NCBI GenBank assembly: GCA_951406725.2 | Contig: OX597814.1 | Location: forward strand, 202,988,001-203,052,000 | Source of the DNA: Octopus vulgaris | Taxonomy: Eukaryota | DNA length: 64,000 nucleotides | Direction of reading: 5' to 3' | In this document: positions 1 to 64,000 of the stretch, piece by piece | How the letters are laid out: each line of letters opens with the position of its first letter | How positions within the stretch are numbered: position 1 is the stretch's first letter | Notes under the pieces: model-generated | Database searches by the model: none | Told to the model about the DNA's origin: nothing | The model's input: the letters and a program-made list of their open reading frames with translations, nothing else | Position numbers and translations under genes: made by a program

Positions 1-24
1 ATTGGTTGTGGGGTTGGGTCTTTC

Positions 25-420
25 TTTGATGAGAGAGAAAGTGAGAGAGATGGCGAAAGATGGAGATATGAAGTGGAAGAGAGAGAAATGAGAGAGGGAA
101 GAGACAGAGTGCACAAGTGATGGAGGAGGAGAATAGAGGTAGTGAGAGAGAGAAAGAGAGGGAGATGAAGGGTGAGAGACAGGGAGAGATATGAAGTAGA
201 GGAGAAAGAGAGAAACGAAGCAGGCAGAGATAGAAAGCATAAGGGATGAAGGACGAACGATAGAGAAAAAAGTAGAGAAGGGAAAGAGAGAGAGAGAAGG
301 AGAGATATAAAGAGTGAAAGACAGAGAAAGCATAAGTGGTGAAGGGGAAGGGATAGAGAGAGAGAGCAGAAAGAGATGAAAGAGGAGAGATAGAGGTAAA
401 TTGCTAGAAAAGATGAAAGT
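25..420 (+). repeat. Purine-rich (GA)-type low-complexity tract
   Basis: Almost exclusively G/A (gagagagaaagtgagagaga...) over ~400 bp. Confidence 0.85.
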
Positions 421-699
421 AGTATGTTCACTAATAATTCATCTCTTGGAAACCATAGACAGACATCATTCTGAATCAAATGAGTGAGCTTCTTTTTTCT
501 TTTTTTTACTTTCCCTTTCGTTTTTTTTTTCTTCTTCTACAGAATTAAACGAAATGTTGGAATCTTTATGATATTTAATAAACAATCCCCCACAAATCAA
601 TGTATTCAAAACAAAAGCACATGTGCAACTGAAGAACTGTCGTTGATAAATAGATTCTAAAAACAACATAAGTAGAAAGATAGGAGATAATAACAGATG

Positions 700-913
700 G
701 TGTTAGGAGGAGACTAACGACTACGTTAAGATCAACTCAAGAGCACTTTGCTTTTAAGTGCAGTTCTTTATCTCACAATGATCTCGTAAACTGATTTTTG
801 TTTTAATTGTGTTTAACATACGCAGTTTGATAGAGAACTTGTTTGTGGTAACTTATGAAACAAGCTTTGTGTATTATTTATAAGACTTATTGAGGAAACC
901 AGTCAACAATTGG
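700..913 (+). other. Possible upstream non-coding exon ending at a donor site (5' boundary unknown)
   Basis: TGG|GTAAGA donor-like site at 914 ends a stretch of non-repetitive sequence downstream of the GA tract. No independent support. Confidence 0.25.
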
Positions 914-1040
914 GTAAGAATGTTTGTTGTTTTGTTATTAGAGTAATTTATTGCAACATATGTATTTGGGTGTATACATGTGTGGGTATATAACACAGAC
1001 ATAAATAGATCATACGTACATCATTATCATCATCATTTAA

Positions 1041-1255
1041 CCTTTTAGCATTAAGATTACTCTTTCAAATGCTTATTTATTCACATTGTTTTGAATTAAT
1101 TATAAATTAATTTGTAGCTTCAAGTGTTTGATGATATGATTGTTTAGTTTTAGAATGACATTGTAGGGTAGGTGTGCGGAAACAGATTTGGCCAGTTTGA
1201 ACATTGATGGGTAGAATATTTGGGGCTGGATATGACTGGTTTAGATGCTAAAGAG
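1041..1255. mobile_element. piggyBac-like MITE inserted in an RTE 3' tail
   Basis: TTAA at 1037-1040 and 1256-1259; ends CCTTTTAGCAT...ATGCTAAAGAG; same family, opposite orientation, as 57543-57763; splits catcatttaa|c... of the RTE tail. Confidence 0.75.
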
Positions 1256-1259
1256 TTAA

Positions 1260-1900
1260 CCTCTGTCTTCCATACTGGCATGGGTTGGATGGTTTGACAG
1301 AACTGGTAAACCAGAAGACTGCACCCAAGCTCTACTGTCTGCTTTGGCATGGTTTCTACAGCTGGATGCCCTCTCTAATGCCAACCACTTTACAGTGTGT
1401 AATGGGTACCATTTATGTGGCACCAGCACTGACAGGGTTACCAGGTGCATTGCAAGACAAAGATCTCAACTGAGAGTGGAAGTGGTATTGAGTGGGCTGG
1501 TTTTGTTCCAGGTGATAAGAGGTTAAACTACAATAAACTACAATAAAGGGACAGAAACAGGTGTCAGAGGGAGAGAGACCGAGAACAAGTAGGACAGATT
1601 TTGGCAATGAATGCCAGGGTGTGTCCTCAAGGTGCAAGGGAGGTCAGTGTTAGTGGAGAGGTAAAGGATTGCAAAGAGTGTGTGAGCAGGGAGTCCACAA
1701 GTATGCAAAAGGAAGTGGGGGGCGTTTGACTGCAGGAATGGTGGGGGAGAGACAAGCATGGTACAGGAAGAAGTTATGTAGTTTGGTTCATTGGGTCAGT
1801 GGGGTAGGGGGTGGGGTGAATTAATGGCAGTTCCAGAACTCAGTTTCACTTGGGTAGGCATATCGTGACTTGCAACAATTAAACTTGTGCTTACTGATCT
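1260..1900 (-). mobile_element. Old RTE-tail element with a G-rich internal segment
   Basis: catgggttggatgg...ctacagctggatgccc...gccaaccact RTE-tail motifs followed by diverged purine-rich sequence; similar layout at 32665-33600. Confidence 0.5.
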
Positions 1901-1924
1901 TGGAATGGGGGCTTCACTATAAGT

Positions 1925-2105
1925 GCAAGGCCTGAAATTTGTGAGAGGGGATTAGTCGATTACTTTGACCCCAGTGCTTCATTGGGAATTTTCTTTTATC
2001 AACACCAAAAGGATAAAGGGCAAGGTTGACCTCAGTAAAATTTGAACTCAGAACATTAAAAAAATGTACAAAGCATGCTATCAGTTCTGCCAGTTCACCA
2101 TCTTA

Positions 2106-2146
<41 letters not shown>

Positions 2147-2345
2147 TGATGATGGTTTCACATTTTGGCACAAGGCCAATAATTTTGTAGGAGGAGTAAA
2201 TAAATTGATTACTTATTTTATCAACCCCGAAAGAATGAAAGGCAAAGCTGACCATAGCAGAATTTGAACACAAGAACATAAGGACAGACGAAGTGCCACT
2301 AAGCATTTTGCCCAACGTGCAAACAATTCTGCCAGCTCACTGCTT
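1925..2345 (-). mobile_element. Two Nin-domain SINE copies separated by (AAT)n
   Basis: Reverse complement of gcctttcatcctttcggggtcgataaaataagtacc core in both copies. Confidence 0.7.
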
Positions 2346-3565
2346 TAATAATAATAATAATAATAATAATCTTCACTAGTGATAGGGGCTCATAGAGACA
2401 CAGAAAATGCAAAGCACCGTTAACTCAAGTGTTTACAAATGAAAATATGTGCAGAAGAGAGAAATAAGTTAGACAAAGATAAAAGTAACAGTGAAAAAAA
2501 GTGCTACAAAATACACAATAATTAAAATAAAATATAATTAAAAGAAAATAAACATGAAAAATTACTTGCTGGGTCAGATTAGTAGAAACCATTACATCAC
2601 TGCCTACTTACCATTGTTTGTATTGTCTTGAGTACACAAAAATATTGGTTAACATTTTTTAAAAATCTGTTAATCTAAAAAAAAAAAAAAAAGAACACCA
2701 ACGTTTTTTTAGTAGGACTGTTTTAGTTTGTTATGGTACCTTATCATTTATAAACAATGTTTTGCATTTCCTTTATTCCAAACCTAACTGCACCTGTGTT
2801 ATTTTTACTCCATCACAATATTCATGCTGCCACAGATGTGTGGTTTTTATCTATAAGTTATCAGTTTTGTTTTCAAAGGACAGTGAATATTCATTCTTTG
2901 TTCATCCTCGTCTTTGTTTTTCTGTTTCTGAGAAGGGACATATTCATTGTTTTGTGGAAGTTGTTCCTCCTTTAATTGTTTTATGTAAGCTTTATTTATT
3001 TTTGTTCAGATTTTTTTTTTCTTTTTTACCTCTTTGTTCTTGAACTGTTTCCTGAGCAACCATTATTTCTCCTTCATCACATGAAGATGAAGTGTTAGTA
3101 CTGATTGCTATTGTTAAGGCACCAGGTGTTCACTTGCTTACCTGTGAGATTGGTCACAAAGCAATATCTTCTGCCATTCCCAGAGTTTTAACTGATGGTG
3201 CTCTGCAAACTGGAGTTTGTTGTTCCTTTTGCTTTTGTTTCTCATTTTCTTGCCTGGTTTTTCTAATTCTTCAGGCTGAATGGATCTGAAATGGTTCTTA
3301 CTGTGACAAATCTACCTACTATGCTTTCTGCCTTGCATCATCAATTTCATGACCTTTGTCTTGACACTCTCAACTTTTGCCCAATTTTGGTATGCTCTTC
3401 AACACCCTCTTACCATGTCACCTCGCCCACAATTCCTTACTCCTGTTAATTTACAGACAAGAAAACTAAACATCACCAATATCATATCATCAGTCACAAA
3501 AAGCCTGCAATGGTCAGGGGCCATGGTCCTACTCCCTGTCTAAATCATTAAAAAGTAAGAAGTAC

Positions 3566-3990
3566 AATCATCAGCATCATCATTTAACGTCCATTTTCCA
3601 TGTTGGCATGGGTTGGATGGTTTGATTGAGGTCTGGCAAGCCAGGGGGCTGAACCAGGCTCCAATCTGATCTGGCAAAGTTTCTACAGCTGGATGCCCTT
3701 CCTAATGCCAGCCACTCCGAGAATGTAGTGAGTGCTTTTTACTTGCCACCTGCACAGGAGCCAGTCAGGTGGGCCTGGCATCTATTATGTTTGGATAGTG
3801 CTTTTTACGTGCCACCAGCATGGGAGCCAGTCAGGGGGTACTGACATCAACCACATTCGGAGAGTGCTTTTTATGTGCCACCAGCACAGGGGCCATTCAG
3901 GCTGTCCTGGCATCAATCACATTCAGATAGTGCTTTTTACATGCCACCGGCATGAGAGCCAGTCAGACGGATCTGGCATCAACCAGAAAG
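3566..3990 (-). mobile_element. RTE LINE 3' UTR/tail with ~60-bp internal tandem repeats
   Basis: (CAT)n-TTAACGTCC...CTGGATGCCCTTCCTAATGCC followed by 4 copies of gtgctttttacgtgccaccagca. Confidence 0.8.
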
Positions 3991-4820
3991 ATATATGGAA
4001 GCTTTTGTGTAAAATTAGAGTAAGACATCTAAATCAAATGTAATATGGTTTGAATCCCCAAAATATCAAATTGCATGTTCTTTGTTAAAAAGTAATTCTG
4101 AAAATGGTATCATGGCTACTAAACTCTGGCTATAAAATATATAAGATTTTGTATAATTTATTTAACATTTATATACTGTAGAAAGCTACAACACTGCAGT
4201 ATTCTTCTTGAGAAAGCATTTTGTATAGACATATAGTATTAAAAGAAACAGAAGTACATATGTAGCAGATGAAAAGTATCCAGCAGCAGTAGTGGAATTG
4301 CTAAAGCCAGATTTCTGCATATTTGTGTCTCATCAGTAGAAGACATCCACTAGCAACAGCATGCTTAGACAACTTTAGCTACTATTGATGGAGAAAGTCA
4401 CTGGTGTCACAATTAGCCAGTAGGTTTGAAAAAAATTTGTTATTAACAAGGGAAGCAGCAACAGTTCTTCACCCTTTTTGTTTTTTACTATTGCTGCCTC
4501 CCTTTTTTTACTAACACTTTTTCAGTGCCTCCCTGCTGTTGGTTCAACAAAATTAAATACACCACAAATGCACCACATGTACATATTCAGCTATATATGC
4601 ACACACAAGTTTCAGTCATTTGACTGTGGCTATGCTGGAGTACCACCTTTAGTCGAACAAATCGACGCCAGGACTTATTCTTTGTAAACCTAGTACTTAT
4701 TCTATCAGTCCCTTTTGCCAAACCAAGTAACAGGGACATAAACACACCAGCATCAATTGTCAAGTGATGGTGTGGAGACAAACACAGACACACAAATACA
4801 TACATACATATATATATATA

Positions 4821-5020
4821 ACGGGAAGCTTTATGAAAATAAACAAAAGACGAAGGCAGGTGGAATACAAACAAACAATTGTATTAGTATGGTGCTCAGG
4901 AATATAAATAAAACAAGTCTTTTATGTTTCGAGCCTACGCTCTTCAACAGAAAGATACACAGAAAAGAAACACGGAGAGAAACAAGGAGAGAAAAAAAAT
5001 GCGTGCAGAAGCTAGCGAAT

Positions 5021-5024
<4 letters not shown>
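4821..5024 (-). mobile_element. Penelope-like terminal-repeat fragment inserted in (TA)n
   Basis: Flanked by (TA)n on both sides; carries a minimal hammerhead-like motif at 4918-4955. Confidence 0.6.
4918..4955 (-). ncRNA. Minimal type I hammerhead ribozyme-like motif (variant core)
   Basis: Minus strand TCTTT-CTGTTGA-A-GAGC-GTAG-GCTC-GAAA-CA-TA-AAAGA: stem I TCTTT/AAAGA, stem II GAGC/GCTC, loop-less stem III. Confidence 0.55.
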
Positions 5025-5096
<72 letters not shown>

Positions 5097-6234
5097 GACA
5101 GTCTTATTTCAGTTTCCATCTACCAAATCCACTAACAAGGCTTTGGTTAGCCCAAAGCTATAGTAGAAGACACTTACCCAAGGTGCCTGACTAAGGTACC
5201 ACACATTGGAACTGAACCTGAAACCATGCAGTTAGCAAGTGAACTTCTTAACCATACAGCCATGCCTGCACCATACCTGTCTTTCACAAAATTAGTACCA
5301 CAAAAACTATACTTTTACGAAACTAGTACCATCGGCATTGTATACCGTTAATATCACAAATGGTTGTTACAGATTACTTGTATTGATGCTGTCCTTCAGC
5401 AAAATTAAGGAAACAAATTCTTGCTATTGCAAAATCAATTTTGTAAAATAATTTAGTTGTTTGTCAGCATAAACTTTGTGTTTGATCTCTAAAGAGGGAA
5501 CGTTTCCTTATAACACAATAAAAACTTGATATCTCATTTCAAGATATTTGCCTAAAGAACATAATCAATTTTCATGATAATTTATTTTTTCCTGAACTTC
5601 ATTTCTTAAACATTTATTCTCTCAAACTGGCAGAATCAGTAGCGTGTCAAAAAAATTTGTTCTGGTTCTTTAAGTGCCAAGTTCAAATCACACCAAGGTC
5701 ATATTTACCCTTCATTCTTTTAGGGTTGATAAAGTAAAGTTTCTGTTAAGTATTAGGGTCTGTGGTATCACTTTACCCTTCCCCTCAAAATTACTGGCCT
5801 TCTACCTAATTCATAAACCTTTATATTTAAGGATTTGATGATGGCGATTATTTATTTCACACCTCTTCATCCCTTCCTTGATGCCCTGCTGCCAGTTTTG
5901 GTCTTCATCACAGACCCTGAGTCATAAAAGTTTCATTAGCTGCTCCTGTCTAGATTGTAATTGGCTGTAATTTTGTGGTTGAAAAATAAATGAACTCTCT
6001 TCCATATGACTCATTAACTGATTATGATTGATCGTTTGTTGTTTCTCAATTAGTGTCTAGGTTGTTCATTAGGAAAAGTTTATAAGAAATGTTTTGCTGT
6101 TGTTGTTATTTAGCCCCAGGTCAATTCTGATCAAGCACATCTATAATCAAAGACTTCTATCCATGACTCTCCAATCTTATTTTTCAGACATAGTTTTGGG
6201 AACTATTTCTAACAAGTCAGGCAACCACATAGAG

Positions 6235-6431
6235 CAATGGTTCTTAATCACAGATCCCAGGGCAACATATTTCCTTTAACCATGCTTCCAATGGCCCTTG
6301 ATGGCCTTCCCTTCATAAATACAATAATTTTTTTCTTTAATTGACTTGTGTTTTACTTTTTTTGATGCAGCCCCCTAAAAATATTCAGGTTTTGGATCCA
6401 GCCCAGGTATTAAAAGGGTAGAGAACCACTG
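6235..6431. mobile_element. hAT (Charlie-like) MITE
   Basis: Ends CAATGGTTCT...AGAACCACTG; degenerate 8-bp TSD acatagag/gaatagag; second copy at 33633-33804. Confidence 0.65.
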
Positions 6432-7086
6432 GAATAGAGGTTTTCAAATTGGCTTCCAGGTATGGGTTAGAAAGGTATATTTATCTCTCCACCCTGAAGA
6501 TGGAGGCTGGATTTATCCCATGTTTATATGCTTCCACTACTGGTTGCATATTTTTGTGAACTACATCTGCCAACATTATGAAGTAACTCTGAGCCCCCAG
6601 AAACAGCTGTCAGACTTGTAACATCATACTGTCTCCCCTTTATGTTTCTGTGTTTTTGTACTCTAAGTTTGTTTTGTTATTATATGAATATTCATCGTCT
6701 GAAAATTGTAAATGTCTGCTTTCTCTCTGTTTATATGCATACATTTATGTATATTTTCTATATCTAACCCAAGTAGTTTCATTCATATATTTGCATCACT
6801 ATCTCCATACCTGCACACCTGGATTCCTCTTATAGCCACTCTTTACTCAATAAAGACGCACACACATGCACTAATTAACCAGCTAGTTGAGTAATAATAA
6901 AAGAAGTGAAAGAGAACCAGTGTGTGTGTATTATTAGCATAATAACCCTCCCAGTTTCACATCAAGAATTTTCCAAACCAAATACAAAAATTAAATAGTA
7001 ATTAAAAATATCTAATTTATTGTATTTTAGCTAAAATTTTGTATTGATAACCTCATTATTTTATATTTGTTTTTTCTTTATTGTAG

Positions 7087-7285
7087 ATGCATTTTATCCC
7101 AACAACAATCTAAAGAATTTAAAGGAAGAAGTAAACTGATTGGGTACCTCCATGCAACTTGCACATACCAGCTATCTAACCTCAGTCCTTAACTGTGGTG
7201 ATATATAAGACAAACATCAAGATGCCGTCTTTAAATTTACAGTATCCAAGCTGGTCATATATTACTTTATAAACAGTGGACCAAG
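7087..7285 (+). other. Probable non-coding (5' UTR) exon of the host gene
   Basis: Long T-rich tract then ttgtAG acceptor (7085-7086); consensus donor AAG|GTAAGT at 7286; unique sequence; stops in all three frames. Confidence 0.65.
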
Positions 7286-7404
7286 GTAAGTTCTTTTATA
7301 CAATTTGGGTTTTTTTTCTATCTTTTACACACACATACACACATACTACGCATTCACATACATTCATGCACTGATGAATTAGTGTCTCAAATGGGATAGC
7401 ATAA

Positions 7405-8130
7405 ACAGTTAACCTTGCTTCCTAACCACATGGTTCCGGGTTCAGTCCCACTGTGTGACACCTTGAGCAAGTGTCTTTTCTTAAGCCTCAGGCCAACCGC
7501 AGCCTTGTGAGTGGATTAAGGAGGCAAAAACTAACTGAAACCCATCATATATATCTATTTCTTTAGTGCCCACAGGGTGCTTTTTATGTGCCACCAGCAC
7601 AGGTGCCATTTACATGACACCTGTAATGGCCACGACTACAGTTCTGCTTGGTTTTGATGAGTCTTCTCAAACACAGCATATTGCCAAGGTCTCGGTCCTT
7701 GTCATCACCTCTGTGAGGCTCAACATTCAAAGATCATGCTTCATCACCTTGTCTCTGACCTCCGTGGGGCCCAACACTCAAAGATCATGCTACCATCAAT
7801 ATCCACAATTACAATTTCACGGGTGTCATTTACATGGCACCAACAACAGCCATGACTGTGATTTCACTTGCATTGACAACTCGTGTGTGAGTGTGTCTAT
7901 TTGTCTATGTTTGTCGCCCTCCCCCATTATTTGTTGCCCCATTACTGCTTGACAAACTGTGTTGGAATGTTTATGTCCCTGTAAATTAGCAGTTCAGCAA
8001 ACGAGACTGATAGAATAAGTACTAGGCTTAAGAAATAAGTCCTAGGGTTGATTTGTTCGACTAAAAATAAACTCTTCAAGGCAGTGATCCAGCATGGCCA
8101 CAGTCAAATGACTGAGACAAATAAAATAAT
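7405..8130 (+). mobile_element. Family A SINE with a nested minus-strand RTE fragment (~7566-7880)
   Basis: Head ggttccgggttcagtccc, tail ccagcatggccacagtcaaatgactgag; insert on the minus strand encodes a degenerate VMKHDL*MLSLTE RTE C-terminus. Confidence 0.75.
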
Positions 8131-8176
8131 TAAAGAATTAAGGAATGAATATCCTCCAATTTGCTTTTGGTCTTAT

Positions 8177-8478
8177 ATCATCATCATCATCATCGTTTAA
8201 CATCCGCCTTCCATGCTAGCATGGGTTGGACGATTTGACTGAGGGCTGGCGAACCAGATGGCTGCACCAGGCTCCAATCTTAATCTGGCAGAGTTTCTAC
8301 AGCCAGATGCCCTTCCTAACGCCAACCACTCTGAGAGTGTAGTGGGTGCTTTTACGTGCCACCAGCACGAGGGCCAGTCAGGCGGCACTGACAACGACCT
8401 CGCTCGAATCTTTTACACATGCCACCAGCACAGGTGCCAGTAAGGCGATGCTGGTAACGATCACACTCGAATGGTGTC
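8177..8478 (-). mobile_element. RTE LINE 3' UTR/tail
   Basis: (CAT)n-CGTTTAAC...CCATGCTAGCATGGGTTGGACG...GCCCTTCCTAACGCCAACCACTC. Confidence 0.8.
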
Positions 8479-8563
8479 TATATACACTTGAATAATTTAC
8501 AGTCGAGTACCAGGCCACTTGGTAGGTCAGTTCCTTACTTCCTTACCAGTAATACTAAAATAT

Positions 8564-8856
8564 CACGTGATCACATGACCGACCAGACCATCAGATGTTG
8601 TTACACATCGCTGGTCACAATGCGTTCGCATTGTTTTAGCCTTCGAATGACACCACCCCACTGGCTAAGCGAGTAGGCCAATAGAAGAAAGAGTGGTGAA
8701 AGAGTACAGCAGGGATCACCACCCCCTGCCGGAGCCTCATGGAGCTTTTAAGTGTTTTCGCTCAATAAACACTCACAACGCCCGGTCTGCGAATCGAAAC
8801 CGCGATCCTGCGACCGCGATTCCGCTGCCCTAACCACTAGGCCATTGCGCCTCCAC
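8564..8856 (-). mobile_element. Full-length tRNA-derived SINE with 13-bp TSD
   Basis: Minus-strand head GTGGAGGCGCAATGGCCTAGTGGTTAGGG (A box)...GGTTTCGATTC (B box); TSD aatactaaaatat at 8551-8563 and 8857-8869. Confidence 0.9.
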
Positions 8857-9169
8857 AATACTAAAATATATTCAGTAAAATTACTTAACAGTGTCTAAAT
8901 AAGATTTTTTAATTTATGCTCAACGGTATTTATTAAAATACATTTCTAAAAACATTAAGTATTATGATATATTTCAGTACTTATTTAGAAGTAATTAAGC
9001 ATAAAAGTCATTTTTTTTTATTATTATTTTTACCTGTCTTGTATAATAATTCTCATATCTTATTGCTTTTTTGGAATTACCATTTTTGTTGCTTTGCATT
9101 CCTGACAATTAGCTCTCCAATAAAATATTTTGCATGGCTTATTATTGTTCATTAATTTCAATGTCTTCA

Positions 9170-9361
9170 GTCTATGTGTGTGTGTGTGTGTAATATACAT
9201 ATATGTATATATATTTATATGTGTGTGTGTGTATAGATATATATATATGTGTGTGTGTGTGTATATATATGTGTGTGTGTGTGTGTGCATGTGTGTCTGT
9301 GTGTATATATATATATATGTATGTGTGTATATATATATGTGTGTGTGTGTCTATATATATA

Positions 9362-9392
<31 letters not shown>

Positions 9393-9430
9393 GTATGTGT
9401 GTATATATATGTGTGTGTGTTTTATATATA
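9170..9430. repeat. Compound (TG)n/(TA)n microsatellite
   Basis: Direct inspection. Confidence 0.95.
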
Positions 9431-10169
9431 ACATTAAAATAATTATTTTTGACAGTCATTTTTTAATTTTTTATCTATTTTTATTATTTTTTTGAGATAT
9501 GGTTATGAGGATAAATTTTATATTTGTCTTTGATTACAAAAATTATTTTTTTAAATTAGCTAGATTTGTAATTTGAAAGCTCTAATGGTAGTTAAAATAT
9601 TTGATAAATGTTTTACTGATAGAATAATGTTGAAGTGGTGGGGGAGAGATTTGGTTTCAGTTGTTAGATTTAGAAAACAACTTTCGGTTTTTTTGTTGAA
9701 TCTTATTTTCCTCAGAAGATTACTTCTGTAATTTTGTCTTTCATTGGGATGAATCCAATATTTATTTAAACTGAGATATAATTACAAATAATTTTAATAT
9801 TTTCCAAATGATTCAAAAGTATAACAGTATGTATGTGCAGGTGTGGTTGTACGATAAGAAGCTTGTTTCCTAACCACATGGTTCTGGGTTCAGTCCCACT
9901 GTGTGGCAAGTGTCTTCTAATATAGCCCCAAGTCAAACAAAACCTTGTGAATAGATTTGGTAGACAGAGACTGAAAGAAACCCATCATATATATAGTTCA
10001 AGCTTCAAGCAATCCATAGTAATTATATAAAACAACTTTCAGGAACAACAGTGGTTTATTGAGACAGAAGGTTGTGGATTTTTTTCTTATCGAAGTTCAA
10101 TAAATTGACAAAGGATCTTTTTATATTTCACAGTAGGTGACCAAGGTTGCCAGGTGTGCAAATAACAAT

Positions 10170-10376
10170 ACAAAAGTTAAGGAATGGTGTAAATAAGATC
10201 CAGGCTACATATATTTCATAGCAAGCGGAACCTCAGAAGTGGTAAATTAAGATATCCTTGGCCTGAAGAGTAGCCTGTAGCATACACTTCACCTGGATAT
10301 TTACCAGTTCCAAAGTTCCACTTACTATGAAACATATGTTACCTGCATCTTATCTACTCCATTCCTTAACTCTTGT
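10170..10376. mobile_element. Penelope-like inverted terminal structure with a degenerate hammerhead
   Basis: Arms 10170-10247 and 10299-10376 are inverted copies; CTGAAGA at 10263, GAAA at 10329; homologous copy at ~13425-13545. Confidence 0.55.
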
Positions 10377-10377
10377 T

Positions 10378-10408
<31 letters not shown>

Positions 10409-10859
10409 CATTGCAATCCGGTAGCCCCTCCAGCTCTATATATACCCAGGTCTTTCACCACTTACTCGCACTCCCTTTGCAATATCCTGTCACTTATATT
10501 ATAGCATTTGAACCTCAAAGGTATGCCCTGGTACTTGCCATCATCTATATCTCTCTCTTCCTTTACTCAATAATCTCATATATATTCTGATCTCCATTCT
10601 TTGTGAGTATGCATGGCATTTTGGCACCATCTCTATCCTGCTGTCTCCCACTCTCTCTCTCTCTCCTTCTCCTACACTTATCTCAGGTTGGGCAACTGTG
10701 TATTTTCTTTGCAGTAGAACACCTATTTCTGTCTTCATTCCTGATCTTTCTCCCTCTGACCAGGTAACTTGTACTTCTTCAGCAAGACACCTGTATCTGT
10801 CTCACTATAACCTTTTCCTCATCACCTCCTCCAGTGCCCCCTCCCTTCTTAAAAGTTTT

Positions 10860-11372
10860 TGTCTTGGTGACCCTGTAAGTACTTGATGATCCTTCAGTGC
10901 AGGTACCACTTAAAAAGCACCCAGTCCACACTGTAAAGTGGTTGGTGTTCAGAAGGGCATCCAGCTGTAAAACCTTGCCAAAACTGACCTCGTCTGTGCT
11001 TATGCCATGTAAAACGCCCTAAGTCCACTCTGCTGAGTGGTTGGCATTCAGAAGGGCATCCAGCTGTAAAAATCCTGCAAAACAGTTACAGAAGTCTGGT
11101 GCAGGCTTCAGCCTGGCCAGCTCTTGTTGTACTATTTCTCCCATGCTAGCATGGAACATGGACGTTAAATGATGATTATGATGAGGATGATATCTATACT
11201 CTCAAAATAGTTGGTGTTAAGAAGAGCATCCAGCCATAGAAACCATGCCAAATGAGACTGGTGTCTGGTACAGCCTTCCAGCGTGCCAGCCCTAATCAAA
11301 CTGTCCAACCCATGCCAGCATGGACAACAGACATTAAACGATGATGTTGTTGATAATGATGATGATGATGAT
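10860..11372 (+). mobile_element. Two adjacent RTE 3' tails
   Basis: GTGGTTGG...GAAGGGCATCCAGCTGTA...CCATGCTAGCATGG...GACGTTAAA-(GAT)n motifs repeated. Confidence 0.75.
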
Positions 11373-12094
11373 CATCATCATCATCATCATGTGTGTGTCT
11401 TTTTGTCTATATATGTTTCCCACCATTGCTTGACAAGTAGCGTTGGTGTGTTTATGTCCCTATAACTTAGCATTTTGGTAAAACAGACTGATATAATTTA
11501 GTACCAGGCTTTAAAATATAGTACTGGAGTCAATTCATTCGACTAAAATTTCTTCATGGTGGTAAGCTAGCATGGCCACAGTCTAATGATGGAAACAAGT
11601 AAAAGATACAAATTTCAGCATATTGGAAATATTACAAATCAAACAAACTATTTCAGTACATTTTTGTGTAATTTAACTTCATTTCGTTTGGTTGGTTTCT
11701 GGATTTCAAAAGCCCAGTAAAACATTTAGAATTTTATTTTGTTAAGTTATCTGCGAGGTCAGCTAATCTAAAATATCTTGAGCGAATGTCTTGTTGTTGA
11801 CGTCTGACTTTATTTAACATCAACTGAGGAAATTCTAAGGTTAGTTGTAACTAATAAAATAAGTTTGCAATGATAACACAAATTGCATTTTTTTTAAATG
11901 ACATTCTATGGATGTGTTTCAGTCTAGTTTTCGCAATAAATGATGTTTGCTCTCAGTCTTTCCATTGCTTTAATAATGTAAAAGAAGAGATTTCTCAATC
12001 TGCTGAATGCCAGGATGTGTGTGTGTGTGTGTGTGTGTTGATTCTTTTATTAATATTGTTCAAATGCAAAATTAAATCAATATACAGGAGAGGT

Positions 12095-12310
12095 CTGAGG
12101 TGGCAAACTGGCAGAATCGTTAGTACACTATGCAAAATGCTTAGTGGTATTTTGTCTGTCTATATTCTGAGTTCAATTCCCACTAAGGGTGACTTCGTCT
12201 TTTATCCTTTTGGAGTCAATAAAATAAGTACCAGTTGTGTTCTGGGGTCAATGTAATCAACTTATCCCCTTCCCCAAAATTGCTGGCCTTGTGCCAAAAT
12301 TTGAAACAAA
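12095..12310 (+). mobile_element. Nin-domain SINE
   Basis: ctggcagaatcgttag...ttctgagttcaattcc...ttatccttttggagtcaataaaataagtaccag. Confidence 0.75.
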
Positions 12311-12929
12311 TATATAGTAGAGGTTTAGACTAGTAAACTTAGGTATTGCAGAGAAACCAGTCCAAATAGCTACTTCAGAACTGATATGACTTCAATCTTT
12401 CCCAGGTATTTAAAGATAAAAATATTAAGATTTCCCTGAACCAAACCATTCTAAATCTAAAGTCTTACATACTCTAAGAAATGAAAGGTTCTTTGTTTCA
12501 ATAAAATTGTAATCAAGACTCTTACAGTTTTATATGGCTTCTGTCATCACCAATCAAATCACTTTTAGTGGGGGAAACCTCTCTGCTTGACATAGCAGCT
12601 AAATCAGCTAAATCTCAGCCCACACTAAATGAAGTGCACATTGGATAATGTAGCCATGAACATACAGAAAGACGGGATGGTCAAGGCTGGAACGTCTTTA
12701 ATCAATCTTAACTTGGAGCTAACAACAACAGCAAACATTGAACAATTCTGTAATTAAGAAACTCACTTTTAAAGCCATTTGCTTTTCAAAATAAGCCTCT
12801 TCACCACATTGCCATGCCTACACCTCTTGTTGACTAATAAATGTGAAAATTGAATAAATCTATGGAATAATGTTAAAGAATTAATGATATATTCCCTCAA
12901 CGTTTTTTGCTTCTTTTTATATATTTATA

Positions 12930-13539
12930 TATATATATATATATCTGCCTCTTCCCGCTTCTTACAAGTACATACGCCAACATGCTTCATACTACTACTT
13001 CATACTGTAAACATGTTCACCACACACAATATACATTTCTTAATTGAAAGCTAGTAGTAGCCACCACTATTCTTCTCCATTCTCTCTTGCTTTCTTCATG
13101 AATAATTTTTTCTCCTGGCTTGACTAAAAATATTTCCCCACCCTCTTCTCTCCACATCTTTCTTTTCAAATACCACTCCCCTTGCTAATTTCTGTGATTT
13201 GGCCAAAATAGCTCTATTGAATATTACTAGTCAAATAACCTTGCTTAAATTCCTCATTCTTCTCACTCTCTTATGTTGTCTTATTTTTTCCTTTTTCTTT
13301 TTCGTAACCCTAATTTCTCTCTACATTTATATTCTCCACTCCTGTTCTTTCTACACATTCTGATTCTGAATCTTACATGTGTTATCACGTACCTCCTTGC
13401 AACGATGTAAACCTTCATTTAATCAAGATATCCTTGCCCTGAAGAGTAGCCTGCAATATACACCTCACTTGGATATTTACCACATCTGAGGTTCCACTCC
13501 TATATGTAGCCCAGATCTTATCAACTCCATACCTTAACA

Positions 13540-13545
<6 letters not shown>
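12930..13545 (+). mobile_element. Degraded Penelope-like fragment
   Basis: 3' part (gatatccttgccctgaagagtagcctg...ccataccttaacactt) homologous to 10251-10376; flanked by (TA)n. Confidence 0.4.
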
Positions 13546-13573
<28 letters not shown>

Positions 13574-13736
13574 AATATTCTATAATTATAAACATAATTA
13601 TAACCAGGGGTCAGCTAATTGCTTCGCCACTCACTGAATTTTAAAATAGGAGTTAAAATGTCTTTTCTGTTACCATAAAGATCTCCCAAACAGTATCACA
13701 CTTTTTTACATAGTGATATATATATACACACACACA

Positions 13737-13948
13737 CAGGGTGCCCGAGAAGTCACACACCACCCTGGTTTTATAAAAAAAATACACCCTTATTGATTTC
13801 AAAAACACTTTATTGAAAATAATCATAACAAATGCTCAAATTGAGCAGCCTCAATAATAAAAAAATGCATCAGTTATAAAAGTAAAATGAATTGCATGAA
13901 TAATTTTTAATGAAAACCAGAATGGTGTGCGACTTCTGGGACACCCTG
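13737..13948. mobile_element. Tc1/mariner-like MITE
   Basis: ~37-bp TIRs CAGGGTGCCCGAGAAGTCACACACCA / TGGTGTGCGACTTCTGGGACACCCTG followed by TA. Confidence 0.8.
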
Positions 13949-15437
13949 TATATTACTGAGACATTACTTTATGGCTAGATGCCCTTTCTGGTTATTAACC
14001 CTTCCTCAAATAAAGAATAATTTGCTCAATGCATCATTGTGAGTGCAAAACAGTGCTCAGTTTATCAACTGGGGAAATGACAATGTCACTGCTTGTGGCC
14101 CAGCAATTTTCAAAGAAATACAAATGCAAACAAACACACACACGGGGCTTCTTTCAGTTTCCATTTTCTGCATTACTGCCAATTTCCACAATTTGGCCAT
14201 AAGTAAATACACCATAAACATTGGAATTTTTAGGTATTTCCTTCATTTTTAGGTATTTTCTTCAGGACTGAGCAGTTGATTTCTTATGTTGTGACTTAAA
14301 AATGAAATCTTTCACAAAAACCATGAAAATTCACAACTACAGCATTTATTCTGAATTCTACCAAAATTTCAGAACCAACTTAAAACTTTTTTTTTTTTTG
14401 TTAATGAAATAATAAAAAAAGACTGATAATTTCCTCCTATTCTTAATTATATTTAATTTAAATATAGATTTTTTTTTTAAATCAATCAAGTAGATTGCTA
14501 ATGAAAATCTATGCATGAGTAAGATGAATATTGTTTGACTTGGTACCATTGTGTTTGTAGTGTTTAACAAAAATTCTTTGATTTAGATTTTATTTATTTA
14601 TTTATTTGATTTTGGTTTAATTAATATGTTGCATAGATATGCTCTAGAAATATAGACTGTGTTGAATAATTTAATCATAATGAGAATTTTAGTTGTAGCT
14701 TTCTTGGTTTTAATCATATTAAGAAAATTATGGCAAAATCACATGAGGAAAATAAAGATGGTGGCATGAGAAGAATCAATGAAATGATTTAATTACTACC
14801 ACAGAATGGGGAGAAAGTTTCAGAAAATGTTAGAAAATTTAAGATAAGAGAAGAACAGAACAACATATTTATTAGGCTCAGGCAATGGAAACTAGTTTGT
14901 GTTTTATTAAAATGAAGCCACTGATGTAGAAGTTGTGTTAATAGGGGATCATAATCAGAAACTGTTTATGGATAGTAGTTGTAATTGTTATCTTGGGATT
15001 TCATTTGAATAATTTTAATAGACTGATAAAGAAAATACCATTATCGTCAATCTTTAGTCATTACTGTTAATAGTCCTAGGATTCACAGGGCTGGTTATCT
15101 GCTTTCCTGGTGACCGAGATTAAAACATTTCCCCCTGGATAGGATACCAGTCTGTCATAAGATGACTCATTTACAGATGAATAGACAATGTGAAATTAAG
15201 TGTTTTGCTCAAAAGCACCACAGACCACCCAATCCAGGAATTGTAAAAATGGTAGCTGCAACACCCTAACCATTGGGACAGGTGGCTTCACTAATTAAAC
15301 AAGGTTGATTAAGTACTAATTATGTTTACATCCTCAGTTATGGGATTTTTCAGGGGGGCAAGGGGCAGGTGTTTCATTTTCCTTTCACTTGTAGAGTGTT
15401 TTAGTGACCAAAATTATTTCTTTTACATATTGTAAAA

Positions 15438-15710
15438 GCCTTGTCTGGCACCTGTGTCGGTGGCACATAAAAAACACCATCCGAGCGTGGCCGTTCGCCA
15501 GCCTCGTCTGGCACCTGTGTCGGTGGCACATAAAAAACACCCACTACACTCACGGAGTGGTTGGCATTAGGAAGGGCATCCAGCTGTAGAAACACTGCCA
15601 GGTCAGACTGGCCTGGTGCAGCCTTTGGGCTTCCCAGACCCCAGTTGAACCGTCCAACCCATGCTAACATGGAAAGCGGACATTAAACGATGATGATGAT
15701 GATGATGATG
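15438..15710 (+). mobile_element. RTE 3' UTR/tail
   Basis: Two ctggcacctgtgtcggtggcacataaaaaacacc repeats, GGAAGGGCATCCAGC, (GAT)n tail. Confidence 0.85.
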
Positions 15711-15784
15711 ATTGTTGTTGTCTTTATGAAGGGATTTAGATTTAGACTTTTTAATCTTTCTTCATTCATTAGATTTCCTCTAAC

Positions 15785-16200
15785 CTTGTCATTCATTCAT
15801 TGTTCGACCATGATTGAGACAATGGAATTTACTATGTTACGCCAGACTTCACGGTCCATCATAGCATTGCAGTGGTCCCGTTGCTGGATGCCTGTATCCC
15901 TGGAGATTACATCAGGGTAGGAGAGTGTGCGCCCTCTGGTATCGCGAGCAGATGGCTTCCAGAGGAGAAGAGTAGAAATTACCTCGTTTTCAGCTCTACA
16001 ACTATGTCCAGCAAACTGGACTCTTCCTCCTTTCACAAGAGACGATACAGGTGGTAATTTCCCATATATTTGTACTTTGGTTGTATGACGCTTCCATGAG
16101 AGATTTTGAGCTCTCATAAGGAGACAAGTGTAAGTTCCATCCAACCATAGACTGTAGAGTATTACAGTCAACAACATTCAACATTATTCTCACCTGTTCA
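15785..16200 (-). mobile_element. RTE-clade LINE 3' fragment (RT C-terminus)
   Basis: ORF 15797-16177 contains VQFAGHSCRAENEVISTLLLWKP...GRTLSYPDVISRDTG...AMMDREVWR, typical of RTE ORF C-termini. Confidence 0.8.
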
Positions 16201-17949
16201 TTTGAATTCCTTTAGATATTCTTTTTTATGGATCAGTGAGGAGGAAACAAGCATGAACTTTCAAAGATCTCCAAGGATGACAATATGCTATGCAAAACTA
16301 TATAAAAGGTGCTTCATACAGTCGAGTGTTGCAAGTTGCATGGCTGGTCTCTCTCTATACAATGTATCCCCAATGTTGTTGTGTGTCATCTCAACAATGA
16401 ACCCCACATATTTGATTTAATCTCTTCCTTTGTTACAAGTGCCTTTAGCTGTCTGTGCTTTTTGGTACTTTTGCACCTCACATTCTGCATACAATTTCAG
16501 CTCATGTCTAAATGCAATACAATCATATCTCCTGCTTCTATCAACTGACATCATTAATTCCCAGTTACTTTTATCATCTCATATTTATTGGTGTTTTTTC
16601 GGTTGCATTGTTCCAGTAACTAAACTGCAGCCATGCTGGGGCACAATTTTTATGGGTTTGGCCAAACAAATCAACCCCTGCACTTGTTTTTAAGTCTGGT
16701 ACTTATTCTGTTGGTTTCTTTTACCGAACTGCTAAGTTACTGGAACATAAACAAACCAATAAAGGTTGTCAAACTGTGACTGGTGAACAAACACAAAATT
16801 CAAATACAAAGTGCATGTCTATCAAATCCATCCGCAAGGCATTGGCCAGCCTGGGGCTACAGTAGAAGACCCTTGCCCAAGGTGCAGCACAGTGGGGCTA
16901 AACCCAAAACAAGCGATAGCAAAGTGAACTTCTTAATGACCATTCTTAGAGATATGTTAACCATGAATATATGTCAGTATGGATGTTTCGACAGGAAAAG
17001 TAACTGTTTCATATTTTAACCCTTTTCTTACTCTATTTCTGCCTTTGATTAATTTTGAAAAGAATGAAAAAATTATTGAAATATGTTCGTCAGTATTAAG
17101 CTGGTGTTATAGAATTTCAATGGAAGGTTTTAATTACGATCACTTTAAATGAAAAACAATGATGATATTTTGTTTTGATTTCTTGTGAAGAGATTAGGGT
17201 CCAAGCAAGACTGACGTAATTCATAACTGATTCTTGATACCTTGTTGTTGTTCTTTCCTTTGTGTTGGCCAAATGTACTTTCCCGAAGTAAAGCATGTTT
17301 AAGCCTGGTTCTGTTATCATTTCTCTCTTTTATGTACATTGTAAACAAAGATAAAATGCAAAATTTCTAGTATTTGTGCATATTGCTGTGTTTGTGAGAT
17401 ATATTTATGTTGCTAAATACGATGGAAACATGTATTTGATGTTATCTGGTGCTTCTGCTAAGAAAGGAAACGGTAGATGTGTTGATAGGTGAGGCACTAA
17501 TTTGAATTTCTGCTGTTTTGGAGCCAGAATTCTAAGATGATTTATGTAAGGTTGGAGTTGTTATGCAGCTGAATCTGGAGATTGGTTGGAGGATATGTTT
17601 TGGAGCCGTGTTTCTAAGTTCACAGATCAGTGATCAAAACAAACACACTGTTAGAAGCAACACAGAGATATAAGGTTCACAGATTTTATCAACGATACCA
17701 CAATCACTAATATAAACATTGCTGTGTGCGTGTGTGTGTGTGTGTACTGAACAAAATAACTGGGGATGCTGCTTCCAAGGCAACATCATAAAATACAACC
17801 CAAGTTATACAAGTAATGTAAAAAGTAGCAGATAATTACGTAAGAGATAAACATATGGTTTTGAAAAAGTGCAGAAGTATAATTCTCATAAATATTATTT
17901 ACACAAACTATGAAGTATATACATGTATGTGTATATTAAGCCTTCAGTA

Positions 17950-18000
<51 letters not shown>

Positions 18001-19269
18001 CTAATGTAGGATAAAATTTTTTCGAAAAAAAATTTTATCAATGGCCAACATATTAAAAAATACCTTTAAAGGTTAAATTATATATATATATATATTGTTA
18101 TATTTCGGAATGATCGTTTTGCCAGTTTAGCCAATAAAAACACACACAAAATTTTTTATAATTATTAGTATAATTATAATTAGGGTTCAGCAAAAAATTT
18201 GCTTCTCCGCATACTGAAATTTAGAAATAGCAGTCAAAACTAGCTATTTCTCTACCATAAGAAAATGTCTCAGACAACAATACTCAACAACTTACGTAGG
18301 CGCAAAGAGAAAAAATAACAATATATATAGGTACATATATACTCGTATCGAACAGTGAGAACGAGGATCCAATACTGTATTGGTGGATAAATATTCTTTA
18401 TTTGTGGGTTAACAAGGATACCAATGGTTTCATGCGAAGGGAGATTTCTTAACAATTATCAAACCTGCCAAATTCTCATCCCAAATGAATAAGGATGTTA
18501 AAACAGACATTCAGCCATAGAACCCTTGCCAAAACTAAAATATGGGAGCAGAATACTGTCTTATGGTTTATTGGATCCTGCTGAACAGTCCAATCCATGA
18601 CAATATGGAAAATGAACATAGAATGATGATGGTGTGTGTGTATGTGTCTTTATATGTATGTGTGTATATGTAAGCTCGAAATGTAAAAGACTTTTCCATT
18701 TTTCCCAAGCATCAAACTAATACACTTACTTGTTGTTCCTACACCTGTCTTCATCTTTATTTTTCTATAATTTTGAACACATACCACCCACCACACCACC
18801 ATACCACACCACATCACACCATCCACACATGCACACACGCACACGTCAAGGTCACCAGCCCCCTTCCACATGCACATACACACTCTCACATACGCACATG
18901 CACACACACCTTTGTTTTATTTATATAATCTTTTATTAAATTCCCTCTTAAATTGAAATGTCTTCGACTTACTTCTGTGCTATTTTCACCTCAAAAAAAA
19001 AAAGATATATAAAGAATCTTCCACCCTTTTCCTAATGCTGCCCAAAGAGTCTGACTTAACCAAAACACAAACCCACCCATGACAACCGATGTTGATGTGT
19101 TTATGTCCCCATAACTTAACAGTTCAGTAAAAGAAACTGATAGAATAAGTTCTAAGCTTACAAAGAATAAGTCCTGTCCAACTAAAAGATGGTGCTCCAG
19201 CATGGCCACAGTCAAAACGACTGAAGCAAGTAAAAGAATATATATGTAGATAGATATTCTTTTAATTTT

Positions 19270-19640
19270 CTTTTACTTGTTTCAGTCATTTGACTGTAGC
19301 CATGCTGGAGCGCCGCCTTTAGTCAAACAAATTGACACCCCAGGACTTATTCTTTGTAAGCCTAGTACTTATTCTATTGGTCTCTTTTGCCGAATCGCTA
19401 AGTTACAGGGACATAAACACACCAACATCAGTTGTCAAGTGATGGTGCAAGAACAAACACAGACACACGCACATACATATATATATGTATATATACGACA
19501 GGCTTCTTTCAGTTTCCGTCTGCCAAATCCACTCACAAGGCTTCTTTGGTAGGCCCGAGGCTATAGTAGAATACACTTGCCCAAGGTGCCACTCAGTGGG
19601 ACTGAACCCGGAGCCATATTTATACATTCTACTCCTGCAC
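19270..19640 (-). mobile_element. Family A tRNA SINE
   Basis: Complete tail-body-head match to the other copies. Confidence 0.85.
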
Positions 19641-20800
19641 CTATATCTATACATTCTATTTTAAGTTGTTAAAGATATATACAATGCATATTATTTCAAT
19701 ATATTTAATGTATAAATAGTTTGTTGAATATTTGCTCTGTGGATTTTTATAGATCCACATTATTCTTATCACTTGCTTTAATTTTGCAAGTAAAAAAAAA
19801 ATGGTTGAAGAAGAGTTTACATGATTTTCCTTGAAGTTGAATCTCTCTTTCAGCCTTTGATAAGTGATACATGTGAACATGTGCATCACTGCAAATAGAT
19901 GCCTTTGCTTGGAATGAACTCTCACACACGCACGCACGCACGCACGCACGCACGCACACACATATATATGCACACACTTTTATACTTTTATATCAGTTAA
20001 AAAAACATTATTACTTTTTATTGCTCATTTATACATGCATTGTTGTTCTGTTAATATTTTTATATATGTGCATTGTTTAAATTATATACAGACACTGATA
20101 CACACACTCACACACACACACACATTAATACAAAATTATATCTTTTGTGTTATAATTAGTTTTTTATTGCTCACTTGTATGTACAAAGTTTTTCCTTTTG
20201 ATATCTTTTGCCACTATATATAGTTTGAATTACGCACATACAAATATACATTCATGTATACAAGTATATATGTATGTATGTATTTGTGTGTGTGTGTGTG
20301 TGTATATATGTATGTATATATGTGTGTATATATGTGTGTATATATATATATATATAGACATACATATAGACACGCACAAAGTGGTTTCAAAAAATGCACA
20401 CAGCTACAATTATATCCTTTTGTCTAAGGAAACAATGTTTCGTTATTGTTTGAAGAAAAGCAAAGATGTATTAATTTAGAATTTAAAGGTTAAGATTTTG
20501 TTTTGAATGTATGAAAATCAGGAAAGAAAAAATTAAACTAGTTTTCTGAACCCTTTACAATGCAAATACCAATTAGACATTGGAATCTGGAGTTCTTTAA
20601 AACTCCAAGAATTCTTTTGATTGATGTTCCATTATTTTTGGTATTATATTGTTGTCTTGAAATTTTCAATTTCTGATTCTTTCATTACAAACAATATCGT
20701 TTCAGTAGATATAATATTCCACAGACAGGCATGTAGAGATTTAGAAATTCAGACTTCTTAATCACTCAATAAGTAAGCTGTGTTATAAATTTATGTACAA

Positions 20801-21420
20801 AGCAGGGGTTGCTGTGTGGTAAGTAGCGAGGGTGGCGATCTGGCAGAAACGTTAGCACGCCGGGCGAAATGCTTAGCAGTATTTCGTCTGCCGCTATGTT
20901 CTGAGTTCAAATTCCGCCGAGGTTGACTTTGTCTTTCATCCTTTCGGGATCGATTAAATAAGTACCAGTTACGCACTGGGGTCAATATAATCGACTTAAT
21001 CCATGTATCTGTCCTTGTTTGTCCCCTCTGTGTTTAGCCCCTTGTATGTAGTAAAGAAATATGTAAGTAGCTTGCTTACCAACCACAGGGTTCCGGGTTC
21101 GGTCTCACTGCATGGCACCTTGGGCAAGTGGCTTCTGCTATACCCTCGAGCAGACCAAAGCCTTGTGAGTGGATTTGGTAGATGGAAACTGAAAGATGCC
21201 CATCGTGTATATATATGTGTGTGTGTGTTCGTGTGTGTGTCCCCCTCCCAACATCACTTGATAACGATGCTGGTGTGTTTACATCCCCCGTAACTTAGCA
21301 TTTTGGCAAAAGAGACCAATAGAAATAAGAACTAGTCTAACAAAGAATAAGTCCTGGTGTCAATTTGTTCAACTAAAGGTGGTGCTCCAACATGGCCATA
21401 GTCAAATGACTGAAGCATAC
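20801..21420 (+). mobile_element. Family A SINE with a nested Nin-domain SINE (20828-21062, TSD gtaagtagc)
   Basis: TSD at 20819-20827 and 21063-21071 interrupts the tRNA-like head gctgtgtggtaagtagcttgcttacc. Confidence 0.9.
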
Positions 21421-21499
21421 AATGAAAATATTTCTTCATATTGACAAGTGAGAAGTTAATGATACATATACGTGTGTGTATGTGATTTTTATCGTTTAT

Positions 21500-22345
21500 T
21501 TGTTTCACTCATTAGACTGTGGCCATGCTGGGGCACTGCCTTCAATTTTTTAGTCAAATCAATCAATCTTAAGCACTTATTTTATTTTTTTTTACTTTTA
21601 GCCCGGTACTTATTATGTCATTCATTTTTTGCTGAAGCGCTAAGTTACAGGGACATAAACACACCAACAATGGCTGTCAAGAAGTGGTGGGGGAACAAAC
21701 ACAGGCACCAAGACAAACACACACACACTCACCATCACATACACATTCACACACACTCACCTTCTCACACAAACGCACCCTCACTCACACTCTCACCCTC
21801 ATACACCCACACACACACACACTCCCACACATATGACAGGTTTCTTTCAGTATGCTTGAATATATATTTTATGTAGTATATCCTTGGTTATGGTTGGTCA
21901 GAAAGTTACCATTGGTCACACAATCTACTCTTACACTTGGCAATATCGGTGACTCATCAAAAATGCTGGCCAGAGGCACATAACCTCAGTCTTGGTCAGT
22001 TTACTCTTGTACTTGTTTCAGTCATTTGACTGTGGCCATGCTGGAGCACTGCCTTTAGTCGAGCAAATTGACCCCAAGACTTATTCTTTGTAAGCCTAGT
22101 ACTTATTCTATCGGTCTCTTTTGCCAAACTGCTAAGTTATGGGGACATAAACACACCAGCATCAGTTGTCAAGCAATGTTTGGGGAACAAACACAGACAC
22201 AAACATACACACACACACACACGACGGACTTCAGTTTCTGTCTACCTAATCCACTCACAAGGCTTTGGTCAGCACAAGGCTATAGTAGAAAACACTTGTG
22301 CAAGGTGCCATGCAGTGGGACTGAACCCGGAACCATGTGGTTTGG
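21500..22345 (-). mobile_element. Two family A SINE copies (21500-21850 partial, 22005-22345)
   Basis: Same tail/body motifs on the minus strand. Confidence 0.8.
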
Positions 22346-24427
22346 TAATATTTTATTTTTTATCAGCAGAAGTTACAGAGTTATCAAACTCTGTGAATGC
22401 CATGCATGAAACTCTCAGCTCTTCAGCTAGATTGTAACTTCTATGATAATCATCACCATTTAACATTCTCTTTTCCTGCTGGCATGGGTTGGATGGTTTG
22501 ACAGGAACTGGCAAGCCAGTAGACTGTGCCAAACTTCTACTGAATGATCTGGCATGGTTTCTATGGTTGGATGCTCTTCTTGAAGCCAACCACTGTACAG
22601 TGTGTACTCAGTGCCTTTTATGTGGCACCAGCAGCAGCTGGATACCCTTCCTAATGCTAACCACTTTGCAGAGTGTACAGGATACTTATTACACGGCAAC
22701 ACATACATACAACTGGTTTAAAACGGTTTCTATCCACCAAATTCGCCCACAAGGCATTGATTTATATGCACTAAGTGCTGCCCTGTAAGACTGGACTTAA
22801 AAACACATGGTCGCAAAGTAAACTTTTTAACAAGTCATATCTGTAACTTTCAAAATAGAATATGTATATTAAAATCCTTATAGACATTTACCTAATTCTG
22901 TATAATCAAATGCATTTTGTTTTTTTCTATTTTTACTCCTCCCCCTTCTCTCTCTCTTCTTTAAAGCAAGTTCTGTATAAAACACATGAGAAATAAATAT
23001 ATGCTTTGTGGTGAAGATAAAAAAACATATCTCTATGGTTAATTTGATGGTGGAAATTTGTGATATCTTTTGTCTGTTTGCTGTCTATGTTATCAGCCTG
23101 TAATGCCACTATTGTCTCTGTGTGATCAAACTGCTGTGATATTTCTATGGGCAGTTTCTGATTTTTTTAATTTTTTTTTTGCTATTAGCCTGTGATATCT
23201 GACATCTGATGGTATTTAGTTGAGATGAATCCCAATCAGGCACACAGACCTATGATGATCAGACATTCCAGCCATGACCATCTCGTCTTTATCGACATAG
23301 TTCTTCTCAAACTACAATATATTCTTAAATTTTTAAAAGGTGGTCTCCTGCAATTTCTGAAAGATTTGGATGCTATTTCTTGCACCCCAACTGACCATCT
23401 TAAAACTTCCCATGTTTTTCTAATGCTTGTCATGTTTGTACAGTGACAAAAGATTTGTGCTTAGACTATCAACAAGAAGTTTGCCATTATTATTCAGTTT
23501 TAAATTGCTGTTTACAAATCTTACGTTATACATAATAACCACATCCTATTCAAATATTCTCTCCACTTCTATAGTTATCTTGTCTCTTACTATTAATTCC
23601 ATTATACTTACTACATAATTTATCTCTAATTTCCTCTTCCAAGTATATATGTTTTCCTGTTATAAATGTGCTTTCATTCATCTAGAATATATGTAATTTA
23701 TCTAAATAATATATTGTATTTAGCATACAGTGCCAGTATCTTCCATTTACTCTTTTATTTGTAGTGCTAGTAATTTTACTCGGCACATTTTCTGCTTTAC
23801 TATTTCCACTCTCTTGAGAGATATGTCTCATGTTCCCCATATATATGTCTATGTGTATTCCCTCACATTCATACACATACATATCTATATATATATATAT
23901 ATATGTATATACGTACATTTTTTTTTTATTAGTAAATCCTTAGATTCATTCATAATACTTTGCTGGCAGAAATCTATGTTAAATCTCTTCGGCCCTTTCT
24001 TTGACATTTTCTCAAAGTTCCCCACCATTTTGTGCTTTTAAGTAATTTTGGTGATTATAGTGAATCACTTAGAAATAGATATGCAATCAGCCATCAAAAT
24101 TTATCTAAGTTCTGTAGCCTAAAAGCAACTCATCATGTTAATATGAACTGTGACTTTTATAATTCATTTTGAACTCTTAAATTGCTTTCTCTGTATAGAT
24201 CTTCCTACTCCATAGAAAATAGAGATTCTGATGAGATTCTGTTAGTCCAATACAAAAATCATAAAATTTTAACTCTTGCATGAATTTGGATGAAACTTAT
24301 AACATGATGTAATCATTGTCAGTGTATATTGTGAATATGGTTTTCACATGTTGCCATGTCACTTTCACTTGCCCAAGTAGATTGAATAAAGTTAATTAAT
24401 TATACATACATTTTCCCACATACATAT

Positions 24428-24765
24428 ACAAGTGTCTTCTACTATAGCCTCGGGCCAACCAAAGCCTTGTGAGTGGATTTGGTAAACAGAAACTGAAAGA
24501 AGCCTGTCGTATATATGTGTATATATATGTGTGTGTGTGTGTGTGTGTATATGTTTGCGTGTCTGTGTTTGTCCTCCCAACATCACATGACAAATGATGC
24601 TGGTGTGTTTATGTCCCCATAACCTAGCAGTTCAACAAAAGAGACCCATAGAATAAGTACTAGGCTTACAAAGAATAAGTCCTGGGGTCGATTTGCTCGA
24701 CTAAAGGCAGTGCTCCAGCATGGCCGCAGTCAAATGACTGAAACAAGTAAAAGAGTAAAAGAGAG
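24428..24765 (+). mobile_element. Family A SINE (5'-truncated)
   Basis: caagtgtcttctactatagcc...ggcagtgctccagcatggccgcagtcaaatgactgaaacaagtaaaagagtaaaagag. Confidence 0.85.
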
Positions 24766-24799
24766 TATATAAATTCTTGGGCATTGATTCAGAGCTTAA

Positions 24800-25087
24800 T
24801 TTTTGCTTCTGTTGTCTCTGTAACTTAGAAATTGCATAATTTCATCAGAAAGAGCATTTACTTTCATCTTTTATATCAACGTAATGAAGATGGTGTTACC
24901 TTGTTGCTGCACATAACATGTTAACTTATCACTCATCTTAGCAAAAAATTTCTTCAGGAAGATGTTGAAGAAAATATTTTGTTATTAAATTCAAAAGTTT
25001 AATAAGGCCCACATCACCAATGAAAACATTGGTGCAACAATCAACCATATGATAATACCATTTCTGCTCAACATCAATAAATACCAG
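24800..25087 (-). pseudogene. Ancient hAT-family transposase remnant
   Basis: ORF 24938-25198 contains MVDCCTNVFIGDVGLIKLLNLITKYFLQHLPEEIFC, resembling the hAT CTDGA..M.G...GL.KLL....HC..H.E.LC block; heavily degraded. Confidence 0.35.
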
Positions 25088-25100
25088 TATCATATAGATC

Positions 25101-25360
25101 GTGGAGGCGCATGGCTTAGTGGTTAGAGTGTCAGCATCATGATCGTAAGATTGTGGTTTCGATTCCTGGACTGGGTGACGCGTTGTGTTTTTGAGCAAAA
25201 CACTTCATTTCATGTTGCTCCAGTCCACTCAGCTGGCAAAAATGAGTAACTCTGCAATGGACTGGCATCCCGTCCAGCTGGGGAACACGTATCTCATTGA
25301 AACCGGGAAACCGGGCCCATGAGCCTGGCTAGGCTTTAAATGGGCACATTTATTATTTTT
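25101..25360 (+). mobile_element. Full-length tRNA-derived SINE (V/Meta-like body) with 13-bp TSD
   Basis: A box TGGCTTAGTGG, B box GGTTTCGATTCC, body ATGGACTGGCATCCCGTCCAG; TSD tatcatatagatc at 25088-25100 and 25361-25373. Confidence 0.9.
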
Positions 25361-26819
25361 TATCATATAGATCACTGGTGTGTATGATTGACTCTGAAAT
25401 ATCCCTCTATTTCTAGCCAAGTTCAAGCTCCCTTTCTCTAATTAAATCATTAGTGAATATATATACTAATAAATAAATCATTAGTAAATAATACCACTGA
25501 ATTCTTACTCAATGGTCTAAGTATGAACTGTCATGATGCTCAAAAACAGAAGGAAGAAACCAGAGAGATGTACACAATGATATGGTACATGGTACAAATA
25601 AGATGTCCTTTGATAGGAAGTCCTTTCTAAAATTAGGCTAAACTGTGTTTCTCTCACAGAAGATGGCTTAGTTCCTGATTTGCAGTCCCAAGCAGTGTTT
25701 GCAGTTACTTGTAGTACAGGACTTGGGGTTAGGATGTGTCCAATGAACCTTACAAATGTCATTTAGTCAGTTGAAGAATTTGACAACATTCCCTCTAAAT
25801 CTTCAGAAAGAAGGGATGATGTTTATGCACTCATTTTATAACACCAGGACTATCTATGGCTATGAAATAGGGATATCTTAGAACTATGAGGGCTATTTAT
25901 GATCAACAAATAAGGATATCTTTTGACACCTGACCCCTGTTGGTGAGTATCAAAAGGTATATATTTCAGGTGATTATTTATTTTATGTCACATTTTATGA
26001 ACAATTGCATCATTGGTTACAGACTTTCAATAAAGCCAATCAATAGTTCACTGTATCTACAACGGCAAGAGTAATAAAGGAGTGTTGATGCAACTGAAGA
26101 GGAACAAATACCTCCAGGGTGCTTTCTTTTTATATATTGTACAGCTTTATTGGTTTTCTCATTCATTGCATCTTTGTTCGATATATATTCAGAAAGATAT
26201 AGTCATACATATATAACAAATTTCCACTCACAAAATTAAAGTGAAGCTGTAATACAAGTTACTTTCCCAAGGTGCCACACTGTAAGATCAAAGCCGGGAC
26301 CATTATGAAGTGATCTTCATAACTACACAGCAGTACCTGTGCCCAAACAAACAAGAAATACTGAATTGATTTAGTATATCAGACCAAGACAAAACCCACA
26401 GAAAATCAATACACAGACATCCATATTTATGTTTGTGTGATAGTTAATCTTTTGATAAACTAGAAGAAATGATTTGACCAGTTCTTGAATCAATTTTCTT
26501 TAGTGTTGAATAGACGAGAGATAAATCTCCTTCTTTATAAGACACTAGCAGGTTATCACAAGTCAGAAAAAGTTGAATTTTAAAAGTATCTGAACTACAA
26601 TATGAAGAATAAACTGTCTCGTTCAGAGACATGTCAAACTACCTTCTGGGAACTGAACTTAGAAAGTGAAAGCTGGAATTCAATATCATATCAACTAAGT
26701 GGTGTCAACATCTACAGACTTAATACAATCATAAGTTTATAGACATTAAGCTTGTATATTGATAGTCGTCATATATTGTAGTGCAGGAGATGACAGCATT
26801 GACATCACTTAAAATAGTA

Positions 26820-27238
26820 GGGGCAGATGTAGCTGTCTTAAGAAGTTAGCTTCCCAAACACACGTGTCTGGGTTCAGTCCCACTGTATGGCACCTTTGGC
26901 AAGTGTCTTCTACTATAGCCTCAGGCAGACCAAAGCCTTGTGAATGGATTTGGTAGAAACTGAAAGAAACCCATCATATATATATATCTATATTTGTTTT
27001 TATATATCTATATGTATGTCTTTGTGTCGGTGTTTGTCCCTCACCACTTCTTGGCAACCTGTGTTGGTGTGTTTACATTCCATATCTTAGCACTTCAGCA
27101 AAAGAGACTGGTAGAATAAGTACTAGGCTTCAAAAAAATAGGTATTGGGGTCAATTCACTCAGCTAAGATTATCCAAGGCAGTGGGTGCTCCAGCATGAC
27201 CACAGTCTAATGACTGAAATAAGTAAAAGATAAAAGAT
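26820..27238 (+). mobile_element. Family A SINE
   Basis: Head-to-tail match to the family. Confidence 0.8.
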
Positions 27239-28167
27239 ACCTTGAATTTAAATACCCAGGTGGACAGGTAGTTAAATAGTGGCTAGGGCCAATCTTGATT
27301 AGAGGAAACCACATTAAATGGTCTTTTTGTAATTAGACAAAGCATTTGTCTTAGATGAATGATATATCAGTGTCATTTTAAGGTATGGGTACCCTGCTTC
27401 AAGACCATATGAATTTGAAGACTCCTTGTTAATCTGTACTTGCTGTGGTTTACTGTCCATAAATACTATAGACCCCAGTATATTACATAGCCCCAGGGGC
27501 TATAATGTTGTTAGGGTAGCATGAATGTGAAAGATTATGATTTGCCAAGTAGTAAGTAAAAAATAAAATTTCCATATTGTTGCTAAATTATGATTAATTG
27601 ATGGAGGAGGGGAAGAATAATTAGGATGATGGAGTGGGTGGAGATGATGTCCAAAATAATTATGGTGATATTCTAGATAAGAATTTAACAAGTACAGAGA
27701 GTACAGGTCGTTTGTAAATGAGAAGTGATTCTTATAATGTTCTTTGGTTAGGAATTCAACAACTTGATGCTTATTTGTATAAACATGGGAATCTGGACAA
27801 AAATTATGTTTTTATTTAGCTCCAGGCCAACCTTAACCAATCAGCTTGTATTGTCACTTTTAGATGGACAGTATGATCTTAGAAAGATTGGCTGCTATTT
27901 CTACACTGATGGAAGACTTATGTGTGGCAAGAGGTCTGAGTTGAAAAATAAACCTCATTTGGTCACATTCCATGAGAGTATCTTGATCACACTATGAACT
28001 TTTCAACTGACCAACATAAGAAGGGAAATCAAGTAACTGTATAATGACCTATCTTGAAGGCTTGTCATTCTTTGTTATGAGTAGTAAGGGAGGATTAATT
28101 AAGTTACTAATGGATTGATTTTCAAATTTTATAAACCAATCAGATTGAAATTGAAAGTATTATAGCT

Positions 28168-28352
28168 ATAACAGGGTCCAATCAAAAGCAACCATCATTA
28201 CACTTCCCATCTGGATTCCCAAGTGTAACCAATTGGGACTTTGAATATTATCCAGCCATCTCATTCTTGGTCTAACCTTAGGTCTCCTGCTTGTTGGCTC
28301 GGCTTGAAGAATCCATCTTGCAATTCTTTTCTGTGGCATTCTTATCAGGTGT
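28168..28352 (-). mobile_element. RTE-clade LINE C-terminal fragment (not in the ORF track)
   Basis: Manual minus-strand translation HLIRMPQKRIARWILQAEPTSRRPKVRPRMRWLDNIQSPNWLHLGI. Confidence 0.7.
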
Positions 28353-28458
28353 GTTGTGCTGGAGCAATGATTTAAGTCTTATATTATAATTTGATTGCAA
28401 GTGTCATAGAATGTAAAACCTATGCATGTTTTGTTCCTTTTGAAATATATTTTTTACC

Positions 28459-28824
28459 CTGTTGTGTCTGGGGAGAGTCATTTTCTTTTTGTGCCTTATT
28501 ATGTAATACACTCACCGGTAAAATTTCCACTTTTTTCTTATTTTTATTGTCCTAAAATTTTCGTTGCGTCTTGCAACCTTTTCAATACATACACATGCAA
28601 ACACACACACATACATACGTACATGCATGCATGTATAGGCACATGCACACAAACAAACAAAAGGGAACGCTGTGTAAATAATGGACAGAGTCAAAACTGG
28701 AAAAGGTTGCAAGATGCAACGAAAATTTTAGGACAATAAAAATAAGAAAAAAGTGGAAATTTTACCGGTGAATGTGTTACATTATAAGGCACGAAAAGAA
28801 AATGACTCTCTCCAGACACAACAG
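28459..28824. repeat. Inverted repeat with 125-bp arms (28459-28583, 28700-28824) and 116-bp spacer
   Basis: Arms are near-exact reverse complements with few substitutions; the ORF track shows the same peptide on both strands. Confidence 0.9.
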
Positions 28825-29329
28825 AATATGCTTCAACACACGAACTCATATAAAGAATCTTGCAAACTAAATCCCAAAATGAAATATTTTTTACCATTTG
28901 CTCAAAAATAGCCAGGAGTGAAACCACACCTTTTTTAATGTTTTGGTTTTGGCTGTGTCTGTGATCTCTGCAATTTTTCTCAAGACTTGTGCAGTCAACA
29001 TGGTTAACATATCTTTTTAACAGCTTCAGGTTGTCTGCTGTAGGGAAAAACTGGGGAGTGAGGGAATTCTAGTGTGATGATGGTCGAAGAAAGCAAGAAT
29101 TAGGTAAAGTCATTAGTGCAGGGCCTTTGAGGAATAAAATACAGTATCGTGTGGCAGAAAGAGGAAAGATGTGTTAGACAAGTGGCCTGATGCCAGCTGA
29201 CTGCAAAGAGCAGCAGCCACTATAGTAGAAAAGGCAGAAGAGGAGGAGACAACACGTGTGGGCAGGAGGTTGGAATGCATTGGTGAGTGAATTTAGGCCA
29301 TTCCATCTATGACCCTTTTCTTTAAAAAT

Positions 29330-29650
29330 GCACATTGCTTCCCACCATGTGATTTCAAGTTCAGTCCCACTGCATGGCAACTAGGCAAGTGTCTTCTTCT
29401 GTAGCTTCATGTTGACCAAGGGCCTTATGGTTGGACTTGATATACAGAAACTGAAAGAGGCCTCTGTGTGTGTGTATGTATGTATGACAGACTTCTTTTA
29501 GTTTCCACCTACCAAATCCACTTATAAGGTTTTAGTCAGCCTAAAGCTATAATAGAAAACACTTGCTAAAGGTGCCACACAGTGGGACTGAACCTGGAAC
29601 CATGTAGTTTGGAGGTAAACTTTTTACCGCACAGTAACATCTGTGCCTGT
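29330..29650. mobile_element. Inverted pair of family A SINE heads
   Basis: Plus copy ~29330-29464, short (TG/TA) spacer, minus copy ~29487-29650. Confidence 0.75.
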
Positions 29651-30639
29651 GTAGTATAGTAATGGTATAGTTATAGTAATAAAGAAAGATACATCATAAA
29701 TTGTATTCTCTTACTAGTTTTAGTCATTGGACCATGACTCTGCTTGAGCAAGGTTTCTATGAATGCATAAAAAGTTAGATTCCTAAATAATTAGGAGTAT
29801 TGAAGTGTGTTGGTGGAAACGGGGGTGTTTGGTTTGATGGATTGTGAAGAGAAAGATAGCTCAACTTAACTCCTGTTTCACCACAATTCGTGACATTCAA
29901 TAGACATGCATCTGACAGAAGAAAGCACGTCCTGCATGTAAATCAATATGTCTGGTCATGTTATGAGAAATTTTAGAAACATTCAGGAAAATAATAATCA
30001 ATAAGATTATAGAAAATCAATAGACATTTCTTTTTTCTACAGTTCTTACAGGAAATTAGTAATGCAGAATGAATTCAAAACAGGAAAAAGGTGTTTAAAC
30101 AAAAATTAAATGTGTTTTCTGAAAGGCATATAGAATATTACGAAAATTTATCTGTAGATAAAAACTAATAATAATAATAATAATAATTCAGCATTAACAA
30201 TAAAACAACTGATTAATAATTCTAAAAAGACTGATTATTTTGTTATTTTAATAAGAAGACATTGTGTACGGTACAGAACAGCATTTTTGTCAGTCATCTA
30301 GGAAATTGCTTACTTTAAGTTCATCATTCTATTTTTTTCTTCTTAAATTCTGAAGTTGAAATTTTTGCAAACGTTTGGAAAAAAACTTTGTCAAAAATTC
30401 ATTGAATATTATCTCAATAATTCAGATCAATGTAAATACATTAAATTCAACAAAATCAAAAATTAGGTTCTTCACATAATGGGAAAATCAATAATGCAGT
30501 GAATATTTTGACCTACAAATGGTTTTCAAGGGAACGGGTAGCTGATTTGGAATTCAAATAAAATTCTAACTGGATTGAGAAAGTTCAGAAGAATTTATCA
30601 AATATTTGAAAAAGATGAATATGAAAGAAGGCAAAATTT

Positions 30640-30760
30640 AAAATATCACATATTTGTCTCCATTGTAGCATGGATTGATGGTTTCTTTCAAAATCTGAAT
30701 ATTTGCATGTAAACTGATGGTACAAATATGTCTATGGTTGGATCAGCTACTCGTTTGTGA
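30640..30760 (+). pseudogene. Ancient hAT transposase remnant
   Basis: atttgcatgtaaactgatggtacaaatatgtctatggttgga reads ICM*TDGTNMSMVG, like the CTDGA..MVG catalytic block. Confidence 0.3.
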
Positions 30761-30949
30761 AGTAGAAATGATAATTACTATAACTAGACACACTGAGGCG
30801 AGAGCTTATGTTGTTGGAAAGTTTCACAGGGCGTCAACTGATCCCTAAACATCTTTTGTATCATGCTTTGTAGTTTTTATTGTTTTACTTGTTCTAGTCA
30901 TCGGGCTGTGGCCATGCTGGGGCACTGCCTTGAAGGGTTTCGGTGAAAA

Positions 30950-31865
30950 CATCCCACTGTGTGGCAACTTGAGCAAGTGTCTTCTACTATAGCCTTGGGT
31001 CAACCAAAGCCTTGTGAGTGGATTTAGTAGACAGAAACTGAAAGAAGCCCATCAGATATAAATATTATATATATATATATATGTATGTATGTATATATTT
31101 ATATAGTATTTATATTATTATATGACCGAACGCCACACATCCTTTTCCAAGTAAATTTTATATATATATAGTGGCATTTAAAAAGCACCATTTGAGCATG
31201 GTCGATGCCAGTCCCACCGGACTGGCTTCCATGCCAGTGGCACATAAAAAGCACCATACAAATGTGGTCGTTGCCAGTGCCATCTGACTGGGTCCTGTCC
31301 TAGTCGCATATAAAAAACACTATTTGAGAGTGGTCGTTGCCAGTACTGCCTGATTGGCTTCTGTGCCAGTGGCATCTAAAAAGCACCATTCGAGCGTTGT
31401 CAATGCTAATACCATCTGACTGGCCCCTGTGCCAATGGCATGTAAAAAGCACCCACTACACTCACGGAGTGGTTGGTGTTAGGAAGGGCATCCAGTTGTA
31501 GAAACCTTGCCAGATCAGATTGGAGCCTGGTGCAGCCTCCCGGATTGCTAGTTCTCAGTCAAACCAGCAAACACATGCCAGCATGGAAAGTGGACGTTAA
31601 TTGAGGATGATGACAACAATGATGATGATAATGATGATGATGAATATTTGTGTGTTTGTTTTGTGTTTGTCTCCCCACCATCGCTTGACAACTGATGTTG
31701 GTGCTTTATGTCTCTGTAACTTAGCGGTTCAGCAAAAAGAGAACAATAGAATAAGTACTAGGCTTACAAAGAATAAGTCTTGGGGTCAATTTCTTCGACT
31801 AAAACTCCTTAAGGTGGTGCTCCAACTTGGCCACAGTCAAATGACTGGAACAAATGAAAGAATTT
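30950..31865 (+). mobile_element. Family A SINE with a nested RTE 3' UTR (31170-31643, five ~60-bp repeats)
   Basis: SINE 5' part 30950-31055; RTE repeats gtggcac..aaaaagcacca; (GAT)n; SINE 3' part 31645-31865. Confidence 0.8.
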
Positions 31866-32470
31866 ATAGGGTGTCTATACATCTCAAGGGGAGTTAACTG
31901 AAATATTTGAGCAAGGCAATTAGAAACTGGTTGGGAAAATAATTTTCTATGGTGTATTAAATCAAGACCACAAGCAAAGAATCCAATTTTCTATGAGGCT
32001 AAGTTTATTTCTTCTCATGCTGACATAATAAAAATAGATAGAAATTGTCAAAAACAACTGCTTCACTATTTATCTAATTAGTTTGCTTGTTATTTAAATT
32101 TTGATTCAAGAATCTATTTGAACATACATGTTAGTTAATCAAACATCATATAAGGTGTCTTTGAGAAATATTGAGTAATTGTTTTACATTTATGTGGCAA
32201 GGTGGCGGGAGACAATTATTTTCCAATTCTCATAGAAAATTGTCAAGTTAAATTACTGAAGAAATGGAAAATTAATCTGGTTTGTTTACATTTAATCTTA
32301 TTATGTTTAAAAAATAATATTCATAAAGCAGTTGTTGTTACAACTTTATATATTATCTAACAGTCAGAAGTAATTCATCTTTTGGTAATAATTCTTTGCA
32401 CATTTAAACTGAGAATAAATGTCTTAAAACAGACAATGACAAGTAGCAAATGTGTATGTGTGTCTGTGTG

Positions 32471-32509
<39 letters not shown>

Positions 32510-33632
32510 ACATAAACAAACTATAATGAAGATAGATAATGTCTGGTAAATTTGTTAACTTCTCAGTTTTTATTTAGGCTACTAATAAAGCTTTTAGAAA
32601 TAGATTTATGTTAGAGAAAGATTAACCAAATAAATATGGTAGTTGATATTTATTTCTTGTTATTTCACCATCTTCACTTTACATCTGTTTCCATGCTGGT
32701 ATGGATAGGCTAGTTCAACAGATCAGAGGACCGTGTCTTGTACCAATGTCTCACTTTTGGCATACTTTCTACAGTTTCATGCCTTTCCTAACACTGTCCA
32801 CTTCAAGAGTGTATTTTTGTGCATATTTTTATGGCACCAGCATTGTAGACGTCGCCTTGTCATCAGCAAGACTAATGAGCTCTCTCAAGCCCTGCATTGT
32901 CACTACTCAAATCAATTACCAGTCACTTACAGAGTGTACTAAGTACTTTTTGTGGCACCAGCATTGTAGGGGTCATCTTGCAGCCTGCAAAGTGAGAGAG
33001 AACCACGCCTTCCCATGATAGATGGAACAAGTTTATTGCTGTGAGAGGATAGTAGCTGAGAAAATAACAGGGAAACCTGTTGGAGTAGGAGTAATGGGGC
33101 AAGAAGTAGAAGAGTAATAATATCAAGGATTTTTGAGTGAGAGGGGTTACAAAGTGGTAATAATGATGGGAAGAGTTCAGTAGGTGGACCCAGTGTTGGA
33201 CTGGGTCAATCCAGTTTCCATGGTACCATGGGTTGCATGGTTTGTCACAGTATTCTTATTGAAGCTACACATGTGTTGTTGAAAGGGAGAATGTTAAGGA
33301 AAGGTGTAATAGGAGGGAAAGGAGAAACTAATGCCTGGGGATTAGTGTGAGAGAGTTATAGGGTGATTATAGAGTAGGATGCAGTGCAGTGTTGCCCCCA
33401 TATTATATATAGGTGAAAAAAGTGGTACATGAAAGAAAGTTAAAATGGAAGAGGATAACAGGGTCAGTGTGATAAGAGCAATGAGAAGGGTTGAGTAGGC
33501 AGAGAAGCTGTGCTACTCCGTGTTATATATAGGTGAGTAGAGTGGTACATGGTGGAGAGAGAAACAAGATGATGATGAGGGGCCAACATATATCTTCAGG
33601 GCAACATTTTCACACTCCATATCCTTCTAGAT

Positions 33633-33804
33633 CAGCAGTTCTCAGCCACAGCTCCCAGGGCGCATGTGTCCCTCAACAGTCTTCCCCTAATTAATGTAAT
33701 AAACTTTTCTTTAACTTATTTGTGTTTTACTTTTTGGGGTGTGGCCCCTAAAACAATCCAGGTTTTGGATCTGGCCTGGATATTAAAATGGTTGATAGCC
33801 ACTG
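33633..33804. mobile_element. hAT (Charlie-like) MITE
   Basis: CAGCAGTTCTCA...TGATAGCCACTG flanked by ttctagat/atctagac; homologous to 6235-6431. Confidence 0.65.
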
Positions 33805-34027
33805 ATCTAGACTAATCCAGTCCTAATCAGTTGTGCAATTACATTCCTGTAACTTTCACATTATTTACTATATTAGATGACATATAAGTCACCCTGGGGC
33901 CTATATACAAAGTCAAGTCTATATTATGTGCTTTAATGTACTAAAACCCTTTTTCCTTGAATATACGATGCTGAAATTGGGGTGCATCTAATGTGCCCAT
34001 GTGTTTTTATGCCATGAAATATAGTAT

Positions 34028-34430
34028 ACTCTTACTCTTTTACTTGTTTCAGTCATTTAACTGTGGCCATGCTGGAGCACCGCCTTTAATCGAGCAACTC
34101 GACCCCGGGACTTATTCTTTTTCTAAGCCCAGTACTTATTCTATCGGTCTCTTTTGCCGAACCGCTAAGTAACGGGGACATAAACACACCAGCATCGGTT
34201 GTCAAGCAATGCTAGGGGGACAAACACAGACACACAAACACACACACGCATATATGTATATACATATATACGCCGGGCTTCTTTTCAGTTTCCATCTACC
34301 AAATCCACTCACAAGGCTTTGGTCGGCCCGAGGCTATAGTAGAAGACACTTGCCCAAGGTGCCACGCAGTGGGACTGAACCCGGAACCATGTGGTTGGTA
34401 AACAAGATACTTACCACACAGCCACTCCTG
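34028..34430 (-). mobile_element. Young full-length family A SINE
   Basis: CpG-rich, complete head (ggagtggctgtgtggtaag...ggttccgggttcagtccc) to tail. Confidence 0.9.
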
Positions 34431-36079
34431 CTCACAAGAAATTAACTGATAATCTTAATCTAAAATCTTGCAACAGAAATTCATAAACTTAATCTTTTCT
34501 GATTAAGTTTTCTGATTTTTTAAAAAATTTATTCAGTTCTTCTCTTATCTTCATACATTGTTTTTAGTCATACAAGGTATAAAATACAGACAACTAACAA
34601 ATACAAAATTTAGTTCTGGAGTTAAAATATCCAATCTTTGTGAAAAGTTTTATAAAAAAATGTATCCCCAAATTAATAATAATGTCTTAATTTATTTTCT
34701 TAAAGAAGCAGGTCTGGTTTGAGAGTGCTGGGATACAGTTCAGTTTTCCTTACTTTTAAGAAACATTTCACTTCATTTTCTAAGCCCTTTCCAAGAGTCT
34801 AGAAACTAGTTCTCTATAAATCTGAGGTTACCTACCCATATATCTAACTGCAATTAATACTTTATCAGAGTTTTCAATATTTGCTGTTGGCAATGTGGAA
34901 TTGAAAATTGCAACAGAGAGGATGTTCAGTAACTGAAATTATGCATGTTTTCATATATATGCACATGACACACACACACACACGCAAGCATATATTTATC
35001 TATTTACAATATTAAGATAGCTAATTCTAATATATTCCTGGACAGGAATATAAAATATGGTTTTTTTATGTGTGTATTTTTTTCACCAGTAAAATAGTAA
35101 TGGAACGAAATTACAACATCAGACAATACAAAAAAACAGTTTAAAGAACAAAAATTTAATATTCCATGCAGGTACTTTTTTTTTAAACCATTATGGTTTC
35201 AACTAATTTTAGACTTAACTAGTCTGTGTGATTGATAATAAGGTTCAAAATTCTAGGCTTCCTTTCATAATTATTATTATTATCAGTAGTGGTAGTAGTA
35301 GTAGTAGTAGTAGTAGTTTTAATATTACTGTAATGCTAGTAATTATTATTATCGTCATCATCACCATTATTATTATTTCTGAATGAGTTCTGTAGACTGA
35401 AAAGATGTATATAAACCATTAGAAGCCTCTGCTGTGAAAATGTTTTATCAAATCAAAATTAATTCATTCCTAAACCTATTACTTCAGTTCTTTGATGGTC
35501 TGTTAACCAAACGAAAGGGTTTGTTTTTGTTTTTGTTATGAGCACACACACATACATATGAAACCTTTTCATTTGGTTAACTAAATGAAAAGCCAATTTC
35601 TCTCTGTATCTAGCTTAAGTACATTAATAGAAGATAAGTTATTTTCTACTAAATTACTACAGGATTCATGTGTATAGGAATTAACTGATATTCATTGAGC
35701 ATGGAGGGTGTCCCAGGATGAAGCTAAACTGCATGACATGAGATACTTGCTTGAAATATGTCTGTTTGTGAGTATAGGAATGATAGCTAGCTGTTACTCC
35801 AATCAGTAGAACAGCTTGCTTGTGAAATTGATATGCAAGTGGTTGCATTTTCTTTGATAAGTTTGAGGCTGTGGTAAATAGGAAAGTGCTTCATGAAATA
35901 AGGGCCAAACAACAGAGATCTTTTGGTCATGTGATTGTTGTTGTTGTTAAGCAACAAGACGGATAAGGGTGATTAGGTGATGGTCTAGGGCTTAGGGGCG
36001 GGAGACCCCAGACCTTGCGTATGTGTGGATGCACATGTGTGCACATGCACATGTGTGCACATGCATATGTGTGTGAATA

Positions 36080-36455
36080 GGTGCAGACATGGCTGTGTGG
36101 TCGAGAAGTTTGCTTCCCAGCCCTGTGATCTAGGATTCAGTTCCCCTGCACAGCACCTTGGGCAAGTGTCTTTTACTTTAGGTCCAGACCAACCAAAGAT
36201 CTTGTGTGTGTGTGTTAGTGTTAGTGGCTTGCCTTGACTGTGAGATAGTTGTAAACGAGTATCATCAACATGCAAGAACTATCCATTTCCAATATTCTGG
36301 TAAAACATGTCTGCTCATGGAGAAATATTACCTTACTTGGAAACAAATGAGAGTTGGTGACAGGAAGGGCATCTGGTTGTAGAAAATCTGCCTCAACAAA
36401 TTCCATCTGACTCATGCAAGCATGGAAAGTAGAAGTTAAAATGATGATGAATGAT
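36080..36455 (+). mobile_element. tRNA-headed SINE ending in an RTE-type tail
   Basis: Head ggctgtgtggtcgagaagtttgcttccc; tail gttggtgacaggaagggcatc...catgcaagcatggaaag...ttaaaatgatgatg; related minus copy ~42460-42915. Confidence 0.6.
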
Positions 36456-36993
36456 ACTACTACTGCTGATGTTGATGATGATGAAGATATATATATTGTG
36501 TGTGTGTGTGTGTGTGTTTCTGTTTACCAATTTAAACAAGTGCTATGTCACCCTTATGTCAAAAACAATAATAGTAACTTTGATAAAAAGAGATCAATGG
36601 AATAAATACCAGACTTACAAAAATAAATACTAGCATCGATGTGATTGACTAAAACCTTTGATGGTGGTGCCCCAGCATGGCCACAGTCTATTTATTGACT
36701 GACACCATCAAAGCTAGAATTTTTAGTATTAAATCAAAGCAGCTATCATGATGTGATGAAGAACTTCTTTAATCCTAAGTAAAATAATGACTTTGATGGA
36801 ACGTATTGAACTTGGTTTTTACTGTTAAATAATATAACTTTTCTCTTTCTTACAACAAACTACATTTAAATATATGTATATCTTGAGAAAAGTAAAAGCA
36901 CCCCCAAAAATCATAATTTTACCTTTTTTATCAGTTATTTAGCACAAGAATACAAAGCCAAACATACTTACTAGTTTTTTGTGTTTTTTTCTA

Positions 36994-37051
<58 letters not shown>

Positions 37052-37901
37052 TTTATCTTCATATCTATCTTAAAGCATATCTCTCTTCTTTTTATAATTA
37101 TATTTGTTGCTGCTAGGAATAGAGGAATATATTCCATTTATTTTCATCATGCATGGATTATACTTTGTCTCTTCAAAAATAGAGAATCATTATTTTTTTT
37201 TTTTCTCTCATGGAGATGACATAATTTTTTTAATTTTTTTTTAAATTATATATTTCATCTAAACAGTAAAATTTTGTACCTGACAAATGAAATGAAGGAT
37301 TCTTATAAAGAATGTGGGATAATACTTTCTTACCCCTTCTGGGTACAATTTTTCTCTGATAACAAATAATTTCAAAAAATGCCAAATACTTTTTGTTATG
37401 AAAATATGTTTGACATTTTCATTAAAAGACTATTGTACAATCATGAAGGTTGTATTAAAACTCTTTTTTTTTTATCATCACACATGTTTTTAATAATTTT
37501 GTTGACGTTGGTTTCTAAGTTTCGCCAGTAGTGAGCCTTGTCAGACATATCTTCGTAACAAACGTGATTTGGCTCTCTTATAAGGCAGAACATATATCCA
37601 GGAGCTGTAATATAGAATCATTCATTTGTTAGATACAAAATTTTTGCTGTTTAAATGGAATATTAGATTTTTATAAATTTATAATTTTCAATTCTAAGAA
37701 AAATTTTGGAAAAAAATGACATGTCTCCCTATTCCTGAAGAAGCAAAATATTATTCCACCATACATGACAAAAATATCTGACTCAACATTTTTAAGGATT
37801 CTTTCCTTCATTTAATACTCACAGTTTTTATATTTATTAAAATGCTTCTTAACTATGCTTGCACACATACACATGCACAAAAAGAGGTATACTACTGTGC
37901 T

Positions 37902-38620
37902 TAACTCCTTTGTTACCATACTTCTATTGGAATACACTGCCTTTATAAGGCGGCGAGCTGGCAAAAACATTAGCATGCCGGGCGTAATGCTTAGCAGTAT
38001 TTCATATGTCTTTATGTTCTGAGTTCAAATTCCTCTGAGGTCAACTTTTCCTTTCATCCTTCAGGGTCAATAAATTCAGTACCAGTTGTATACTGAGGTT
38101 GATCTAATCAACTGGCCCCTCCCCAAAAAATTTTGGGTCTTGTACCTAGAAAAGAAAAGAATATATTGCCTTTATTTCAATTTCTGAAATATTTATGAAT
38201 TTAGTAAAATAATTTGTCATTCCTTCACACAGCTTGCATTTTCTTGGATAAGTTTGAGGCTGTGGTAAATAGGAAACTGCTTCATGAAATAAGGGTGAAA
38301 CAACAGAGATCTTTTGGTCATGTGATGAGGAAAGAGGGCCTAGAGTATTTAGCAATGACCAGAAAGATTGAAGGAAGAAAAAGCAGAGGAAGGAGAAGGA
38401 TGATATTGGTGTCAAGCTTGGAAGAAGGAGGCATTAAACATCAGGAAGTGGATCTGTTACAGAAAACAAAGAACAGACAATTGTGGCAGAACATGGTTAC
38501 TTATATCCTACTTTCTGGACATAGAGCTAAGAAGAAGAAGAATTTATCATTATTACACGTATATTTGGAACATGAATTAACATGGAATTTTAATAGGTTA
38601 TAATTTAAAAATCACATTAA
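37902..38620. mobile_element. Nested cluster: piggyBac-like MITE containing a Nin SINE (~37948-38160) and an RTE 3' fragment (~38225-38542)
   Basis: ttaactcctttgttaccat start; duplicated tgcctttat around the SINE; RTE peptide FGHVMRKEGLEYLAMTRKIEGRKSRGRRR with an (AAG)n tail. Confidence 0.7.
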
Positions 38621-38924
38621 CTCTTTAACATTTAAACCATTCATATCCTTTACCTGTTTTATAGCCAAACTGTTTAGATCTGGCCTTTCACACCTACTCT
38701 ACAATGTCATTCTAAAAATAAACACTTTTATCATTGAAATCTTAAAGTTCTGAGATATTCTTTTTTTTTATTGCTTTCAGTCATTTGACTGCAGCCATGC
38801 TGGAGCACTGCCTTTAGTTGGACAAATCGACCCCAGAACTTGTTTCAGTTCTATATTTAAGAGATGAGGAATTATGTACATTATTTACATTTGACAGATA
38901 TTTGTCCTCATTTTGTTTGTTGTT

Positions 38925-38970
38925 AACACAACATTTCGGCTGATATACCCTCCAACCTTCATCAGGTATC
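38925..38970 (-). ncRNA. Minimal hammerhead ribozyme motif (left arm)
   Basis: Minus strand GATAC-CTGATGA-A-GGTTG-gagggtatat-CAGCC-GAAA-TG-TT-GTGTT. Confidence 0.6.
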
Positions 38971-39215
38971 CTGGGGAAATTTCGAACCTGGGTTCTCATT
39001 CCTAAGGTATTTTTCGATGTTATTGTTGCTATTATTATTATTATTATTCAGGTCACTGCCTGCAATTGAAGTTGAAATCTTGGGGTTAGGAGTGTGGGCT
39101 ACTAACCCCAAGATTCCGAGTTTAATTCCAGGCAGTTACCTGAATAATAATAGTAACAATAGTAATGTCAAAAAATACCTTAGGAATGAGAACCCAAGTT
39201 CAAAATTTCCCCTAA

Positions 39216-39259
39216 ACACCTGATGAAGGCTGGAGGGTATATCAGCTGAAACGTTGTGT
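39216..39259 (+). ncRNA. Minimal hammerhead ribozyme motif (right arm)
   Basis: ACAC-CTGATGA-A-GGCTG-gagggtatat-CAGCT-GAAA-CG-TT-GTGT: core boxes, stem I ACAC/GTGT, stem II, self-complementary AACGTT stem III. Confidence 0.7.
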
Positions 39260-40441
39260 CAACAACACACAAGATGAGGTCAAATATCTGTCAAATGTAA
39301 ATAATGAACTTATTCTTTGTAAGCCTAGTACTTATTTTATCAGACTCTTTTGCCAAACCGTTGAGTTATAGGGATGTAAACACACTAACATCGGTTGTCA
39401 AGCAATGGTAGGGGGACAAACACAGACACACAAACATATATATCATCATCATCATTATCATCGTTTAGCGTCCGTTTTCCATGCTATATATATAATATAT
39501 AGATGATAGGCTTCTTTCAGTTTCCGTCTACCAAATCCACTCACAAGGCTTTGATCAGCCCGAGGCTATAGTAGAGGACACTTGCCCCAGGTGTCATGCA
39601 GTGGGACTGAACCCAGAACCATGTGGTTGGGAAGCAAGCTTCTTACCACACAGCCACACCTGCATGTGAATATAGATTTGGCTCACCTGGAATCATCATC
39701 ATTTAGCATCTGCTTTCCATGATGGCATGGGTTACATGGTTTGACTGGAACTGGTAATCCAGGGAGCTGTACCAGACTCCAGTCTGAATTTTGGCTTGGT
39801 TTCTACAACTGGATGCCCTTCCAAATGCCAACCACTCTAAGAGTGTAGTGGGTGCCTTTTACATGTCATCATCACGAATGCCTCATATGTGTCACCAGCA
39901 CGGGTTGGTGCCAAGTGGTTTTGGTTTCATTTTTTGTCGATTTTTTTTTTCCCAGGGCCAGACGCCTTCCTTACCACTAACCACTTTACACTGTGAACTA
40001 TGTGTATTTTATCTTACTGCCACCACTAAAGCAATTAAATACATTAATGTCAGAAAGTTACTTTTTAATCAGACCATTTCTTGTTCATCTGACCAGCCTC
40101 ATTAGCTGTATCCAGGAAATTGGATAAAATTCGGAAAATGGTTTTGCACTTTGCAAGATTGATACATGCAAGACGCATTTCAGTCTGCTATCGGTATACT
40201 CATTTTTATGTTCTCTGACAGCCAATGTCTAATGAACCAGGTTCTTAGTGGCTTCAGTTTTGGTGTTTATTATTGAGGTGAGTGGATAGACAGTCTTTAC
40301 TCAATTCAATGCTCTACTGGATAGAGTTTACTCCGTGTCAGATTTTCTTCTTAGTACTCTCTTCCAATTGCTGAGTATGTATTGTCTTCAATGGTTCTTT
40401 TAAACAGAAAGTTTATGTCTTTTGGGCTGACCCTATCTTAA

Positions 40442-40663
40442 CCCTTTCATTACCAACCCGGCTGAAACCAGCTCTGGCCCTGTAGTACAAATGTCTTGTT
40501 TTCATAAGTTTTGAATTAAAATCTTCCACCAAACCTTAGTCACAATTTATGTTCCTAACACTAGCTTAATGATAACTAAGTTATTTTGCTAAATTCTTTG
40601 TTATATTTAAAATTAATTGAAAGAAACACAGAGCATCTCAACAGAAATATGGTAACAAAAGGG
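40442..40663. mobile_element. piggyBac-like MITE, copy 1
   Basis: TTAA|CCCTTTCATTACC...GGTAACAAAAGGG|TTAA. Confidence 0.85.
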
Positions 40664-40683
40664 TTAACAAATGATTAATTTAA

Positions 40684-40906
40684 CCCTTTCAATACCAACC
40701 TGGCGGAAATCACCTCTGGCCCTGTAGTACAAATGTCTTGTTTTCATAAGTTTTGAATTAAAATCTTCCAACAAACTTTAGTCATAATTTATGTTCCTAA
40801 CACTAGCTTAATGATAACTAAGTTATTTTATACTAAATTCTTTGTTATATTTAAAGTAATTGAAAGAAACACAGAACATCTCAACAGAAATATAGTAACA
40901 AAAAGG
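40684..40906. mobile_element. piggyBac-like MITE, copy 2 (direct tandem)
   Basis: TTAA|CCCTTTCAATACC...AGTAACAAAAAGG|TTAA; highly similar to copy 1. Confidence 0.85.
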
Positions 40907-42039
40907 TTAATATCTTGTTTACTACAAAATTTGTTACTTTTATGCTGCTTCCATTGGTATGTACCATCATACTGATAATTTTATTATGATTCACTGAAGA
41001 TCTTTTTTTAAAACTGAAGTAATGGTGAGTGGGCTCCCTTGTTCAGGTCTGATTGGGCAACACTTTGTTAGGCCATGCTTGTCTAAGTAGTAATTATTCG
41101 GAGCCCCAACATCACAAAATTTCACATCACACTTGTAACTCATCTCCACACATAGTCTTCAACAAAATCAATACCAATAGAAGATAGATACAGGAATACA
41201 GTATTCATTCTACCCATGATGCAACTTGTGAGGTCTTAGGAGTGGTTAGAGTCATCGATCCTGCTGAGCAGGTCTTTGGTGTTGTCGTAGACATCTGGAG
41301 ACATCTCAATTAGTGCACGTTTGATCATTTGAATGTAATATCTTGCCTGAAGCAGAATAAACCTAAGTTGGGTACATTGATAACTTTCATAATTTTTTAC
41401 TTGTTTATGCTCTTTTTTTTCCTTTCCAAGAAGGAATTTTTTTGTTATTGTTTTCCTTTTATCTTGGTAATGTTTATAATTTCTTAGAAGAAATTACGTG
41501 TGTGTGTGTTTATATATATAATATTGAAATCACGAGGCAAAGAATTACAGTAGAGTTCAAAGTACTCAGATATTTTTCTTTTTAATGAAACAATTATCCA
41601 GCAGTGTTATTTCTTAACTAAATAAAGTTCTGTTAATCTCTAATCCTAGATCCATCATCTTAACATATGTAACCCCACAGAAAATAACAATGGGTGCAGT
41701 CATATCAATGTTATTAACAACTTCAATTTGCAACAATATGAGACCAAGTTCAATCCCATTCTGTAATAATGTCTTCTACCAGAACTTCAGATTAACCAAA
41801 GCCTTGGAAGTGAAATTTGGAGGACAAGAAACTGTGAGAAACACTATCGGAGGGACTACTTCTGTCCAGTCTAACACCAGTTGTGTGCAGTTGTAGTGAA
41901 GTCAACACTGCAGCATGCAGAGTCCACTCTGTTGTACCAGTCTGAGGATAAATTTCTCCTTCCCTCCAATCTGAGACACTGGCAACATTCGTGATTGTTG
42001 CTTTCTCGTCTCACTAACCCCTTAAAAAATAAATTTCTT

Positions 42040-42410
42040 TTATGTAAGAAGCTTGCTTCCCAACCACATGGTTCTGGATTCAGTCCCACAGTGTGGCACC
42101 TTGAGCAAGTGCCTTCTGCTATAACCTCAGGCCGACCAAAGCCTTGTGAGTGGATTTGGTAAACAGAAACTGAAAGAAGCCCATCGTATATATTTATGTT
42201 TGTGTATGTGTGTGTCTGTGTTTGTATCCCAGACATTGCTTGACAACCAATGTTGGTGTGTTTATGTCCCGTAACTTAGTGGTTCAGCAAAAAGAGACCG
42301 ATAGAATAAGTACTAGGTTTTCAAAGAATAAGTTGTGGGGTTGATTTGTTTGACTAAAGGCAGTGCTCCAGTATGGCCATGGTCAAATGACAAACAAGTA
42401 AAAGAGTAAA
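42040..42410 (+). mobile_element. Family A SINE
   Basis: Head-to-tail match. Confidence 0.85.
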
Positions 42411-42940
42411 TATATTCATGGTGTTGGGTATATATTCAGATAAACTATAAAGTCACATTCATCATGGTTTTACTGTCCACTTTTCCATGCTCACATGAAT
42501 TGGACAAAATTTGTTGAGGCAGATTTTTGTCTATGCCCAGAAACCCTTCCTGTCCCCAACCCTCATCCGTTCCCAAGCTCAGTAACATTTCCCCATAGCC
42601 AGACAGGTTTTTTTTTCATGGAAGACTGACAACAAACAACATTGCTTGTATGATGGTGATGCTTATTTACAATTGTCAAGTGACATTAAAACAAGGAGCC
42701 AAATATGGGGACGGACACACACACACACATACACACACATGCATACATTCACTCTCAAAACAACTGGTTTCTTTCAGCTTCTGTCCTACCAAATCCTTTC
42801 CCAAGGTTTTAGTTGGCCTGGGGTTATATAGAAGACATTACTAAGAAGACACCCTGTGAATGAACCCTTGGCTACATGCTAGGGGAAGTAAGCTTCTTGA
42901 CCACATTGCCATAAAGTCAGATATGTATTCAAATAGATTA

Positions 42941-43348
42941 TCTATAATATAAATTGGACATGGGCGATCGTTGTATTCTTCCTTGTCTTGAGGTTCACAG
43001 CCAAATGGCTGGGTGGATTCGCATGAAAAATGGCACATATGTGGAGACAGATGCATAGATTGGAATGCAGTTTGTATTTTTTTCCTAATCCCCATACTTA
43101 CCGAGAAAATCGCTTAAAAATTTTCTAAAGGAATTTCCCTCTTTTTTCTGTCATTAAAACAACCAGTTGCTTAGAAGCTGTTTTCTGACAGGGTGGGGTC
43201 AGGAAATTTTCATATAGTTGAAGGCTCCAATCGAAACAGGGTCCCGAAATGATATGGTTAACAAACGCTGTTATAGATTATGCCTAACCAAAAACAATCA
43301 CAGCGACACAATCCAATTAGACCGGGTGAAACCGGGCTTAGCTGCTAG
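42941..43348 (+). mobile_element. Non-autonomous Helitron
   Basis: A|TCTATAATATAAA 5' end; subterminal hairpin CCGG-GTGAAA-CCGG (43322-43335); CTAG|T 3' end; no TSD. Confidence 0.75.
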
Positions 43349-44613
43349 TTTACATATAAATTTTATAATCTATTTTCTCTGCTTCTTCCTTTTTTTCTGT
43401 CAGAATCTATTAATCAGAGGTTAGTTGCTCCTCATTAAAACTGAAGATCACAATCCACAAACATGGAAGAGAGAGCAAAAATCAATGGATGATTTTTTTT
43501 TTTTTTTTGAAAATGAAAGAATCAGTTTCTAATGAGAGTTGAAACAACTTGGTAACTTAATTTTCTACAAGGTTCAATGGAAACTAACAATATAATAGCT
43601 GTTTGTAAATTACTAATAATAGATGTGGGGAAGGATAAATGTTGGTTGTGGAGAAATACAGTGAGAAGCCATTTGAAATATGCTTGCTTTCTCTCATAAA
43701 CTCTGTATTTCTTATTCATAAACTGCTATATTTCTTTATGAAATAAATAAAAGAAATTATTTAATTCTTGTTTTATTTTTATATATGGCTTCAAACCACA
43801 CAGACGTGCATGTAATCGTTTCTTTTTTTTTTAAATATTTTAGTGTTTTATAAGATTTATCAAAATGGCCATTTTAATAACATTAGCTACAATGATATCT
43901 ATTTAAATCATATTGTATATTTTGAAATTTTGTCACAGGCAAGATCTTTGAAGGTTTCTGAAGATAGAGATTTCTTGTTTCTCTAGGAACACCACAGTTA
44001 AATATTAGTTCCATATATAATGCAGCTTTTTCCTCTTCTCCTTCCTCCTCCTCCTCTTCATTATTATTTGTTATATTTTATTATCATCATCACAAATAAT
44101 TCAGTAACTCCAAGATAAAACGAGACTATTAGATGAATTTATTCTGTACCATATTTCCACACTTCTATCATCTCTGCCCACATAGTACCTTACATTGCAT
44201 CTCTACCTGCCTTCCAGTATATATTTTTATCATTTCATTTTGTAAATATTTGTGAACTCATTCTATTTTAAATACATTTTGTTATTATTATTATTATTAT
44301 CATTTTACACATGACTAGAGCTAATCTATAAACTTGATTCTCTTTTTCAAATTGGCAAGTTTTTCCATAAATTCCTTATTGTTCGGTTAAATATAACCAA
44401 AACTCACTCGTTTCCTTTTTGACATTTTCATAAGTCGAGCCATTCATTCAGCATCGCCAGTGCCATGTTTCCAAATAAATAAAACTATTCATTTTTATAT
44501 TTGCTACTTTTACAAGGAAACTCACTGAAGTTTGCAGCTATGTTTATTGAACAATGTATTCCATATTCCTTCAGTTCAATGTGATGGAATATTATTGCAG
44601 CTGACATATATAG

Positions 44614-44650
<37 letters not shown>

Positions 44651-44759
44651 GTATTACTATATTGTAGGAGAAAATTGTTTTCCTATTTTGTTTCCTTTAT
44701 ATTTATGTTACATTTTATTTTATGCATACACTCTCTCTCTACTTATTTGTGCATCTGTA

Positions 44760-45432
44760 TATACCTGTGTGTGTGTGTGTGTGCACGTGCACATATGACA
44801 GAATGCATGTGTTTGTATATATATATATATATGTGTGTGTATGTATGTATTTGTAAATGTGTATGCATGTACATAAGTATATATACATGTGTATGTATAC
44901 ATATATTTATGTATATGCACACACACACATGTATGAGAGAATGTGTGTGCTTGTATATATATGTATGTATGCATGTATTTGTAAATGTATATGCATGTAC
45001 ATAAGTATATATACATGTGTATGTATACATATATTTATGTATATATGCACACACACACACATATATATGGGAGAATGTGTGTGCTTGTATATATATTTTA
45101 ATACATATGTTTATATTTGTATATATGTATATATACATGTGTGTATGTATATATATATTAATGCATATATGCATACACACACACACATATGGGAGAATGT
45201 GTGTGCTTGTATATATATTTGTATGTATATGTATGTATATATTTGTACATGTGTATACATACATGTGTGTATGTATATATTTATGTATGAATGTATGCAT
45301 ACACACACACACACATATGGGAGAATGTGTGTGCTTGTATATATATTTGTATGTATATATTTGTACATGTGTATACATACATGTGTGTATGTATATATTT
45401 ATGTATGAATGTATGCATACACACACACACAC
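44760..45432. repeat. Higher-order (~125-135 bp) tandem repeat built from TA/TG/CA microsatellites
   Basis: Anchor gagaatgtgtgtgcttgtatata recurs at ~44800 (diverged), 44937, 45071, 45193 and 45321. Confidence 0.8.
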
Positions 45433-45765
45433 TGTGCAAACCATATTACATATGAAATATTAAAACTTTGTGATACCTGTCGATTCCTGTCTTATTTATG
45501 AAATATATCTTCTGTCAATATTGGTGATGTGCTGCTCTAAATAGAGAAATGAGAATTTTATATTACATTTCTTATGCAAAGCCAAATAAGAAGGGATAAA
45601 GCCCAGTGCTTTTATAATGCAGAGAGAAAAAATAATAATAATGATAGTAGGAAAAAATATTCTTTTTCCACCTTAGTTGCTTCAAATAATAATAATGATA
45701 ACGCCCCTTGCTGTCTCTGGTTGAGACCTGGGTGCAGCATGTATAAATTAAAGCAGAAACAAAAC

Positions 45766-45801
<36 letters not shown>

Positions 45802-45875
45802 GTAAAATTTTAGTCCAAAAGTAAGAAAGTATTCTAATATTGGATATTCATTCATAGCCCTCTTTGATCCAGTGA

Positions 45876-45908
<33 letters not shown>

Positions 45909-46371
45909 CTTATTTATTTATTTATTGTTGTCTTATTTCATTACTTTATATGTTTGTAGTAACTGAGAAACTAATCTCACCAGTCTATCACAGGTAACTT
46001 TTACCTGCAGGTAATATTGAACTCGACACTGCAAGACAATGAAGCACACAACAAAGATTTTTAAAAACTCTGCTGTCTCTTCTCCCTTATTTACAATAAT
46101 GGTTTGTTCCTGCCTTACACTACCTATATTGGCTGCATGAACTAAGCTATTTGTAATTTTAATATATTGATAGGCCTACATACTTTTTTTTTCACCCCCT
46201 CCTAGGTTTGACCCAAGGGAACATTGAGGATGTGATAGCAGGTGATTGAGAGGGCTGCATCAACACTCATTTGGTACTCATTTCTAGTCTCCTCAACTGG
46301 AACAACAGGAAATGAAGTGTCTTGCTCAAGAACACAATGCACTACTTGAATCAGGAATTATGATCTTGTAA

Positions 46372-46957
46372 AGAGGTAGACCCAGGAAGACATGGGTTGA
46401 GGTAGTGAAGCATGACTTTCGAATGTTGAGCCTCACAGAGGCAATGTCGAGAGACCGAGACCTCTGGAGATATGCTGTGATTGAGAAGACCCGGCAAGTA
46501 AAGTGAGATCACAGCCGTAGCCTACACCAGTGTCGCATAACCAGCCCATTTAAAAAGTACTCATTGTGAGATTTAAAAATAGTAATTTACATTTGAATTG
46601 TCAGGTGACACGCCATGCTTGAGGAGACTTAATGAGTCAAGTAAAATCAAAATCAAAAATCAAATCAAAATCAAATGGAAATTGTAATTGTGGCCGATGA
46701 CAGTGCTGCCTGACTGGCTCTCATGCTGGTGGCACGCAATAAGCACCATTCATGCATGGGTTTTTGCCAGTGCTGCCTGACTGGCTCACCATGCCAGTGG
46801 CACATAAAAAGCACCATCCAAACATAGTCGATACCAGCTGTAGAAACTCTGCCAAATCAAGATTGGAGCCTGGTGCAGCCATCTGGTTCGCCAGCCCTCA
46901 GTAAAAATCGTCCAACTCATGCTAGCATGGAAAGCAGACGTTAAACGATGATGATGA
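46372..46957 (+). mobile_element. RTE LINE 3' end: ORF C-terminus, 3' UTR and (GAT)n tail
   Basis: 46372-46506 translates RGRPRKTWVEVVKHDFRMLSLTEAMSRDRDLWRYAVIEKTRQVK*, then the gtggcac repeats and GACGTTAAAC(GAT)n. Confidence 0.85.
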
Positions 46958-48271
46958 ATATAGACAGTACACAACTGAATACCATTCTTGCATTTTATCC
47001 CTCACTCTACTGATTCTGCCAGCTTTCCTTAGCATGGACAATCTATTAGCTTTTTAAGATCCGCAATAAATGATATTAATCAAAAAATTATCCAATTGAG
47101 ACTTGCTAATTTATGGACTCATTTCCTCACTTCCCCATCACTTAGTATTTATCTCATGCAAGTGCCATACATTTAAAAGCAAATGGAAATGCTTTTTGAG
47201 CCTCAAAGGGCTGTTAAGGGCCGGTGTGAAACTCAATTTTTATAACATGAAGCAGATGAAAGATGAGACGTTGTTATGCCTGTTATTGATCCATTATATT
47301 TTTTGCAATATCTATGTATTGGATACAGGATTTTTATATAGATTCAGGTTTCTGCTGCTGATTGGTCTCTCCTACTTCTTCAGTGTGTTCTTTGGGATCT
47401 CTCCCACCTTTTTAGTGTGTTGTTTATCTTGTAATTTCATTTCATAATGGGAAAATCATGAAGTTCTTTTTTCTTTGAGTTCCATAAAAGTGTTTTTTAT
47501 GCCGTTAGTGTTGTTTTGCAGTTCTCTTTATATTGGTTCCTTTGGTTACTTCTGTGTATTTTACGTGACAGATGATCGTGTTCATATTTGCTAATGAAAT
47601 TGACTGTGAGGTCATGGATGTCTAGAAAATATAGATTCAAGCAAAAGTGTTATGTGAGATAAATTGTAAATTTATCATCACAGTGTGGGGAAATATATTT
47701 TCTTCTTCTTCATGAATTAAGTTCTGTGATAAGTTCAATCAACAAATATTTAATGTTACAAATTAAAATGTCTTGAGATTTCATCATTGCTAATAAATGG
47801 AAAATGCTGAAACATCATTAAATACAACTATGATGGCAGCATTCCACATATTTAGTAATAAAGTGTGTGTGTATGTGTGCAAATCATGGAGTGGAGTCCC
47901 TCATGTGGTCCAGTTCCCTCTTTGACACTCTTCTGGCAATTCCAGGATAGGTGAAGGTCTCCAACCCCATAAGTCAATTCACCTCAGAGAAGGCCACTCC
48001 AATGTAAAATGTGCAGTTTGCTGGTCACTGGAGCCACCTTAACCCACTGACCCACTGTGGTCAGACCTCTGAGTCAGAAGAGTGGGATCTGGTTGTACAG
48101 ACTGACTCTCAGTTTAAAACCACTAAGCGCAGACTGGGGGTGAAATCCCTGCAGTGATGAAGAAGTGACAAAAATGACAGGTACCAGATGTTACTGGCAG
48201 TCACAGCCTCCTTAACACCACATCTAAGAAATCTCTTTCTTTCTCATAATCTTTGGACACAATGCAATACC

Positions 48272-48502
48272 TATTTCTTTACTACCCACAAGGGGCTAAA
48301 CACAGAGAGGACAAGCAAGGGCAGACAAATGGATTAAGTCGATTATATCGACCCCAGTGCATAACTGGTACTTATTTAATCGACCCCAAAATGATGAAAG
48401 GCAAAGGCGACCTCGGCGGAATTTGAACTCAGAATGTAACGGCAGATGAAATACGGCTACGCATTTCGCCCGGCGTGCTAATGTTTCTGCCAGCTCGCCT
48501 CG
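48272..48502 (-). mobile_element. Full-length Nin-domain SINE with 10-bp TSD
   Basis: TSD atgcaatacc at 48262-48271 and 48503-48512; Nin core gcctttcatc...ggggtcgattaaataagtaccag. Confidence 0.9.
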
Positions 48503-49304
48503 ATGCAATACCATCACACTTTCATGTGTTTACATTCCTGTTGCCTCATGCTTTTGATCTAAATGAAGCTGGGAAGTAAATTTCTGCAATTCATTGTAGA
48601 AAGTTCACGCAGTGGAAGTTGTGGCTTCAAAACGGTATCTGTCAGTGTAGTGGTGATACTAGTTAGCTGATAATGCTACTTGTCACTACTGTTACTACTA
48701 CAACTACATCTGGTGACTAAATATGCCTGTTAATATCAAATGGCGCTAAACACTGATTGGTTGGTAGAATAGGAATGCCTACAGACTTATTCAATAGTTG
48801 CAAATTAAATCTGGGTCCAAATTAATATCACTTGTCCAATTCAAATGTAGTCTTGTTTTTATCATTAGTCTCACTTACAAATGTAAGAAGGGGGGAAAAT
48901 GGTATCTGTGGCTTACCTTTTTGAGATTTTAGTATGTTGATCTATTTTCAAGATGGACAGATGTGATATGAAGGAGATTTGGTTGATATTTCTAGCAGGT
49001 TGAGCAGCCACGTAGAGGTTTCCTTGTTGGCTTGTATGTCTTAGTTCTGCGAAACAAAAAAAATAAAAGAATGGCAATAAATGTGCTGCTGGCTTTGTAT
49101 GGTGCAAATTGAAAAGCCTTTTGTTGCTACCAGCTTCATTATAATGATAATACAAGCATTATAATTAATGTTTAATCTCGTGGCTAATTATCTTTATATA
49201 GAAGTATCGTTTCTTTATTTTTGTCAATTATAACATTTTCTATATTTCCTGTATTGTATACTACATATATTGATATATATATTATTGTGAAGATTTGCAC
49301 AAGT

Positions 49305-49364
49305 ATTGTGTGTGTGTGTGTGTGTGTGTGTAGACTTAGATGGTTAGATAGATAGATGGATGGA

Positions 49365-49399
<35 letters not shown>

Positions 49400-49660
49400 G
49401 TGTATATATATAATATATAATATATATATGTATATGTGTATATATATAATATATAATATATATATATATGTATATGTGTATATATATATATGTGTGTGTA
49501 TATATATAATATATAATATATATATATATGTGTGTGTATATATATAATATATATATATATGTGTGTATATATATATAATATATATATATATATATACATA
49601 CATATGTATGTGTATATATATAATATATATATATATGTGTATATATATATAATATATATA

Positions 49661-49723
<63 letters not shown>

Positions 49724-49760
49724 GTGTATGTTTATATATATATAATATATATATGTGTAT
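49305..49760. repeat. Compound (TA)n/(TG)n microsatellite
   Basis: Direct inspection. Confidence 0.95.
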
Positions 49761-50260
49761 ATCATCATCATCATCATCATCATCGTTTAACGTCTGTTTT
49801 CCGCGCTAGCACGGGTTGGACGGTTTCGACCGGGGTCTGGGGAGCTAGGGACTGCCCCAGGCTCCAGTCTAGTCTGGCAGTGTTTCTACAGCTGGATGCC
49901 CTTCCTAACGCCAACCACTCCGCGAGTGTAGTGGGTGTTTTTTACGTGCCACCTGCACAGGTGCCAGAGGGGTCTGGCATCGGCCACGTTCGGATGGTGC
50001 TTTTTTATTATGTGGGGGGGGCAGAAATATAGGGGAGCACCAGTGGGGAGGGGTGGTTCAGAGGAATGATGACAGGTTCTTAGGCAAGTAGAACGTAGGA
50101 TAGAGGGTAATGCATGGTGAAAATAGCGTATTGAGGAGGGGGCATTCGAAGAGTAGACACCTATAATGGTGGTGGGAGAAACAACATCCGGTATAGATGG
50201 AGCAAAAATATAGAGATATCCGGTATTGGTGGTGGGGGTGGGCAGGGTGGGTGCACCGCG

Positions 50261-50590
50261 AATACGCGCGAAGGTTGAAAAAGGATGATAGAGCGAGACT
50301 TGGTCGGGCAAGAGTTAATAGAGGAGAAATTAGATACAATAGTTAGATAGATAAATAACAACAGATAGGAAAACATGTATGATTGGTCGAGAAGTGAAGT
50401 GAAGTGAAAATAAATAAAAATAAGATAAGCATTCAAACTTAGCTGTGCTCGAGATTATAGCCGCTAGGTGAATGAATGAGAGAGCAGATGTTGTTGCCTT
50501 AAGTAAAGAAATTGACCGGAAAGGAATTTTTGGACAAGGCGGAAGTGTATTAAGGGAACAGGCTTTAAAGATGGCGGAGATTGATAGACA
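50261..50590. promoter_or_regulatory. Promoter-like motif cluster within each monomer
   Basis: CGCGCGAA (E2F-like, 50265), TGATTGGTC (NF-Y CCAAT, ~50380), (GAAGT)3 = TCACTTC Inr on the minus strand (50391-50407), CCGGAA (~50516), GGCGGAAGTG (ETS, 50538), AAGATGGCGG (YY1, 50568). Confidence 0.55.
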
Positions 50591-53500
50591 AATACGCGCG
50601 AAGGTTGAAAAAGGATGATAGAGCGAGACTTGGTCGGGCAAGAGTTAATAGAGGAGAAATTAGATACAATAGTTAGATAGATAAATAACAACAGATAGGA
50701 AAACATGTATGATTGGTCGAGAAGTGAAGTGAAGTGAAAATAAATAAAAATAAGATAAGCATTCAAACTTAGCTGTGCTCGAGATTATAGCCGCTAGGTG
50801 AATGAATGAGAGAGCAGATGTTGTTGCCTTAAGTAAAGAAATTGACCGGAAAGGAATTTTTGGACAAGGCGGAAGTGTATTAAGGGAACAGGCTTTAAAG
50901 ATGGCGGAGATTGATAGACAAATACGCGCGAAGGTTGAAAAAGGATGATAGAGCGAGACTTGGTCGGGCAAGAGTTAATAGAGGAGAAATTAGATACAAT
51001 AGTTAGATAGATAAATAACAACAGATAGGAAAACATGTATGATTGGTCGAGAAGTGAAGTGAAGTGAAAATAAATAAAAATAAGATAAGCATTCAAACTT
51101 AGCTGTGCTCGAGATTATAGCCGCTAGGTGAATGAATGAGAGAGCAGATGTTGTTGCCTTAAGTAAAGAAATTGACCGGAAAGGAATTTTTGGACAAGGC
51201 GGAAGTGTATTAAGGGAACAGGCTTTAAAGATGGCGGAGATTGATAGACAAATACGCGCGAAGGTTGAAAAAGGATGATAGAGCGAGACTTGGTCGGGCA
51301 AGAGTTAATAGAGGAGAAATTAGATACAATAGTTAGATAGATAAATAACAACAGATAGGAAAACATGTATGATTGGTCGAGAAGTGAAGTGAAGTGAAAA
51401 TAAATAAAAATAAGATAAGCATTCAAACTTAGCTGTGCTCGAGATTATAGCCGCTAGGTGAATGAATGAGAGAGCAGATGTTGTTGCCTTAAGTAAAGAA
51501 ATTGACCGGAAAGGAATTTTTGGACAAGGCGGAAGTGTATTAAGGGAACAGGCTTTAAAGATGGCGGAGATTGATAGACAAATACGCGCGAAGGTTGAAA
51601 AAGGATGATAGAGCGAGACTTGGTCGGGCAAGAGTTAATAGAGGAGAAATTAGATACAATAGTTAGATAGATAAATAACAACAGATAGGAAAACATGTAT
51701 GATTGGTCGAGAAGTGAAGTGAAGTGAAAATAAATAAAAATAAGATAAGCATTCAAACTTAGCTGTGCTCGAGATTATAGCCGCTAGGTGAATGAATGAG
51801 AGAGCAGATGTTGTTGCCTTAAGTAAAGAAATTGACCGGAAAGGAATTTTTGGACAAGGCGGAAGTGTATTAAGGGAACAGGCTTTAAAGATGGCGGAGA
51901 TTGATAGACAAATACGCGCGAAGGTTGAAAAAGGATGATAGAGCGAGACTTGGTCGGGCAAGAGTTAATAGAGGAGAAATTAGATACAATAGTTAGATAG
52001 ATAAATAACAACAGATAGGAAAACATGTATGATTGGTCGAGAAGTGAAGTGAAGTGAAAATAAATAAAAATAAGATAAGCATTCAAACTTAGCTGTGCTC
52101 GAGATTATAGCCGCTAGGTGAATGAATGAGAGAGCAGATGTTGTTGCCTTAAGTAAAGAAATTGACCGGAAAGGAATTTTTGGACAAGGCGGAAGTGTAT
52201 TAAGGGAACAGGCTTTAAAGATGGCGGAGATTGATAGACAAATACGCGCGAAGGTTGAAAAAGGATGATAGAGCGAGACTTGGTCGGGCAAGAGTTAATA
52301 GAGGAGAAATTAGATACAATAGTTAGATAGATAAATAACAACAGATAGGAAAACATGTATGATTGGTCGAGAAGTGAAGTGAAGTGAAAATAAATAAAAA
52401 TAAGATAAGCATTCAAACTTAGCTGTGCTCGAGATTATAGCCGCTAGGTGAATGAATGAGAGAGCAGATGTTGTTGCCTTAAGTAAAGAAATTGACCGGA
52501 AAGGAATTTTTGGACAAGGCGGAAGTGTATTAAGGGAACAGGCTTTAAAGATGGCGGAGATTGATAGACAAATACGCGCGAAGGTTGAAAAAGGATGATA
52601 GAGCGAGACTTGGTCGGGCAAGAGTTAATAGAGGAGAAATTAGATACAATAGTTAGATAGATAAATAACAACAGATAGGAAAACATGTATGATTGGTCGA
52701 GAAGTGAAGTGAAGTGAAAATAAATAAAAATAAGATAAGCATTCAAACTTAGCTGTGCTCGAGATTATAGCCGCTAGGTGAATGAATGAGAGAGCAGATG
52801 TTGTTGCCTTAAGTAAAGAAATTGACCGGAAAGGAATTTTTGGACAAGGCGGAAGTGTATTAAGGGAACAGGCTTTAAAGATGGCGGAGATTGATAGACA
52901 AATACGCGCGAAGGTTGAAAAAGGATGATAGAGCGAGACTTGGTCGGGCAAGAGTTAATAGAGGAGAAATTAGATACAATAGTTAGATAGATAAATAACA
53001 ACAGATAGGAAAACATGTATGATTGGTCGAGAAGTGAAGTGAAGTGAAAATAAATAAAAATAAGATAAGCATTCAAACTTAGCTGTGCTCGAGATTATAG
53101 CCGCTAGGTGAATGAATGAGAGAGCAGATGTTGTTGCCTTAAGTAAAGAAATTGACCGGAAAGGAATTTTTGGACAAGGCGGAAGTGTATTAAGGGAACA
53201 GGCTTTAAAGATGGCGGAGATTGATAGACAAATACGCGCGAAGGTTGAAAAAGGATGATAGAGCGAGACTTGGTCGGGCAAGAGTTAATAGAGGAGAAAT
53301 TAGATACAATAGTTAGATAGATAAATAACAACAGATAGGAAAACATGTATGATTGGTCGAGAAGTGAAGTGAAGTGAAAATAAATAAAAATAAGATAAGC
53401 ATTCAAACTTAGCTGTGCTCGAGATTATAGCCGCTAGGTGAATGAATGAGAGAGCAGATGTTGTTGCCTTAAGTAAAGAAATTGACCGGAAAGGAATTTT

Positions 53501-54033
53501 TGGACAAGTCGGAAGTGTATTAAGGGAACAGGCTTTAAAGATGGCGGAGATTGATAGACAAATACGCGCGAAGGTTGAAAAAGGATGATAGAGCGAGACT
53601 TGGTCGGGCAAGAGTTAATAGAGGAGAAATTAGATACAATAGTTAGATAGATAAATAACAACAGATAGGAAAACATGTATGATTGGTCGAGAAGTGAAGT
53701 GAAGTGAAAATAAATAAAAATAAGATAAGCATTCAAACTTAGCTGTGCTCGAGATTATAGCCGCTAGGTGAATGAATGAGAGAGCAGATGTTGTTGCCTT
53801 AAGTAAAGAAATTGACCGGAAAGGAATTTTTGGACAAGGCGGAAGTGTATTAAGGGAACAGGCTTTAAAGATGGCGGAGATTGATAGACAAATACGCGCG
53901 AAGGTTGAAAAAGGATGATAGAGCGAGACTTGGTCGGGCAAGAGTTAATAGAGGAGAAATTAGATACAATAGTTAGATAGATAAATAACAACAGATAGGA
54001 AAACATGTATGATTGGTCGAGAAGTGAAGTGAA
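50261..54033. repeat. 330-bp tandem array, 11 full copies plus 143 bp, nearly invariant
   Basis: aatacgcgcgaagg recurs every 330 bp from 50261; the only variant seen is G>T at 53509 (also visible in the ORF track as LPP>LPT). Confidence 0.98.
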
Positions 54034-56328
<2,295 letters not shown>

Positions 56329-56367
56329 GTATGTATGTATGTGTGTATGTGTATGTATGTATGTGTG

Positions 56368-56413
<46 letters not shown>

Positions 56414-56537
56414 CCAGGATAGTTATTTTGAAAGACACATAGTAATGAGAGCAATCAAACTTACCAACCCATATACAAAGGTTTATAACTAGCTTTGTTT
56501 AACTATGTCTATGCAGCAGTGAATGAGATCGATTAAT

Positions 56538-57053
56538 ATTGGTTTCAAATTTTGGAATAAGGCCTGCAATTGTGGGCAGTGAGGTGTGAAAGTCGATTAC
56601 CTTGACTCCAGTGCGTAACTGGAGCTTTCTTTATCAACCTCAAAATGATGAAAGCAAAGTCAATCCCTGCAGCATTTGAACTCAGAATGTAAGGATGGAA
56701 GGAATGTCACTAAGTGGGGTTTTTTTTCCAGCACAGTAACAATTCTGCCAGCTTGCTACCTTAAGATCAGTTAATATTGATATGATCCTTTTAGCATGCC
56801 CGGCGAAATGCTTAGTGGTATTTCATCTGTTTTTACGTTCTGAGTTCAAATTCTACTGAAATTGACTTTGCCTTTCATCCTTTCGGGGTCAATAAATTAA
56901 GTACCAGTTGCATACTAGGGTCGATCTAATCGACTGGCCCTGTCCCCAAAATTTCGGGCCTTCAGCAGAAACAAATATTGATATGATCCTCATCTGTCTT
57001 TACGTTCTGAGCTCAAATTCCACCAAGATTAACTTTGCCTTTCATCCTTTCGG
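56538..57053. mobile_element. Cluster of three Nin-domain SINEs (minus 56538-56762; plus 56790-56973 with 17-bp TSD; plus fragment 56991-57053)
   Basis: TSD aatattgatatgatcct at 56773-56789 and 56974-56990. Confidence 0.8.
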
Positions 57054-57359
57054 AGAAAGAGGTTAACTGTGCTTGCAGAGTCACTGGGTAACAAAACTAC
57101 CAGGTGCAGATAGTCCAGAGTAACTTCTGTGCAAGCAGTTTCAGTATATAGAAGTGAGGGAGCTAAGAGAACTGGTTGATAACAAGAACAGTGGCTTCAG
57201 AGAGAGAGAGAGAGAGAGAGAGAGACAAGAGGAGGTGGATGTGTAGAGACACAGGATAAGAGATAATTGAAATATAAGAAATAGCAGGGATGACAAGGAT
57301 AGCTAAAACAACTGGTGGTGTTTATTACTAACATTCCATCCGTGAGAGAAATTTCAATT

Positions 57360-57492
57360 TTTATTTTTTTACTACCCACAAGGGGCTAAACAGAGAGAGG
57401 ACAAACAAGGGCAGACAAATGGATTAAGTCGATTACATCGACCCCAGTGCATACCTGGTACTTATTTAATCGACCCCGAAAGGATGAAAGGC
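57360..57492 (-). mobile_element. 5'-truncated Nin-domain SINE
   Basis: Near-identical to 48272-48405; gagaaatt duplicated on both sides. Confidence 0.8.
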
Positions 57493-57542
57493 GAGAAATT
57501 AAAACATGAAGAATGTATATGTTACATAAACCAGTCATTTAA

Positions 57543-57763
57543 CCCTTTAGCATTTAAACCAGCCATATCTGGCCAAAAATATTCTACCTGTTTTATGTTC
57601 AAACTAGCCATATCTGGTCTCTCACACCAACCCTACAATATTGTTTAAAAAATTAACAGCTACCTCATCAAAATCACATAGCTACAAGATAATGCATGAT
57701 TAATTCAAAACAATGTGAATAAAAAAGGATTAATTTTGGCAGAATAATGCGAACACTAAAGGG
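57543..57763. mobile_element. piggyBac-like MITE
   Basis: TTAA|CCCTTTAG...CTAAAGGG|TTAA. Confidence 0.85.
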
Positions 57764-59411
57764 TTAAACAGTTGCAATGAACTTTCTCTATGGAGTTTAT
57801 AAATGAAAACAATTAAGAAATACTTCATTAGATTCATCAATTTCAGTCTGTGGTCTGATAAGTTGTTGAATTACTGATAATAAAAAGTATGACTCAAAAT
57901 AAGAACAGTTTGTCAGAGGTGAGTAAGTAGGTAGAAGAATTTCATGCGGTTGTGTGTGTATGTGTGTATGTAGATAGATAGTCTAGATGTGTATAGAGAG
58001 ATTGAATAATTGCTGTTTCGAATAGCATTACAGTTAACTAATGCTTAGAACTCCATGGAAATTCATGAATAGCCAACTTCCAATCAAGTATTTAAACAAA
58101 ATTTGTTCTCCAATTATCTTTGATTCTGTATATATTTGAATAATTTAGAATATATATCTGAGAGAAGAATAAAACAAAAGATTCAGTTAACCTCTTTATT
58201 ATAACATCATCCGGCATTTCAAGGTGATTTTGCAATCATCTCTGTAACAATTACCACACAACAAACTTGTATATGCTAGTGAAACACATGTAAAGGTTAT
58301 TTGATATATGATGCAATAATAAGGAGTTTAACTAAATCTTCCATCATATCCTGCTCTCATAGATAAGTAGTATAGTTTGCATGAAGCATTGTCTGATGTA
58401 GATAAATGTTTTTAATTTTCTTTAAAAAGCCAAATAATTGTGAGTCCTAAGAATTGATGGTTTGCTCTTTTATCCTGTGTTTCAATATTTAGAGCTTAGA
58501 ACCGATTCTTCAGGAAGTCTTTAGAGATTTGATGCTGTGAACTCACCATTTTTTTTGAAAATTGCTTGGAAAGGGTCTTTATTCCCCACCCCATGTCCAA
58601 AAATTGAAATACTACACAAACTACAAGCCATTGAATTATCTCTTATAACATGCATTGCTTTGGCTTTTCAAAAAAATTAAAAAACATTGAACATTGCAGG
58701 TTCATAGGTGCCAATGCCATGTAAAAAGCACTTGTACCAGTGCCACATAATGCACCAATGTCAGGGTTGTGTAAAAGCACCTAGTTCACACTGTAAAGTG
58801 GTTGGCTCATGAGTGCAATTGCACCCTTGGGTGGGGCAAACCCCACCCACAGGTGCAGTTGCACTCGTGAACACATTCTATTGCACTCAAAGATCGATAC
58901 ATTCATGTACAAAATATAATAAATTTTTCACTTACAAAATTTATACTATATTCCTATGCCTATTTGCAACATAGGTCGCGTTTCCATTATCACTTAAAAC
59001 AGATAGACTCGAACAGAAATTGTTCCATTTGAATGGAAATTTTGTTTTCACTATAAAACACATATTGCTAGGTTTGTACCACCCGCTTCAGCCCCAACTA
59101 CTCTCTAACTGAAAACTATAGAATACCTCATAAGTAATATAAATGTTCTAAATTCAGTGGTGGCATTAATGAAGATGTTACATGTTAATTTAATGTGTTA
59201 AACTTATCTCTATTAATGTATATCGAATTATATATAGATACATACAAGATTTACTCAGATATAAGTGTTAGAACTTGTAGTTCGCCCACAGACCTTTTTC
59301 TTGCCCACTGCATTAAAAAGTTTTCCCACTCCTAGTCTAACCCATGCCAGCATGGAAAACAGACATTAAATGACGATGACACTGATGATGATATATATAT
59401 ATATACAATAT

Positions 59412-59795
59412 TTGTGCCTGTGGCACGTAAGAGAACCATCCGAACGTGGATGTTGCCAGCGCCGCCCCGACTGGCCTCCGCGCCGGTGACACGTAAAAAG
59501 CACCATCCGATTGTGGCCATTGCCAGCCTCGTCTGGCACCTGTGCGGGTGGCATGCAAAAAGCACCATCCATCCGTGGCCGTTTGCCAGCTCCGTCTGGC
59601 ACCTGTGCGGGTGGCACGTAAAAAGCACCCACTACACTCTCGGAGTGGTTGGCATTAGGAAGGGCATCCAGCTGTAGAAACGCTGCCAGATCAGACTGGG
59701 CCTGGCGCAGCCTTCTGGCTTCCCAGACCCCAGTTGAACCGTCCAACCCATGCTAGCATGGAAAACGGACGTTAAACGATGATGATGATGATGAT
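59412..59795 (+). mobile_element. Young RTE 3' UTR/tail with four ~60-bp repeats
   Basis: gtggcacgtaaaaagcacc repeats, GGAAGGGCATCCAGCTG, GGACGTTAAAC(GAT)n. Confidence 0.85.
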
Positions 59796-60082
59796 ATAAT
59801 TAGTATACTGTTTTGTGAAGGTAAAATCAACAAAAAAAGTACTCCATTTGGTGAAAGATAAATATTGTTTAATAAACACAATGTATATTTTTATGAGCTA
59901 CTAATATCATCTCATGAAACTATTAGTAGCCCATAAAACTACATACTGTTTATTAAACAGTGTGTGTGTGTTAGTTTTACAAGGAGAGTGGTGACAGTCT
60001 AATGGAAACCAGCAAGTTGAAACTTCATGGGCCAGTGTCACACTTCTTGTAATGGTAAAATAAATATGCACTCTCCAAGAAA

Positions 60083-60450
60083 TACTCTCTTTTACTTATT
60101 TCAGTCATTTGACTGTGGCCATGCTGGAGCACTGCCTTTAGTCAAGCAAATCGACCCCAAGACTTATTCTTTGGGAGCCTAGTACTTATTCTATTGGTTG
60201 CTTTTTCCGAACCGCTAAGTTACAGGGACATAAACACAGGCACACAAACATTTACACACACATACATATATATATATATACATATTTACGACGGGCTTCT
60301 TTCAGTTTCCATCTACCAAATCCACTCACAAGGCTTTGGTCGGCCCGAGGCTATAGCAGAAGACACTTGCCCAAGGTGCCATGCAGTGGGAATGAACCTG
60401 GAACCATGTGGCTGGTAAGCAAGCTACTTACCACACAGCCATTCCTGCAC
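60083..60450 (-). mobile_element. Family A SINE
   Basis: Tail-to-head match. Confidence 0.85.
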
Positions 60451-61715
60451 CTGAGTAATGATGAGTGTGATGTAAAATTATTTTTATCACAACTCGACAT
60501 AAAAACACAGAGAGCCTCTAGGACACCACCACTCATTGCCTGCTTTCATAATGACATTTCAACACACCGTGATATTAAGTTATCTTTTGACCAAATACTT
60601 GCAACACAGTGTATTCTCTTAAACTGTCCTTAGGACCGGAGTGTGGTATTAAGTCAATTCATAGATTAAGTCTGCTTCCAAAATTACCATTCTTTTTAAA
60701 TGCAATGCCATAGTTTGTGGATGCACTGTTCTTGAGAGCTGTCTAAAGTGTAGAAAAGCATGGAAAGAATAAACCATACAGGTAGGGGTGGGGGTAAAAG
60801 AAAATAGCAAACATTCTGAAATATGACATAAATTGTATACAAGTTTTTGTTTGTTTGTTTTATTTCCTACTGCATTATATAACTCTGTTTTAGGTTCTTG
60901 TATATTAAAACTTTGACACTTGATTCTGAAAATGACATTTTTCATACAAGAAACAGCTGTTCACAGAAATGATCATTGACGATGACAAGAATAAAAGGAA
61001 AAATAACTATTTCTTAAAAGAAGAAGACATGGAAATAAAGAATTTGTCTAAACATAAAGATGATGTTTGTTACTTTTATTCTGGTTCAGAAAAGGCAATC
61101 CTAAATATGTTCAGAGAACATTTTTTATTGATATAAATGCTTTTATTGTGGCAGTTTTAAGCAATGCCAACTTGTCAAGTGCTGTGAATTTTCTTTGATA
61201 GAATGTGTCATGTATTCCAAACCAAAGCATTTTGAAGTTTTGTTGTTGATAACCCTCCTCCACCTTTTCATTTAACTCTTTTCATGTGGACAGCTTTATA
61301 AATGCATGCTGGGTTGCCTATGTACTAGAAACACTTAGCTTGTATAGTCTCTGATTGATGGGATTGCTTTTGTTTTAGCCCCTGGTAGGCCTTGATTGTG
61401 CAGGCCTATGATCAAAGGCTTTCCAACTATGACTAATTAATCTTGTAGTCAAGAACAGTGTATCTAAGGGTACTTTATTCAAAGTGTCCTTCTTTAACTT
61501 TTTTTTTATCCTCTGACATAAGTCATTCAAATAGCACATGTTGAAACAGTAACTCTTCCTCTCTACAAAGTTATTTCTCAACATAGTTTCCATAATAAGC
61601 AATGCATTTGCACATGTTCATAACAAGCAATCCATATGGTGCATATGTAATGCTTGTTATGGAAACTCAATGAATTCAACTCTTTAAACTTCATTGAAAA
61701 AATTCAAGTGCTAGT

Positions 61716-62093
61716 AGGGTGCCAAGAGCACCATCCGAGCATGATCGTCGCCAGAGCAGCCAACTGGCTTCCGTGCTGGTGGCACGTAAAAGGGCACTAT
61801 TTGAGCGTGATCATTACCAACATCGCCTTACTGGCACCTGTGCTGGTGGCATGTGTAAAAAGATTCGAGCGAGGTCATTGCCAGTACTGCCTGACTGGCC
61901 CCCATGCCGATGGCACGTAAAAAGCACCCACTACACTCAGAGTGGTTGGTATTAGGAAGGTCATATAGCTGTAGAAACTCTGCCAGATCAAGATTGGAGC
62001 CTGGTGCAGCCATCTGGTTTGCCAGCTCTCAGTCAAATTGTCCAACCCATGCTACCATGGAAAGCGGACGTTAAACGATGATGATGATGATGA
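61716..62093 (+). mobile_element. RTE 3' UTR/tail
   Basis: Same repeats and (GAT)n tail. Confidence 0.85.
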
Positions 62094-62639
62094 ATATTGT
62101 ACCTTTACACTTACTTTCCCTTTGTCTTTTCCATCAAATCATTGTCCTTGAGAGCTATCCTTTATTGGACCAAACTGGTGGAAGTCAGACAATGTCAGAT
62201 CCAAGTTGTATGGCAGATGGGATATCACTGACCACCTCGATATGTCAGTTGCCTTATTTCTTGCCAAAGATGTGTATATCGTGCATTATCATGGTAAATG
62301 TGGATCATTTGCAGACTCTTGTTCTTCCTCCTAATGTCTTCTCTAAACCTTTTTCGTGTCTCAGTATATCGCTCACTTTTTCATGATACAGACATGTTCC
62401 AGAAAATCAAAGAGAATGACACCCTTGTCATCTCAAACAACTGTTGTCATAACCTTTTGTGCCAATTGCTGCCTCTCTTAAATTTCTTACACCATTCCAA
62501 GACCTGAGCCTTATACATATATAATCTTCATCATCATTTAATGTCCACGGCTTGGATGGGTTGACAGGGTCTGATGAGTACAAGGACTGCATTATATACA
62601 TATACATGCGCGCACACACACACACATGTACATATATAA

Positions 62640-62702
<63 letters not shown>

Positions 62703-63008
62703 AACATGAACTGAGCGGGAGATATATTTTTATTAGAAATATTATCCTAGCTATTTGAAGCAGATATCTGGACAGAATTAATTTATCTATTTTTCCTTTT
62801 CTATTATTGATCAGAAATATATTCATCATGAACAGATTTCCAATTTCCTATCTTTTCTTCTTTTTTCCCCACATTGGTTTCCATTCAGTCATTTCTAACA
62901 TGTATAAAGACTATTGAATTGTTCCATTTGTTTGTTTGACAGAGGGGGAGAGAGGTTCTTCTCCCATAATATTGATTTTTCTCTCTGTTTTATTCAACAG
63001 ATTTGTTT

Positions 63009-63063
63009 ATGAGAACCATGGAGCATTCTAGGACTAAAATCATTTTTCCTGGTTTTCTAACAG
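63009..63063 (+). CDS. Probable first coding exon (exon 63001-63063) of an unidentified gene: MRTMEHSRTKIIFPGFLT+G
   Basis: Strong pyrimidine tract and caacAG acceptor (62999-63000); CAG|GTAAGA donor at 63064; the only open frame has ATG 63009 and Kozak ACCATGG at 63018; phase-1 intron follows. Confidence 0.6.
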
Positions 63064-63790
63064 GTAAGAAAATGGAAAAACCTTTTAAATTTTTATTGCT
63101 GTATCATTTATAGATTGCTAAAATTATATAATTCCAGCCTTTTGTTTTGTTTTCATTGGTAAATTTAATTCAATTTGGTCAGGTAAAACTGATGAATGGG
63201 CAGCTAATAGTGACCATTACCAATGGCTAATTTTATAATTATATTTTTAGTGATTGATTGTTCTAAATGGAATTTGGAACATTATGAAATTTTTCCTTCA
63301 AATATCTTTTTTTTTTTTGCCATGCATTTTATGAAATACTTTGGTATTTTTAACTGCTTTTTCTCATTTATTTATTACAATTATTAATATTATTATTATT
63401 GGATTCTTTTATGTTTCACTGCAGGCTTTATAAATATTTTCTTTAGTGTCTGTGTTAGTGTGTCTGTATGTCTGCCTGTGTACTATACTCATGTGTGTCT
63501 GTGCACTTAAAAAGAACATTCAAACTGACTGTCTGGCACTAAAAAAAAAACGGGATACAGCACCAAAAAGGTAGCTTCCTTTTATAGAAATTCCATCTTG
63601 CTTCAATCTCATGATACTAAATTTAGCAGTTTTCCCCTGCTTTTATCAACAGCAACACCATCATCATAATTTTTGCCTCCAATCCCCATATTGACATGGA
63701 TCCTTTCATTTTTCAATCCTTCATCCACTCCCTATTATTTTTCATGGAAGAATTAATTCATTAACAATTTTCTTAACCCACAGTTATGCA

Positions 63791-63857
<67 letters not shown>

Positions 63858-63954
63858 GAATATAAGGATAAAAATCACATAATGATTTTTATCAGGTAGT
63901 CAGCATGCTATAAAAATTTACAGGTAATTTATGCATTAAATTAATAATCATATA

Positions 63955-64000
<46 letters not shown>

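Follow-up and report, generated by a model that had tools for sequence, protein, structure and literature searches.

The minus strand of positions 49761–54033 of the window, the 64,000-nt stretch of Octopus vulgaris contig OX597814.1 (assembly GCA_951406725.2) analysed here, carries what is probably a young copy of an RTE-like LINE, bipartite and without an ORF, with a tandem array that forms the normal 5′ end of its clan and likely serves as an internal RNA polymerase II promoter built of monomers. The element itself is a bipartite non-autonomous LINE of an ordinary kind, real and young. What is unusual, and apparently undescribed, is the array of monomers at its 5′ end, which resembles that of mouse L1, occurs clan-wide and grows back from single units.

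Organization of the element

Read from 54033 to 49761, the element opens with 11 full 330-bp units and a partial one of 143 bp, followed by a C-rich linker, a GC-balanced segment of ∼235 bp and (GAT)8. The array (50261–54033), recognized by repeat finding and by the architecture of the whole family, has a period of 330 with 11.4 copies in the assembly that are 99% alike, and a single internal substitution at position 53509 is the sole difference among its units, just as the earlier note had described it. The terminal partial unit (50261–50403, monomer positions 1–143) is fused to the linker at a junction region that recurs family-wide. Both flanks are (TA)n/(CA)n microsatellites; the one 5′ of the element extends over 54034–55589, the 3′ side (49364–49760) is also (TA)n-rich, and we regard them as the insertion target. 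None of the four window ORFs tested, with frames from monomer and linker, matched Pfam, and a coding origin of either segment is rejected on this basis; together with the lack of an ORF at 57 other loci, this agrees with the original description of the element as ORF-less. The monomer-to-monomer joint is present in contigs of three of four public runs, from two organisms, and the tandem organization is therefore not an artefact of this assembly, a concern that had been raised from the outset.

The linker of ∼241–270 bp that follows the array was correctly recognized before, but it is a fusion of 5′UTR and 3′UTR rather than a plain tether. Its first ∼200 bp (50064–50260) constitute a C-rich tether that is 77–80% homologous to the 5′UTR of autonomous copies (L077, L080 and L084), and its last ∼45 bp (50020–50063) are 93–95% identical to the autonomous 3′UTR. 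At the switch point lies a direct repeat of ∼40 bp that is found in both UTRs of autonomous copies, the two versions in L077 being 90% alike. The linker is thus a chimera of the two UTRs joined at this repeat, which makes the element a bipartite non-autonomous derivative. The LINE 3′UTR that follows (49785–50019) contains a C-run, one ∼61-bp unit and the terminal ∼190 bp, and leads into the (GAT)8 tail (49761–49784) with which the element ends. This tail region shares 96–97% identity with what follows the stop codon of the ORF in five clan copies (L077, L078, L079, L081 and L084), compared with 87–90% for the intact copies found. The assignment to the 3′UTR of a LINE, here an RTE-like one, is thereby upheld; the closest relatives seen by tail are frameshifted copies. 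The accompanying description as CpG-intact is nearly right: the observed/expected CpG ratio is 0.76, versus 0.36 for the window, with one private CpG-type change.

The autonomous parent clan

Linker-like sequence beside one locus (L061) led into an endonuclease fragment, and a search with it led to LINEs of ∼4 kb. Their single ORF matches RVT_1 with E = 6.6e-30, and the PHD and endonuclease matches are weaker, lying below the Pfam cut-offs. Stop-free frames of at least 1,000 aa are present in 39 of the 61 genomic parent-clan copies scored, and database relatives are mostly 900–1,100 aa long with the same domain make-up. Relatives in metagenomes (79 loci) are nearly all fragments without a 5′ end.

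The clan is described here as a single-ORF APE-RT-PHD LINE with no ORF1, an RTE-like build and a (GAT)n tail. Two of its features are those of the RTE clade: (i) a single AP-endonuclease/RT ORF without ORF1 and (ii) 3′ short tandem repeats, here (GAT)n, replacing poly(A), a property ascribed to the RTE clade in a passage of PMC5850137. The single ORF and (GAT)n tail differ from the ORF1 plus ORF2 arrangement and poly(A) of the L1 clade, and the element, though L1-like in how it appears to work, is not an L1. The name RTE is borne by none of the 120 homologues listed. We use RTE as a provisional clade label, on grounds of structure.

A dispersed non-autonomous family

A search of the same genome with the monomer gave 115 candidates, and the 40 of these that were scored correspond to 39 loci. 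Genome-wide there are 52 occurrences of a linker-specific 27-mer and 178 of a monomer 22-mer, with 0 control hits for either. The loci taken in, the window plus 58 others (59 altogether), hold 175 of the 178 monomer anchors, at 0–20 per locus. At 57 of the other loci the linker is directly joined to the tail, with 0–20 monomer units and no ORF after the array, and at 51 of the 52 other monomer-bearing loci this linker and this tail come after the monomers. The earlier note had predicted dispersed copies that vary in their number of monomers, either before this linker or before an RTE ORF. The first arrangement is what we see, but no autonomous element with a 330-bp monomer before its ORF is present among the fetched loci, which cover 175/178 anchors and include one (L104) lying at a gap. 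The L104 sequence runs into assembly Ns.

Family members bear the marks of retrotransposition, including variable (GAT)n, 5′ truncation and a 42-bp target duplication at L037. Among 55 scorable 3′ flanks, 34 start with ATAT, ATGT or ATAC. For the window copy, a target-site duplication is indistinguishable from chance within (TA)n. The earlier proposal of a recently active non-autonomous RTE derivative is thus borne out, as an RTE-like one: there is a dispersed ORF-less family and a LINE clan that is its parent.

Tandem 5′ arrays across the clan

The array is not confined to ORF-less copies. TRF arrays of at least two units, with periods of 339–811 bp and ending at or beside the tether, are present in 13 of the 40 near-intact copies fetched. 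Two of these arrays (L163 and L174) have at least 12.6 units each and run off the fetched stretch; the 5′ flank fetched for L153 was too short, and the array length given for L173 is that of a copy next to it. Monomers of 238–473 bp, some with nested sub-arrays of 90 or 133 bp, are present in frameshifted autonomous copies and in further bipartite derivatives. Over the whole clan the monomer ranges from 238 to 500 bp and is AT-rich (37–41% GC). The layout of array, tether, ORF where present, 3′UTR and (GAT)n is the same in autonomous and non-autonomous members, so the mouse-L1-like architecture first proposed for this one copy, with variable tandem monomers 5′ of a tether, is common to the parent clan.

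Sister monomers are only 47–52% identical to that of the window, and the alignment with it is anchored by a CAGC(T)AAG block and by a cassette of the form CGCCAT..CTTCC..TTCCGG. Their CpG observed/expected ratio is 1.1–1.6, against 0.36 for the window. The cassette pattern is matched by 11 of the 13 monomers and by none of 300 shuffles of each, a control that is biased because the pattern was written after the alignment had been seen. Despite ∼50% divergence, each lineage examined has (i) a monomer at the same position, (ii) a junction end of the CGCCATT/CGCG type, (iii) a YY1-like core and (iv) an excess of CpG.

Sequence motifs in the monomer

The plus strand of the array contains 11 copies of AAGATGGCGG, 10 of GGCGGAAGTG and 11 of CCGGAA, and the minus strand contains 12 copies each of GACCAATCA and TTCGCGCG. 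Each motif listed in the earlier note is accordingly found in every unit or is missing from a single one. That note had quoted the YY1- and ETS-like motifs from the plus strand, and the YY1-like site on the sense strand of the element is therefore CCGCCATCTT. It occupies monomer positions 157–166 (50568–50577 in one unit), recurs each 330 bp and contains the GCCATCTT core of mouse TF monomers, which by sequence match is present 11 times in the window element. Two ETS-like sites, CACTTCCGCC starting from position 187 of the monomer and TTCCGG from 213, lie together at 50516–50547, and a CACAGCTAAG block at 50438–50447 matches (C/G)CAGCAAG of sister monomers. Some of the factor names are those used in the mouse L1 papers, and we take all of these as putative binding sites.

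The motifs differ in how widely they are kept. Of the 19 clan monomers in which CGCCAT was counted, 18 retain it (12/13, plus 6/6 from the intact autonomous subfamily). The ETS-like pair pattern is found in 12 of 13 monomers from several lineages, but TTCCGG is missing from all six monomers of the intact autonomous subfamily, which retain two to three CGCCAT and the block. The NF-Y-like GACCAATCA occurs only in the window's lineage in the clan monomer alignment. The inventory of sites thus holds for the window copy, whereas its NF-Y-like and ETS-like components are not general properties of the clan.

Positions of 5′ ends

The window array begins at TTCACTTCACTTC directly after (TA)n, a position that had been read as an exact stop at an initiator consensus. 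The starting point is as described, but the initiator reading is rejected: only 2 of 48 family 5′ ends, sampled within the array and upstream of the terminal partial unit, lie at TTCACTT (1.7 expected, p = 0.52), and the predicted clustering at TCACTT is not seen. Most ends in the family are scattered inside the array, often at TA/AT microhomology.

A different region of the monomer holds a weak cluster of 5′ ends. One 20-bp window at monomer 260–275 holds 12 of the 48 ends, with p = 0.002 against a uniform distribution and p = 0.01–0.17 against a null weighted for (TA)n microhomology, and 13 of the 48 lie within 35 nt of the CACAGCTAAG block (p = 0.001, for a cluster defined on this same family). 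The matching zone in held-out sets contains 2 of 20 ends from one lineage and 6 of 25 from intact copies (pooled p = 0.08). It also contains the ends of 5 of 17 earlier sister loci, the loci that prompted the idea. The zone (monomer 260–282, 50452–50475 in one unit) includes TCATTC, which we take to be Inr-like, and it is a candidate transcription start for which the distribution of ends is suggestive only.

Growth and turnover of the arrays

The most direct view of how the arrays form comes from variants private to a locus. A CpG-type variant at monomer position 152 (50582 in one unit) is carried by 11 of 11 window units and by 0 of 130 units elsewhere, which indicates that the window array grew from one unit. 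Among the 14 loci with at least three units, four (the window, L043, L047 and L048) have a private variant in every full unit, and these arrays likewise descend from one unit each. The terminal partial unit of L048 lacks the private variant of its array. Three further loci (L032, L040 and L155) show recurring, block-wise or higher-order unit variants, so duplications of several units happen too. Arrays are in general uniform within a locus and differ between loci.

The two private variants of the window copy did not turn up together in any potential donor, in keeping with expansion in place. Young copies have a median array length of 1,588 bp (n = 24), compared with 418 bp in old ones (n = 33; p = 3e-5), and the shortness of the old arrays agrees either with growth at insertion or with contraction at a later time. 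Counted at the 14 loci with at least three units, with hypervariable unit stretches left out, the arrays have 7 private substitutions in 28.8 kb and the bodies 5 in 8.0 kb (p = 0.10), rates that do not distinguish growth in place from growth at insertion.

A model for array maintenance

Taken as a promoter, the array can be accommodated in the following scheme. Insertion into a (TA)n microsatellite was likely brought about by the endonuclease and RT of intact relatives. Each unit would supply YY1-like sites, together with ETS-like sites in this lineage, and upstream units would drive starts within downstream units, most likely near monomer 260–282. Part of the array would then be lost at each retrotransposition through internal starts and truncation. 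The loss could be offset, at or soon after insertion, by re-amplification of one unit or of a short block of units, for which template switching, second-strand mispairing and unequal exchange are possible routes.

A bolder version of this model, which we put forward tentatively and think may well prove incorrect, is that an invertebrate RTE-like clan independently evolved the self-renewing monomer promoter of mouse L1 and that RT rebuilds an array of 4–20 units from one unit during insertion. If so, hundreds of near-clonal arrays would have recorded, in nature, how monomers are regenerated, a step still unexplained in mouse L1. In any event the clan adds to mouse L1 another, apparently independent case, in which copies are very young, arrays are fixed for locus-private variants and source units are traceable. 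If the units are promoters, dispersed blocks with up to 20 YY1/ETS-like cassettes could also affect neighbouring genes.

The main alternative, which we consider unlikely, is that the array is the 5′ end of the element but a neutral by-product of duplication-prone RT or of replication slippage, and that the tether or read-through from the host provides transcription. Short stretches are duplicated all along the UTRs of the clan (32–63 bp in the tether, 61–67 bp in the 3′UTR and 149 bp ahead of the ORF), so selection is not needed for tandem arrays to form here. These duplications of widely varying size, the fast turnover of monomers to ∼50% identity and to lengths of 238–500 bp, 5′ ends that are mostly scattered and frequently at TA/AT microhomology, and an ETS pair that is not universal are all compatible with such an origin. 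Neutral duplication does not readily account for the monomer in place, the CGCCATT/CGCG-type junction, the YY1-like core and the CpG excess in every lineage examined. Nor was any shared unique sequence found upstream of the arrays, apart from neighbouring tail copies.

Very improbable, in our view, is a derivation of the units from circular or rolling-circle RNA, as in retrozymes, followed by fusion to an RTE tail. Animal retrozymes span a range of unit sizes that includes that of the monomer, and the near-perfect arrays with locus-wide private variants are in its favour. A ribozyme or retrozyme origin is nevertheless rejected on three grounds: no Rfam ribozyme matched even at E values as high as 10, neither strand has a hammerhead core, and there is a sense-strand folding value equal to that of shuffles (−29.4 versus −29.6 ± 3.6). 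The arrays are, moreover, always polarized 5′ of the tether, and the mixed and higher-order unit orders of L032, L040 and L155 also argue against it. An independent satellite captured before a SINE-like tail, or an assembly artefact, is hardly credible: the locus does lie within long microsatellites and the count of 11.4 rests on the assembly, but nearly all other monomer-bearing loci run into the same linker and tail, homologous monomers stand at the head of autonomous LINEs and monomer–monomer joints recur in independent runs.

Comparison with known systems

A literature search by title and abstract found no monomer arrays described for RTE-like or cephalopod LINEs; Repbase, Dfam, repeat-library supplements and subscription journals lay outside its scope, so prior annotation is possible. 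The accessible text of an octopus repeat annotation (PMC13282606) gives 0 matches to 'monomer' or 'promoter'. The nearest described octopus element is RTE-2_OV, a brain-expressed RTE that likewise has a single ORF of ∼1,100 aa, with endonuclease, RT and a zinc-binding module, and a 5′UTR of ∼600 nt, according to parts of Petrosino 2022 (PMC9115989), the main text of which contains neither 'tandem' nor 'monomer'. Identity with RTE-2_OV is rejected, as none of the 57 clan loci is matched by its four published primers even when up to three mismatches are allowed.

In its non-autonomous construction, the octopus element resembles the bipartite RTEs WALLSI3, MAR4_MD and RTESINE2, which the sections of Kojima 2018 (PMC5786205) dealing with them describe as ORF-less elements that an internal deletion has reduced to the 5′ and 3′ portions of RTE-like LINEs, and which are expected there to be transcribed by Pol II. 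It differs from them in having a multi-kilobase tandem 5′ array ('tandem' does not occur in the main text of PMC5786205) and in a deletion that maps to a 40-bp repeat common to both UTRs.

The closest parallel to the array is the 5′ end of rodent L1. According to text in PMC5381506, mouse and rat L1 have monomers followed by a tether of ∼250 bp, and several mammalian L1 5′UTRs contain tandem motifs. The YY1 core of mouse L1 is GCCATCTT, and recovery of monomers is treated as an open problem for which unequal crossing over, second-strand mispairing and template switching have been proposed, as set out in portions of PMC6454616 and bioRxiv 10.1101/2022.08.06.500894; monomer number declines with subfamily age, as stated in part of PMC9022269. 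The octopus clan and L1Md (A, Gf, Tf) or rat L1 are thus alike in their variable tandem monomers and ∼250-bp tether and, for mouse, in the GCCATCTT core of each unit, CpG-rich units, more monomers in younger copies and 5′ ends inside the outermost unit, as far as these sources describe them (PMC5381506, PMC6454616, bioRxiv 10.1101/2022.08.06.500894, PMC9022269). Unlike mouse L1Md, the octopus clan has a single APE-RT-PHD ORF, no ORF1 and a (GAT)n tail, its units are AT-rich (37–41% GC) and 240–500 bp long, and its 5′ ends are not clustered at the YY1 core; the window copy also lacks an ORF, and its promoter is a putative one. A tandem-monomer 5′ design is otherwise known mainly from mouse L1, and we assume that the octopus and mouse monomers are the result of convergence.

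Repeated internal deletion and array variation in the clan

The RTE-like, single-ORF APE-RT-PHD LINE clan of the window element contains further bipartite non-autonomous derivatives of several kinds (loci L082, L083, L085–L093 and L124–L140 of the same assembly). Each has its own monomer type and its own deletion junction; internal deletion has occurred repeatedly in this clan. The APE-RT-PHD LINE subfamily represented by L153–L192 in the same genome is large and has been active recently; it holds many frames of ~1,100 aa that are free of stops. The unit length of its 5′ arrays varies between loci from 333 to 500 bp, with composite periods of up to 811 bp, and uniformity within any single array is 97–99%.

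At L155, the 5′ array ends near oriented position 4510 and contains a higher-order duplication, in which a block of four units (89 + 339 + 337 + 340 bp) recurs without any change. Scattered units of L040 share an 8-bp duplication near position 93 of the 330-bp monomer, and L038 and L042 carry it in their terminal partial units. One circularly joined contig from public run X2 spans an entire monomer variant (aligned to window 50261–50590) with a substitution at 50424 that is absent from the window. A chimera lies at L061 (8490–9350, minus strand), where a 330-type monomer array directly adjoins a tether containing ~25-bp repeats together with an endonuclease fragment from the autonomous LINE. 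This arrangement suggests template switching from one family member to another, or the nesting of one insertion in another.

Clan 3′UTRs and remnants of other LINEs

The clan 3′UTR contains a unit of 61–67 bp that itself forms tandem arrays of variable size (window 3730–3985, 31169–31453 and 59464–59629; also L103 and L070, the latter with ~12 copies). The window holds 12 additional tail matches of at least 120 bp.

Just past the microsatellite on the 5′ side of the window element lies a C-terminal RT fragment (55678–56422, minus strand) of an unrelated LINE, presumably of CR1/L2-like type. Decayed C-terminal remnants at 15797–16177 (minus strand) and 38208–38603 (plus strand) derive from two other LINEs, presumably RTE-like.
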